IMG/VR virus record: IMGVR_UViG_3300009168_000007 | Location: 534-64,533 of that record | Reading direction: 5' to 3' (one strand) | DNA: 64,000 nucleotides | Source: a virus | Lineage: Duplodnaviria > Caudoviricetes | Part shown: piece by piece, positions 1-64,000 of the stretch | Position numbering within the stretch: the stretch's first letter is position 1 | Layout of the letters: each line of letters starts with the position of its first letter | Position numbers and translations under genes: made by a program | The notes under the pieces: generated by a model | The model's database searches: none | The model's input: the letters and a program-made list of their open reading frames with translations, nothing else | Told to the model about the DNA's origin: nothing

Positions 1-733
1 GAATCGATCTACAAAGAACGTGAAGGGGAGGTGACGGTAAATCTGCTAGTTTCTTGGCGATCGTTCCGTCATAATTGGCGCAAATTAGGGTCGTGCGGAT
101 ATCAAGTGTTGCTACGAATATGAAGTCTTCGATAATATCCGCATTCTCCTCATAGACCTCATCACGCGCCTTACTTGACACATGGTTGAAGGTCGTTCTT
201 GCAATCATAAGGGCGCCTTTTCGGCCTATACCCTCTATGTTACGTAAACGTGTCACAGCTTGCGGGACGGTCTCAGCAAGAATCACGGATTGAGCCATCT
301 CATTTGTGATTCTATGTTTTACTGACGCAAGATTATTATCGATAAAATCTGTGACCGTTCCTCCCGGTAAAGGATCCGACATGATCACGCCGATTTGGCG
401 TGCCGGTAGGGTGTAGGGTGTGTCGGCAAGGTCTTCTTTCTTTAGCGACATGAACTGTCGTTTCATGCCATTATATTCCGATTGAATAACCTTGGCCGAT
501 TGTTCATCGATAATATCGGAGTATTTCTTTGTAGTCTCAGCAAGAACACCGGTCAATTCAAGTTGGGCACGTTCGTATCGCATGCGAGAGAATGAGCCGC
601 TCGTCTCCGCTACCCTATTCGTGACAGAGGACAGGGCGTCTTGTAGTTGTTTGAATAAATCTTGAGACATCCCATTGGCGGCCGATTCGACCGCTAACGT
701 GCGCCTCAAAATATACTCTTCCAACTTGGTCAT
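1..733 (-). CDS. MuF / SPP1 gp7-like head morphogenesis protein, N-terminal part (runs off left edge)
   Basis: Not in ORF track; manual translation from ATG at 733 gives MTKLEEYILRR...IARTTFNHV...VATLDIRTTLICANYDG...PPLHVLCRSI, with the MuF signatures ATLDxRT..C and PPxHxxCRS; open to position 1. Confidence 0.9.
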   Translation of the reverse strand, partial: MTKLEEYILRRTLAVESAANGMSQDLFKQLQDALSSVTNRVAETSGSFSRMRYERAQLELTGVLAETTKKYSDIIDEQSAKVIQSEYNGMKRQFMSLKKEDLADTPYTLPARQIGVIMSDPLPGGTVTDFIDNNLASVKHRITNEMAQSVILAETVPQAVTRLRNIEGIGRKGALMIARTTFNHVSSKARDEVYEENADIIEDFIFVATLDIRTTLICANYDGTIAKKLADLPSPPLHVLCRSI

Positions 734-736
734 AGT

Positions 737-1279
737 TTACCTTACAAACTCGAATGTTCCACCATGTCTCGCATCGTCCGATAACCAGGGGCGCAAGAGC
801 GCTTCGACCGCGGCGAGGGATCCCCCAGCCGCCTGCTCAAGTAACTCAGTATCGATTGTCTTAGATAATCCAAATTCTAAGTCCACAGTCTGATACACCC
901 CAATACTTTTGACCTGCTTCGCAGACCCCGATTGACCCGTAGTAGTATCCTGGTCGAGGTATTGCGCTTTAATCATCTCGAATTGTGCATACTTTATCTT
1001 ACAATGAATGATCGTGGTATCCACGTCATTGAGTCGAGGAAATTCGCGTGCTTGTTCGTCGACACCGTAATAAGGACCACGCAACTTTGTACTTATTAAT
1101 GGGTATCGGTCGATAGCTCTCGCGGCCGAGACTATTCTTTGAATCTTTATAGCTTCCGTAAATGCCGTCCAAATGGGGTTGAATTGTACATCGGCGAGAA
1201 AATAATCATCCGCCTCCGCCAAGGTCCCATAACTATTAGCATTTACCCCAGCCACAGTTGTATCAAGCGATAGGACCAT
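737..1279 (-). CDS. head-tail adaptor/connector-like protein
   Basis: N-terminal ANSYGTLAEADDYF and QAREFPR motifs typical of siphovirus adaptor proteins; position after capsid genes. Confidence 0.7.
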   Translation of the reverse strand: MVLSLDTTVAGVNANSYGTLAEADDYFLADVQFNPIWTAFTEAIKIQRIVSAARAIDRYPLISTKLRGPYYGVDEQAREFPRLNDVDTTIIHCKIKYAQFEMIKAQYLDQDTTTGQSGSAKQVKSIGVYQTVDLEFGLSKTIDTELLEQAAGGSLAAVEALLRPWLSDDARHGGTFEFVR

Positions 1280-1622
1280 TTTTCATCGCCTCCTCTTGAT
1301 CACGATAATCTTTTACCATTGACATGTGGAACCGGCAAATATCATAACGATGACTAAACGCTTCTTCTAATCTTGCCACCGTTACGCCCTGGTGGCGTTG
1401 CTCATCGGCGATACTTTCTATTTTCTTTATCAGCCCGTTCGATATTTGTAATTGCATGTTAGAAACCTGTATCGTCACCGACTTTTCAAGGCCGTCTACC
1501 TTCGTCGATAATTTACCGAAAGTGAAGGATATGATTGCAACATTAATCAATACAGTTAGAAATAATACGCACAAACTTATAATGATCGGGATAATACTAA
1601 ATGTATTTACAGCTTGTTCCAT
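1263..1622 (-). CDS. membrane protein (N-terminal TM + coiled coil), possibly holin-like
   Basis: Hydrophobic stretch IIPIIISLCVLFLTVLINVAII followed by heptad-like charged region. Confidence 0.5.
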   Translation of the reverse strand: MEQAVNTFSIIPIIISLCVLFLTVLINVAIISFTFGKLSTKVDGLEKSVTIQVSNMQLQISNGLIKKIESIADEQRHQGVTVARLEEAFSHRYDICRFHMSMVKDYRDQEEAMKNGPIA

Positions 1623-2484
1623 TAAATACTCCCATGCCAGCCAAAAGGTTAATAGTTAACCCTGACCGAATTTCATCCGGACTCCATTGAGTATACGCGA
1701 CTCTGTTCAAGAAATCTTGAACAATTGTTTTATTAATTTGTATTGAATCTGTTAACCCACTATAATCGGATTGACAACAAGAAGCATACGGGGCCTCTTT
1801 ATCACAAAATACCGGTACCCCCGCGATCATGGCTTCAAACGCGATCCCGGACGAGTGAGTTACGACCGCTCTCGCATGCGTAACCGCTTCCATAGCCGTA
1901 TTATGTATAACTTGTACGTGATGACATGATAATTGATAAAGGTCCGCCGTTCCCGGATGCGGTTTCCATACGATCGGTTTACTCGTATATTCACGAATTT
2001 TACGAATTTGGTGTACCGCCCACGCCTCGACGTTCTCGAAACCCTTAGGTGGGTAGACTGAGCCCGCGAGCAATATATAATTTTCTTGCTTACGAGGAAC
2101 ACTTTCGGCGATAAGGCCAATTTCCTCAGCCCTATCAGGAGGGCATTCCTGCTCCATAAATTTATAACGATCGGTAACGAAGATAGTCCTGTACGATCTA
2201 TTGACCGGCCAGTATGAATCATCAAGGATGAACCGGCAACATTCGTGGGACGCGAGAACCTCTGAGTGACGTGGGTATGAACCGTTCACTACAACCGCGT
2301 CGCATACCTCTTTTCGACCGCTGGGGAACGACTTCAGGTCGATCCAGTCGATTGAGCAACCATGACAAATACACCCCGCCGCGAACAATTGTAGCGTGTC
2401 GGTATTACGGGCTTCTTCAGAACTCAATCCAAGGAGACTACTAGTAGGTTTTACGAGTTGGCGACCATACAGAACTATCTTCAT
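1597..2484 (-). CDS. capsule-polysaccharide-type (KpsS/KpsC-like, GT-B) glycosyltransferase-like protein
   Basis: IVWKPHP and AVVTHSSGIAFEAMIAGVPVF motifs, C-terminal AYTQWSPDEI. Confidence 0.65.
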   Translation of the reverse strand: MKIVLYGRQLVKPTSSLLGLSSEEARNTDTLQLFAAGCICHGCSIDWIDLKSFPSGRKEVCDAVVVNGSYPRHSEVLASHECCRFILDDSYWPVNRSYRTIFVTDRYKFMEQECPPDRAEEIGLIAESVPRKQENYILLAGSVYPPKGFENVEAWAVHQIRKIREYTSKPIVWKPHPGTADLYQLSCHHVQVIHNTAMEAVTHARAVVTHSSGIAFEAMIAGVPVFCDKEAPYASCCQSDYSGLTDSIQINKTIVQDFLNRVAYTQWSPDEIRSGLTINLLAGMGVFNGTSCKYI

Positions 2485-2535
2485 TTTACCTTACCAATTG
2501 TGTTTGATCTATAAGACTAATTTGAGTGTAGCTTC

Positions 2536-3045
2536 TCACTCAGGAGGTTCTTCATATCTGATGAACAGCTTAATGTCGTATCCCGGGGTCACGGTCGATA
2601 CAAGATCGGCACGAAGTACCCCTAATCCCTTGGCGTCTATAGGTCCGATGATCCCGACTCGATCGATCACGGCCTGAGGGATACGTAACGGTAATAATGT
2701 ATCAGGAGGTTGATTAATCGAAGCCCCGCCATTTAACGTTACGTACATTCCGCTGGGGAACATGGTCCCGTTATTTGCCGCTACCGTCGGCGTGGTCGTA
2801 TTGATTACACTAATAAATATTTTCGGTGAACCTTTAATTTCAAACGACGCACCTTCGATATTCGTACCGCCAATCCCGGTAAAAGTCGTCGTAGTTTCAC
2901 TGATTTTAAATACACCCGTGAAATCGGACGAGGCCCGAATCTCAGATGTTGCGGTTACAGTCGCGGGGCTCGCGAACGTATTGGCCGATAACAAAGTTAA
3001 TACGGCCATGATCATACATACAATAAAAACACGAAATTTCTTCAT
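2536..3045 (-). CDS. hypothetical beta-rich protein with predicted Sec signal peptide
   Basis: MKKFRVFIVCMIMAVLTLLSANTFA-S: basic n-region, hydrophobic core, cleavage-like site; AAGGAG RBS upstream. Confidence 0.7.
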   Translation of the reverse strand: MKKFRVFIVCMIMAVLTLLSANTFASPATVTATSEIRASSDFTGVFKISETTTTFTGIGGTNIEGASFEIKGSPKIFISVINTTTPTVAANNGTMFPSGMYVTLNGGASINQPPDTLLPLRIPQAVIDRVGIIGPIDAKGLGVLRADLVSTVTPGYDIKLFIRYEEPPE

Positions 3046-3074
3046 CGACTTACTCCTTTTAGGAGAGATAATTT

Positions 3075-3470
3075 TTATTCCGCCTGGTTGGCGGCAAAAA
3101 TGTCTTTACATGCTTGCACGGTATCCGACTTCGACTTTTTACGGTCAAGTTCGATACCGTGGGTGTCCTGCGCCCAAGCGAAACACTCGTCCTTGGTCAT
3201 GGACCCAAAATTGGGCATGTCTAATGACTCAGTTTCCTCGACTTCTTCAACAGGACTGGGACCAACCGATTGACTATTAAATTGTTGGTCCATGATCGAT
3301 TGTTCCTTTATCTCAACGGCTCTCCCGGGAGTAATCAGCATATTGGCAATCGATTCGGGAACGTCGGCCAGGAGAGTTTTATTCTCCTGGACGACAAACT
3401 CGACCCCAAAATGCCGGCACTTTGTCCCGGGCGCATACTTACTTTCGTGATCTCTTAATGTTATCTTCAC
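3075..3470 (-). CDS. hypothetical protein with C-terminal HeH/Rho-N-like helical motif (probable GTG start at 3470)
   Basis: AAGGAG RBS before GTG at 3470; C-terminal MTKDECFAWAQDTHGIELDRKKSKSDTV; the longer track ORF overlaps the capsid gene. Confidence 0.6.
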   Translation of the reverse strand: MKITLRDHESKYAPGTKCRHFGVEFVVQENKTLLADVPESIANMLITPGRAVEIKEQSIMDQQFNSQSVGPSPVEEVEETESLDMPNFGSMTKDECFAWAQDTHGIELDRKKSKSDTVQACKDIFAANQAE

Positions 3471-3498
3471 GGCAATCTCCTTAGTTATCGCTTGCCGC

Positions 3499-4437
3499 TC
3501 AGTCCTGGATGCTCGGAAGTCGGGCAATACCTCTACGATTGAAGCAAGCGAAGTTTGCGTATTGGATAATGCGGTACAACATGGCGTCATAATCTTCCAT
3601 CTCACCGATGTCCTTGACTTGGATACCCGCGGGCGTGGACGAGGGGTGAATACCGGCAATACCGAGTTTTCCCGATCCGTCGTCGAATACACCAGCATAC
3701 ACGGATGTAAGATCTCCACCGACAAGAGCCGCACCGTTTGCAGTCTCTGTGATCGGCAACCAATCATTCGTGAACACGGGCACATTCATGAACATGGGGA
3801 TGATCCGGGTCGTTCCATTAGGTAACGTGATAATGTGGGTCGGAGCCGTTCCGCCAAGTTGCTCATAAAGAGTCCAAAGAGAGTTGATGGTTCTAGAGTT
3901 CATGATAATCCAGTCCACCTCACCATCCTTGGCTTTCACAAGCGAAAGTAAGTCACGTAACAATTTGAACGAAATGGGTTGTCCGTTCGACGGGGCCGTG
4001 TATTGTTCGGAATCGATCAAGGACGCAAGAGAATGCATCGCGGGCGAAGTTCCCGTGCCCGTGGCCATACCTTGCTGGAATAACCGTCCGATTTTCTTGG
4101 CCTTCTGGCTAATCTCGATCGCGGCCTGATCGACACCTGCGGAAAGCGACTGGGCTTGTACTAACCCGTCCATTTCAACGTCACCGATAATCTTTGTAGC
4201 GGTAAATGTGGCTTGTTCGTAGGTCGAGGGTGTGCGGTTAGTGATCTCGGAACCAATCGCATAAAAGTCTGCGTCACCAAGTGCTAACTCGCGATTAACC
4301 ACGATCGCCTGTCCGTCGTATCCGATGAACGGCAGATAAACGAACCACGGGTTGACCGTGATGATATCCTCGACGATCCCCGCTACGATTTCGTTATGGA
4401 TAAATTTCGCGGCTTGTACTAATGTCTGTGTAGTCAT
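3499..4437 (-). CDS. major capsid protein
   Basis: 312 aa; N-terminal TLVQAAK..EIVAGIVEDIITVNP..LPF..NRE and C-terminal GIARL pattern of HK97-fold capsid proteins; downstream of scaffold. Confidence 0.85.
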   Translation of the reverse strand: MTTQTLVQAAKFIHNEIVAGIVEDIITVNPWFVYLPFIGYDGQAIVVNRELALGDADFYAIGSEITNRTPSTYEQATFTATKIIGDVEMDGLVQAQSLSAGVDQAAIEISQKAKKIGRLFQQGMATGTGTSPAMHSLASLIDSEQYTAPSNGQPISFKLLRDLLSLVKAKDGEVDWIIMNSRTINSLWTLYEQLGGTAPTHIITLPNGTTRIIPMFMNVPVFTNDWLPITETANGAALVGGDLTSVYAGVFDDGSGKLGIAGIHPSSTPAGIQVKDIGEMEDYDAMLYRIIQYANFACFNRRGIARLPSIQD

Positions 4438-4476
4438 TTCTCACCTTTTCTCCGCGACAAAGATTATGGGTCGCGG

Positions 4477-5271
4477 TTACTTATTTAATGATTTTAACGC
4501 ACCGGTCTGAAGACCGTGTGCGATCTTTCCAACTCCATACCGTTCACCGCTAGGGGCAATCGGTATATTCGGCACGGTGATTCCACCACCTCGTGGGGGT
4601 CCACCGGCATTGTTACCAATCAAATAATGCTTGTTGCTCGGATCCGACGAAAATACCTCGATTGCTTTATCGACGGGCACGTGCTTCTTCACTTGTTTGT
4701 CGTTCTCGGTGATCTCAACCTCGAATAAGTCGAGGAACTGACCTTCGATCACCTTACCGGTTTCATCCCGCATCGGTTCACGTTTGTGGGTCTTCAACAA
4801 TTGAGGAACCACGTCACGAGAAGTATTGATAAAGATCGGTTTACCCGTCTCTTTATCCGATGACGTCGACATGATCATATTCGTGACCTGATCGACCACA
4901 CGGGCGTTCGCCAATTCCGTCACTTTTGCGGCCAACTTTTCGTTCTCAGTTTTGAGTTTCCCCATTTGAGCCGAGACTTCAGCTTCCGCCTGTCTTTTCG
5001 CGTTCACGAGTTCTTCCTCGACCTTGCTTAAACTCTCTTTTGTATTCGCCAACAATTTCTCCAATTCAGGAGTTTTATTGGCCTGAGACTCAAGAGTCGC
5101 GATTTGAGTAGCATATTCTTTCTTCTGACGGTTCAGGCGGTCCTTCACCACGTCGTCGATCCTGTCCTGAGTCATGATCCCCGTCGCTTGAACGGGCTCA
5201 TCATCGATCATGAACCTTTGTCCATCTTCCTTCAGCAAGTAACCTTCATTATCGATCTTAAATTTAGGCAT
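4477..5271 (-). CDS. capsid scaffolding protein
   Basis: TQDRIDDVVKDRLNR motif, long coiled coil, Gly-rich C-terminus; immediately upstream of capsid gene. Confidence 0.75.
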   Translation of the reverse strand: MPKFKIDNEGYLLKEDGQRFMIDDEPVQATGIMTQDRIDDVVKDRLNRQKKEYATQIATLESQANKTPELEKLLANTKESLSKVEEELVNAKRQAEAEVSAQMGKLKTENEKLAAKVTELANARVVDQVTNMIMSTSSDKETGKPIFINTSRDVVPQLLKTHKREPMRDETGKVIEGQFLDLFEVEITENDKQVKKHVPVDKAIEVFSSDPSNKHYLIGNNAGGPPRGGGITVPNIPIAPSGERYGVGKIAHGLQTGALKSLNK

Positions 5272-5515
5272 TTTGTCATCTCCGAATCTTTCGTTATCCG
5301 TGGAACGTCCACGTGCGTTTTTGCTATAAAAGTTATTTCCGGCTATTCCGCTACCGTAGCGTTACAAGAGACTATTTGTGACTATTTTTTCTTAGGGAAC
5401 ACTGATTCGGTTCCCACATAAGGATAAGTCAATCCTTTCTTTCCGGTCCAATACCCTGGTTTCGGGGTATAAGTCTTCATGTTACCGACAGGTTTTCCCA
5501 TACTCATGGCTGGCA

Positions 5516-5824
5516 TTAGAGTTCCTTTCGTAATTTTATGGTCCTTATGGGGGACCACAACACTCTTGGGTTACCCTGTGGCCCCAAGGTCACAGGCGCT
5601 ACGGGTGCTATTATTTTATTTGTTCCAGGGGGCGGAGGTGGAACGGCCGTGGCGAGTTTATTCACGTGCCCCGTCGACCGCTGAATGGCCGCGATCTCAG
5701 ATTTCTGACGCTCAAGTTCCGTGTTAACACGGCCCATGAGCGCTTCATCGTGTTTGATCCGTTCGGCCTCAGCGAGGGTTCGTGCCGCTTCTCTCGCTTC
5801 CCAATCCTTATCCGATATTATCAT
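5516..5824 (-). CDS. hypothetical protein
   Basis: Open frame with GGAG RBS in late operon. Confidence 0.5.
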   Translation of the reverse strand: MIISDKDWEAREAARTLAEAERIKHDEALMGRVNTELERQKSEIAAIQRSTGHVNKLATAVPPPPPGTNKIIAPVAPVTLGPQGNPRVLWSPIRTIKLRKEL

Positions 5825-5901
5825 CTTGGCTCTCCGTTACGATCTGGAATTTGCGGATCTTGTAGCAACGTCCGAGCCACATCTTCCAGGCCACACAATA
5901 G

Positions 5902-6420
5902 TTAGATCCCTCGCTCTGGTATGTCGTGAAGTAATTCAGCGGTAGAATTTGTTTTAGGTACCACATAATTTTCGTCCCTTACGTAATGATAGAGTGTGCT
6001 CTCAAACCTTCTCACGAGGGCCTCTTCCTCATCGTCACATTGTTTTTCCGTGACGAATCGTGTATATAAGCACGAGACGAGGTCCGCGAGCAGCAAATGA
6101 ATGATCTCATGAAATGCCGTACGGTCGAGACCCCTGATGACCTCTTCCTCGGTCCTCGCGAGAGATAGATCATAACACATATTCAAGGTCAATTTAGCCG
6201 TGTGCGTATTCTTATCGCACATAATGTCCGCGATCTGGCATCCTTCGTGGTCGTTCTTGTATAAATAGAACACTTGCCATTGAAATAGGCCAAAGAACTG
6301 GTAATAGTGTAAACACCGTTGACGAAAATACTCTTTATGAGACTCAGTTAAGTCGACAATAGTTGTCTTCATATCCTCATAAAGTTTTGTCTCCATATTT
6401 GCATTATTAATATGTAACAT
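5902..6420 (-). CDS. putative zincin-type metallopeptidase
   Basis: TAFHEIIHLLL (HExxH) with downstream acidic EEE helix. Confidence 0.55.
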   Translation of the reverse strand: MLHINNANMETKLYEDMKTTIVDLTESHKEYFRQRCLHYYQFFGLFQWQVFYLYKNDHEGCQIADIMCDKNTHTAKLTLNMCYDLSLARTEEEVIRGLDRTAFHEIIHLLLADLVSCLYTRFVTEKQCDDEEEALVRRFESTLYHYVRDENYVVPKTNSTAELLHDIPERGI

Positions 6421-6563
6421 TATTTCTTACCCTTTTGGTTCCACATACCTAAACAAACGGCAATCGCTTGTTTAGAGTCCTTTGCTGTACCATCCCGAAT
6501 GACCATCGGGACACACACCTTCATGAACGACTCTTTATCCTTATAGTTGTTCGGGTTCGGCAT
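6420..6563 (-). CDS. small hypothetical protein (47 aa)
   Basis: Manual translation MPNPNNYKDKESFMKVCV...KQAIAVCLGMWNQKGKK; abuts both neighbours. Confidence 0.55.
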   Translation of the reverse strand: MPNPNNYKDKESFMKVCVPMVIRDGTAKDSKQAIAVCLGMWNQKGKK

Positions 6564-6564
6564 G

Positions 6565-7062
6565 TTATTTTATCCAAACATACACGTAATAATCTCGACG
6601 TGTCAGGGTCGCAAGAAATTGAAATTCAAGAGACATGAAGCGACCCCAGGCCCGTTGGTCAAGGTAAAAGATCCCCAGGTCAGAGATCTGGGTTATGACC
6701 GCCATGTTCCTTGAGGCGCAAAATGGAGCGGCTCTCGAGTAAAATTCCAAGGTAGTTCCCGATGCTATATTCGCGCCACTGATCGTAAGTTTTGGCATTA
6801 CAGTCATGTCCTTGAGCGGTCCGTCGATCTGATACGTCGGACTAACGGATACGATCTGAAGAGAGACGTAAGTTGCCGTGGCAATATCAATCGTAGCACT
6901 TGATACGACGGTCGCGGAAAGAGATCCGTCGGCCGTGACCGAATAGACCGTGGCGCCTGCGACTGAACCCGATATATCGATCACCCCCGCGTGGGCGCAC
7001 ACGCCCGTGTACAATAAACTAAACAGTATAGCTATAAACATCGTTCTCATCGTCATGGTCAT
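6565..7062 (-). CDS. hypothetical protein with predicted signal peptide
   Basis: RBS AAGGA before ATG 7062; MTMTMRTMFIAILFSLLYTGVCAHA-G. Confidence 0.6.
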   Translation of the reverse strand: MTMTMRTMFIAILFSLLYTGVCAHAGVIDISGSVAGATVYSVTADGSLSATVVSSATIDIATATYVSLQIVSVSPTYQIDGPLKDMTVMPKLTISGANIASGTTLEFYSRAAPFCASRNMAVITQISDLGIFYLDQRAWGRFMSLEFQFLATLTRRDYYVYVWIK

Positions 7063-7181
7063 CGTCCTTTTCCTTATCTTGTCCACGTTCCCAACATCCG
7101 TGAACGATTTCATTTATTGTCGACTTGTCAAATTGAAAGCACCATTCAATCACGGTGCTATAATACGTACATCCACCACAA

Positions 7182-8726
7182 CTACACATTTGCGTTCTCC
7201 GGTGGTGTCGGGGACGCGGGTTGTGGGACCATATCTTCCGGCACAGGATTATTCGGAGCGTTAAACCCCGTTAATCCTTCCGTCTTCAACTTCTCGTCGT
7301 CGATCGCCTGGAGAAGCTTTTCCACGTCCGTGTCGTCGGCGAGAAGTTCACCGTCGACCAACATTTGTAAGAATGTCTCGAGTGGTAGTTGATTCTTGAT
7401 GACCAATTCTGATAAAGCCTTGATCATCTCTACCTCGATCGCTGAGTCGTCAAAGTCACGATTGTATTGAACATCCGCTACTTCCCGCATTTGGGAAATG
7501 TTCACGCGTTCCGTGGGCGTGATCCACAGGTAAAAGATATACCAGCAGAACATCTCGGATTGCTCATAAAGCCACGAGGCGCTCTTAAGAGAGGTCGAGA
7601 ATATACGTCGATCTTCCTTCTGCGAATCCGCCGACTGGACTTGGGCGGTGTCCTTCTTCGCCTGCGCCAGGGCGATCGAGAATATTCTGTAACGTAAATC
7701 TCGTATCGATTCCCTAAGTGACTCGAACCCCGCTCCATTTGTTTCCAGATAACCCGCATGGGCTTGGGGTTGCTCGGGTTGGGTCATAAGATGAAAGCCC
7801 TTACCGGAAACGATCTTTGACGGTTTGACGGGGCCGATCGTGTAAGGTATCGGATGCGAAGATAACCGTTCGAACCAATCAAGATCGGAGTCCTTGTTAT
7901 AGATGAGTATGATGTGATCGATCACGGACTTAGCGACCGGCCAACCCGCAAAGTTGCTATACTTTATGCCGAAGAACGGGACCACGGGAACGACACCCGT
8001 CGGGTTAGCGCCCTGTTCCACGACTTTAAAATCGGGGTTATTTGGCCCCGAACCCTTAATCTCCTCATAAACAAACCATTGGTAGCGAGTCCAGATTTTC
8101 CATTGGGGTGTTACAATAACTTTTGAACCCCACATACCACCGCTCTCTTCATTTCGTGTTAACTTTGGGGAATAAATCACGACCCAATCGAGCATCATGT
8201 CGATATCGTTGAAACTACCGTCAAGGACCATGGATCCGTCAACCTGCTCGAAATACGGTCGATGATTTTGCGCCATATCGTCGGCTTGGGTGCGTACGAT
8301 CTCCGCCCCGTTCTCGTCATATTGAACTTGCACGGGGGTCATGGAAACTTCGACCCAGTTGATACCGTCGATCTGAGCGTCTCGTGCCACGTTGAAGAAG
8401 AATACTTCGGCCGACGTACCCCGCATATCGACGTCATCTTTGTAAACATCCAACTTTGTGGTTAAGTTTCTTGTATGTTTTTTAGCAAACAAGAGAGACT
8501 GCCTGGCTGTAACAATCTTCTCGATCCACGGGTCAATGGTAGAACGTTTGCAGCGGAACTCATAGTCCTCCTGCTCCTCGTTCTTCTCCTTGTAAAGGAA
8601 CTCCTGGACGTTGTTCTGCTCCTTTACCGACGCGGATCCCTCGTACATGATCCTGGATTTTTTGCGCAGGACCGAGGTTTTTTCATAGTCTTTACTGACT
8701 ATATGTAAATTCATTTTTTCCGGCAT
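7182..8726 (-). CDS. portal protein (DUF4055/SPP1-like)
   Basis: 514 aa directly after large terminase; EEQEDYEFR..RS, DVDMRG and GVVPVVPF motifs. Confidence 0.85.
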   Translation of the reverse strand: MPEKMNLHIVSKDYEKTSVLRKKSRIMYEGSASVKEQNNVQEFLYKEKNEEQEDYEFRCKRSTIDPWIEKIVTARQSLLFAKKHTRNLTTKLDVYKDDVDMRGTSAEVFFFNVARDAQIDGINWVEVSMTPVQVQYDENGAEIVRTQADDMAQNHRPYFEQVDGSMVLDGSFNDIDMMLDWVVIYSPKLTRNEESGGMWGSKVIVTPQWKIWTRYQWFVYEEIKGSGPNNPDFKVVEQGANPTGVVPVVPFFGIKYSNFAGWPVAKSVIDHIILIYNKDSDLDWFERLSSHPIPYTIGPVKPSKIVSGKGFHLMTQPEQPQAHAGYLETNGAGFESLRESIRDLRYRIFSIALAQAKKDTAQVQSADSQKEDRRIFSTSLKSASWLYEQSEMFCWYIFYLWITPTERVNISQMREVADVQYNRDFDDSAIEVEMIKALSELVIKNQLPLETFLQMLVDGELLADDTDVEKLLQAIDDEKLKTEGLTGFNAPNNPVPEDMVPQPASPTPPENANV

Positions 8727-8727
8727 G

Positions 8728-10395
8728 TTAAAATATCCCCAGTCCTTTCATGGTATCTTCCGCATGCGGATCAAAGTACTCACCGCGCGGATAAAATGTC
8801 ACTGCGATCGAGTCTGAGTAATCTGGCGATCGTCCCAATCGTAACTTAAGGTCTTCCTTCGGCTCGATCTTGATCTTACCATTTGACATTATTTCCCATC
8901 TCATCTCGGTAAGTTCATTTGTCAACTCGTCGATCCTTGGAAGTGCGAGTTGACCGTCGTAAGCAGGGTCGAGATTATCCCGGAGCGCCCATAGGCAATA
9001 TGCTCGCATGTTGGCGAACTCTCGCTCACCGCTAAAATCGTGTAGAAAATGGGCTTCTTCCGAGAACTTAACCGAAATGGCCTTAACCTCTGACGGCAAT
9101 TTCTCAAGATCATCACGTGCTTCTTCTAATGATTCGATCACGCGAGCGTATACCCCCGCGCCCTCGCCGATAGTGTCCACGTATGCTCGACCGCCACCGT
9201 TACGTCCCGCGACCTTAAGACGTGACACGATCCGACCGGCCGTGACCATGTGTCCTTGCTTCGAGTAGACGTCGGGCATACCGACATACATACCGAGACG
9301 TGGAGAAAATACCGTCAAATCATTCCCCATTCCAGCAACATCCACACCCAATTTAAATACTTCCTTGAACTTTTCAATGTTAAGTTTATAACGTTCCTGG
9401 ATAATCTTCGCACCCATCGGATTCTGATTACGCCCGAGTTTATACTCGTTTAAAACCTCTTCCATTTGAGCATAAAGGTCATCCCATCGTCGATTAGCGG
9501 CCTCGATCCACGCGAGAGGCACGAGGGACGAATCATCTTGATCGGGGAACTCACCGATTACCTTAACGAGAAATAGGTTGCTCGGTCGATACCAAGATCC
9601 CTCCCATTGAAAGTCGAAATACTTTTTTGAAACTGATTCTTTTGTGATCTTCTGGGTCCAACCAGTTTTACGAACATGTTCGTCGACCCATACCCAATCG
9701 ACTTGACCGGGAATATCGTCCGTCTTGGAGAGAACGTTCGGCGCGTTCAAGCAATTCAACACAAATTTATTGTATAAAGTCGACTTGAACGCCTGATAGA
9801 ACTCACCTTGCAAACGATTAGGGTTACCGACGAGCAATAATCGTGCGTTGCCGCCGGTGAGTAATCCCTCAATTGCCACGAACGTTTCGTCCTCGACCCC
9901 GGATGCCTCAGTTATAACAACCATGATGTTACGACTGTGAAATCCGGTCCAAGATTCAATGCTTTTATCTGCCGATTTAAACGCTTCGAGGAACCAATTC
10001 GTAACACCTCGAAAGATGACCCTGGTTGACTGCAAGTAGCCTCCAAGAGACCACCCATGCTCCCTGAGTCTGTTATTTGCGTTATTAAATAGCGTACCAA
10101 TTTCAGCCATCATGATCTTCTCGACCTGGCGCTGAGTTGGTGCTGTGTTTATAACCTTGGAGGGACAATTCAAATACAAGAAACAAAGACTGGCTATAGC
10201 CGCGACAAAATCTTTACCGCGGGCATGGCCAGATCTCACAACCGTGCGACGGTTATGCTGAACGGATTCCAAAATATCTTGTTGGTCATTATCCAACTTG
10301 GCGCCGAATATATCTCGGGCAAACTTGCACCAATCTCGTTGGTACGATTCTATTAATTCACGATCTTTATCCGGAATGGTCTCGACTACATGCAT
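8728..10395 (-). CDS. terL: terminase large subunit
   Basis: Walker A-like VRSGHARGKD, TAPT, Walker B-like ITEASG, GNP, nuclease GVDVAGMGND and RSPDYSDS. Confidence 0.95.
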   Translation of the reverse strand: MHVVETIPDKDRELIESYQRDWCKFARDIFGAKLDNDQQDILESVQHNRRTVVRSGHARGKDFVAAIASLCFLYLNCPSKVINTAPTQRQVEKIMMAEIGTLFNNANNRLREHGWSLGGYLQSTRVIFRGVTNWFLEAFKSADKSIESWTGFHSRNIMVVITEASGVEDETFVAIEGLLTGGNARLLLVGNPNRLQGEFYQAFKSTLYNKFVLNCLNAPNVLSKTDDIPGQVDWVWVDEHVRKTGWTQKITKESVSKKYFDFQWEGSWYRPSNLFLVKVIGEFPDQDDSSLVPLAWIEAANRRWDDLYAQMEEVLNEYKLGRNQNPMGAKIIQERYKLNIEKFKEVFKLGVDVAGMGNDLTVFSPRLGMYVGMPDVYSKQGHMVTAGRIVSRLKVAGRNGGGRAYVDTIGEGAGVYARVIESLEEARDDLEKLPSEVKAISVKFSEEAHFLHDFSGEREFANMRAYCLWALRDNLDPAYDGQLALPRIDELTNELTEMRWEIMSNGKIKIEPKEDLKLRLGRSPDYSDSIAVTFYPRGEYFDPHAEDTMKGLGIF

Positions 10396-10482
10396 TGTTA
10401 TAAAGAAAATCCATTTGGATTGTTATCGGCGGACTTTCTTCTTACTGGTGGGTTTCCGTCGGGGAACCTGCTACGTTTACGC

Positions 10483-11088
10483 TTAATCTTCTAATTCGTT
10501 GATGAACGACTCCGAATCGACAACGTTACTTTCTATGTTCATCCCCGCCATCGACGAGATGGTGTCGGCGAGGGATTTCACCGTCATATTTACGTTCGAG
10601 TTTATCTCCGCTCTATCTTTGTATTTTCCAGGAGCGTTTCCCTTGAGTAGAAACATAAGTAAACCGTCACTATATTGTTGTTCACGCCCGCACGGCATAC
10701 CTTGATAATATATGATTCTCGATATGCCCTCGACCGCGCGCCTACGAGCCTCAGATTCCATTAACTCTACTGAGTACTCTCTTGCTTCCTCAACCGCGGC
10801 CTTGAATTCATCGCTCGTCCGCATATATTGATATACCGTGGTTGCCGTAACCCCCGCTACTTTACAGGACATTGTAAAATGCCCCGTTTTAGCAAAATTT
10901 TCTAAAAACTTCCCCTGTTTGTGGTAATCAAAACATTGACGATCGTGATGCTTAGATTTACCACGACATCCGTTTTCCCCCTTCTTAAATTGACCACTCT
11001 CGGTGCGGGACGAATCGACCTGATTCGTTGTACCCTTCGTCGCAACAATCGTGGCTTTTAATTTTTTATTTTTACTTTCCTTCGACAT
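10483..11088 (-). CDS. terS: terminase small subunit
   Basis: SGQFKKG, HTH-like CKVAGVTATTVYQY, EARRRAVEG...YSDGLLMFLLKG..P.KY; upstream of terL. Confidence 0.85.
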   Translation of the reverse strand: MSKESKNKKLKATIVATKGTTNQVDSSRTESGQFKKGENGCRGKSKHHDRQCFDYHKQGKFLENFAKTGHFTMSCKVAGVTATTVYQYMRTSDEFKAAVEEAREYSVELMESEARRRAVEGISRIIYYQGMPCGREQQYSDGLLMFLLKGNAPGKYKDRAEINSNVNMTVKSLADTISSMAGMNIESNVVDSESFINELED

Positions 11089-11089
11089 C

Positions 11090-12700
11090 GTCTTTCCTCT
11101 ACCATATATTGTGTCAATCTAGAGAATAATATACACCATGTTGTAGGAAAAGTAAACCCCATTGTAAAAATATTTTTAAAAATTTTACCACATAGTGATT
11201 TATTTTATTCCCATTTCCGGTCCAGTTTTCCCTATATAATATTGTCCGGACCGTTTTTTGGTTATGTGCATATTCGTTTTCATACCGTTTTCAGGTCATT
11301 TACAAATCATTTTACCCCATAAATTTTAAAAGTTGGCCCATATACATATTGTATATTTAATAGCACTAGCGCCGTCACTTTTTACCATTTTTTGATTGCG
11401 CTGCAACAGTGCGTGTTTTCGTTACATCTGGATTTTGAGTTTTTCTGATACATCCGTGCACTATGAACAAGTGTGCAAGAAAAAACTCAAATTACAATGT
11501 AACAGAGACGGTGCACAAGCGTAAGATATTATAGTAAGTATAATCTCTTACGATTAACTAACATTAAAATATTGTCGTCAACGCCGGTCATATTACAACT
11601 CAATTTTAATTAAAGATGTGTTACATATTTTGGCCCAAAAATAAAATAAAATAAAATGAGACACTTTCAAAAAGTGCTAGAAAGTATACCACGATAAACA
11701 CCGTATGTTACACCCGCATGGCTCCTACATTTGTGCAAACTGTCATTTTTGGCCCCAAACTTACCACAATCATTTCTAATATAAGTACTTGATTTAATTG
11801 AATTTATATTAATTAATCGATATTAACAAGAAACTAGTCCGCCCTCAATTCAAGCAATGATCGTAGCATCGCAATACAAATAAATATTTTCGCCACAGTT
11901 GCGACAAAAAGTTTAAAGCATATTAGCAATAAAATTTAGTCTCTACAAAGAATCTAAGTTTAATCTTTCCAAATAGTTAAGTTATATTTTTGTATTTTTA
12001 TTTTTCTGGCTACAAAGTACCAATTCTCTCCTTAATAGACCTGACTACGCGAGAGTTTTTTTCAATATTTATTAATTTGGTAAATTTAATTTTTCTCACG
12101 TAGCTAGGTTACCGATGGATACAGCTTGTATAATCTATATAAATTATATTAAATAATTAGAATTAAGGACCAACATAAAACCAAAACCACGTTCGAGATA
12201 AAAAATTTAACAACCACATTAAGTTTCTTTGTAAACACCACTTTTTTATCTCGCTACTTTTCCCAACTGGTTCCTTGTACCTTATCCAATCCGAGTCCAA
12301 CCCACAAACCCCAAAAATCTCACAAATTCGACAATCAACCCAACACATTTGTGCCCCCTGGGGCCCTAGGAAAACTACTATCCAACTATTTTCCTCAGTC
12401 ACAACCATGAGCACACTCATTCTTTTTGGTAAATTTTAACCACTTCCAGACCAATTTTCACCCAGATCCCCCGTCCGTCCAAAAACCCACAAAAACCGCC
12501 TCACAACCGTCCGTTCCCCAATTTCCTTTATATATCTATTGTACGGCCAAAACTTACCCCACGAAACTTCGTCCACCGCTCACCATAATTCTCTTGTAAA
12601 CCATGTCGCGCATAATTTTTACCATGTCGTCATAATTTCTGCCATGCCGGTCGCCGAATCCCGCCATGCCGTAAAATTTTTTAAATTATTTTTACCACGG
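11090..12700. other. AT-rich divergent non-coding region (candidate genome terminus/packaging site or origin)
   Basis: No credible ORF; imperfect inverted repeats at 11421-11503 and 12039-12109; strongly G-poor plus strand 12170-12700. Confidence 0.55.
11128..11160 (-). promoter_or_regulatory. sigma70-like promoter for the terminase/late operon
   Basis: Minus strand GGGG-TTTACT-17 nt-TATATT ~40 nt upstream of terS; same G-run/-35 style as the early promoters. Confidence 0.5.
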
Positions 12701-12703
12701 GTA

Positions 12704-12732
12704 TGTACACCGATAAAAATTGAGGCTACAAT
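12704..12732 (+). promoter_or_regulatory. early promoter
   Basis: TGTACA-17 nt-TACAAT; same TGTACA box as the array promoters. Confidence 0.6.
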
Positions 12733-12739
12733 ACCCTAC

Positions 12740-13564
12740 ATGGCAACAACAAAACAGAAAGGTATTGTAAAAAGAAAGATTAAACTAATGAGGACCGATT
12801 ACGCGAAGCCAGGGGAGAGCGGCCGTTTCGATTATCTAATGACCATTCCAACCCACAAACTGCATAAACTTTTTCGCGCCTATTTTACTGGCGATGAGGA
12901 TCCGGGATACTCGGTCATCAACGATTGCGACCACGATCTACTCGCACGTAAAATCATCAACCGCGAAAATAAATATCTTGCGCTCAATAAGGCGCTTCCA
13001 CGTGAAGCGTATGAAAAAATAAATTACTACCTTGTAGAAGGAGACAGAGAAATGAAGAAGAAACGTGCACCCGCTAGCCAGTTACCGTCACCTCAGGAAC
13101 AGTATGAAGAGCAACTCGCCGCCACCGGCAAGAAACCGGCTGCAGGCAAGAAAACCTTCACCAAGCAGGATGCGGAAGCGGCACCTCCCGCTACCGGCAA
13201 GAAACCCGTCGGGAAAAGAGCCGTTGAAACCGACGAGAAACCCGAACGAGGAACCCGTGTCCCGAAAGAGGTTAAGCTTCTTGGAGTCACCGACCCGAAC
13301 GAGGTCCGTCCCGTCCGCGAGGGCACCTTGATGCACCAATTGGTCGAAGCAATGGTCGATGGCGTCACGATCGACGAGGCGGTGGACCTTCTCAACAAGG
13401 AGGGTAAACCGAAAACTCCCGGCGCGATCAAGGCATGGTTCGCCACGATGCGTAAGAACCTTGGTTACGGAGTTGACACGAAGATGGTCTCCGGCGTACC
13501 GACGTTCGTGCTTGTGTTTCCAAAAGGCATGAAGCAAGTTTCCGTAAAAGAAGCGAAGGAATAA
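12740..13564 (+). CDS. putative DNA-binding protein with C-terminal DUF3489-like winged helix; internal in-frame start at 13052
   Basis: ATG 12740 just after promoter; GAAGGAG RBS before ATG 13052; REGTLMHQLVEAMVDGVTIDE...KNLGY resembles DUF3489; Lys/Ala/Pro-rich linker. Confidence 0.6.
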   Translation: MATTKQKGIVKRKIKLMRTDYAKPGESGRFDYLMTIPTHKLHKLFRAYFTGDEDPGYSVINDCDHDLLARKIINRENKYLALNKALPREAYEKINYYLVEGDREMKKKRAPASQLPSPQEQYEEQLAATGKKPAAGKKTFTKQDAEAAPPATGKKPVGKRAVETDEKPERGTRVPKEVKLLGVTDPNEVRPVREGTLMHQLVEAMVDGVTIDEAVDLLNKEGKPKTPGAIKAWFATMRKNLGYGVDTKMVSGVPTFVLVFPKGMKQVSVKEAKE

Positions 13565-13594
13565 AGTTTTCCCCCAACGTGATCCTCCTCGCTG

Positions 13595-13809
13595 CATCAC
13601 GTATCCCGCTCGCGTAATATGTTCATGGTGGAATGTCCACACTCCACTTCGGCGCGAGCGGGACGGTGATGTTACGAATTCGCGAGAGTGGGGCATCCCG
13701 CATCGGTGTGACGGTTCCTAGGTAACCGGCTATTGATCCGGTATGACGACCATGCGTCGATTCGAAGCGGCCCATGGTCGCATGACGATAGTCGCGGGAT
13801 GATCCCCAC
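13595..13809 (+). ncRNA. candidate structured RNA (long hairpin + multi-stem junction)
   Basis: Pairings 13595-13614/13653-13671, 13688-13701/13794-13809, 13712-13716/13724-13728, 13747-13754/13773-13780 in an intergenic gap. Confidence 0.45.
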
Positions 13810-13835
13810 GTATGAAAGAAGAAAGGACCTACCTG

Positions 13836-13952
13836 ATGAGCGAATATGAATTAATCCACGAATGTGTCCTGTTATTTTTTGCGGTAGTGTTTCTTGGAGC
13901 CGCCGGTCTGACGATCCTTACGCTATTATTCTTTCCGCCGAGGAACTACTAA
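13836..13952 (+). CDS. small membrane protein (38 aa)
   Basis: GAAAGGA RBS; MSEYELIHECVLLFFAVVFLGAAGLTILTLLFFPPRNY; TAATG overlap with next gene. Confidence 0.55.
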   Translation: MSEYELIHECVLLFFAVVFLGAAGLTILTLLFFPPRNY

Positions 13953-14785
13953 TGTCGACACTCACCTATTTAAAAACTATAGAGATGACCCGCACGGAAC
14001 CCCTCAGCGAGATTCGTAAATACTTGCTCAAGCCATTCCATAAAGCGATCTGCATGAGACATAGCCTCTACACTCCCGATATGATTAAGGCGATCGCCGC
14101 GTCCCACCGAAACATGTGCCGATATTACACCGATTATCCCCGCATGTTTGCTGAACCGTTCCTGCCCGTCGACCTGACCTACAAATGGAATAAGTGGCTA
14201 GATATTATTGTCACATCCGTGATCGTGGCTCACTTCGGTTGCCGTGTGATCGTGCGTCATGCGGATCGGTCGATCTCACCGGTCGGACCGAACGACTACG
14301 TTCACGTTTGCGCTGAAATTTGTGACATAGTGAATAGATGGGCGTGGACCAAGTATTTTGGTATACTAAAACGCCCCAATCTCGCAAGAGATATCGAGGC
14401 ATGTAGTTCTGATATGAACGAGGTCGCTCGTCATTGGATTATGGAACAATTCACCCGTACCCTCGACAGTACACTCAACGACCATTATACCACGAAATGT
14501 GAAAAAATTCAATATGACGACGGTCTACGTACCTATATGCTACAATTGCTCGACGACCCTGTCGAAACGTTGGAACAACGCCCGTATATCTCTGGTCGTA
14601 TAAATCAATTCTTTGCCGGTCAATACGATTATACGACTAAACTTCCGCCAAAAACTCCAATGGCTATTATAACTAACCGACCAAAAACTAAACATATCCA
14701 AGAGTTGATTAATGCGGGTATGACGAAAGAACAATTGAAAAAAAGATTATCAAAAAATCTAAAAGGAAAGAAAAGAAAGACATAA
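13952..14785 (+). CDS. hypothetical protein
   Basis: Long ORF; start placed at translationally coupled ATG 13952. Confidence 0.7.
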   Translation: MSTLTYLKTIEMTRTEPLSEIRKYLLKPFHKAICMRHSLYTPDMIKAIAASHRNMCRYYTDYPRMFAEPFLPVDLTYKWNKWLDIIVTSVIVAHFGCRVIVRHADRSISPVGPNDYVHVCAEICDIVNRWAWTKYFGILKRPNLARDIEACSSDMNEVARHWIMEQFTRTLDSTLNDHYTTKCEKIQYDDGLRTYMLQLLDDPVETLEQRPYISGRINQFFAGQYDYTTKLPPKTPMAIITNRPKTKHIQELINAGMTKEQLKKRLSKNLKGKKRKT

Positions 14786-14904
14786 AAATACATAAAAATA
14801 CATAAATATTTTGCGCGGGGGGTTTACAGATTCGCGATGGTTGTGTATAATATATGCAAGTAGATCAAATCTAACGTCTTTGGACTTTGGAGAGGAGAAA
14901 CATC

Positions 14905-15579
14905 ATGTCTATGGATTTTGAGGAGCGAACACTACAACGAACCGAGGTTCTACGGAAGTTACAAAAACTTTATGCGATCATGGAAGATACGCGGTCGAAC
15001 GAGGGGATGGTCGAGAATGCCGCCTTGTTGGCGCAACGATTGATGGTAAAATATGATATCGACAAGGTCGAACTCATCGCCCCCGAGGACGATGAGGCGG
15101 TCAATCGGCTTACTAAAATTAAGCCAAAGTGCTGGTATCATAAAGCCTTTGCCGCAATGTTAGCATCTCATTTCCGTTGCGACTCGATCCGTAGTGGAAA
15201 TAAGAACCTGTGGTTGGTCGGTATGGCAAGGGACGTGGAAATATGTGTCAAGGTCTTCGAGTCCGTGACCAAGTGGGCGGAGAGACGCTACTATGTTTTG
15301 TATCGTGGCATGGATCCGTATCAAAAACGTATAGGAGCTCACAACTCGTGGATGAAGGGATTCATCCTTGGTCTCGATCGTAAATATCATGATCAAGTTA
15401 CAAGCCACAAGTGGGAACTCATTCTCGTCAAGGATCCGCGAGTCGATGAGTTGGCTGAATCGATCGCCCCAAAGAAAACAAACGTGGATCATACACGTGC
15501 GCGATCGATGTCGGCGCAGGCGTATCGACAGGGGTTCGAGGAGGGGTATAAGTATGACGGGACGGAGAAACTAACATGA
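14905..15579 (+). CDS. DUF2786-like protein
   Basis: VLRKLQKLYA...NEGMVENAALLAQRLMVKYDI N-terminal motif; C-terminal AYRQGFEEG; GAGGAG RBS. Confidence 0.75.
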   Translation: MSMDFEERTLQRTEVLRKLQKLYAIMEDTRSNEGMVENAALLAQRLMVKYDIDKVELIAPEDDEAVNRLTKIKPKCWYHKAFAAMLASHFRCDSIRSGNKNLWLVGMARDVEICVKVFESVTKWAERRYYVLYRGMDPYQKRIGAHNSWMKGFILGLDRKYHDQVTSHKWELILVKDPRVDELAESIAPKKTNVDHTRARSMSAQAYRQGFEEGYKYDGTEKLT

Positions 15580-15648
15580 ACCGGTCGCGTGAACTTTCTT
15601 GTAGTATCACGTGAGCAGGATACGTGGGGGATGTAAAGTTTTTGATTG

Positions 15649-15742
15649 GATTTTCTACCGGGAACATCCGTGCAATATAAATAGGTTGCAAAAATAATGT
15701 GCAAAAGGTATGTACAATTTCGCAAAACGTGATATAATATAA
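15649..15742 (+). repeat. ~95 bp repeat unit (second copy 16143-16236) combining GGGAACATCCGTGCAA motif and early promoter
   Basis: ATTTTC..CGGGAACATCCGTGCAATA.AAA...AAAAATAATGTGCAAAA..TGTACAATTTCGCAAAAC.TGATATAATATA in both copies. Confidence 0.85.
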
Positions 15743-15790
15743 GTATACTCACGAGCCAAAAGGCTTGTAACGACCAAAAGGAGAACGAAC

Positions 15791-16069
15791 ATGAGCGAGA
15801 TTACAAAAAAGAACCTACTTGAGGCCATAAAGGAAATGGTCAACGACGTATTCACCGGAACATTTAGCACGCGCGAAATTAAGGTAAATTTTGTCGATAC
15901 TTTAACCGGCAATACGGCCAGTAAAATGGCGGTGGAAATGTTGGAGGTGCCGTTCGAACTCATGTGGATTGACGAGTATGATATGGGGGATGATTCTGAC
16001 GTAAGTTTGGCGATCGAAACGTTGGATCATGCGACTTTCGTTCTTCATGTGGAAGAAATAGAAGAGTAG
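15791..16069 (+). CDS. small acidic hypothetical protein (early cassette)
   Basis: Own promoter, AAGGAG RBS, followed by GC hairpin 16077-16129. Confidence 0.75.
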   Translation: MSEITKKNLLEAIKEMVNDVFTGTFSTREIKVNFVDTLTGNTASKMAVEMLEVPFELMWIDEYDMGDDSDVSLAIETLDHATFVLHVEEIEE

Positions 16070-16265
16070 AGTTTATTCCCCCTCCCCAAAATACCGCGAC
16101 GAGGCAACACGAGGCAACTTGGGGAGGGGAAATTTTTTTGTTGAATTTTCCGTCGGGAACATCCGTGCAATACAAAGTATTGTAAAAATAATGTGCAAAA
16201 AGGGGTGTACAATTTCGCAAAACATGATATAATATACTTATCGACAAAACAAAAGGAGAAAGAGC

Positions 16266-16643
16266 ATGAAGAACAGGAATGAGCACGGTGGAGTATTGGT
16301 CATGGTCGCGGTATTGATACCGCTCGTATTCATCCCCATCCTGATGATGGTGTTCGGTTTTGGGATGATTTACGCGTACAAGGGTATGGGCCAGAACGCG
16401 GCGGATGCGGCGGCACTGGCGGGAGCAGGATTACTCGCCGAGAATCTTTACTCCGACGACGGGGCGATCGATTATGCGGTACTAAATGGAATCGACCGCG
16501 CGAACGTGAGCGTCTCATTGTTAGACACGAGCACGATCGAGGTGATTGTCTCGCAGGAGGTTAGTACCCCATTGTTGACCGTGACGGTAAAGAATCGAGC
16601 CGTTGCGACAACAAGAGACGGAAAGATTGCGTTGATTGAATGA
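16266..16643 (+). CDS. TadE/TadG-like pseudopilin
   Basis: Short basic leader MKNRNEHG, hydrophobic helix, then QNAADAAALAGA motif characteristic of Tad/Flp TadG-like proteins. Confidence 0.8.
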   Translation: MKNRNEHGGVLVMVAVLIPLVFIPILMMVFGFGMIYAYKGMGQNAADAAALAGAGLLAENLYSDDGAIDYAVLNGIDRANVSVSLLDTSTIEVIVSQEVSTPLLTVTVKNRAVATTRDGKIALIE

Positions 16644-16656
16644 ACGAACGTGGTAA

Positions 16657-16692
16657 ATTCTCCCCTCCCCAACACCTCGGGGAGGGGAGAAA
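16657..16692 (+). terminator. GC-rich hairpin between cassettes
   Basis: TTCTCCCCTCCCC-loop-GGGGAGGGGAGAA; related hairpins near 16077, 17068, 17314, 17682, 18031, 18731, 20065, 20289, 21018, 21544, 22056. Confidence 0.55.
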
Positions 16693-16806
16693 TCCGCAAA
16701 AATATTTTATCCATTTTGTGCAAAAGGGGTGTACAAAATCGCGAAACGTGATATAATATAAGTATACTCACGAGCATAGAGGCTCGAACGACAAAGGAGA
16801 AAGATC

Positions 16807-17055
16807 ATGCAGGTATCAGCGAGTCAAATGGCGAGAGCAATCAAAAGTTTGATCGAAGGTTTAAACGATGAAAAAATTACGAAGAATGAATTACGGGAAA
16901 AGTTTGCGGAAGAGTTGACCGGTGACAAGGACGCGGTTTCGGTGATCGAGGGGATTAAAATCTATGAACCCAGGGATGATAAAGGATTTTATCCCATGAT
17001 GATCATCGAAATTCATGAGGGCGAAGACGTAAGGTTGGATATGTTTAACGAATAG
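16807..17055 (+). CDS. small acidic hypothetical protein (early cassette)
   Basis: Own promoter and AAGGAGAAAGA RBS. Confidence 0.75.
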   Translation: MQVSASQMARAIKSLIEGLNDEKITKNELREKFAEELTGDKDAVSVIEGIKIYEPRDDKGFYPMMIIEIHEGEDVRLDMFNE

Positions 17056-17109
17056 TTCATTTGAGGACTCTCCCCCGCCATGACGGCGGGGGAGAAAGGA
17101 GAAAGAAAC

Positions 17110-17289
17110 ATGTTGGTAAGAGCGAAAGATGTTCAATGCGGGATGAAGGTCAGATTGCTGACAAAGTTCGAAGTCGTGGTTGCAACGGAACGTGACAAGG
17201 GCAAGATCGCAATTCAAACTGAGGATATCAACAATCATCAGATCACTCGTCGAACATTTGAAGAGAACGAGTTTATCACGCAAGAATAA
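17110..17289 (+). CDS. small beta-barrel-like hypothetical protein
   Basis: AAGGAGAAAGAAAC-ATG; VRAKDVQCGMKV pattern similar to 19805-19990. Confidence 0.65.
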   Translation: MLVRAKDVQCGMKVRLLTKFEVVVATERDKGKIAIQTEDINNHQITRRTFEENEFITQE

Positions 17290-17465
17290 ATACGTATACG
17301 TGCTCGGGGTAGAAATCCTCCCCCGCTGGCTGCACGGGGGAGGATTTGTGTGGCAACAAAAATACAAAAATTATGTGCAAAAGGGGTGTACAATTTCGCG
17401 AAACGTGATATAATATAAATATACTCACGAGCCAAGAGGCTCAAACGACCGAGAGGAGAAAGATC

Positions 17466-17660
17466 ATGATTAGATGCGGTTTTTGCGGGCGAGAGATCGA
17501 TGACGAAATGCTTGATAAAGTTGAGACACCTTTGACGGCTATCATGTACGTTTCTGGCGTAAAAATTCAAGTTCATACCAAGGTCGAGGGCGTGGATCAT
17601 CTTTGTGTCGAATGCTTGCGAAGAGTTGTGAACGACGGATTAGACGACATGTTCGATTAA
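17466..17660 (+). CDS. small zinc-finger protein
   Basis: CGFC...HLCVEC; own promoter and RBS. Confidence 0.75.
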   Translation: MIRCGFCGREIDDEMLDKVETPLTAIMYVSGVKIQVHTKVEGVDHLCVECLRRVVNDGLDDMFD

Positions 17661-17725
17661 CCACGATTAAACAAAAATTTATCACCCCCTGCTCGAAAGG
17701 GTAGGGGGTGAAAGGAGAAAGACTA

Positions 17726-18019
17726 ATGTTAAACGGGATAAAATTCAACACCACCATGCAATCGCAACTGTTAACGTTATGGTACTCGCTCGACACACCG
17801 ATCTACTCGCCGGTGGTCGACGGCATGAGCAACCTGAGCGAAAATCAAGAGTTCCGCCTCGTATCGACCGACGATGATATCTACCTACTCAAATATAATG
17901 GAAAAAAGTCCATCCGCCTGTACCTCCTGAGTGGGGCGATTCTTCGATGTTACGCGGATAAATACTTTTGTGATGAATATTCAATCTGCGCAATCGACGC
18001 TCTCACAAATTCTTTGTAG
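17726..18019 (+). CDS. hypothetical protein
   Basis: AAGGAGAAAGA RBS after hairpin. Confidence 0.65.
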   Translation: MLNGIKFNTTMQSQLLTLWYSLDTPIYSPVVDGMSNLSENQEFRLVSTDDDIYLLKYNGKKSIRLYLLSGAILRCYADKYFCDEYSICAIDALTNSL

Positions 18020-18137
18020 AAAATCCACTACTCTCCCCCTTCGGGTCCGAAGGGGGAGGGTGCACAACTTTGATTTGTAGCTTGCACGGATGTTCTCGGT
18101 AGAAATTTTAACCGTGCCAAGACGTCCAGGAGGTTTT

Positions 18138-18347
18138 ATGAACAAGGTTCATCAGGCAAAATTAATCGTGTTACTTATAAAGTTACAGGAGCGTGAATTG
18201 ACAATCTCACGTTTGTCGACGGATCCGATCGTCGTTGCACGTTCCGAGGCGACGTTGAGAACTGTCGGTTCCATCCTCGACGCAGTTCGCGGCGATTTCA
18301 GTCGTTTGCATGATCTTGCGAGCGGTTATATCCCATACAAGGAATAA
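18138..18347 (+). CDS. hypothetical protein
   Basis: AGGAGG RBS before ATG 18138. Confidence 0.6.
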   Translation: MNKVHQAKLIVLLIKLQERELTISRLSTDPIVVARSEATLRTVGSILDAVRGDFSRLHDLASGYIPYKE

Positions 18348-18399
18348 TCATGCAGGATGAACTCGCGACCAAAAAAATTCAATATGAGAGGAGAAGACC

Positions 18400-18720
18400 A
18401 TGATCACAAAAAATGAGATCGACGAGGTAAGAAAAAAACTTAATAATGCCGTACTTCCGTTGACGGACGAGGAATATACTGACCTGCGGGAAAAGTATAT
18501 CAACCTCATGTATAAAGCATCTGGTTGCTATGAGACGGCGGTCAACAAGATGTTGGACCGTAGGAACGACGGACAAATCCCGTCGGTCGAAGAACAAGAA
18601 GACTTTATGAAACTCATGTGGGCCGCGGACTCATACTACGCGGTATTGATTGGGGCGAAACAGATCGATGAATTGAAGAAATTAAATGATCGTCATGGAC
18701 GACCGATCGAAAAAATATAA
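18400..18720 (+). CDS. hypothetical helical protein
   Basis: GAGGAG RBS. Confidence 0.7.
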   Translation: MITKNEIDEVRKKLNNAVLPLTDEEYTDLREKYINLMYKASGCYETAVNKMLDRRNDGQIPSVEEQEDFMKLMWAADSYYAVLIGAKQIDELKKLNDRHGRPIEKI

Positions 18721-27017: not shown

Positions 27018-28056
27018 ATTATTGAACGACGTGTATGAGTTTCATAAAAAATATAATGTTCCAATTATGGATGAAGGATCATTGGGTTTTGCCGAGGATG
27101 GTCTGATAGACGCAAAAATTAATCACATAAAAGAAGAAACAAGTGAAATTATCGATGCATGGGCAAAGGAAGATATTTATGATTTTGCCGATGGAATCGT
27201 AGACCTTATTTATGTAACATTAGGACTTGCGATCGTGTGTGGTATACCGTTTGACCGCGTGTGGAATGAGGTACATACCTCTAATATGAAAAAGGTAGCG
27301 GTAGAACGATTAGATCAAAGTAAACGAGGTAATCGGTGGGATGTCGTAAAACCTGAAGGTTGGGAACCCCCGAACATTGAGAAAGCTTTCACGAGCGCAA
27401 AATATCCTTCGGATAATTATGACTTCAATCGCATATTTGTTCTTGAAGGTCCCGACGGATGCGGGAAAACAACCCTTGCGAAACAAATGATGTTCTTGAT
27501 GAGAGGGCTTGGTTTATATCCGTATTACCGTCATTTTACATATCCATTATGGCCGAACGTATCGGACTACATGGCTAATATTATGGTAGACGCGGTCAAT
27601 CAAATCAAGCATGGACCCGTGATCCTGGACAGGTCGTTCATATCGGACATGTTCTATTCCCGCGTGTTCCGTCATAATCGTGGCATAATGTTAGAGGATG
27701 GTATGGCGGAGACGTTGGATTTACTACTCCAGAGAAATGACGTGGTAACGGTTGTTTGCCTACCGGAATTTGATGAGTATCGTAAGAACTATATTACAAA
27801 ATTGAAGGACCATACCGAAATACACACCGAAATTGCCGGCATGGATTGTATCTATATGATGTATTCAATGTTACAAAGATCTCAACGGGTGATCCCGTAC
27901 AACTACAAGATAAACAATATACATTATATCACAAAGTCAATGGAGAAACATATCAGCCAACATGAAATTTCGATCTTCGAATATGCACATTATATCGTAA
28001 ATAACGTGTCGGCCGAAGAGTTACGAGGTAATAGCTATGGCGCTATCGGCGTATGA
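27007..28056 (+). CDS. fusion of MazG/all-alpha NTP pyrophosphatase and dNMP (thymidylate-type) kinase
   Basis: N-half VYEFHKKY..IKEETSE..DGIVDLIYV..EVHTSNMKK..KPEGWEPP; C-half LEGPDGCGKTT and ILDRSFISD. Confidence 0.85.
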   Translation: MGNRLLNDVYEFHKKYNVPIMDEGSLGFAEDGLIDAKINHIKEETSEIIDAWAKEDIYDFADGIVDLIYVTLGLAIVCGIPFDRVWNEVHTSNMKKVAVERLDQSKRGNRWDVVKPEGWEPPNIEKAFTSAKYPSDNYDFNRIFVLEGPDGCGKTTLAKQMMFLMRGLGLYPYYRHFTYPLWPNVSDYMANIMVDAVNQIKHGPVILDRSFISDMFYSRVFRHNRGIMLEDGMAETLDLLLQRNDVVTVVCLPEFDEYRKNYITKLKDHTEIHTEIAGMDCIYMMYSMLQRSQRVIPYNYKINNIHYITKSMEKHISQHEISIFEYAHYIVNNVSAEELRGNSYGAIGV

Positions 28057-28224
28057 CGAGGGATACGCCGCCGGTCGTATAGATAGCCATGACGGCGTAA
28101 AACCAAAACCCGATACGAACCCATACTCACTCTCTTGTAAAAAGAAACGTCGAGCATGGGAGAACGGGTACCTCACAGGGTACCAGGGAAAACCACAAAG
28201 GCAACATATTTTGCCATGGAGTGA

Positions 28225-28839
28225 ATGATGAGTGAACCTTTAAAAATAGAAGACCGTCAAAACAATTCTGAACAGAACGAACTAGTGGAAGAACTCATCA
28301 AGTTAAAAAATGAGTTCTACAATGTAGCCATGAAGAGTATGCATGAACATGGTGAAATGGCCAAGTTACAGGAAAAATCGGCGGAGGAAGCAGAACTTGA
28401 ATTAATGGACAAGTTTGAACACGATAAAGCAAAATTTTACAAACAACTCGCGTTGAAGGATTCCGCGGTTATGCATGAAATAAATAAACTCCGCGATCAA
28501 AACTATCCTGCCGACGACCCAAATCCAAGGGAAGATATTCGTAATTCACTTGAGTTTCGGTTACGGGTTGTTCTGAATAAGTATTTTCGTGATGGTTGTA
28601 TATGTCCAAAGGACCTTAACAACCTAAAACTCGATTTTCAATCCATGCTCGTATATCTCGAGACGATCATGAATGATAAACAAATTGTTTACAATCATGG
28701 TTATATTCTCAAGCAGATATTTAAAATTATTACCGGTCGAAGTCACAACTATGAACGAGAAAATGCTATTATCGTTCCAAAAATAAACTCGACTATACCA
28801 ATCACGGCGGTTGGTATAAACAATGAAGATTCTAAGTAA
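28225..28839 (+). CDS. hypothetical coiled-coil protein
   Basis: Long ORF in operon. Confidence 0.7.
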   Translation: MMSEPLKIEDRQNNSEQNELVEELIKLKNEFYNVAMKSMHEHGEMAKLQEKSAEEAELELMDKFEHDKAKFYKQLALKDSAVMHEINKLRDQNYPADDPNPREDIRNSLEFRLRVVLNKYFRDGCICPKDLNNLKLDFQSMLVYLETIMNDKQIVYNHGYILKQIFKIITGRSHNYERENAIIVPKINSTIPITAVGINNEDSK

Positions 28840-29374
28840 AGACCAAAGTTTACGGATGTTTCAGCAGGGATTATTCGGGAATGCGGTCCGGCTCTGGATG
28901 AATCCCACAGAATTTTTGTCAGACCTCTCATTTAAGGGAACCCGTGTATCGATTCGATATAATGGAATCAACGGCGGCGGACCGCGACAATTCAAGGTGC
29001 CCGTTCATGACATACCCTACGTAGTTTCTTGTTGGGTGCTTCGTGGTTACGAGTATGATAGGATTATCTTCAACGAGGATATGTACGACATTGCATGGGT
29101 GCAATGCGAAGTGATGGATCTTCCGGGGGGACTTTATTTAGGTTACAAAGAGATCACGAGTGATCAGTCGCTCGCGAACCGTGAATTAAATTGTTTGGTT
29201 GGATTACAAGCGAAACAATATCTCATGGCCCACATGGATCCGTCGTCCTATAACGATATGTGGGCATTATTCGACGAATATCCAGATTCGGTGATCGAGT
29301 TAACAATATGTCATGAGCAGATCGGAAATATCCCAGGTAGAAATACTATATTCTTCGAGGTAAGGAACTATTAG
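28823..29374 (+). CDS. hypothetical phage protein (possibly degenerate ATP-grasp fold)
   Basis: C-terminal VIEL...PGRNTIFFEVRNY. Confidence 0.6.
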   Translation: MKILSKDQSLRMFQQGLFGNAVRLWMNPTEFLSDLSFKGTRVSIRYNGINGGGPRQFKVPVHDIPYVVSCWVLRGYEYDRIIFNEDMYDIAWVQCEVMDLPGGLYLGYKEITSDQSLANRELNCLVGLQAKQYLMAHMDPSSYNDMWALFDEYPDSVIELTICHEQIGNIPGRNTIFFEVRNY

Positions 29375-29586
29375 CATGTCATACGACCCTGACGATATGA
29401 TGGAGGAAAAACCCGTACCTGCGCACGTGCGGGAGAAACTGAAGCAGGCCAGCAAATTTAACGAAGATATTGTTCGTTACAAGGAAATGGTCGACCATGA
29501 AGGTGAATTCAACCGTGCCGAAAGGCGGCGGAGAACGAAGGCAATTGTGAAGATTCAAAAGAAGGCAAAGAAAGTGAGGGCCAACC

Positions 29587-30570
29587 ATGGAAAATATTAA
29601 AAGTAGTATGTTAGATATGAAGCATAAGATCGGCAATTTTGGATTTGTCGAAGTCGATGGGATGTTTGGCGACGAAAATACAATTGTGAAAGTCGCCCGA
29701 CAATCGATCGGCACAAATATGCCGAAACATGATAAGATCACCTTGATCAAAGAGATCGTGGAATACCGGCATGGGACCCCGCTTGAAGCGTTAAAGATTC
29801 GACTCCACGTGAAAGTTCCTCGTCACGTGTGGGAACAATGGAAACGGTACCGTACCGCTTCATTTGTGGAATTTTCGACTCGCTACTCCGAAGCCATGTT
29901 GGATGCGGAAGTACCGAGTACTACCGATCTTCGATTTGAATCCGAAAAGTTGGTCGATTATCCGACAAATCGGCAAAAGATCATCGAATTGATTCAAGAA
30001 TTTACCGATCGATCGTCAACATTATATTCGGAATTACGAAAGTATGGGTTGTTAAAAGAAATGGCTAGGGGAGTACTAACCATGCTCACGTACACGGAGG
30101 CTTATTGGACGATCGATCTCAATAATCTCTTATACCATTTTTGTCTTCAACGATTAAACCCGCATGCACAAAAAGAGTTTCGTGATTATGCCTATGTCAT
30201 TTCTAAAATCATAGCAGAATGGGTTCCGAACGTGTGGAATGCCTTTGAAAATTACTGGTTAAATTCCTTAACTTTTTCGAGGGACGAGATCATGGCCATG
30301 AATGGACGTGATATGTACACTAATATTACTTACTTTGCCATGACAAAAAAAGAACACACGACCATGGCAAATAAGTTAAAAAGGTTAGGATTAAATCCTG
30401 TAGCCTTTATGGCCAATATCGTTGTGAAGAACGATAATTGGTTCATTGAGAATGTTGATTTATCGAATTTATCGACCACGCATGTGGACAATATAGTAAT
30501 GAAAGACGATAAATATTTTACAAACAGAACTTATCCCGCTTATCCCGATAGATCTGATGGAGAAAAGTAA
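29587..30570 (+). CDS. thyX: flavin-dependent thymidylate synthase
   Basis: VARQS, HGTPLE, RYRTASFVEFSTRY (ThyX RHRxxSxxxxSxR variant), EMARGVL, HAQKEFRDYA. Confidence 0.85.
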   Translation: MENIKSSMLDMKHKIGNFGFVEVDGMFGDENTIVKVARQSIGTNMPKHDKITLIKEIVEYRHGTPLEALKIRLHVKVPRHVWEQWKRYRTASFVEFSTRYSEAMLDAEVPSTTDLRFESEKLVDYPTNRQKIIELIQEFTDRSSTLYSELRKYGLLKEMARGVLTMLTYTEAYWTIDLNNLLYHFCLQRLNPHAQKEFRDYAYVISKIIAEWVPNVWNAFENYWLNSLTFSRDEIMAMNGRDMYTNITYFAMTKKEHTTMANKLKRLGLNPVAFMANIVVKNDNWFIENVDLSNLSTTHVDNIVMKDDKYFTNRTYPAYPDRSDGEK

Positions 30571-31505
30571 TGTCATTTGAGAACGATTTAACCTGGTCAT
30601 ATTCGCGGTATAACAAATTTAGCATGTGCAAGCGCCAATATTTCTATCATTACTATCTGTCATGGGGTGGATGGAATATTGGCGCACCGAAGGATGTCCA
30701 ACTGGCCTATCGTTTGAAAAACCTTATGGGGTTAGCCGGTTGGGTTGGCGACACGATCCATAAGGAGATCGAGACTTTATTAAAGATGCTATCCTCCGGC
30801 ACGACAATGAGCAAAAAAATTCGTGCCGACATTCTTCGAAATTTGCCGAAACAAATGACGAAGGAATGGTTAGCCTCCAAAAAACAAACAATGGAGGGGA
30901 ATCCAAAATCCCTGTGGTTAATAGACCACTATTATAGTCTACAGGTAGATAATAAACTACAGGGACTTATCACTCAGGCCGTAGAGTGTATGTCCAATTT
31001 CCTCGACTCAGGTTTATTCTCTAGTATATTAAAATTAAATATACCGGAGAATTGGTTATCGATCGAGGAACTAAAATTTACCTTTGTTGCTGGGACAAAA
31101 GTGTGGGTAAAGATCGATTTTATCTATAAGGATGATAAGGATTATCTTGTTATGCTCGATTGGAAGACGGGTAAGCGCAAAACGGCGGATGCGGCCCAGA
31201 TGGGGATTTACGGTTGCTATTTACGTGAAACATATAATACATTTCCGGCATACAAAATTAAAGCCGTTGATGTTTACGTGAATAACAATCCACCGGTCCT
31301 TGAACCTTGGATAATTAAGGACAAGGATATTAAGTATGCTGAACAAATGATCACAAAAAGTATTGGCGAGATGATGGATCTTCTCAAAAAGAAGTCCACT
31401 AATACACCAAAAACAATTCAATACTTTCCAAGAGTCAATACGACTTGCCAGGGTATTTGTAACTGGTGTGGTTTTAGGCAATTATGCCATGGAGTCGACA
31501 AATGA
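30570..31505 (+). CDS. PD-(D/E)XK Cas4/AddB-like exonuclease
   Basis: WSYSR..C, KIDF, LDWKTG, Q..IY, C-terminal CNWCGFRQLC. Confidence 0.85.
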   Translation: MSFENDLTWSYSRYNKFSMCKRQYFYHYYLSWGGWNIGAPKDVQLAYRLKNLMGLAGWVGDTIHKEIETLLKMLSSGTTMSKKIRADILRNLPKQMTKEWLASKKQTMEGNPKSLWLIDHYYSLQVDNKLQGLITQAVECMSNFLDSGLFSSILKLNIPENWLSIEELKFTFVAGTKVWVKIDFIYKDDKDYLVMLDWKTGKRKTADAAQMGIYGCYLRETYNTFPAYKIKAVDVYVNNNPPVLEPWIIKDKDIKYAEQMITKSIGEMMDLLKKKSTNTPKTIQYFPRVNTTCQGICNWCGFRQLCHGVDK

Positions 31506-32266
31506 ATAAAAATTACTTGACGGCAGAGGAATATTTCGAAGGGTTACTCCCAGAGTCCAAGGTTCAATATTCGCTTTGGATAAAAGGGCGTGCGGGCGGA
31601 TCGGTCGTTAAACGATTCGAGGATGATATTAATCACGCAAGGCGGTATATAGAAGAACATAAGAGCGGATTAATCAAGGGCGATATGACCGCAGGTTTTA
31701 TCGATTATTATGGTGGAGATGTGGTCGGTGAATCGATTAATGAGCACAATCAAGAATTAATGATTAAGGCTTACAACGCCCTAGCCTTAATCTCCTTGGA
31801 AAAAGACGATATAAAACCTGTGCTACAATATAGTGATCTTGATTATTCGCTCGACGGTTTGATCTCGATTTATCGGGATAAGTTGAAGGGTATCCAAAGG
31901 TCAATGCGTCGTATACACGATATTGACGTGAACGACCAACGTCTTGTTCACGTATGGTGGAATATAATGTTTCAAAGAACCATTAAACCTCCGGCACAAA
32001 CGGAACTATACACAAAATTATTTACATCGATCTTCATTTACCCGTGCGCATACCCACATAGAATATTTAGGTTGCCATGGATACGTGCAGCTTTATCGTC
32101 AGGATTCGAATATTGTCAACTATTTGGTCCGTACATAAATGTAAAAATAGCCACCACAAAAACGGCAGACGACGTTAAAAAATTATTATGTTATGATCCG
32201 ACCCATATCACGGTTCATATCATGGAGGACGGCGATGATCCCACCGAAAACAATGACACTATCTAG
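31502..32266 (+). CDS. hypothetical protein
   Basis: Long ORF with ATGA coupling. Confidence 0.65.
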   Translation: MNKNYLTAEEYFEGLLPESKVQYSLWIKGRAGGSVVKRFEDDINHARRYIEEHKSGLIKGDMTAGFIDYYGGDVVGESINEHNQELMIKAYNALALISLEKDDIKPVLQYSDLDYSLDGLISIYRDKLKGIQRSMRRIHDIDVNDQRLVHVWWNIMFQRTIKPPAQTELYTKLFTSIFIYPCAYPHRIFRLPWIRAALSSGFEYCQLFGPYINVKIATTKTADDVKKLLCYDPTHITVHIMEDGDDPTENNDTI

Positions 32267-32747
32267 TGCGTTTAGCATGCAGGAGACTTGCCTCGCGGTT
32301 GCGGGAGTAATTGCGATCTCAAGATCGAAGGACCCACGTACTAAAGTGGGTGCGGTGGTGTATGACCCGGAAACGGGAGGAATGTTCTTTGGGTATAATG
32401 GGTTCCCAAAAAATATTCCTGATGAAACGGCCATTTGGGAAACACCTAATAAGTACGACTATGTCGTACATGCCGAGGTAAATGCTATCCGTAAGGCCAC
32501 TTCAGCTCTAGGCCATCATGTGTCACGGTGCGAATTATATAGCACCAATCATCCCTGTCATTGTTGCATGAAGGATGCAATCATACCGGCGGGGATCAAG
32601 AAGATCCGTTATATTAATTCTCACCCTGAGGACGAGTTAACGGACGAGTGGATTAAGATGCTTGAAATTGATGTTAGACAATTGACCATCCACATGACGT
32701 TGGAGTTAACGATTAATGGAAAAAAAGTAACATATACGACAAAATAA
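32235..32747 (+). CDS. dCMP deaminase
   Basis: SKDPRTKVGA, GYNG, VHAEVNAI, PCHCC. Confidence 0.95.
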   Translation: MIPPKTMTLSSAFSMQETCLAVAGVIAISRSKDPRTKVGAVVYDPETGGMFFGYNGFPKNIPDETAIWETPNKYDYVVHAEVNAIRKATSALGHHVSRCELYSTNHPCHCCMKDAIIPAGIKKIRYINSHPEDELTDEWIKMLEIDVRQLTIHMTLELTINGKKVTYTTK

Positions 32748-34291
32748 TGACCACAAAAATAGATGTTGCAAAAAGACTTGCGGATAGGAAGGTTGAAGAT
32801 TACAAGAAAGCCAACGTGGTTTTGCCTCCTTGTAACTTTTCGTTTAGGACAAAACCGTATAAACATCAGAAAAAAGGTTTCTTGTTAACTCGCGACCAAC
32901 CAATTTTTGCTTTAACGATGGACATGGGTACAGGTAAAACAAAAGTAATTATCGACAATATTTGTTACTTGTTCATTAAAGGCAAAATCAATGGGGCCAT
33001 AATCGTGGCACCCGCAAGCATGTATTTCCAATGGTCGCTTGAACAATGGCCGGAACATGCCCTTGAGAGTGTGATGTCGCGAACCAATATTATTTTGTGG
33101 GACGCGGCAAAAGCACCTAGCATGTTAAAGTATGACTTCCGTGGTCATCAGGACCGGCTTGATCTTCTCGTCATGAATGTCGAGTCATTCTCGGCTCACA
33201 AGAGACATCGAGCATCGGGAACCATGATGGCTATGCGGTTTCTAAAATATCGTAAGGCCATGTTCGTGGTCGATGAATCGACCATCATCAAAAGTACGAC
33301 CGCGAGCCGTACTAAAGTTATCTGTAATCTAGGACATCTGGCCCCGTATAGACGTATTCTTACGGGCACGCCTGTCACAAATTCGCCACTTGATTTGTAT
33401 GGACAGTTCTCATTCCTAGACCAATCGATATTGGGTAGAAGTTTCGTAGCGTTTAGGGCTAAATATGCGGTATTGGAAGATCGATATGGTGCTGGTGGAC
33501 GATCGTTCAAAACAGTCGTTGGTTATCAATGCCTCGACGATCTAAAGAAAACTATTGATCCTTATACATATCGTGTTACGAAAGAGGAATGTATCGATCT
33601 TCCTGAAAAAGTTTACCTTAAGTATGAGGTAAAATTAGGGAAAGAACAGCAAAAAATTTATGAGCAGATGCGTGATCAAATGATCGTGGATTTGGGTAAT
33701 GAGGAGTTCATCACGGCACAACTTGTTATCACAAAGATAATTAAGTTGCGCCAAATCCTCTGTGGTCATGTGTTGACGGACGATGGGAGTGTTCACGCGG
33801 TTTTAGATTCAAATCGAGATGACGTCTTGCTCCATGTGCTGGAAGAAATGAATGGCAAGACAGTTATATGGTCGACGTTTATAGAATCAGTTGAACATAT
33901 TGTTCAAAGATTATCAAAACAATATGGCCAAAAATCGATCATAAAATTTGCAGGTCGAGAAACACTTTCCCCAACAGATCGACACCGTATGGTCGATGAA
34001 TTCAATAATAATTCGAAGGTACAATTTTTTGTAAGTACCCAGATGAAGGGGAAGTTTGGGTTGAACCTAGTCGGTGGAAATAATATGATTTACTACAATA
34101 ATGATTATTCTCTCGACGTGAGGTTACAATCGCAGGACCGAATAAACCGTATCGGGCAAATAGCGAAAAAGATCACGTATGTGGATCTTTATGTTCCTGG
34201 TACGGTGGAGGAGAAGATATTTAAGATATTGAGAGAACGAAAAGACATCCTCGATTTTATTAACGGGGATAATTGGAAGGAATGGATATGA
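32747..34291 (+). CDS. SNF2-family helicase
   Basis: MDMGTGKT, VDES, LTGTP, QSQDRINRIGQ. Confidence 0.95.
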   Translation: MTTKIDVAKRLADRKVEDYKKANVVLPPCNFSFRTKPYKHQKKGFLLTRDQPIFALTMDMGTGKTKVIIDNICYLFIKGKINGAIIVAPASMYFQWSLEQWPEHALESVMSRTNIILWDAAKAPSMLKYDFRGHQDRLDLLVMNVESFSAHKRHRASGTMMAMRFLKYRKAMFVVDESTIIKSTTASRTKVICNLGHLAPYRRILTGTPVTNSPLDLYGQFSFLDQSILGRSFVAFRAKYAVLEDRYGAGGRSFKTVVGYQCLDDLKKTIDPYTYRVTKEECIDLPEKVYLKYEVKLGKEQQKIYEQMRDQMIVDLGNEEFITAQLVITKIIKLRQILCGHVLTDDGSVHAVLDSNRDDVLLHVLEEMNGKTVIWSTFIESVEHIVQRLSKQYGQKSIIKFAGRETLSPTDRHRMVDEFNNNSKVQFFVSTQMKGKFGLNLVGGNNMIYYNNDYSLDVRLQSQDRINRIGQIAKKITYVDLYVPGTVEEKIFKILRERKDILDFINGDNWKEWI

Positions 34292-34599
34292 GTAAAGTAT
34301 TCGTGGTTCAAGATTCTCCCGGTAAAAGTTTACTGGGAGCAAAAAATTTTGGTGAACTGAGAGTAATTATCAACAACTCAAAGGAACAAACTTCCGAGAT
34401 CGATAATACTCAATATGTTGATATTATGAAGGAAAAACTTCGTGGGTTTTCTGACCGTGATTATATTCTCCCAATCGGAGATCCGTCATTAATTGGACTT
34501 GCCTGCGCAATTGCAGCAGGTTTGAACGGTGGAAGATTCAAATGTCTCAAATGGGACAGAAGAGAAAAGGAATATTATGCAGTTTCCTTTAAGGTATAA
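34288..34599 (+). CDS. conserved hypothetical phage protein
   Basis: MSKVFVVQ...DYILPIGDP...LKWDR. Confidence 0.7.
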   Translation: MSKVFVVQDSPGKSLLGAKNFGELRVIINNSKEQTSEIDNTQYVDIMKEKLRGFSDRDYILPIGDPSLIGLACAIAAGLNGGRFKCLKWDRREKEYYAVSFKV

Positions 34600-34887
34600 C
34601 ATCATGGCACAAAATATGAAATGTGGAAATTGTGCATGGTCCTTGCATCTTATCGTAAGGACCGAGCAAGTCGAACTTACGCGGGCGAACACAATCGGAG
34701 CCACACCGAAGACGAATGTGGTAAGACAGGAGATCGATAAGGGATGGTATTGTCGGAGTAATTTTAAATGGTCGACGGACACTGGCGATTGTGAAATTGC
34801 TCCTGATGCACCCGCATGCCCTATCTTTATAGTAAGATTGGATGAAGACGCGCCACTCGATCCACAATATAAATTCTAGGAGGAATT

Positions 34888-35499
34888 ATGGTTGCAACAA
34901 ATAAGTTACAGCAGGCGGCACGGAAGATGTCGCCTGATGAGAAAAAGATGGCCACAATCAGTCTCCTTGTAGCGAAGTATGTGGCCATTTCCGAGGAGAT
35001 CGATTCGAGGGAGGCCGATCTCAAAATCAGGAAAATCGATCTTCGTAACATTGTTGAGGTTGAACTTCCTGAGGCCATGGATGAACTGGGGGTCACGCAA
35101 TTTCAAACAGCTGACGGCTTAGAGATTGAAGTGAATAATGAGACCGCCGGCAACATCTCTGAAGCCAATAAGGAAGCCGCCCATAAGTGGCTCAGGGATA
35201 AAGGTTATGGCGATATTATCAAAACCCAACTAATTATTTGGTTGGGTAAGGGAGAAGATAAGTTAAAGTCAATCGTAACCACGTTTCTTGATAAGAAGAA
35301 AATTGGTTACGAAGATAAGGAAGGAGTTCATGCACAAACGTTGAGAGCATTCATTAAAGAATGCCGCAAAAATGGCGTAAAGTTACCCGAAGATCTCTTC
35401 GGGTTATATGATTACCGTGTTGCAAAGATAAAGAAACTAAAGAAAGATATGAGTAAAACCAATGAAAAAACAACCCACGCCCGCGCCAGCAAAAAATAA
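34888..35499 (+). CDS. conserved phage replication-region protein
   Basis: LPEAMDELG..AHKWLRDKGYGDIIK..VHAQTLRAFIKE; AGGAGG RBS. Confidence 0.75.
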   Translation: MVATNKLQQAARKMSPDEKKMATISLLVAKYVAISEEIDSREADLKIRKIDLRNIVEVELPEAMDELGVTQFQTADGLEIEVNNETAGNISEANKEAAHKWLRDKGYGDIIKTQLIIWLGKGEDKLKSIVTTFLDKKKIGYEDKEGVHAQTLRAFIKECRKNGVKLPEDLFGLYDYRVAKIKKLKKDMSKTNEKTTHARASKK

Positions 35500-36373
35500 A
35501 CCGGTACAAAAAGCATCCGTGAAAACGGCTCCACCGAAGGGCACAAAGAATGCTCTGGTGGTGAAAGAAAAAACCGCACCACCAGTAATTGCATCGTTAG
35601 CGAATAAGATGTATGCGAATCGTAGTCGAGGACTACAAAATATTACCCTTGATGATGTAGCCATACCTTTCGTATCGATTATTCAATCGGGATCCCCACA
35701 GAAAAATCCGCGGCATGAGAAATATATAGAGGGTGCCGAAGAAGGAGATATATTCAACACGGTTACGAATGAATTATACGCATCCGTGGATATTGTCCCT
35801 ACGGCCTACAAGAAAGTATTTGTGGAGTGGAAGGATCGAAAAACCGGCGGTGGATTTGTCCGTATTCATGATAAAAATTCGGCAATCGTTCAGAATGCAA
35901 AACGTAATGAGGACGGTAAGATTGTTCTTAGTAACGGTAACCTACTCGTAGAAACAGCCCAGTTCTTCGTATTACTTGTGGATGTAGATAACCAGGACGA
36001 TATCGTGGGGGTTCAACGGGCCGTACTTGCATTCACAAGCACCCAACTCAAGAAATCACGGAAATGGGTCACTCAGATGCGTGAGTTAATGTTAGACGGT
36101 GATGAGGGATTATTTAATCCACCCATGTTCGCCTATATCTATACAATATCAACACAGAGTGAGTCAAACGACAAGGGTTCGTGGTTCGGGTGGAACATTG
36201 AGATAAATAAAATGGTTGAATCCGAAAGATTATTCGATTTAGCCCAACAATATTCGATATCGATCGACGCCGGTGAAGGTCCTGAGGTTGATTATAGTAA
36301 ATCAGGAATGGACACAGATGTGGTTCCTCCGGTCGAAGACGGCAATGACGACGATGAGCATGACGCCTATTAA
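35462..36373 (+). CDS. putative ssDNA-binding/annealing protein
   Basis: SPQ, EW, STQLKKSRKW, NDKGSWFGW motifs; acidic C-terminal tail. Confidence 0.65.
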   Translation: MKKQPTPAPAKNKPVQKASVKTAPPKGTKNALVVKEKTAPPVIASLANKMYANRSRGLQNITLDDVAIPFVSIIQSGSPQKNPRHEKYIEGAEEGDIFNTVTNELYASVDIVPTAYKKVFVEWKDRKTGGGFVRIHDKNSAIVQNAKRNEDGKIVLSNGNLLVETAQFFVLLVDVDNQDDIVGVQRAVLAFTSTQLKKSRKWVTQMRELMLDGDEGLFNPPMFAYIYTISTQSESNDKGSWFGWNIEINKMVESERLFDLAQQYSISIDAGEGPEVDYSKSGMDTDVVPPVEDGNDDDEHDAY

Positions 36374-36457
36374 ATATTAATTGCGTAGTTAAATGTAGTC
36401 AGCATGTGTTATATAGGAGAGGGGCCAAAAACCCCTCTCCACTTTGGTGAGGTGGTC

Positions 36458-37966
36458 ATGAATGTAGTCGATAAATTTGCCGCTTTATTTCAGGGGCTCA
36501 AACGTGCTTATGGTACGTATGAGATCGAAGAAGAAAAAGACGGTAAGAAAGTAGGGAGTGCAAGAACAATAGTAGGAAAGTATGATAGCAATAATTGGAA
36601 AAGTCATCTTAATGGTCATATCGGGTTAGGGATCATTCCGATCATGGACGATAATACCGTGTCATGGGGGGTAATCGACGTAGATCGTTACGATTTAAAC
36701 CCGAAAGAATTTAGTTGTAGCATTCACACACTTCCTTTTGTAATGTGTCGATCAAAATCGGGAGGCCTGCACATATTCCTATTCACAAAAGAGACCGTGC
36801 CAGCATCATTGATGAAAAACAAGTTGACGGAAGCGGCGGGAACACTTGGATTTGGCGGGTGCGAAGTATTCCCTAAACAAACAAAGATAATTGCGTCTAA
36901 GGGTGATTTAGCTAACTGGCTAAACATGCCTTATTTTAATGCGAAAGATACCGAACGTTATTGTATCGCGAATGGTACAATACTCTCGGTGGAAGAATTT
37001 ATTGAATACGCTTACTCGAAGCGTATTACAAAAAAGGAGCTCGAGAAATTTTCGGTACCGGTCGGCGGGCAATCTGACATATTCCCCGACGGTCCACCTT
37101 GCATAAATTATTTAGCAAAATTATCGTTCCCAAAGGGATCGCGTAATAATGGTCTTTTTGGTATCGGAGTTTACTTACGTAAATCTGATACCGAAAATTG
37201 GGAAACCGTACTTAATGAATGTAATAAAAAATATATGAAACCTCCGCTCAATGTTTCGGAGGTTAAAATGGTAGTTAAGTCGTTAAATAAAAAGGTGTAT
37301 AACTACAAATGCACCGACCAACCTTGTGTTTCACATTGCGATCGTGCACTTTGTTTAACTCGAGCGTATGGCATAACTGACGAATCTAATCACGTTATAC
37401 CTGTGGTATCTTCGATCATTAAATTCCTTACCGATCCCCCAATTTATTTTCTTGACGTTAATGGACGAAGGATCGGACCGGTGATTATAGACGAATTGAT
37501 CGTGCCATTTCGGTTCCAACGTTTGTGTGCACAGGAATTAAATACCATGATCCCAACGATGAAAAGAACAGATTGGGACGGTATGTGGAATAGATTAATG
37601 GAGAATGTCGTAAACGTGGATGTACCTTTCGAGGATTCAAACAAGGGACAACTCATGCAACGGTTGAACGAATTTTGCACGGGTCAAAAGATGACATCAA
37701 ATATCGATCAAATACTTGTTGGTCGAGTTTATTATAATGAGGAATTACTTGAGTATTGGTTTCGTGGCAGAGATTTCCTAGACTATATTTCTACACAATC
37801 ATTTAAGGGGTTGGACCCAAATGAGATTTACTCCATTTTAAAGAACTATGGTCTAACAAATAATACAATACAGGTAAAAGAAACGACGTTAAATGTGTGG
37901 GTTTACAAACCCACGATTATTACAACACCCGTAGCGCCACACATGGAACCGGAGCACCCATACTAA
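36458..37966 (+). CDS. AEP-type primase with PriCT-like domain
   Basis: IDVD, RSKSGGLH, EVFPKQ, NMPY, GSRNNGLF. Confidence 0.85.
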   Translation: MNVVDKFAALFQGLKRAYGTYEIEEEKDGKKVGSARTIVGKYDSNNWKSHLNGHIGLGIIPIMDDNTVSWGVIDVDRYDLNPKEFSCSIHTLPFVMCRSKSGGLHIFLFTKETVPASLMKNKLTEAAGTLGFGGCEVFPKQTKIIASKGDLANWLNMPYFNAKDTERYCIANGTILSVEEFIEYAYSKRITKKELEKFSVPVGGQSDIFPDGPPCINYLAKLSFPKGSRNNGLFGIGVYLRKSDTENWETVLNECNKKYMKPPLNVSEVKMVVKSLNKKVYNYKCTDQPCVSHCDRALCLTRAYGITDESNHVIPVVSSIIKFLTDPPIYFLDVNGRRIGPVIIDELIVPFRFQRLCAQELNTMIPTMKRTDWDGMWNRLMENVVNVDVPFEDSNKGQLMQRLNEFCTGQKMTSNIDQILVGRVYYNEELLEYWFRGRDFLDYISTQSFKGLDPNEIYSILKNYGLTNNTIQVKETTLNVWVYKPTIITTPVAPHMEPEHPY

Positions 37967-39489
37967 TGAAAACAACATTAATCATGGGACCCCCGGGAAC
38001 GGGGAAAACAACCACATTAGTGAATATTCTAAAAAGTTCGCTTAAAAAATATAAGCCGTACGAGATTGCTTACTTATCGTTTACTCGTAAAGCCGCGTAT
38101 GAAGCACGAGATCGCGTGATCACACAGGTCACCGGCTTTGCGCCCGAGGAATTTTTGTATATTTCAACGATACATTCGATCACGTTTAACCTCCTTGGAT
38201 TATCCACAAGGGATATGTTCGGATATGAACATGCTGTTTATCTTGGTAGGAAATTGGGTGTGGATTTATCAAATGTACATAGGGTTGTTGGTGATGATGA
38301 CCTTCAGGTCGTTTCTTTTGCTCAGGATGAAGGTTCTATCATGTTGGCGATAGATAATTTTGCTCGGATCAAATGTATAACGTTACGCGAAGCGGCTAAC
38401 CAGTTCAACTCAAGCACTCCGATTGACTACGTAAAACTCGAATGGTTTTGCGAGAGTTATTCACGTTACAAGAAACATAACGGGATACTCGATTTCACGG
38501 ACATACTCGAGCAATATATTGACCGTGGTATTGTCCCTAAATTGAAGGTCGTGATTATTGACGAGGCCCAAGATTTGTCATCGCTACAATGGCGCGTAAT
38601 TGAAAAGTTAACTTGTAACGTTGATAAAGTGTATATAGCGGGGGACGACGATCAGGCTATATACGAGTGGGCGGGGGCGGATGTGGACAATTTCCTCCAC
38701 ATCAAAAAAGATGAGTATAAGGTCCTTGGTCAATCATACCGATTGCCGAGACAAATATATGAATATGCGAATCAGATCTCGTCAAGAATTGAGAACCGGT
38801 ACCAAAAAGATTGGCTGCCGAACAATGACGAAGGATCGGTTTCGTATGTATCAAGTTGCGAGGAGTTACCGCTACAAACTGGTAACTGGATGATCCTGTG
38901 CCGTAACAAAATGTTTACAAAAACGTTTGAAAAACATTGTTGGTCGCAGGGTTTTTCATATAAGTCATACAACTTTGATTCATCAAAATTGGAGGCGATT
39001 ACGGTCGCTAAATATTGGGAAAAGATGAGGAATGGTTCGGCGTTGACGACGGATCAAGCGACATTGGTCTATAAATATCTACGCCCAGGTACGGGCGTGG
39101 ACAAAAAATTTAGTAGAAATTTGAAATGGCGGCAGGACTTGCCGCTCACGATGAATAATCTCGTTGAATATTATGGACTATTAAAGACTGAGATATGGCA
39201 CAAGTCGTTGGAGAAAATAAATCCAGGACTAGTATACTATATCATTGGTATGTTACGGCAAAAGGAACCGACAAATCACTATCGGATCCTGATCAGCACG
39301 ATTCATGCCGTTAAGGGCGCAGAATGTGACAACGTGGTTGTGTGCCCTGATATGACGAATATGACCCATCTTTACATGAACAAGGATCATGCACGAGAAG
39401 ATCGTGTCTTTTATGTGGCAACAACGAGGGCAAAAAAAGCTCTCTACTTATTATACCCGAAAAAAGAGCGCCATTATACGCTCCCGTAG
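37966..39489 (+). CDS. UvrD/Rep-like SF1 helicase
   Basis: GPPGTGKT, IDEAQD, GDDDQAIY, QSYR, TIHAVKGAE, YVATTRAK. Confidence 0.95.
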   Translation: MKTTLIMGPPGTGKTTTLVNILKSSLKKYKPYEIAYLSFTRKAAYEARDRVITQVTGFAPEEFLYISTIHSITFNLLGLSTRDMFGYEHAVYLGRKLGVDLSNVHRVVGDDDLQVVSFAQDEGSIMLAIDNFARIKCITLREAANQFNSSTPIDYVKLEWFCESYSRYKKHNGILDFTDILEQYIDRGIVPKLKVVIIDEAQDLSSLQWRVIEKLTCNVDKVYIAGDDDQAIYEWAGADVDNFLHIKKDEYKVLGQSYRLPRQIYEYANQISSRIENRYQKDWLPNNDEGSVSYVSSCEELPLQTGNWMILCRNKMFTKTFEKHCWSQGFSYKSYNFDSSKLEAITVAKYWEKMRNGSALTTDQATLVYKYLRPGTGVDKKFSRNLKWRQDLPLTMNNLVEYYGLLKTEIWHKSLEKINPGLVYYIIGMLRQKEPTNHYRILISTIHAVKGAECDNVVVCPDMTNMTHLYMNKDHAREDRVFYVATTRAKKALYLLYPKKERHYTLP

Positions 39490-39740
39490 AAAGGAGAAAG
39501 AAGATGACGAGGAATAGCATGAATAAGGAGCGACAAATTATTGATACGTGCCGATTATTAGAACAAATATTGGGGTTAGACCATGGCTTAATTACTAGTG
39601 ATATATTTAACATGATTAGTATTCTAATTATAGGAACATTTTATTCAGAAGAAATATCAGAAGAAATATACAAGTTGGCTGATGTGGTCGAGGAAACACT
39701 CGACCAAGAATTAGAAATAGCAAAATCATGGAGGTGACAC

Positions 39741-39920
39741 ATGAGCATATCATTGAAAGAAGCTAAACGTTTAGTAAAAGAATTAGATGAACTTGATGAA
39801 CTAACTGATTGGGAATCACGGTTTATCGAGTCAATGGTTGATTGGGTGATTGAACAAAATCGTCACCCAACAGAAAAGCAATCGAATATATTACAAAGAA
39901 TGGAGGAAGATTATTTATGA
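39741..39920 (+). CDS. small hypothetical protein (59 aa)
   Basis: GGAGG RBS; LTDWESRFIESM...TEKQ; ATGA overlap with next gene. Confidence 0.6.
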   Translation: MSISLKEAKRLVKELDELDELTDWESRFIESMVDWVIEQNRHPTEKQSNILQRMEEDYL

Positions 39921-41128
39921 GACACATATTCGCCAAGAATGTAAATTATGCCTTCGTCGAAGGTATAACCTTAATCGGTAAATACCATATAGAAGTAGCA
40001 CCGAGAGGTATGAAGACGTTTGAATTTGATTCACCCGTTGTTACACAATACCAATTTCCATGCGAATGTATATTATTCAACCGGTTCCGCCAGATTAATC
40101 CATTTTTCCATTTCTTTGAATCATTATGGATATTGGCAGGAAGAAATGATGTGGAGTTTCTTCGTCAATTTAACGAAAAAGTTGTAGACTTTTCTGATAA
40201 TGGTGGTCAATTCCATGGAGCCTATGGATATCGATTAAGAAAACTTGAAAGAATAGTTATTCCGTCGTATAAGCGCACTATAATAGACACTATAACGATC
40301 AAGAGAGATCAGTTAGTCGAGATCGTAAAACTCTTGAAAAGAGATCCTAGTTCTCGGCAGGGGGTTCTTCAAATATGGGACCCGATAATCGACTTGAATG
40401 TCGAATCATCCGATATTCCTTGTAACACGACCGCCTATTTCAAGATACGAGGCAATTATTTAAATATGTCCGTCTTTTGCCGGTCGAACGATCTCATCTG
40501 GGGAGCCTATGGTACAGATTGTGTGCAATTTAGTACCATACAACAATATCTAGCCATGAAGTTAGGATTATCTGTAGGAACGTATCACCACTGGAGCGAT
40601 AGTTTACACGTGTATATCGAACGACCAGATTGGGAATTATATAGTAGTATGGCTGAATGTGGACGATTACTCGCTGAGGATCCATATTTAACGGGCGACA
40701 TTATTCCGAGATATATAATTGGTGACGCCGATCAATTCGATCTTGATATGGAGTTATTTTTTCATATATGGAAAGAACTTTGTGCTAATATCGACCACAT
40801 TTATGGAATAAATTTATGCCCTGGACCCATGAGAAACGACAATTATGAATGGTACCATGACCTAATCGACCGTTTTGATCATCCATATTTTCGAACAGCC
40901 GTTATTCCAATGTTCGTTATGTGGCGATATCATTTATGTTGGAAGAAGTACGGTAAGTTACCGAAACATCATACCCCGATTAAGGATTTACTATATAGTC
41001 ATGATGACTTAAGGTGCGATTGGATACTGGCCGCCGTAAGGTGGCTATTCAAGAAAGAACACAAAGAGGTTCTTCATGTTGACGATTGGATTTATTCTAG
41101 TAATTATCGTAATAATTTTTTGGTGTAG
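39917..41128 (+). CDS. thymidylate synthase-family pyrimidine (hydroxy)methylase, predicted dCMP-specific
   Basis: ESLWILAG, GAYG.R, SRQ, DIPCN (catalytic Cys), RSNDLIWGAYGTD, SLHVY. Confidence 0.85.
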   Translation: MRHIFAKNVNYAFVEGITLIGKYHIEVAPRGMKTFEFDSPVVTQYQFPCECILFNRFRQINPFFHFFESLWILAGRNDVEFLRQFNEKVVDFSDNGGQFHGAYGYRLRKLERIVIPSYKRTIIDTITIKRDQLVEIVKLLKRDPSSRQGVLQIWDPIIDLNVESSDIPCNTTAYFKIRGNYLNMSVFCRSNDLIWGAYGTDCVQFSTIQQYLAMKLGLSVGTYHHWSDSLHVYIERPDWELYSSMAECGRLLAEDPYLTGDIIPRYIIGDADQFDLDMELFFHIWKELCANIDHIYGINLCPGPMRNDNYEWYHDLIDRFDHPYFRTAVIPMFVMWRYHLCWKKYGKLPKHHTPIKDLLYSHDDLRCDWILAAVRWLFKKEHKEVLHVDDWIYSSNYRNNFLV

Positions 41129-41262
41129 TATTGGAGGATTTTTCTGTGGTCAGGTTAATGTATTATGTAACAGTAAAATAATAAAACCTGACAAATATAT
41201 GTATGTTTTTTGTATTGTCCTTACGCCATATATACTAGTTCATCGTATTGGAGTATATTTAA

Positions 41263-43200
41263 ATGTTAAAAAAGAAGAACGGAAAATTGATTTGGAGTCC
41301 AACAAAAGATCTACCAGACCTTTCGTCGGCAAGGATGATCGCAGTGGATACGGAGACCTATGATCCACATCTATTGGAGAATGGTCCGGGAGGATATCGC
41401 GGTGATGGACGATTATTAGGAATATCGATCGCCGTGGATGGTTGGTCATGCTACTTGCCGTTAACTCATCCTGTAATCGGTAACGATTATAACATGGATA
41501 TTAATACAGTAAGAAGATGGTTTAACGATCAAATGACGAGGAGGAATCAACCTAAGGTTGGGGCCAGAATTATCTACGACCTCGAATGGTTGGACTCGTC
41601 GGGGTTTGAACTTTCGGGACCATTTTATGATGTCCAGGTCGCCGAACCATTACTAGACGAATATCGAAAGACCTATCACTTGTTGGGTCTTTGTCAACAA
41701 TATCTTTCGGAAAAAGACTGGAAGATCACGAATCAACTTGAAGTCGATGCCGAACAATACATCGGTAAATTTAAAGGTGATGTAAGAAAATATTTGTGGC
41801 AATTACCTGCCGATGTTGTAGCTCCATACGGCGAAATGGATGCTATAAGTACGTTGAAGGTATTCAAGAAACAATTTCCATTGATTACATCTCAAGGACT
41901 TGACAATGTATTTAATATTGAAACTTCACTCATTCCTATGCTCTTGGAGATGAGGAAAAAAGGAATACGGATTAATATGAAGAAAGCCAAGAAGAATATG
42001 GCGGTATTACAAGAAAGTGAACGTGACGCCATGAAGGAGATCAAAGATCTCGTCGGTTGGGAACTAGCTATCCGTTCCCCTGATGATCTTCAAAAAGCAT
42101 ACGATAAATTGAAGATTGATTACCCGCTCACGAAGAAAACAAAAAAGGCTTCGATCACGTCGGATTGGTTACAAAATCAGGACGATCCGTTATCTTCACT
42201 TATACTCAAGACTCGACGGATTAATACGGCATGGAATAACTTCATTGAGAAGGGGATATTCCAACACGTTTGTGATGGTCGTATTTATTGTACCTTTAAT
42301 CAACTTCGTAGCGATGAATATGGCACGGTATCAGGAAGATTCTCGTCTTCCCAACCAAACCTACAACAACAACCGGGAAGAACGGAATCATTCTCAGAAC
42401 AAATTCGTGAATTGTATGTTCCGGACTCGGGGGAGCAATGGTGGCAAATTGATTGGTCACAAATAGAGTACCGGTTCATGGTCCATTATGCCTACATCCG
42501 CGGACTAAGAAAAGCAAACGTGGCCAGGGATAAGTATTGTGATAATCCCAAGACCGACTTCCACCAAATGGTCGCGGATCTTTGTGGGATCGACCGTAAA
42601 CCCGCAAAGAACATCAATTTCGGGTTGGCCTACGCCATGGGCAAGTCGAAGTTGGCCGTAAAACTTGGCCTTCCCAAGGCCGAGACTGATATAATCTTCA
42701 AGAAATATTTTGAGGAAACTCCGTTCATCAGTTTATTGTTGGAGGATGTGGGAAAAAGAGCGGACGCAAAAGGATACATCACCACGATTCTCGGTCGTCG
42801 GGCGAGGTTCGACTTATGGGAACCAAAGGGAAATTACAAAGGTAAGGAAGATTACAAGGAACCGTTCAATCATGATCTAGCCGTGAGCGCGTACGGGGAG
42901 AATGTCGTACGGGCGCGCACGTACACGGCACTTAATCGTCTTATCCAAGGATCCGCGGCTGATTTGATGAAGTTGGCCATGGTAAAAACTTATGAGTCAG
43001 GTGTGTATGGGATTCTCGGAATACCAGGAATCACGGTCCACGATGAACTCGACGGGTCCATGCCGAAAACAAAAGAGGCTAAAAAGGCCCTCATGGAAAC
43101 GGCCAACATCATGGAGACATGTTTAAAACTCGAGGTTCCAATCGCTACAGATGTTGCGATAGGTCCAGATTGGTACCATGTAAAGGACATAGAGAGATGA
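41263..43200 (+). CDS. polA: family A DNA polymerase with 3'-5' exonuclease
   Basis: VDTET, SGRFSSSQPNLQQ, DWSQIEYR, KNINFGLAY, NRLIQGSAAD, VHDE. Confidence 0.97.
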   Translation: MLKKKNGKLIWSPTKDLPDLSSARMIAVDTETYDPHLLENGPGGYRGDGRLLGISIAVDGWSCYLPLTHPVIGNDYNMDINTVRRWFNDQMTRRNQPKVGARIIYDLEWLDSSGFELSGPFYDVQVAEPLLDEYRKTYHLLGLCQQYLSEKDWKITNQLEVDAEQYIGKFKGDVRKYLWQLPADVVAPYGEMDAISTLKVFKKQFPLITSQGLDNVFNIETSLIPMLLEMRKKGIRINMKKAKKNMAVLQESERDAMKEIKDLVGWELAIRSPDDLQKAYDKLKIDYPLTKKTKKASITSDWLQNQDDPLSSLILKTRRINTAWNNFIEKGIFQHVCDGRIYCTFNQLRSDEYGTVSGRFSSSQPNLQQQPGRTESFSEQIRELYVPDSGEQWWQIDWSQIEYRFMVHYAYIRGLRKANVARDKYCDNPKTDFHQMVADLCGIDRKPAKNINFGLAYAMGKSKLAVKLGLPKAETDIIFKKYFEETPFISLLLEDVGKRADAKGYITTILGRRARFDLWEPKGNYKGKEDYKEPFNHDLAVSAYGENVVRARTYTALNRLIQGSAADLMKLAMVKTYESGVYGILGIPGITVHDELDGSMPKTKEAKKALMETANIMETCLKLEVPIATDVAIGPDWYHVKDIER

Positions 43201-43389
43201 CAATAGAGCATGTTTTGTGGGGTATTATATTATGGTCCGCATTAATAATTATAACTGTATCAGTCGTGGTTGAAGTTGTCCACGTTAAACGAACAACTTA
43301 TAAAATTGTCATGGCCGTATCAAGCATAATCCTAGGATTATTCGCCTTATTAGGTTTTATACTTTGGTTGATTGCTATGGGAGAGTATT

Positions 43390-44049
43390 ATGTTTAACAC
43401 GGAAAAGGACTTGAATCAGTTTTTACAAACTAAATTGGCGAGTCAAGCTCGATTGTTGCATTGGCAACGAGTAGAATCGTCCATCGGATCGGGAACCCCT
43501 GACGTCAATTTCTGTATTGACTCACATGATTGGTGGATAGAGTTAAAAGTGATTTCTCTTAATACTATCACAAGAGAAACACAAATAAAGGTAAAATGGC
43601 GACCTGGGCAGGTCGCTTGGTTAGTGAATCGGATCAAAGCCGGTGGGAACGCTGGTGTTATGATCGGGGTAACTATTACTAGAGTAAATATGTCATCGTT
43701 GATATTTGTAAGATCGATCGAAGGGATTTTATCCCTTCGAGGATTTATTTCGATAAAAGATCTAATGAGTATGGATGGTGCCTATATCATGGATATTGAG
43801 TTACCTCGATTTAGCAACCTATTATATAATAGATTAATAAAGGAGAATGAGTATGATCAGTTTAACAAATTTGTTGAAACATCAGGAAGGGATAAAATTG
43901 CAGGCGTACAAGGACAGTCTGGGGAATTGGACGATCGGGATCGGTACGTTAATCACCGACCCAGTCACCATCAAAGAACTAGACAAAGGAAGAAAGATAA
44001 AAATATCAAAAGTAGCAGCGGAATTTCTGTTACAAAAGGGAATAGATGA
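43390..44049 (+). CDS. VRR-NUC/Holliday junction resolvase-like nuclease
   Basis: RVES..GTPD..WIELK..RPGQVAW. Confidence 0.75.
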   Translation: MFNTEKDLNQFLQTKLASQARLLHWQRVESSIGSGTPDVNFCIDSHDWWIELKVISLNTITRETQIKVKWRPGQVAWLVNRIKAGGNAGVMIGVTITRVNMSSLIFVRSIEGILSLRGFISIKDLMSMDGAYIMDIELPRFSNLLYNRLIKENEYDQFNKFVETSGRDKIAGVQGQSGELDDRDRYVNHRPSHHQRTRQRKKDKNIKSSSGISVTKGNR

Positions 44050-44329
44050 GGCGGTTGGGATTGTCAGCCGCTTTCTTGGCCCCAAATTTAAGTTAAGCGG
44101 CTATCGTCTTATGGCCCTACAAAGCATGGCTTATTGTATGGGCAACCGGTTGCTTCAATTCGAAAATTTATACGAAGCATTATTTAATGGCCAGTATAAA
44201 CAAGCGGGTAAAGAAGTGCTTAACTCAAAGTGGGCAAAAAAGCAAGCCAAAAATAGAGCCATGGCTACGGCTTATATGGTCGAATACAACAAGCTTCCTA
44301 AAGAGTATAGATTCTTGGAGAAAAAATAA
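43847..44329 (+). CDS. T4-type (GH24) lysozyme / endolysin
   Basis: E-x8-D-x5-T triad in QEGIKLQAYKDSLGNWTIGIG; SKWAKKQ..NRA; AAGGAG RBS. Confidence 0.9.
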   Translation: MSMISLTNLLKHQEGIKLQAYKDSLGNWTIGIGTLITDPVTIKELDKGRKIKISKVAAEFLLQKGIDEAVGIVSRFLGPKFKLSGYRLMALQSMAYCMGNRLLQFENLYEALFNGQYKQAGKEVLNSKWAKKQAKNRAMATAYMVEYNKLPKEYRFLEKK

Positions 44330-44542
44330 TGCCTAAGAAAGCAAGAATTGACCTTATAATAAAAGAATTACAAGGGGAACTGCGATTTATTAATTGTAAA
44401 ATCGATAAATCGCTACAAAATGCGTCAAAAGATTTACATCAACATATGACGGAGGCTCTCGATAAGGCTTACGCGAAAGGACTAGCAAGAGCACTTGAGA
44501 TAGTACAACATCACGGTATCCCACCAACCATGTAATAAAAAG

Positions 44543-44586
44543 TTGGGTAGGACCAAGGAGACAGCCTAGAGATAGTCCTACCCAAT
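44543..44586. terminator. probable bidirectional terminator between convergent arms
   Basis: TTGGGTAGGAC...GTCCTACCCAA inverted repeat with adjacent A-run. Confidence 0.6.
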
Positions 44587-44618
44587 CAAGTCCTTACGGA
44601 CTATGTGCAGCAAGAAGT

Positions 44619-44906
44619 TTAATTTGTATCCATTGTCGATGGTGGTACACCTTTAATCAATGAGCTTCCCGCACTCACCGCACTCCTTCCACCGATCGCG
44701 TTCAATCCAAATGCTACACCGTTAAATACTACATCCTTAAATGTATAATTATCAGGTGATACGATAAACCAAGAAATAAGTACCCCTAACACGCATGCAA
44801 TAATAGGGAGTAATTTATTATTTACGAGAGTTGGACGTAATTTTAACGGTTCAAGAATAAGAGCGATAATGACCCCTATCGTAATAGTATTGTTATCAAG
44901 ATCCAT
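44619..44906 (-). CDS. holin
   Basis: 95 aa, ~3 hydrophobic segments, NKLLPII..LG and GVAFGL.A.G pattern; end of late operon. Confidence 0.7.
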   Translation of the reverse strand: MDLDNNTITIGVIIALILEPLKLRPTLVNNKLLPIIACVLGVLISWFIVSPDNYTFKDVVFNGVAFGLNAIGGRSAVSAGSSLIKGVPPSTMDTN

Positions 44907-44938
44907 GATGCTACTCCTTTATTTTAATGTATGGTTCA

Positions 44939-45793
44939 CTATTCTCTAAAAAGGTATTCATTACACCCTAAACTACCTCCGCAGGTTTTCATCTTTTCCA
45001 AAATAAAATTCCTTTTCCGGAAAAAATATAGTATTTCTTCCGGTTTTGCCACCTCGAAAGGGTATCCACCTACCCAGTCCACCATATTATGCCATCGACT
45101 CATCCCACGGTTCATATCGTACGTGGACCATGAGCGAAGATAATTAATTCTTGAGGAAATAAATCGGCGTGGTGAAAAAAACAAAGATAACGGATTAAAA
45201 AAATACATCAACTCTCTAGGAATCATCACGAAAAATATAAATGAATTTTGTAAAAATAATGGCAATTTATTATATGTCTTTTTAATTATATGCCAAAATT
45301 TGCTCCATCCATTTTGATCGTTATAAATTGATATATAAAGTAGTCCGTTAGTTTTTGCCAAATTGGTAACATTAGATAACGCTTGCCACATGTTACCCGT
45401 ATGATGTAAAACACCCCAGGAATATACCACGTCATATTTTTCCAAACTCGTCAAGAAACTCTTGTCCAATATCGAACCCTCTTCTATAGTCCAAGAATCA
45501 TCATTGGGGAAGTATCTATTTTTTAATTCTCTTGTGCATGCGACTGATTGTAGGTCATAATCAAAAGAACATACTTTAGCGCCTAACCTGCGAGCGGCCA
45601 AAGAGAAAGCACCACTACCAGAACCAACATCAATAAAACTTTTTCCTTTTAAATCACTAACATCTAACATGTCTTTCAAAGAGTTTTCGAATTTTACTAT
45701 TCGTTCCTCATTTAATAACAATAAAAAGTGCTTCCAATTTTGACCAAAAGCGAAACGTTCACCTGAGCATATCTCCTTATCGATACTAATCAT
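44939..45793 (-). CDS. class I SAM-dependent methyltransferase (polysaccharide-cluster type), low-GC insert
   Basis: RFAFGQNW, FIDVGSGSG, YSWGVLHHTG, DWVGGYPFE; visibly AT-richer than neighbours. Confidence 0.9.
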   Translation of the reverse strand: MISIDKEICSGERFAFGQNWKHFLLLLNEERIVKFENSLKDMLDVSDLKGKSFIDVGSGSGAFSLAARRLGAKVCSFDYDLQSVACTRELKNRYFPNDDSWTIEEGSILDKSFLTSLEKYDVVYSWGVLHHTGNMWQALSNVTNLAKTNGLLYISIYNDQNGWSKFWHIIKKTYNKLPLFLQNSFIFFVMIPRELMYFFNPLSLFFSPRRFISSRINYLRSWSTYDMNRGMSRWHNMVDWVGGYPFEVAKPEEILYFFRKRNFILEKMKTCGGSLGCNEYLFRE

Positions 45794-45812
45794 AATAGTT
45801 TTGCCTTTTCAA

Positions 45813-46004
45813 TTAATCCTTTAATTTAACATCACTATTGATGTGTAATTCACCGTTCGTGATTTCACACGAACGTAATAAATCGTTATAAATCAAATGA
45901 TCGGCCTTAAGATCGACCGTTTGAACGCTCCCACACCCAATGATTACAATGAGACTAAGTGTGGCTATAAATAATTTAATTTTGGAACAACAATTTGAGA
46001 TCAT
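45813..46004 (-). CDS. small putative lipoprotein
   Basis: KLFIATLSLIVIIG-C lipobox-like sequence. Confidence 0.5.
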   Translation of the reverse strand: MISNCCSKIKLFIATLSLIVIIGCGSVQTVDLKADHLIYNDLLRSCEITNGELHINSDVKLKD

Positions 46005-46371
46005 AAATAAACTCCGTGACTCCTGTAATATTAGCCGTAGCCCCTGTTAATCGGAACTGCGTAGGTACGGCAGGTACCGTAAACTCTATTGTAGCACTTC
46101 TTGGGCTCTCGATCATAACCGAACGATCCGTACCTCCGCGAATATATGACGAAACTGCGACCTCATATCGCCCGGGAACGAACGGGAGTGATACTTCCTT
46201 CACTCCCTTACCCGTTACGGCCGATTGAATCGGCCATGTGGTCGAGCCATATCTTCTCGCATATACTTTGTAGCCATCCACGATCTCATCGCTCGGGCAA
46301 TCCCACATAAACTTGATTTCCGTTGTGATGGCTAATGCTGCGAAAACTACAAACGACAATAATACATTCAT
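45976..46371 (-). CDS. fibronectin type III-like protein with signal peptide
   Basis: MNVLLSFVVFAALA; W.CP....GYKVY...YEVAVSSY...ES..S. Confidence 0.65.
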   Translation of the reverse strand: MNVLLSFVVFAALAITTEIKFMWDCPSDEIVDGYKVYARRYGSTTWPIQSAVTGKGVKEVSLPFVPGRYEVAVSSYIRGGTDRSVMIESPRSATIEFTVPAVPTQFRLTGATANITGVTEFIYDLKLLFQN

Positions 46372-46383
46372 AATAATTTACCT

Positions 46384-49300
46384 CTACTTCAGTATGGCGG
46401 CTTCCAATACGGATAGCCGTTGTAAAATTGATTCTTGATTATACTGTAACATCATGAGTAACTGTGACATGTTCACGCCCGTTACTTTACCGTTCTCATT
46501 GTACGATTTTAATTGGTCAGGAAAATCGGGATCTTTGATATCGACCCCAAATTGGTCCTTACGATTAGGGTTTGTTTTTGCTTGTACCCAATAGGCATGA
46601 GCCTTCGTGTATTCTTCTGGTTGGTCTACATAATCAGTTTCAACAGGTTCCTGACCGACACGCCAGTCGAATTTAATCAATTTAACCTTGGCTATTTTTT
46701 CAGGTCCTACCATCTCAAGACCGGATTGCTCAGTCGGTGGCATAACAAAATTTAAGTATCCAACTTCGCGAATGTTTTCTTTTAACCCGGGATCCGACCA
46801 TAGATCCCATGATGTAGCAATCGGGTTTGTGGGCGCCCCTGAAGAAACTGTAATCACATTCAATATTTCAGTTTCCGTTGCATATCCGACTTTTGACGTC
46901 GGTGAACTCGACGCGATCAAAACATCGTTGGCAAGTGGTTGATTAATCCAATTCATTTTACCTGTTTGACCGGATTGAATATATGGTTGAACAAGTCCTG
47001 GACCAAATTTATTACCATTAATATAACCTGTCGATGGACTTGTTGAATAATCATCATAATAAATTCCCGGTGACGTACCGACATCATCACTGATAACATT
47101 ATTTGCAATTAAAGTTCCAGTTGAATTTTGAATATCTATTGCAGCCGTATTTGTGGCTGCTCCGTTATTAAGAATGTAATTATTTAACAAACAAGTATTA
47201 ATTGATAAAGAATTATCTCCTATTTCAATACCACTAAGACTATTATTATAAATATAATTACCAATCACAAAAGTATAATCGGCGCCATCCCATATACGTA
47301 TACCTGCTAAAGTATTACTATAAACATAATTATTTTGTATACTATTATACTTGCCATTTATAATAGTAATACCTTCTTCGGTATTAGAATATGATACACA
47401 ACTATTGATAGTTATGTTATCACTACCTGTAGTTGTTGCAATCCCGATACCAGTATTATCTTTTGCAACACATCCGGTTAGTTGATTAAAATCTCCTGTT
47501 ATTTGAAACCCATCATTAGTATTATTTCTACTTGTACAACCGGTGCTAGTTGTAAAACCATCTAACTCAAAACCATTTGCCGAGTTACCGTAGGCCATAC
47601 AATTCGATAATGAAATATATACGTTAGCATTCGTATTTCCTACAACAAACCCATCTACTGCTCCAACAGCTAAACAATTTATTAATGATGTTTCTTCGGA
47701 TACTCCTATAACATTAAATCCGGTTGTAATACAAGAAATTGCAACACAATTTATATAACTATTTCTTTTTGTGGTATCGGCCATATAACCGGTAGTACAT
47801 GCGTATGCATAACAATTTTGCCATAATACAGGGGTAAGTTGTCCTGCATCTGGACTACTAAATCCTTGGTTAAAATTCTCCGTCCAAACATGATCGACTA
47901 CCGTATAATATGCACGACTAACGTCGATACCAAAATAATATGCATTTGTTCTCCATGCAGTATTACCTATTAACTTAAAATCTTTTAATAAACATCCGGC
48001 CATTAAAGTTGAATCCCAATCGACACATATAATACCTGGGGTCGTAGATCCTGGCGTAGATGTAGCAATTAAAGCGGTAGAAAAACCACTACCAACTAGA
48101 TTAATATTCGGTGTAGCTAATCGAATAATACTATTTAAGTTAAACGTTCCCTCAAGTAGTTTAACTGTACCGCCTCGCTTTCCAAGAGAGTTAATGGCGG
48201 CTTGGATCTCAAGGTTATCCGCCGTACCATCACATATATAATCCGCATAAATAGAATTACTAGAATCCGTGGCCGCTATAATGATCGTCTCGGCCGCGTG
48301 CCATGATCCTGTGGCCGTACTATTAATCCATTCGGAGCCATTATATTTGAGGACCTCATTTGTGGAAGGTCCGGTAAGTACGACGTCCGTAAGATCGTTA
48401 AGGGCGGAAGCACCCCCACCACCGGAAATATCATCGCTCGCTTCCCAAATAGTAGCGTCTGCGTTCCACTTGAGGACTTGGGTGTTAGACTTATTGGTCG
48501 CGGAAACATTTGTGATATCTTCCATGGCCACGGATCCGGGACCACCGGATACATCATCACTTGCCTCCCAAATGGATTCTCCGGCATTCCATTTAAGGAC
48601 TTGGGTATTAGACTTATTGGCCGCAGAAACATTTGTGATATCTTCCATGGCTGTATACCCAGGACCACCAGAAATATCATTACTTGCTTCCCAAATACTT
48701 GCACCCGCATTCCATTTGAGGACTTGACCGACGATCTTTTCGATTTCAGATACATCGGTGATATCCCCCATAGCCACACTTTCAAGTCCTGTTAGATCTT
48801 GACTCGCTTCCCAAATTGATTCGTCGGCATTCCACTTGAGAACTTGGCCGACGGACTTGTTCGCCTGTGAAATATCGGTAATTATAGTTGTAGCCACACT
48901 CGGTAATCCAATATCGTCACTCGCCTCCCAGATGTTTGCTCCGGCGTTCCATTTGAAGACTTGCCCGACGGATTTATTCGCCTGTGAAATATCGGTAATT
49001 ATAGTCGTAGCCACACTTGTTAAACCAACATCATCACTTGCCTCCCAGATGTTTGCTCCGGCGTTCCATTTTAATGCATCTCCGACCACCTTATTCGTAA
49101 CCGAAACATCAGGAATATCATCCAACGAGTTTAATGGCGTAGCATTATTCGGAAATTTTGCTACAAATGCGGGTATATCCGAGTCGAACATGGGGACTGT
49201 CCCTGACGCCGGATTAATGATATTGAACGGAGTACCATTAATGACCATTGTGGCTGCAAGAATTTGATCCCCCGTTATATCTCCTGTAGCATTAATTACG

Positions 49301-49416
49301 TTCGCTTGGAATGTTCCCGTAATATCAGCATTCCCGTTCCATAAACGACGGCTCGTTTGAGCCATGACAATTTGGGAAACCATTAATACAAAAATAATAA
49401 ACACATATTTTTTCAT
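46384..49416 (-). CDS. tail spike-like protein: signal-peptide-like N-terminus, ~41 aa repeats, right-handed beta-helix, C-terminal S74-like chaperone
   Basis: MKKYVFIIFVLMVSQIVMA-Q; repeated GQVLKWNA..IWEASDD; ADYICDGTADNLEIQAAI..GGTVKLLEG; N/C ladders; SDPGLKENI..LSVLE. Confidence 0.8.
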   Translation of the reverse strand: MKKYVFIIFVLMVSQIVMAQTSRRLWNGNADITGTFQANVINATGDITGDQILAATMVINGTPFNIINPASGTVPMFDSDIPAFVAKFPNNATPLNSLDDIPDVSVTNKVVGDALKWNAGANIWEASDDVGLTSVATTIITDISQANKSVGQVFKWNAGANIWEASDDIGLPSVATTIITDISQANKSVGQVLKWNADESIWEASQDLTGLESVAMGDITDVSEIEKIVGQVLKWNAGASIWEASNDISGGPGYTAMEDITNVSAANKSNTQVLKWNAGESIWEASDDVSGGPGSVAMEDITNVSATNKSNTQVLKWNADATIWEASDDISGGGGASALNDLTDVVLTGPSTNEVLKYNGSEWINSTATGSWHAAETIIIAATDSSNSIYADYICDGTADNLEIQAAINSLGKRGGTVKLLEGTFNLNSIIRLATPNINLVGSGFSTALIATSTPGSTTPGIICVDWDSTLMAGCLLKDFKLIGNTAWRTNAYYFGIDVSRAYYTVVDHVWTENFNQGFSSPDAGQLTPVLWQNCYAYACTTGYMADTTKRNSYINCVAISCITTGFNVIGVSEETSLINCLAVGAVDGFVVGNTNANVYISLSNCMAYGNSANGFELDGFTTSTGCTSRNNTNDGFQITGDFNQLTGCVAKDNTGIGIATTTGSDNITINSCVSYSNTEEGITIINGKYNSIQNNYVYSNTLAGIRIWDGADYTFVIGNYIYNNSLSGIEIGDNSLSINTCLLNNYILNNGAATNTAAIDIQNSTGTLIANNVISDDVGTSPGIYYDDYSTSPSTGYINGNKFGPGLVQPYIQSGQTGKMNWINQPLANDVLIASSSPTSKVGYATETEILNVITVSSGAPTNPIATSWDLWSDPGLKENIREVGYLNFVMPPTEQSGLEMVGPEKIAKVKLIKFDWRVGQEPVETDYVDQPEEYTKAHAYWVQAKTNPNRKDQFGVDIKDPDFPDQLKSYNENGKVTGVNMSQLLMMLQYNQESILQRLSVLEAAILK
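48330..49130 (-). repeat. tandem ~123 bp coding repeats (six clear copies plus a degenerate seventh)
   Basis: D(I/V)S..NKS..QVLKWNA..IWEAS.D repeated; near-identical DNA pairs. Confidence 0.9.
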
Positions 49417-49427
49417 TGACCTATCTC

Positions 49428-50078
49428 CTATGCTCCATAATAAGCAATCTCTACGTTATCCGTTCCAACCGGAATTGCATCCAAATATTCCGGCGTTATT
49501 TGATCATAAGTTCCCGAACCGGGTGACGATTCTGTAACCTGATAATCCTTACCACTACCACGACGAAGTCGAAGTCCCTGAACATAAACTTCTACCGTCG
49601 TTGGATCCACATTCGCCCCAATTGGGAGTACGATCACAGCCCCAAGACCATCCTTAAAAGCCACAGTTTTATCGATTGGAATCGCGGACCCCGATCCTAC
49701 GGCCGCAATTCCTATCACATTTGTTCCATCACAATATACAAATTGCGCTTCGGTAGGGTTAAGTGTAACCCCCGATCCTGCGACCGTTTTAATAATCACA
49801 TCAAAATCTGTGCCGTTGTGCCATAGCATATAGGCATGATTATTATTAGGAACGATCAAATTGACGTCGGCGCCAAGGGCGCCCGAACATTTGATCACAA
49901 GACACCTGATCACCGATGTGGCCGTTGGGGTCACATTCCCTGATAACCCCGTAAGATCTACCGTCAACAGTCCCGCAATCGCCCCATCAAATATTTCGAA
50001 GGCCTCGTTTGCGGTGACCTCCTTTTGGTTCTGTGACTCCTCAATCAGAGTTACCGCTAAATTTGTGGTTGTACTCAT
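49428..50078 (-). CDS. tail protein with DUF2793-like N-terminus
   Basis: TTNLAVTLIEESQNQKEVTANEAF. Confidence 0.7.
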   Translation of the reverse strand: MSTTTNLAVTLIEESQNQKEVTANEAFEIFDGAIAGLLTVDLTGLSGNVTPTATSVIRCLVIKCSGALGADVNLIVPNNNHAYMLWHNGTDFDVIIKTVAGSGVTLNPTEAQFVYCDGTNVIGIAAVGSGSAIPIDKTVAFKDGLGAVIVLPIGANVDPTTVEVYVQGLRLRRGSGKDYQVTESSPGSGTYDQITPEYLDAIPVGTDNVEIAYYGA

Positions 50079-53000
50079 TATACTATTGCCTCCGTTCCAT
50101 ATCCTCGATCGACAATTGCACTTATTTGATATATGATAAGGGAGACGGGATCTCCCGGTGTTAATCCATCTGAAGTTTGATCCGCGGCCGAATATGTAAT
50201 GGTCGGGGACGTGGCCACAATATTGCGCAGGACCGTACCCGTGGGCCCAATAATTTCAATGTCATACGATTCCGACGACTCACCCAATATCACGGTTCCA
50301 CTCGCATTAACCCAATCACCCGCTATTCTCGTACGTCTTTTCCATGTGACCGTTAAGTTATTTGAACCGTCACGTGTTCCAAATATGTAGCATGGACTGT
50401 ATGGCATAAGAGGTTCGCCGATCGAGGCCACATCCACAACAGGTGCGTCCTCTAAATGTGAACCGATCGAAACTCCCTTGTAATACCGGTGAGCATTAAT
50501 CTCTGCCGGCAATAAGTTATGTTTAAGGATCGTATAGGCGTCAAGTAAAATAAATGTGTCACCCGCGACATGTCCATCAATAAAATAGTTCGATCCTCTC
50601 CGACCACGAAGTAGGTTTGTAAGTCGGTATAAATTTGTCCCAGTTAGAGTAGCGGTGGTGAATTGAATCACCTCCCACCCCGTGCCGCATTTTAATAATG
50701 CGGCATTCGAACCGTTAAGAACCTGTAATTCCGTCTTTGATTCCAACGTCCCCCTTACAAGAGAGACATCGAGATATTTGTAACGTTCCCACGTGGCCCA
50801 TTGATTTGACGTGCCGAGGGCATTCATCGCATGACCCCACGTTACCGAATGTAACGCAGTAGCTATTTCATCGTACAGTTTATTGTCCTGTGATTTGAAT
50901 ATGACCGCCCCGCGCCAACCCGTCAAGTAAGAACAAGCAGCAAAGTAGAGCGGTGTGGCCGATCCGCCGTAATCGTCGAAATCGCGGAGTAAGTTGGTAT
51001 TGAGCGGAATCAATTCCGTCGGACCAACAAGTTGTAGCGTGTTAGTCAACAACGTTGACCCACCAAAACCCTCTAGTAATGAGGTATAGTTGTCGGGGTC
51101 GTTGTGTGATACTTGTAACTCGATCCCCAGACCACTTCCTACCGTCGCTTTTACAACCCTCACCGTATAAGAGGTTGTGCCGATCGTCAGGGTTCCCACA
51201 TCCGATGGATCGATTAACATATAATTCGGCCCAAGACGAAGTTCATGTCCGACTCGCTCATTCCATATATGATAAAGATACTTGGCCGCAATTTGTTTGG
51301 CCTCGCTCGGAGTAAGGTCGATCGCTAACTCGATCGATTCGACCTGAGTCGATTTTACCGTATCGGCATGTCTCGCATGCCTTGCTACATTTTGTTGATA
51401 GGCTCTTTGACGATCGATAAAAACAACATCGAATTCTTTTGGGAGTTGGGATTCCTCGACTTGAATCTCGGAGTTCTTGACGTCGGACTCGACCCCAAGA
51501 TCGTCTTCATCGATCGTAAATGAACTTGCATCGCCAAGTAGATTAAATTTTATTTTCCAATCGGATTCTACGCCATTCACAAAATAGCCAAGAAGTAACG
51601 GCATGATCGCAGATTTTGCACTCATTTGGCGACCGATAAGATATCCATACACATTAATAGCAGTTAAGTCAGTTACATCGATGTCCGCGGCCACTAACTT
51701 CTTTGATCGTACGGCCATGTCGGTGATGACATCATCTAATGTTTCCGGTAGTCCCGTCAATCGATCGAGATAACATCGCAGAATAGTATCATGAGTATAA
51801 GGTGAACCAAACACGGACGAATTATCTGCACGCCAAATCGATTTCGATTCGTCGTCCCAATAAATGTCACCAATACCACCATAAGATGTACCCCAATTCG
51901 ACCATGAATATGGACCATAGATCACCTCAAGAGTCGAGGCTTTTAAAATTGTGGCGCCAATATGACTGGCGATAATGATATTACCATTTTGAACACCAAT
52001 ACGAGAGTTCGTTCTAAACTGAGGATAGTTCGGAATATCAGTAGAAGTTGCTGTAGCAATAACCGACATGTCCTCGATGTCCCATTTAATTGCGGCTATA
52101 CCGTCATAGTCGTAGGTTTGTTTGCTTGCAAATATAATTAATGAATGATCATCAGGATAATAAATAAAACTTGATGGTCCGTGAGGTAAGTAAGCGGTTA
52201 AACTGATAATTCCATAAGCCCCCGTTACCACCTTTGGTGTACCAAAATATGTGTCTTGATCCGAATTATCCACAAGTATAGCGGATACGCGGTATAGTCC
52301 TGCACCGCTCGATGCTCCTGTAGCACCTATAATTCCCAAAACCCAAATGATCGAATCTTTATCGACAACCACATCAATCGGGCTATACCCACCACCGAAC
52401 CATGATGAATTAAATGAGATTCTGCCTAAATAACGAAGGTCGTCGAGTGACTCGTCCGGTTGTAAATCGCTTGTATCGAGAGCCATAAGATTACGCGAAA
52501 TAAAATCAATACGTCCACCATAAAAATATGAGGCTACAATCAATACTTTTTCATACCCAACGAACTGTGGCATATTTGCTGCAATTGAAATACTATGTGC
52601 TTGTATACACCACCATGCCGAAGCGTTCCATTGATTAATTAGTCCGCATTCGTCGATAATCTCCAATGTATTCGGGTCGATCTTATAATATTTATCGGTT
52701 TTAGTATCCACATCATCTTGACACCAGATAAACCCCTCAGGGTCAATCGATAATGTAGTACTATTTAATGAAATACTTAACGTATTATATGCGACCTCGG
52801 CATTCGTTGTAATATTAAATTTTGAAATTTTATTCCCACCTACCACATATATGTACGGGCGAATAGGATCACGTATAAAACAATTAGTGCCTGGATATGT
52901 TATTCCCGCGTTTGTCGGCCAAAATCGTTCCGACGGATATGACACGGCGCCGTTAAACGAGATCGTGGCTTCAATCAATGGGATTCTACCGCCATATTCT

Positions 53001-53566
53001 GTCAGATCAAAATCCTCAAATACTACATACACGATCCCACGATATGCGGTCGCATTCCCTACGCCCTTGATCGACTCGATCGTCGAATCAGGTTCCTGGG
53101 TCTCAGTTCCCTTGTAAAATTTGAACCGCACAGGTTTTGTAACATTTGTCTTAAGGTCACCCGAGTTTGTTATATCATAAATCAACTTTCCATCACAATA
53201 TAGTTGTAAAAGATCGTATGCGGTCCTACCCGCAAAAGCAACCGCAAACGACTTGCTATATGTATATGTAATTTGAGTGGCGGAGGCACCTCCCTTTCCT
53301 CCCACTTTTTTCTTATTGACCGTTTCATTAAGTTCCGTCGACCAAATCACAGAACCCGCCCAACGGTGTGTTCCGTAACCAATCGGCAAAGGTGTCCCAT
53401 AATCGGCAGTTTGAACTTTATTATCGGTTACCCGTGGACCATACATAGTTTGGTGTGGTGAAAATAACCATCCACCCAACATGGCGCCGGCAACCCATCC
53501 TACAGGTCCGACCCCAAATTGAGATCCTACGGCCGCTCCACCTACCGCTAACAATAATTGTGCCAT
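50078..53566 (-). CDS. GTA-like central tail / host-specificity protein
   Basis: GPR..D..VQTADYG.P.P..YGT, AYRGIVYVVFEDFDLTEYGGRIP, LLRGRRGS, W.RRTR. Confidence 0.9.
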   Translation of the reverse strand: MAQLLLAVGGAAVGSQFGVGPVGWVAGAMLGGWLFSPHQTMYGPRVTDNKVQTADYGTPLPIGYGTHRWAGSVIWSTELNETVNKKKVGGKGGASATQITYTYSKSFAVAFAGRTAYDLLQLYCDGKLIYDITNSGDLKTNVTKPVRFKFYKGTETQEPDSTIESIKGVGNATAYRGIVYVVFEDFDLTEYGGRIPLIEATISFNGAVSYPSERFWPTNAGITYPGTNCFIRDPIRPYIYVVGGNKISKFNITTNAEVAYNTLSISLNSTTLSIDPEGFIWCQDDVDTKTDKYYKIDPNTLEIIDECGLINQWNASAWWCIQAHSISIAANMPQFVGYEKVLIVASYFYGGRIDFISRNLMALDTSDLQPDESLDDLRYLGRISFNSSWFGGGYSPIDVVVDKDSIIWVLGIIGATGASSGAGLYRVSAILVDNSDQDTYFGTPKVVTGAYGIISLTAYLPHGPSSFIYYPDDHSLIIFASKQTYDYDGIAAIKWDIEDMSVIATATSTDIPNYPQFRTNSRIGVQNGNIIIASHIGATILKASTLEVIYGPYSWSNWGTSYGGIGDIYWDDESKSIWRADNSSVFGSPYTHDTILRCYLDRLTGLPETLDDVITDMAVRSKKLVAADIDVTDLTAINVYGYLIGRQMSAKSAIMPLLLGYFVNGVESDWKIKFNLLGDASSFTIDEDDLGVESDVKNSEIQVEESQLPKEFDVVFIDRQRAYQQNVARHARHADTVKSTQVESIELAIDLTPSEAKQIAAKYLYHIWNERVGHELRLGPNYMLIDPSDVGTLTIGTTSYTVRVVKATVGSGLGIELQVSHNDPDNYTSLLEGFGGSTLLTNTLQLVGPTELIPLNTNLLRDFDDYGGSATPLYFAACSYLTGWRGAVIFKSQDNKLYDEIATALHSVTWGHAMNALGTSNQWATWERYKYLDVSLVRGTLESKTELQVLNGSNAALLKCGTGWEVIQFTTATLTGTNLYRLTNLLRGRRGSNYFIDGHVAGDTFILLDAYTILKHNLLPAEINAHRYYKGVSIGSHLEDAPVVDVASIGEPLMPYSPCYIFGTRDGSNNLTVTWKRRTRIAGDWVNASGTVILGESSESYDIEIIGPTGTVLRNIVATSPTITYSAADQTSDGLTPGDPVSLIIYQISAIVDRGYGTEAIV

Positions 53567-53976
53567 TATAGGACTCCATTAAAACTATAGCATTCACGTG
53601 CCAGGTTCATCCATCTCTCGTCAAGATGATGTTCCACCACCATCCCACGAGTAAATAGGGCATGGATAATTAAGTTCGACCCACAATAAATACCCACGTG
53701 ACATGGATATCTAGGTAAAGCAAAAGTAAGAATATCACCCGGTTGTCTCTCTTGTAGATACTTATGTACAAGATTTGACCTTAATTCGTTCATGAATATA
53801 TGGCGATCGGGCGATCTTTCATACGCCACATAGTCATAGTTTGTTAAACCAAGATCCTTACCGACACATATTATAAGTCCAATACAATCGATACCGTTAC
53901 GACTACGACCCTGATGAACGAACGGAGTTCCAATATAACATTTCGCGGCCTTAACGATATCATCTCGTATGATCAT
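53566..53976 (-). CDS. NlpC/P60 tail-associated peptidase
   Basis: GTPFVHQGRS..GIDCIGL..HVGI..IHA. Confidence 0.92.
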   Translation of the reverse strand: MIIRDDIVKAAKCYIGTPFVHQGRSRNGIDCIGLIICVGKDLGLTNYDYVAYERSPDRHIFMNELRSNLVHKYLQERQPGDILTFALPRYPCHVGIYCGSNLIIHALFTRGMVVEHHLDERWMNLARECYSFNGVL

Positions 53977-54824
53977 GCTTTTGCGTCCGGATATTCATAA
54001 AGAGCGTCCCTGCCGATTACGTCAGGACACCCCCTAAAATTGACATAATTACTATAGGCCTTACAAGTAACTTCCCTCTTATCACAGCCCTTCCAAATAT
54101 CTATCGTATCACCGTTCGCAATCGTGAACGGGGCCAACGTATACAAAGAGACTGTACCGTCCACGGTCGAAGTTTTAATTTCGTATGTTACACCAAGGTT
54201 GGCGCCTGATGTAAATGTAACTTTCCCCTCGTCAAATACGTTAGCGGCTGAGTATATAATCCCCGTCGTCGTGAATGTTTTCTGATTCACGGCTACGTCG
54301 ATTGCCCCCGATTGTTTGACGAGGGTTAAATCGTACCCACATCGGGTGTCGCCAAAATCGGCATCACATTCGGGACTAATGAGTCGTAATATATTTTGAT
54401 CAAGAGCACTAGCAAGTCCCCTCAAATCGGCGATATACTTATCGTCCTCCATCCTTATCTCACCGATCCATCCTCTCTGTAATTTAATAATTCCCATGGT
54501 GAGATCCGCCCAATTGACCGTAAATACATAAATAGCCGCGTTCACGTATTTTTGAGCACGAATGTCATTCGCCGTAATGGCGGCGCTATCAAGGATGCTT
54601 GTAATCTCTTGGTTATTCACCCCAAGATCTATATTCTGTACAAGGTTCGTACGGTCGTATCCCGTATTCGCTTTATACACGACCCCATCGTAAGTTAAAT
54701 TACGATCGTGGTCAGTAAACCCAAGCACGGTTTCATCCTCACGGACGATTTTCCAGCATGTTGCCAATGTGGTTACTCGTCCAGCAATATGTGTGCCCAA
54801 CTCAGACGAGCAACTCTTCGTCAT
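53973..54824 (-). CDS. GTA-like baseplate hub protein (DUF2163/BR0599-like)
   Basis: TLATCWKI.R.D..LGFTDHDR, C.A.FGD.RC, GCDK...C..NFRG.P. Confidence 0.9.
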   Translation of the reverse strand: MTKSCSSELGTHIAGRVTTLATCWKIVREDETVLGFTDHDRNLTYDGVVYKANTGYDRTNLVQNIDLGVNNQEITSILDSAAITANDIRAQKYVNAAIYVFTVNWADLTMGIIKLQRGWIGEIRMEDDKYIADLRGLASALDQNILRLISPECDADFGDTRCGYDLTLVKQSGAIDVAVNQKTFTTTGIIYSAANVFDEGKVTFTSGANLGVTYEIKTSTVDGTVSLYTLAPFTIANGDTIDIWKGCDKREVTCKAYSNYVNFRGCPDVIGRDALYEYPDAKA

Positions 54825-55476
54825 CTTTTTCCTCCACAATCGTGATTTGTCCCCATGTATGATTATCATAAAATTTCATCGAGGCCTTCATGTGATCAAC
54901 CCCAAAACGGCAATGACAATAAAACTCGAATGAAGCTTTTACAAGATGACCATTAGCCGGTAAATGACCGGCAACAAACGTGATTACACCGAGATTATAG
55001 TTGACGGTATAATCGACCCCCTCTTCCTTGACCACACTATTGACCGTTACCGACCATGGGTTAGTTTCACCATCCCAGAATGAGGCTGAAGTCGACGGAT
55101 TTATTTTTGTTAAAGTTCTTGTATAGGTATAAGCACCGGATGTATATAATTTTTTACATTGAAATTGGGTCAACGACCCCGTGCCCGTGCCAAGTGTTTG
55201 TAATGTAGCATAATCGTCTGCCCAATCGTGAAACTTGAACGAATAACCTTGACCATATCGAGCATAAAAGAAAGCCAATAAGGCTTGAAATTCCGTCTCA
55301 CTTTTTACCGCATGGGCAACATCCCACTCACCCCTTGCAATCGACCAATCGATATTACGACGGTCGCGACCTCCCTTGGGGTCGAAGATTGTGGTTTTAA
55401 ATTTAGGCCCCCCGACCGCGTCCTGCGCGATCGAATCAGGAAATACCACATCATGAAATGATGCTGGAACGGCCAT
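54802..55476 (-). CDS. distal tail protein (DUF2460-like)
   Basis: FHDVVFP..GGP.F.T..RN..W, FF.AR.G...F.F.DW.D. Confidence 0.9.
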   Translation of the reverse strand: MAVPASFHDVVFPDSIAQDAVGGPKFKTTIFDPKGGRDRRNIDWSIARGEWDVAHAVKSETEFQALLAFFYARYGQGYSFKFHDWADDYATLQTLGTGTGSLTQFQCKKLYTSGAYTYTRTLTKINPSTSASFWDGETNPWSVTVNSVVKEEGVDYTVNYNLGVITFVAGHLPANGHLVKASFEFYCHCRFGVDHMKASMKFYDNHTWGQITIVEEKDDEELLV

Positions 55477-55478
55477 GA

Positions 55479-58466
55479 TTAACTCCTATTCCGCGCGCGC
55501 ATGAGCGCATACGTTTGATCTTCATCGATTTGTTTTTTTGATTTCACAAATGTGCCCGGATCGGGCGTGATAATATTCCAACTATTATTGATGTTAAATA
55601 CACGCTCCCCACCGCCACGTACTTCGACGGGGATTCTTTCCCCCGAAGGAATGGGAAGAAAAGCTTCCCTACGGTACTTTTCCCCCGCAAGGATCGTTGG
55701 GCCATTTGTAATTCCGGACGTGCTATGTGTACGCGTGGGCATGGAACCTCCGTCGCCAAACATCATAGATTTTGGGATCCACACGCCCCCGTTCGCCGCG
55801 GGCATGGGGCCAATAAAATTGGGTGATCCCGGTGCAGGAGCTTTACCACCGCCGAATAATCCGCCCAACCAATTGAATAATCCTCCACCACCCTGAGCCA
55901 TATTTCCTAAACCCCCTGTCATATCTCCCCCCATCATACTCGCCATCATGGGACGCACGACCATGGCCCGAGTGATCTCCGATACCATCATATCGGAGAA
56001 TGCTTTCATGTCGAATGTTCCTTTTGTGATAAACTCCGTGAGCATGTCTTCAAGTCCCGAAAAAGCCTTTGACATAACGTCATAGGTTGTCTTTGCCGCG
56101 TCCGTCGCGGCATCTTTATAGTCCTTGAACGCAACCTTAGCACCCGACAGCCAAGAATTTTCTTGTAACATAAGTTGTTTCTCTTGTTCCTGTTGACGCT
56201 TGAACGCCGCCGTCATGGCGTTCGCATAAGTCGTATGATTGATCAAACCTTCACCGACCAATTTATGAAGTTCCTTCACCGTCTTATTATATTCAGCCAT
56301 GGCGTCGAACTGGCGCCGATATCCATCCGCCAATTGCTCCAAGGCCTCTTGTTGTTTCTTTAACTCTTCGTTGCGACGCTTGAGTTCGTCCGCGTTTATT
56401 TTTGCAACATCTGCGTTATATTTCTTTTCAAGACTGATAAGAACCTCATTTGTGGCGGATCTCATAGCTTTCTCTTGCTCCGCCGAAAGCCCCTTTGTTG
56501 CCAACCGATCAGTAAGCGCCCGTTCGAGTTGCAACTTTCCTTCATCATATTCAAATTTAGTCTGACTAAGTCTTTGTTCCACACCCTCAAGTCCTAACTG
56601 CACGGACTCATGTTCATACCGGCGGCGAAGATCCGACATACTTTGAATATAATCCTTATACATGTCGGCGGCTTTTTCTTGTTCCTGTTTTTGTTTCTTT
56701 TGTGTTTCCTCATCGCTAGCCATATTAATAGGTGTTGGAGTTCGAGTAGGATCGGCATATCGACCTAATCCTTTTTTACCTATATTCTCAATCGACCGTT
56801 GATAATCATCTAATACTCCTTTGCGCAATTCCTCAAAATATGAAGCCGAAGGAGGAATAATTTGGCCCTCGATCATTACGCCCGAGAGTTTGCCGATAGT
56901 CTTATTGTATATATCAGCAATCCCATTTAACGTATTTGTAAAAACGGTGATTACTTTCGACAGGTCCTCGGCCATATTAATCTGAAATAAATTAAAGGTA
57001 GTAGTCATCCCTGTCACTTTAGCTTCCCAAATATCCGATACCATATTAATAGTATCAGCAAGTTTTTGGAGCAAATAAATTGTTTCATCGATCGGAAGGT
57101 GCGCTAATAATCCATTCGAATCCTCTACCGCCTTGTTCCACTCAATCTGGGCTCCGGTTACAAGAGAGATAACGTGAGCCATGATCCGAATAATTCCTGA
57201 AATGGCGCTGAGGACCGCGGTGAAGCCCGCGCCCATCCACTCATCGTTCGCATCGACCCATTTCTCCGTCGCCTGTGTGACGGCAATCAATGAATCTAAG
57301 AACTGACTTGTTCCCTCCGAAGTCATAAGTCCGAGTTTCACGAGCACTTTATCAAGGCTATTCATCAACGTGTCCCACTTGGCGTTGACCGTGGTCTTAT
57401 AATCAGCCCATGCTTTTTCCGTCAAACCAAGCGATTGTTTCGTTCCGTCAAGCATCATTTTGACGCCAGCAAAGTCCTTGGCTTGTAGGGCAAGGATCCC
57501 CTGCATGGCTTCGATCGACCCGTAGAACTTACCGTAGTTAACCCCAGCATCATTCGCGGCCTTGTTGAGCATCTCCAATGCCGGTATCAAACCCTTCGTC
57601 TGAATCAATTGAATCGCGGTTTGGTAACCCATATCCTTCAGGGCTTTTGACATCTCTTCCGTCGGGTTGATTAACTTTTGGAATAGGTTCTTCAATGACG
57701 TGGCGGCGGTATGAGTATTCCCCGCCGTTAATGTAACTTGAGCAAGTGCCGCACCAAGTTCAAACGATGTTGCACCCGCGTTGTGGGCGATTGCGGATAC
57801 CTCACCTATGACTGAGGCGAGTTCCGCAAACGTAGTTTGGCCGTAATTTTCAATTACGAATAATAGATCTGATGCTTGGGTCGCGGTTTTAATCTCGCCC
57901 TCGAATGCGGCCATCATCTTTGTGAGCGCAAGAATAGCCGTGGCTTGGTCGAGGTGTGCGGCTTTGGAGGCCTTTGATGCGACGGTAAGAAGATCAAGCG
58001 CATCGGCTCCCGCTTTTGCACCCGATGATATAGCATTATAATAGCCCGCGGCAAGATCGGATGGGCGTCCGAGGGCAGAGTCCAATGCCATAAGATCTTC
58101 CCTCATTTTGCCGAAAGGTGTACTTGTTACACGACCTAGATCGATGATGATAGATTGAAATTCCGCGGCACGACGGATAGCAGGAATAAGAGCCGCGGTC
58201 ATGGCCGCGACCCCCACGGTTACACCTGCGATAGCAAGACCGAGAGGGATCATGGTGCTACGTAGAGCCGTCGTACTTACGCCCATCTTTTCCAAGGTCT
58301 GCATGGCTCGACCCATTTTTCCTTGGTAGGCGTCAGTCTTCGTACCGGTCTGATCGAGTTGCATACCTAACTTGGCGAGAGTACCCTCGATCTTTTTTAC
58401 TTTTAAAGATCCGGAATCATCTACGTCGAACTCTAGGACGAGGGGTGGTAACTGGCTGACTGCCAT
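55479..58466 (-). CDS. tape measure protein
   Basis: ~995 aa Ala/Gly-rich helical protein with TP901-like core (G.TTF.ELA) and lambda-like C-terminus; start at MAVSQLPP. Confidence 0.92.
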   Translation of the reverse strand: MAVSQLPPLVLEFDVDDSGSLKVKKIEGTLAKLGMQLDQTGTKTDAYQGKMGRAMQTLEKMGVSTTALRSTMIPLGLAIAGVTVGVAAMTAALIPAIRRAAEFQSIIIDLGRVTSTPFGKMREDLMALDSALGRPSDLAAGYYNAISSGAKAGADALDLLTVASKASKAAHLDQATAILALTKMMAAFEGEIKTATQASDLLFVIENYGQTTFAELASVIGEVSAIAHNAGATSFELGAALAQVTLTAGNTHTAATSLKNLFQKLINPTEEMSKALKDMGYQTAIQLIQTKGLIPALEMLNKAANDAGVNYGKFYGSIEAMQGILALQAKDFAGVKMMLDGTKQSLGLTEKAWADYKTTVNAKWDTLMNSLDKVLVKLGLMTSEGTSQFLDSLIAVTQATEKWVDANDEWMGAGFTAVLSAISGIIRIMAHVISLVTGAQIEWNKAVEDSNGLLAHLPIDETIYLLQKLADTINMVSDIWEAKVTGMTTTFNLFQINMAEDLSKVITVFTNTLNGIADIYNKTIGKLSGVMIEGQIIPPSASYFEELRKGVLDDYQRSIENIGKKGLGRYADPTRTPTPINMASDEETQKKQKQEQEKAADMYKDYIQSMSDLRRRYEHESVQLGLEGVEQRLSQTKFEYDEGKLQLERALTDRLATKGLSAEQEKAMRSATNEVLISLEKKYNADVAKINADELKRRNEELKKQQEALEQLADGYRRQFDAMAEYNKTVKELHKLVGEGLINHTTYANAMTAAFKRQQEQEKQLMLQENSWLSGAKVAFKDYKDAATDAAKTTYDVMSKAFSGLEDMLTEFITKGTFDMKAFSDMMVSEITRAMVVRPMMASMMGGDMTGGLGNMAQGGGGLFNWLGGLFGGGKAPAPGSPNFIGPMPAANGGVWIPKSMMFGDGGSMPTRTHSTSGITNGPTILAGEKYRREAFLPIPSGERIPVEVRGGGERVFNINNSWNIITPDPGTFVKSKKQIDEDQTYALMRARNRS

Positions 58467-58866
58467 GATCGTCTCGTTTCTGCTTCTCTTGTTGCTCTCG
58501 TTCTTGACGTTCCTTTTCTTGAACGCCAAGTACTATCTCCTCTACGACACGTGCTTGATCGAAGAGAGATAGTTGAAAATCAGGGCCGAGTCCTTCCAGT
58601 TCCATGACCCTAAAAAATACGGCCCAATCGAACGTCCCATTCGCATTTCGGCAAAGCCACGTACGTTCTAATATGCTATGAATGAGCATATTATCATGAT
58701 TGATTTGTGGCATTTCGTTCGGGCACGTATGGCACGGTAACCGTAGTCGGTGCCCGAGTTTTTCCTCTTTCTTTTTATATAATAGTTTACAAACCTCGTT
58801 ACAATGGCGAGGTCCGAAGTTGACGCTACGAGAAGCAATCCAACTCCAGACCTGCTTTAGTTTCCC
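58417..58866 (-). CDS. tail assembly chaperone, -1 frameshift extension (gpGT-like)
   Basis: Slippery G-GGA-AAC at 58866-58860; -1 frame open through 58417. Confidence 0.8.
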   Translation of the reverse strand, partial: GKLKQVWSWIASRSVNFGPRHCNEVCKLLYKKKEEKLGHRLRLPCHTCPNEMPQINHDNMLIHSILERTWLCRNANGTFDWAVFFRVMELEGLGPDFQLSLFDQARVVEEIVLGVQEKERQEREQQEKQKRDDHGSQPVTTPRPRVRRR

Positions 58867-59279
58867 ATTGCAACATCTTCTTTTTTGTCCTCAGGCACGT
58901 CCTCCTCGTCATCAAGGACGTGCGTCTCATCCTGGAACATTGCGAGCATGACGAGATTCGCGAAACTTGCACACCTTTCCGAAAGTAATTTTTTATTCTC
59001 AGGGGTGCATGGTAGGCTATGGCCATCTGGCCCACAAATATCATCCCAATCAACCACGGACGTGACGAAGCGTTCATTATCTCTAGCCGCGACATTGATT
59101 ACGGCCTTACCCTTATTGTGTTTGGTGTACCGTTTCTCAATTGCGAACTCTTGAGTACGAGACAACTTACGGTAAAAAATAGTAAAATGACTTTTACTGT
59201 AAACCGTACCTTCGAATGCTTTGTTCGTGTTATCGATCGATTGGTTTTCTGACCTAGTTAAATCTAATATTAATGTCAT
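58857..59279 (-). CDS. tail assembly chaperone (gpG-like)
   Basis: VVDWDDI...LPCTPENK; between tail tube and tape measure genes. Confidence 0.85.
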   Translation of the reverse strand: MTLILDLTRSENQSIDNTNKAFEGTVYSKSHFTIFYRKLSRTQEFAIEKRYTKHNKGKAVINVAARDNERFVTSVVDWDDICGPDGHSLPCTPENKKLLSERCASFANLVMLAMFQDETHVLDDEEDVPEDKKEDVAMGN

Positions 59280-59308
59280 TGGTGGTCTCCTTGTAAATAG
59301 ATTATATA

Positions 59309-60772
59309 TTAAGCATCATACGCCGGATTCAGATTGACTAAAGTTACCTTTATTGCTGTTGCATCCGCATCATCTTGGTAATATGCCTGGAAATCAAGAT
59401 CAAGAACAACCCCCTGCGGACCAGCAATATCAGGTGAAGAGAACTGATACTCAAGTTCATCAATATTAAATGTCAACGAACTTTCTCCATCAGGATGCGT
59501 GAACGCTAGTTCAAGTGAAGTCTCCGTATCTTCGTTCGCTTTTTCAAGAATTGTGTCGTCTTCGAATACAGCCGAGATCGACCCACTGACACCGGCGATA
59601 CCTGACGGAAGTCTACGACGAACACCACCACCGCCGATCGTGAACCCGTCACCATCGAGATTATTTGATACATTCATGGAGAGTGTACGTAACAATTCGG
59701 TCGATACTCCACCCTCCTTTGCTGAACCATCCGCCATCTCATAACGTGAGAATGTATGCTCAGCTATATCGATCGCCCCACCGCCAATATAATCAGCATT
59801 ATGAAGAATGGCTTGTACAGTTTTTGTAGATACTTGACCAGGGTCGACCGATCCGCCACGAGTAGTTTTAGCCGTCATATTTGAACCATCCGTCTTTACG
59901 GTAATGAAAGCTACCTTATAATCCGTGTCATAAATGATCATATCATCAACGACCGCGTCCGCTTGGGCAGCCGAAAAATCTACATCCCCTGCCGCACCGA
60001 TCGTGATCGTGGAAGCAACTTTCACATCCGTTGATTTTACGTAAGTTGCCCCCATAATATCAAATGTAGCGATCAGTTGGTCCCCCGCTCCGTTTGCGGT
60101 AATTGACATACCGTTAATCTTGAGTCCTTTGAACAGTTGATAAATTGGGATATCGTGCGAACAATCGTGGGTCTCAAGAACAAATGACGGAAGTTCATCA
60201 CAACTATTCACCTTAAATACGTGAGAGAATATAATCCTCTTGATTGATACGACCGCTTTTGCTGGGCTAGCGGCCACATCCACTACTGTATCAAGTCCAT
60301 ACGCATCTACGAGCACACACACGGTCGTGCTTGTGATCGATTTAATATACGCGGTGACGTTCGTATTATAAATAATTTGATCACCCACCTGCCATGCCGT
60401 TTGTTCGACCGATAACGTAGCTACTCCTGATGATATTACAATATTCGGTGCCCCCGTCTTAATATCGTCCGGCGTCGATGGAGTAGTCGTCGGATTACCA
60501 AGAAGCATAGCGAGATGATGTCCAAAGTTTACACGATCAACGGGTACGACAAGTTGCCCCGTTACATCCTTGTTCCCCTTGAACGGTTTCATCGGATTCC
60601 GATTACCTCGTAACGTCGGGGACGTGTTCTTCGGGGTAACCGCCTTAATTGTGCATGAGTTATACGGGATCTTACGAGGTTTCTTTAAGGCCTCGGATTT
60701 TAGCGTCTTATAAGACGCCTCACGGTCCCAGTACAATGTCGTGGATGCTCCACGTGCTTGTTCGTTTGCCAT
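59309..60772 (-). CDS. major tail tube protein with inserted accessory domains
   Basis: QARGA..E..Y, NNLD..F.IG, VSGSI.A.FED, P.I.GP.GV...F.AYY. Confidence 0.85.
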   Translation of the reverse strand: MANEQARGASTTLYWDREASYKTLKSEALKKPRKIPYNSCTIKAVTPKNTSPTLRGNRNPMKPFKGNKDVTGQLVVPVDRVNFGHHLAMLLGNPTTTPSTPDDIKTGAPNIVISSGVATLSVEQTAWQVGDQIIYNTNVTAYIKSITSTTVCVLVDAYGLDTVVDVAASPAKAVVSIKRIIFSHVFKVNSCDELPSFVLETHDCSHDIPIYQLFKGLKINGMSITANGAGDQLIATFDIMGATYVKSTDVKVASTITIGAAGDVDFSAAQADAVVDDMIIYDTDYKVAFITVKTDGSNMTAKTTRGGSVDPGQVSTKTVQAILHNADYIGGGAIDIAEHTFSRYEMADGSAKEGGVSTELLRTLSMNVSNNLDGDGFTIGGGGVRRRLPSGIAGVSGSISAVFEDDTILEKANEDTETSLELAFTHPDGESSLTFNIDELEYQFSSPDIAGPQGVVLDLDFQAYYQDDADATAIKVTLVNLNPAYDA

Positions 60773-60784
60773 TTCTTGCCTCCG

Positions 60785-61216
60785 TTACGTGATAATATCG
60801 AATGGTATATTATAATTCTCTTGGTACCACCCCTTACGGGCTTCATCCACTTCCGTGGGTGACATGGTAAAGGAGGTTCCAAACTCTAATCGACAATTCC
60901 CTTCCGTGCCGACTAAAAACTTCTTACGCACGAGAAGTGTATCGAGCGTATCGGCAATTGTTTCTATATCCCCATGTCCCGTGCCTTTGCGCACGAACAT
61001 TTGGATCGTCAACGTACATGAGTGTCGTTCACCCAATTTCTGGGCAAGGTTTAATGTCTCATGTGTGGAATCCGCGGCGAACACAAACAAAGCAATATAT
61101 TGTGTCAAGGCGTCAGTGACTAACTCCCTATTCATGAATTGGATACTAGTCAATGTCCATGACGTGTTGAACAAGGTCTCGATCTTTCGGTATGCTAGAT
61201 TATTTATATTAACCAC
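60785..61216 (-). CDS. tail terminator/completion protein
   Basis: Size, position and IQMFV..G.G...WYQ.N..IPF pattern. Confidence 0.7.
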   Translation of the reverse strand: MVNINNLAYRKIETLFNTSWTLTSIQFMNRELVTDALTQYIALFVFAADSTHETLNLAQKLGERHSCTLTIQMFVRKGTGHGDIETIADTLDTLLVRKKFLVGTEGNCRLEFGTSFTMSPTEVDEARKGWYQENYNIPFDIIT

Positions 61217-61658
61217 GGTATCCCACCGCCTGTCTCCAAAGTTTAATGGCTCTTTCTCGACCCAGCACGTAGATCCCCTTTGGGGCTTGTTTGCTGTGGC
61301 CCATTTCTAATTTCCACGCGTAAGCGACGGAGTTAGAAATATAAACGGTAAACTTCTTTTGATTTCCCCATCCCTTTTTTATTTGATCGACAACCGACTT
61401 TGCTTTTGTGATGCTCGTGGCTGCATTATGTAACGTACATTTCGGCGTGATCAGGGTTTTTCCCGACGTGTTGAGACTACCGATATTAATTTCATGACTT
61501 GCCCTGTACCTCCCCGTATCGACCGGTGAGATATAAACCATGTACGTGTACGTCGAGAATATAATCTCCCTCGCGATCTTGTATTGTTGGTCGATCGACT
61601 GCGAGGCTACAGCCCCGAACACCTTGAGTATATCGTCCATGTTGTGGTGTTTCATCAC
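61209..61658 (-). CDS. HK97 gp10-like neck protein
   Basis: SPVDTGRYRAS, YISNSVAYA..LE.GHSKQAP.G. Confidence 0.85.
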   Translation of the reverse strand: MMKHHNMDDILKVFGAVASQSIDQQYKIAREIIFSTYTYMVYISPVDTGRYRASHEINIGSLNTSGKTLITPKCTLHNAATSITKAKSVVDQIKKGWGNQKKFTVYISNSVAYAWKLEMGHSKQAPKGIYVLGRERAIKLWRQAVGYRG

Positions 61659-62050
61659 AGTCTCCTAGCAATCACCATCCACGTTAAAGTTGTGGCGCCT
61701 AAACTTCTCGGATTAATATCGACAATCTGATACTTAAGTCCACCGATCGTAAGCGTGTCCTTGGATGAAAGATCCGTGGGCACAGTACCGTTCACACGAC
61801 TGATCGTTACAAAGAGATCTCCCCGTTCTAGGATCTCTATCTTGGATACATCCTCCAACGTGGCTGCCCGAATGGCCGCGGTCACAGTGTAAGTTGCGGT
61901 TGTGTCGGTCGATTTACCCGTCGATGGAACGAACGCGCCCCTTGTGATACGGGTGATCGTTATACTTGTTGTAAATGTTAATCCTGGGACCATGGCCCCA
62001 CTGAAAACATTCTTTACGATATTACTGATGACCGTGTTAATAACAGGCAT
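61655..62050 (-). CDS. head closure protein
   Basis: G.F.P.TG, GD..V, D.LTIGG..YQIV pattern and position. Confidence 0.65.
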   Translation of the reverse strand: MPVINTVISNIVKNVFSGAMVPGLTFTTSITITRITRGAFVPSTGKSTDTTATYTVTAAIRAATLEDVSKIEILERGDLFVTISRVNGTVPTDLSSKDTLTIGGLKYQIVDINPRSLGATTLTWMVIARRL

Positions 62051-62052
62051 AA

Positions 62053-62301
62053 TTATTCCACGTAACTTTTCTTTCCCATGAAGGTCCTTATTGTAACAAC
62101 CTCCTGGAACGCATTTGAATCAAAATCGTCGGCCGCAAGTTCAAATAACTTTTTCGCATCACTTACTTCGACTTCGTTATCGACCACGGCCGTTTGAAAT
62201 GACATCAATCTTCCGAATAACTTACTGTCCACGTCCTCAAACTCGTCGAAAAATCCTTCGTTACTATCCTTCTTTCCCCCTATCCATCGCTCGGTCATCA
62301 T
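62053..62301 (-). CDS. small acidic hypothetical protein (candidate immunity)
   Basis: Follows toxin-like ORF; strongly acidic. Confidence 0.55.
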   Translation of the reverse strand: MMTERWIGGKKDSNEGFFDEFEDVDSKLFGRLMSFQTAVVDNEVEVSDAKKLFELAADDFDSNAFQEVVTIRTFMGKKSYVE

Positions 62302-62303
62302 GA

Positions 62304-62522
62304 TTATCCTTTCTCGTATTGAATCCCATTGTCCCCCGGAAATGGTTCTAAATGGGGATTATTGCCCAATGAGATCTCATCGGGAATCCCATCGGGAAAT
62401 GCTGCACATGTATAGTTACCCGTATCCGTCGTAAATGAACCATCCTTTTCTACCGGAGCCGTATTAGCGACTCCAAAGAAAAATTTACATTTACGAATAT
62501 GGCACTTCGGTTCCATCATCAT
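62304..62522 (-). CDS. small Cys/His protein (candidate immunity partner)
   Basis: C...C..F...CAAFPDGIP..I..G...H..P.PGDNGI.YE; ATGA-coupled to upstream ORF. Confidence 0.65.
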   Translation of the reverse strand: MMMEPKCHIRKCKFFFGVANTAPVEKDGSFTTDTGNYTCAAFPDGIPDEISLGNNPHLEPFPGDNGIQYEKG

Positions 62523-64000
62523 GTCGATCCTCCGTATACGATCTCCTTTATAAAGTCCTCTAATTCTTTCGGGAGTAGTCCACGGTCCCCATACTCTGGA
62601 TGAAGATAAGCCGCAAAAGCCTCCGCGAACATCTCCAATTCCGTCGAATCAGCATAACGAGAGATCTTATCCTTTATTATACCCTGATTTTTGAACTTTG
62701 TAAATAGTTCGAGAACCTTAACTTTTTGTCTCTCTGTTATAATATTATGATAAATATAATGACCATATTCATGAGTCGTAACGGTCTCTATATCCTGGCC
62801 GATCGACCACTCACCAAACTTTAACGTGCCTCTTTGACGCTTAAGCAATGGGGCGCGTAATTCGATCAATCTCGTATTATTTGCAAATGTGTATGAATAG
62901 GCTCCTACTGCATTCCGTGACCCAGTTATCGGACCCGATTTTAATTCAAATAATTTAAGTCTACGAGTTTGGCGTACATTGGCCAACTTTTCATACAAAA
63001 ATTCCGACTTATTCCAGATACTTGTTAATGCTTTACCGATACCATTATAAATTTCCTGAGCATTCGTTACCCCCTCCTCCGCCTTGCTCTTTGTCATCAT
63101 ATTAAACGTGTTCTTAAGTTCAACAAGTGACCAGGTCGCTTTTTCTTCGATCTTCATGATCGGTGCGGGTAACACACTCTCGGCAACCTGCTTATATCCG
63201 ATGTACTTTTTGTATTTTGCGAGAGCGTCTATATCCGTGTCGAAATCCATGCCGCCTGACCATTCACGATCACGGAGGATCCACTTACCGATCGATTGCG
63301 AGAATGCATCAGGACCTCGCCCCATTGCTACATTACGCTCAAGATTCGCGAGATCCCAGATCGATCGTGGATCGACCTCGCTCACGAGCCGTCGTGCATA
63401 ATTATATTCTTCCGGCGTAAATACCCGTGTCAGGGTATCTCTCTGCTCAATCAACCAATCACTAATATCGACTCGCAACTTATCCCATTCTTCTTGCTTC
63501 GGGATAAATCCCGCCCGTGCCCAGGCATAGGATCCGTCCTCTAATCCGGCCGTCAATTTAATACGTCGTACTCCTATGTCTTCATACAAACTCATCCAAT
63601 TTCGTGCTATAATTTTAGCAATTCCTTGACCACGGAATCTTGGGTCAAGTTCAAGTATCGTATGATCGACAACCTTACGGTTGTTGGCCCCGCGAAAGAT
63701 TTCACGTATAACGTGAACATCATTTGCAAAGCGATCAAGGCTCGTTCCGTTCTCCACGAGTCCTGCGTTCATAATAAAAGTGTTTCCGCTACGATACAAA
63801 CTAACATTCTTTAATGTGAACTTGTCCTCTAATCCATTACCGAAACCCTTATAGAAATCACGCGGTGGGATTCCGATCAGGTCATTGTATAACGTGGCTA
63901 GTTGGTCATCTCTACGATCAAGCGTAAATCCTGCATCCAATAAGTTGTTCGTCGTAAACCTTGGATTTGTAACGGGTTTCCCGAACGGTGGTGGAACCTC
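62519..64000 (-). CDS. GNAT-like acetyltransferase + zincin metalloprotease polyprotein (runs off right edge; probably C-terminal part of MuF)
   Basis: Frame open to 64000 (EVPPPFGKP...); LDPRFRGQGIAK and GSYAWARAGF; THEYGHY and EMFAEAFAAY. Confidence 0.8.
   Translation of the reverse strand, partial: EVPPPFGKPVTNPRFTTNNLLDAGFTLDRRDDQLATLYNDLIGIPPRDFYKGFGNGLEDKFTLKNVSLYRSGNTFIMNAGLVENGTSLDRFANDVHVIREIFRGANNRKVVDHTILELDPRFRGQGIAKIIARNWMSLYEDIGVRRIKLTAGLEDGSYAWARAGFIPKQEEWDKLRVDISDWLIEQRDTLTRVFTPEEYNYARRLVSEVDPRSIWDLANLERNVAMGRGPDAFSQSIGKWILRDREWSGGMDFDTDIDALAKYKKYIGYKQVAESVLPAPIMKIEEKATWSLVELKNTFNMMTKSKAEEGVTNAQEIYNGIGKALTSIWNKSEFLYEKLANVRQTRRLKLFELKSGPITGSRNAVGAYSYTFANNTRLIELRAPLLKRQRGTLKFGEWSIGQDIETVTTHEYGHYIYHNIITERQKVKVLELFTKFKNQGIIKDKISRYADSTELEMFAEAFAAYLHPEYGDRGLLPKELEDFIKEIVYGGST

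Follow-up and report, generated by a model that had tools for sequence, protein, structure and literature searches.

A thymidylate-synthase homologue with aspartate at the base-specificity position as a predicted dCMP hydroxymethylase in a freshwater-sediment phage

Results

A thymidylate-synthase homologue lies beside a family A DNA polymerase

The window, meaning the whole 64,000-nucleotide stretch of DNA analyzed here, belongs to a complete, siphophage-like phage genome of 64.5 kb with a freshwater-sediment origin. Table 1 presents the gene of interest, its diagnostic residues and the pathway genes that accompany it. Inspection of the gene reveals an intact ORF whose ATG start shares the sequence ATGA with the stop codon of the preceding ORF and which terminates in TAG. 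The Asp-bearing motif and the catalytic DIPCN described in the original prediction both reside in this ORF, as residues 189-206 (RSNDLIWGAYGTDCVQFS) and 166-170, respectively. The 403-aa protein matches Pfam PF00303 (2.1e-17; 63.6 bits, where the curated cut-off is 24.3) and the PHROG 5131 'thymidylate synthase' profile (3e-88, spanning residues 3-383), and its AlphaFold2 model has a mean pLDDT of 87 and a pTM of 0.89. Because of these three scores, the ORF is a real gene and a chance motif is excluded. For this predicted, not solved, structure, Foldseek assigns a probability of 1.00 both to MilA and to a large number of ThyA structures.

Table 1. Positions of the predicted hydroxymethylase gene, its diagnostic codons and the associated pathway genes, in window coordinates
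Feature	Position	Strand	Basis
MazG-like nucleotide pyrophosphohydrolase (residues ~3-135) fused to a P-loop thymidylate-kinase-like domain (~143-262)	27007..28056	+	Pfam, PHROG
ThyX (flavin-dependent thymidylate synthase), presumed to provide dTMP	29587..30570	+	Pfam Thy1 2e-36
dCMP deaminase with the zinc motifs HAE and PCxxC, presumed to supply ThyX with dUMP	32193..32747	+	Pfam, motifs
Predicted dCMP hydroxymethylase, thymidylate-synthase fold, Asp form	39917..41128	+	403-aa ORF, PF00303, PHROG 5131
Asp166-Ile-Pro-Cys169, catalytic Cys and hydroxymethylase-signature Asp at Cys-3 (Asp166, 40412-40414; Cys169, 40421-40423)	40412..40423	+	Alignments; rule in the available text of PMC6400193 and PMC13326640
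Asp192, codon GAT, equivalent of ThyA Asp169, retained	40490..40492	+	Alignment and codon check
Asp201, codon GAT, equivalent of E. coli ThyA Asn177 and T4 gp42 Asp179, base-specificity residue	40517..40519	+	Alignments
Family A DNA polymerase (PolA), directly downstream of the hydroxymethylase gene	41263..43200	+	ORF, tblastn

The PRA-PH, deaminase, thymidylate-synthase and PolA domains all lie within the replication module of this genome, and the same domain set surrounds deaminases in cytosine-modified metaviromes, according to the available part of 10.1101/2024.12.05.627091. The fusion protein matches Pfam PRA-PH (2.6e-11), phrog_671 (1.2e-25), phrog_761 (3.2e-11) and DR2231 MazG-like (2.8e-07), with a P-loop that reads GPDGCGKTT; Atlas viral Tmk-family clusters provide a lead only for its kinase half. 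It is a candidate for both the dNTP-to-dNMP and the modified-dNMP-to-dNDP steps. Because DR2231, the closest relative of the MazG half, is a dUTPase, dCTPase activity is not indicated for this domain. The dCMP deaminase matches Pfam dCMP_cyt_deam_1 (5.8e-16) and MafB19-deam (7.4e-11). The polymerase shares at most 42.7% tblastn identity with annotated DNA polymerase A genes of isolated phages and is syntenic with the thymidylate-synthase homologue in Asp-form loci, and would be the enzyme that incorporates a modified dNTP.

A separate ThyX, which the original prediction had named as the source of dTMP, is indeed encoded in the genome and matches solved ThyX structures (6j61, 3.6e-35; T. maritima, 2.1e-28). 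Its RHR signature, whose residues bind FAD at the phosphate and ribityl groups, reads RYR, with Tyr replacing His. ThyX activity is therefore assumed here. Word-indexed searches for relatives by which to judge the RYR variant returned only this ThyX itself. Pfam and PHROG scans recognized no glycosyl- or carbamoyl-transferase among 38 further ORF translations, and no DHFR among the ORFs scanned.

Diagnostic residues point to cytosine as substrate and a hydroxymethyl product

Asp201 occupies the ThyA Asn177 column, as originally proposed, in three independent alignments, namely one by MAFFT that includes E. coli ThyA and two by phmmer, against MilA and against a ThyA (MAFFT displaces T4 gp42 Asp179 by one column). 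The same column holds the Asp of MilA and the Asp of the enzyme from the 5mC phage Xp12, and holds Asn in five of five hmU-lineage references (M6, Manatee Spring 'hmase', SPO1-type, ViI-type and PhiW-14). The WGxxGAN motif, correctly given in the original prediction for the phage dUMP hydroxymethylases that the protein otherwise resembles, reads WGAYGAN in M6 gp58 and WGTFGAN in the SPO1-type enzyme, versus WGAYGTD in the query, where Thr rather than the Ala of M6-type enzymes precedes the specificity Asp. In the available text of PMC8670742 and PMC13326640, N177D makes dCMP the preferred substrate, and by this reading Asp201 would select dCMP.

Equivalents of the thymidylate-synthase residues Glu58, Tyr94, the catalytic Cys, Arg166, Ser167, Asp169, His207 and Tyr209 are all present (E68, Y103, C169, R189, S190, D192, H231 and Y233), and Cys169 reads as the nucleophile by published diagnostic residues. 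Only columns 200, 201 and 215 carry a residue found in at least four of five Asp forms but in less than 15% of Asn forms, so the hydroxymethylase active site is otherwise unchanged between the two states.

The product is addressed by Asp166, three residues before the catalytic Cys and equivalent to ThyA Leu143 and gp42 Asp145. Asp stands at Cys-3 in the query and in 12 of 12 Asp forms; a regular expression finds it in 298 of 334 Asn forms, where the other 36 may reflect a different Cys caught by the pattern. These counts use the contiguous Cys-3 register, the large MAFFT alignment having placed gaps wrongly in the loop that precedes the catalytic Cys, such that its L143 column was unusable. 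Asp at this position is needed for hydroxymethylation, and T4 D145N yields no product, in the available text of PMC6400193; Asp166 thus reads as a mark of a hydroxymethyl rather than a methyl product. For methylases the rule holds imperfectly, since the Xp12 dCMP methylase carries Asn, not a bulky hydrophobic residue, at Cys-3. A further signature, D169N, distinguishes the 5-hydroxy-dCMP synthases, for example RB69 gp48 and DLP3 gp80 (PMC13326640, as far as its section 28 reports). It is absent from the query, and by the retention of Asp192 the enzyme reads as something other than a 5-hydroxy-dCMP synthase. Of the three products originally put forward (5mC, 5hmC and 5-hydroxy-C), the presence of Asp at Cys-3 and the absence of D169N allow the prediction to be narrowed to 5hmC.

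The aspartate state is rare, derived and repeatedly gained

The query falls within the family of long-form hydroxymethylases found in M6, SPO1-type, ViI-type and PhiW-14 phages. Among 346 sampled members, the specificity column is Asn in 334 and Asp in 12. Every non-Asp member (334/334) carries Asn, which indicates that the position is strongly constrained. The query's partner in the tree is one other Asp form, the adjoining branch is an Asn form, and the outgroup lineages are Asn throughout. A carefully built tree requires four Asn/Asp changes, forced by its starred branches (bootstrap range 4-5), a rebuilt tree likewise gives four, and a single Asp clade is rejected in an AU test (p 6.2e-6). 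The Asp state is a rare, derived condition gained repeatedly within an Asn lineage, and the origin from an hmU-type lineage that the original prediction suggested is borne out by this nesting. A fast tree of 263 rows was set aside for poor resolution; in it, gp42 groups with E. coli ThyA at the end of a very long branch, apart from the query.

Literature searches turned up no account of Asp forms within the M6-type lineage, and the MetaGPA set of 433 thymidylate-synthase sequences and the IMG/VR list of the preprint (10.1101/2024.12.05.627091) may include some. A search of isolate genomes with the Asp pattern, intended as a lead to a host or prophage, gave no match, nor did a megablast of 10 kb against phages.

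Genome content changes with the specificity residue

Comparison of Asp-form and Asn-form genomes reveals that the surrounding genes differ as well. The 5-hmdU-DNA-kinase helical domain (HMUDK_hel, PF18723) is encoded in 30 of 32 Asn-form genomes and in none of three Asp-form genomes (Fisher p 0.0015), while ThyX is missing from all 32 Asn-form genomes and present in two of the three Asp-form genomes (p 0.005), a co-occurrence that rests on three Asp-form genomes and two independent origins. The two ThyX-positive genomes come from different Asp origins; no ThyX was seen in the third (G001), which is 71% complete. A profile scan of the query genome found neither PF18723 nor PF18748. Together with Asp201, the absence of HMUDK_hel and the presence of ThyX favor the original view of the enzyme as a predicted modifier of cytosine rather than uracil.

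Two further candidates for Asp-specific partners were rejected. The second complete Asp-form genome (G002) lacks both the deaminase and the PRA-PH domain, so this accessory set is not general. A methyltransferase gene at 25831-26571 has homologues in G001 and G002, but 6 of 32 Asn-form genomes carry one as well, and 9 of 80 Asn-form loci have one that lies 1-4 kb upstream of the thymidylate-synthase gene; the solved relatives of this methyltransferase are generic class-I enzymes only.

Comparison with characterized enzymes

Within PHROG 5131, the query shares ~32% identity over 97% of its length with M6-like enzymes (M6 gp58, SPO1-type) and nests among them. The shared features are the catalytic Cys, Asp at Cys-3, RSND and a helical C-terminal extension, along with a gene position beside PolA in the replication module. 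The M6 gene is flanked by HMUDK_hel, HMUDK and ADDT-type thymidine-hypermodification genes; the query genome is without these and has ThyX instead.

The query is predicted to catalyze the same reaction as T4 gp42, whose Asp179 and Asp145 correspond to Asp201 and Asp166, and the T4 pathway follows an analogous logic of separate thymidylate synthase, dCMP deaminase, nucleotide pyrophosphatase and dNMP kinase. The enzyme is predicted to work like gp42, yet falls outside its orthologous group. Identity is 19%, the short form of 246 aa in T4 contrasts with the long form here, and the predicted cytosine specificity of the query arose independently, inside the Asn lineage. The genomes also differ in that no glucosyltransferase is recognized in the query genome and that its thymidylate would come from ThyX rather than a ThyA-type Td. 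The best solved sequence match is MilA (8.3e-20; PDB 5b6d, 5jnh, 5jp9), the CMP 5-hydroxymethylase of mildiomycin biosynthesis, which is also the best match to the predicted fold (TM 0.79-0.86 normalized to MilA, ~380 aligned columns) and likewise has Asp at both signature positions. MilA differs in belonging to bacterial secondary metabolism, in preferring a ribonucleotide and in sharing 22-24% identity with the query.

Discussion

We conclude that the gene product is probably a dCMP hydroxymethylase (5hm-dCMP synthase) that depends on folate and would supply 5hmC for phage DNA. By analogy with T4 gp42, Cys169 would attack C6 of dCMP, with the cytosine recognized by Asp201, which would protonate N3; a one-carbon unit would pass from methylene-tetrahydrofolate onto C5, and water activated by Asp166 would hydrate the exocyclic methylene to give 5-hydroxymethyl-dCMP. 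Phosphorylation of this product could plausibly fall to the kinase domain of the MazG-kinase fusion, and its incorporation to the phage PolA; virion DNA would then contain 5hmC or a derivative. Thymidylate would be made separately by the dCMP deaminase followed by ThyX. A search of public runs for read-level evidence of modification located the DNA in one run only, as contigs, probably from the source sample.

Cytosine methylation is the first process against which this assignment must be weighed. A dCMP methyltransferase like that of Xp12, giving phage DNA with 5-methylcytosine, would explain the Asp at the 177 position and the dCMP deaminase and PRA-PH pyrophosphatase that both genomes encode, and the available part of 10.1101/2024.12.05.627091 predicts seven deaminase-linked Asp-type enzymes to make 5mdCMP, with 5mdC production stated as confirmed for five. 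We nevertheless regard it as unlikely. Asp166 is the hydroxymethylase signature (PMC6400193, in its available text), and the query nests in the hydroxymethylase family with 26% identity to the Xp12 enzyme, a short form of 289 aa. Dihydrofolate would be released by a methylase, yet no DHFR was recognized among the ORFs scanned, whereas in Xp12 a DHFR-noted gene is the second one downstream of the enzyme. Xp12 also has a single thymidylate-synthase-fold gene and no ThyX. A 5mC phage can obtain dTTP through deamination of 5mdCTP with no need for a second synthase, as the same preprint describes in the part available, and so the separate ThyX of the query genome is consistent with a hydroxymethyl product, the situation in T4.

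The remaining alternatives alter the substrate or the fate of the product. That the enzyme is still a dUMP hydroxymethylase which tolerates Asp, with hmU DNA as in its relatives, is highly improbable: the closest characterized lineage (M6, SPO1-type) does make 5hm-dUMP, the rest of the active site is retained and the deaminase could supply dUMP, but such tolerance contrasts with the invariant Asn of the other family members, with the absence of an hmU-DNA kinase helical-domain gene and with the presence of ThyX. Mutagenesis of the specificity residue in ThyA and gp42 moreover switches or abolishes specificity (PMC8670742 and PMC6400193, in the text available). Other outcomes from a cytosine nucleotide, whether a flavin-dependent 5-hydroxy-dCMP synthase, a MilA-like CMP (ribo) hydroxymethylase or a 5hm-dCMP subsequently deaminated to 5hm-dUMP, are together very unlikely. 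They draw on MilA as the best solved match, on the thymidylate-synthase homologues with new chemistry described in 2026 (PMC13326640, in part) and on phage deaminases of which some act on 5hmdC forms (10.1101/2024.12.05.627091, in part). The first conflicts with the missing D169N, and the placement of the gene in a DNA replication module beside PolA argues against such outcomes; a route to hmU through 5hmC would be a needless detour where the family produces hmU directly, and the kinase helical-domain gene is again absent.

The Asp177 rule and the metagenome-scale and IMG/VR mining of such genes are already published (PMC8670742; 10.1101/2024.12.05.627091). The novelty is modest, with the rule, the chemistry and the large-scale mining of Asp-type homologues in print and no new kind of biology involved: cytosine hydroxymethylation already ranks among the established anti-restriction modifications of DNA, and would have been reached here through a substrate switch in a uracil-modifying family. 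If the assignment as a dCMP hydroxymethylase is correct, this would be a 5hmC-containing, siphophage-like freshwater-sediment virus with an enzyme independent of the T4 enzyme's origin, and it would provide a second, unrelated scaffold for pyrimidine hydroxymethylase engineering. The family would then represent a natural experiment in which a single residue switches the target base, repeatedly, with the surrounding pathway rewired to match through the absence of hmU-DNA kinase genes and the presence of ThyX.

A more extended reading, which we consider unlikely, is that on at least four occasions an hmU-hypermodifying lineage exchanged thymine for cytosine as its modified base through a single Asn-to-Asp substitution, losing the hmU-DNA kinase module on each occasion, with ThyX in the two lineages that have complete genomes, and that 5hmC is here decorated further to give an undescribed cytosine hypermodification. 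Such decoration might fall to the pair of class-I SAM methyltransferases in this genome, or to unassigned ORFs that neighbour the MazG-kinase fusion. For metavirome annotation, the residue state, HMUDK_hel and ThyX combine into a three-marker call that would separate T-modified from C-modified DNA.

Family and predicted product of the target enzyme

The 403-aa protein encoded by the target gene matches Pfam PF00303 (2.1e-17) and, over residues 3-383, PHROG 5131 (3e-88). From an alignment of 40 sequences, AlphaFold2 produced a confident model (pLDDT 87, pTM 0.89). Its top structural matches are MilA entries, with TM scores of 0.79-0.86 normalised to MilA across ~380 columns that include the C-terminal helices; the match to ThyA structures is confined to a core of ~237 columns. 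Relative to M6 and most relatives, residues ~108-130 (window 40238-40306) hold an insertion of ~20 residues, RKLERIVIPSYKRTIIDTITIKRDQ, which is modelled at lower confidence (pLDDT 72-74). Three related proteins, P0067 (719 aa), P0068 (574 aa) and P0120 (643 aa), are far longer than other family members and each align to the query in three discrete segments, which suggests that they carry an insertion or fusion; they were left out of alignments.

The protein contains both motifs on which the original prediction was built (residues 189-206 and 166-170), and Asp201 does fall at the Asn177 position of E. coli ThyA, both when reference enzymes from annotated records are aligned by MAFFT and in independent phmmer alignments to MilA and ThyA. 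In the phmmer alignments, Asp201 lies opposite the matching Asp in MilA and opposite Asn in a solved ThyA, and Asp166 lies opposite the Asp that MilA has three positions ahead of its Cys. Inspection of the MAFFT column reveals Asp also in the 5mC phage Xp12 and Asn in all five hmU-lineage references (M6 gp58, the Manatee Spring 'pyrimidine hmase', and SPO1-type, ViI-type and PhiW-14 enzymes), where the motif reads WGAYGAN in M6 gp58 and WGTFGAN in the SPO1-type enzyme. Asp179 of T4 gp42 is shifted by one column through gap placement; its distance from the Gly is the same as that between Gly and Asn in E. coli ThyA. On these three sequence alignments, Asp201 would be the equivalent of Asn177.

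Exchange of Asn177 for Asp is reported to move preference from dUMP to dCMP, and position 177 to be the top residue separating TS homologues of cytosine-modified from unmodified contigs at metagenome scale (PMC8670742). The position three residues ahead of the catalytic Cys (Cys-3) is described as holding Leu in ThyA and Asp or Glu in hydroxymethylases (PMC6400193; PMC13326640 section 24); in T4 gp42 this residue serves to activate the water substrate, and no 5hm-dCMP is formed by the D145N mutant (PMC6400193; PMC13326640). D169N is given as the mark of flavin- and O2-dependent 5-hydroxy-dCMP synthases (PMC13326640 section 28). With Cys169, Asp166, Asp192 and Asp201, the query is predicted by this published residue code to be a dCMP hydroxymethylase. 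That is to say, of the three products proposed originally the code retains 5hmC and speaks against 5mC and 5-hydroxy-C. At Cys-3 the methylase of Xp12 carries Asn where a bulky hydrophobic residue would be expected, and the Cys-3 rule is therefore firm for the acidic state only.

Rarity and origins of the Asp state

Among 1,404 cluster representatives from an exhaustive search (E<=1e-30), the nearest to the query is P0002, at 45% identity. The best 150 of these comprise 145 Asn and 5 Asp forms, 256 database proteins of <=450 aa comprise 250 Asn and 6 Asp, and of the IMG/VR relatives, which number at least 597, the best 80 all have Asn. Asp-specific DNA patterns recovered two true Asp forms among five IMG/VR matches, the other three being chance, and six matches in JGI metagenomes, all true (among them one fragment and one repeat of an IMG/VR form); the same patterns recovered none from isolate genomes. 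Pooled counts are 334 Asn versus 12 Asp. Within the best 150, only columns 200 (Thr in Asp forms versus Ala), 201 and 215 set the two forms apart, where a residue had to occur in at least 4/5 Asp forms and <15% of Asn forms.

A 41-row IQ-TREE LG+C20 tree combines these 12 Asp forms with the Asn forms nearest to them and five references. Four Asn/Asp changes are forced by its starred branches, with a bootstrap range of 4-5. The query groups with P0002 (98/90), with the Asn form P0003 as sister (97/97), in keeping with the proposed substrate switch inside an hmU-type lineage that otherwise has Asn. The remaining Asp groups are P0204 with P0096, P0042 beside an Asn form, and a high-GC clade of seven beside P0135 and close to M6 gp58. 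The trait columns were retained, which tilts the tree in favour of one origin. When it was rebuilt on a fixed alignment, the number of changes was again four, and an AU test rejected monophyly of the 12 Asp forms (delta lnL 173.7, p 6.2e-6). Asp is the derived state because all outgroup lineages have Asn, a direction that rests on outgroup rooting.

Genomic setting and the separate ThyX

The IMG/VR record comprises 64,533 bp (window, bases 534-64533) with direct terminal repeats and a CheckV completeness of 100%. Exactly one TS-fold gene lies in the window, its own ATG overlapping the stop of the upstream ORF, inside a + strand replication and nucleotide-metabolism module (Table) assigned from Pfam and PHROG profile matches, motif and Atlas structural clusters. 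The only public run with window DNA, as contigs, is a freshwater sediment metagenome, which is probably its origin.

Table. Features of the replication and nucleotide-metabolism module and nearby ORFs, in window positions.
Feature	Position	Strand	Remark
Class-I methyltransferase	25831-26571	+	first in module order
MazG-like pyrophosphatase fused to P-loop thymidylate-kinase-like domain	27007-28056	+	second
ThyX	29587-30570	+	third
PD-(D/E)XK nuclease		+	between ThyX and dCMP deaminase
dCMP deaminase	32193-32747	+	
SNF2 helicase		+	after dCMP deaminase
Pam3-gp33-like and gp34-like proteins	34888-36373	+	after SNF2 helicase
AEP primase		+	after gp33/gp34-like genes
Helicase		+	before target gene; phrog_1967 'DNA helicase' match
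Target gene	39917-41128	+	
PolA	41263-43200	+	next after target gene
Lysozyme		+	after PolA; last in order
Four ORFs, 158-260 aa	28225-29374, 26541-27017, 31484-32266	+	no Pfam/PHROG match
Second class-I SAM methyltransferase	44939-45793	-	

A separate ThyX (Pfam PF02511) is indeed encoded, and it bears on whether the product might instead be methylated, as in Xp12. PRA-PH, deaminase, TS and PolA domains are reported to cluster on cytosine-modified metavirome contigs, and 5mC phages such as Xp12 to obtain dTTP via 5mdCTP deamination, with no second synthase needed (10.1101/2024.12.05.627091); Xp12 has one TS-fold gene and no ThyX. Because 5mC phages need no second synthase, the separate ThyX favours a hydroxymethyl over a methyl product. 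Its signature reads RYRTASFVEFSTRYS, with Tyr for the His of the RHR found in solved ThyX enzymes and in the ThyX of G002, another Asp-form genome; the RHR residues hydrogen-bond FAD phosphate and ribityl groups (PMC6514825). The other residues seen in alignments to 6j61 and T. maritima ThyX are conserved. Matches to Pfam and to solved ThyX structures are strong, and word-indexed searches of a large protein database gave no relatives. The protein has a C-terminal extension of ~100 aa.

In the pyrophosphatase-kinase fusion, the MazG half has DR2231 as its closest solved relative and the kinase half carries a GPDGCGKTT P-loop. One of the nearest Atlas structural clusters has 98% of members with the dUTPase family, and such fusions may recur in phages.

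Pfam and PHROG scans of 38 further window ORFs recognised no glycosyl- or carbamoyl-transferase downstream of hydroxymethylation; the four ORFs lacking matches among the nucleotide-metabolism genes are the obvious places for candidate further modification enzymes. Both methyltransferases are of the generic class-I SAM type, and the similarity between them is weak (31% over 78 aa). The module's own has homologues in G002 and in G001, the third Asp-form genome, and also at 9/80 Asn-form loci, 1-4 kb upstream of the TS homologue. The Pam3 gp33-like and gp34-like genes adjoin the SNF2 helicase in the window and in G002 (L012; 3390-4564); the G001 locus (L010; 10521-11102) has the gp34-like gene only.

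Kinase and ThyX markers across genomes

M6 gp54 is an experimentally shown 5-hmdU DNA kinase and gp51 an amino-acid:DNA transferase (PMC8989533); M6 gp55 matches Pfam HMUDK_hel at 8e-56. By whole-record HMM search, HMUDK_hel (PF18723) occurs in 30/32 Asn-form genomes (G003-G032, M6 and Manatee, MW202557), G005 and the Manatee record being without it, and in 0/3 Asp-form genomes, of which the query's and G002 are complete and G001 is 71% complete (Fisher p 0.0015 for all genomes, 0.024 for complete genomes only). A tblastn search with gp55 gave matches at 67/80 Asn-form loci and in 0/3 Asp-form genomes. The HMUDK kinase (PF18748) was detected in 7/32 Asn-form genomes, five above cut-off, and in 0/3 Asp-form genomes. 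Either the PF18748 HMM is insensitive in these genomes or, in most such phages, the partner of the helical protein is a divergent kinase.

ThyX shows the opposite distribution, occurring in 0/32 Asn-form genomes (30 IMG/VR records >=40 kb, M6 and Manatee) and 2/3 Asp-form genomes, the query's and G002 (Fisher p 0.005). In G002 it lies directly upstream of the Asp-form gene, and neither a deaminase nor a PRA-PH domain was found in that genome. No ThyX was found in the 43.9 kb of G001 examined; this virus is also on a 61.7 kb metagenome contig. The query's genome and G002 have different Asp origins and ThyX proteins only 28.6% identical, and thus provide two independent contrasts. The association is suggestive and statistically not strong, since relatedness inflates the Fisher values. 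Its pathway logic is coherent: Asn forms would feed hmU into a DNA-level thymidine-hypermodification system, whereas phages with Asp forms would lack that system and encode their own dTMP synthase.

No second distinct TS-fold gene occurs in the 32 Asn-form genomes. One and the same Asn-form TS gene is matched twice (L048, L050), near opposite ends of one 46.7 kb contig, G016, classed linear by IMG/VR, which suggests terminal duplication or an assembled concatemer.

Relation to known systems

The query is predicted to work as T4 gp42 does but lies outside the gp42 group, being of long form, 19% identical and nested in the M6-like family. Its ancestry places it in the M6/SPO1-type family, yet it lacks both the defining Asn and the association with an hmU-DNA kinase gene. 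The Asp177 rule goes back to the early 1990s (cited in PMC8670742), and MetaGPA has used it on 433 TS sequences from the environment. We found no literature on repeated Asn-to-Asp switching in the hmU-type lineage or on HMUDK_hel/ThyX exchange, and supplements may list such sequences. A 2024 preprint screened IMG/VR for contigs carrying both a deaminase and an Asp-type TS homologue (10.1101/2024.12.05.627091), a filter that the query's record would pass.
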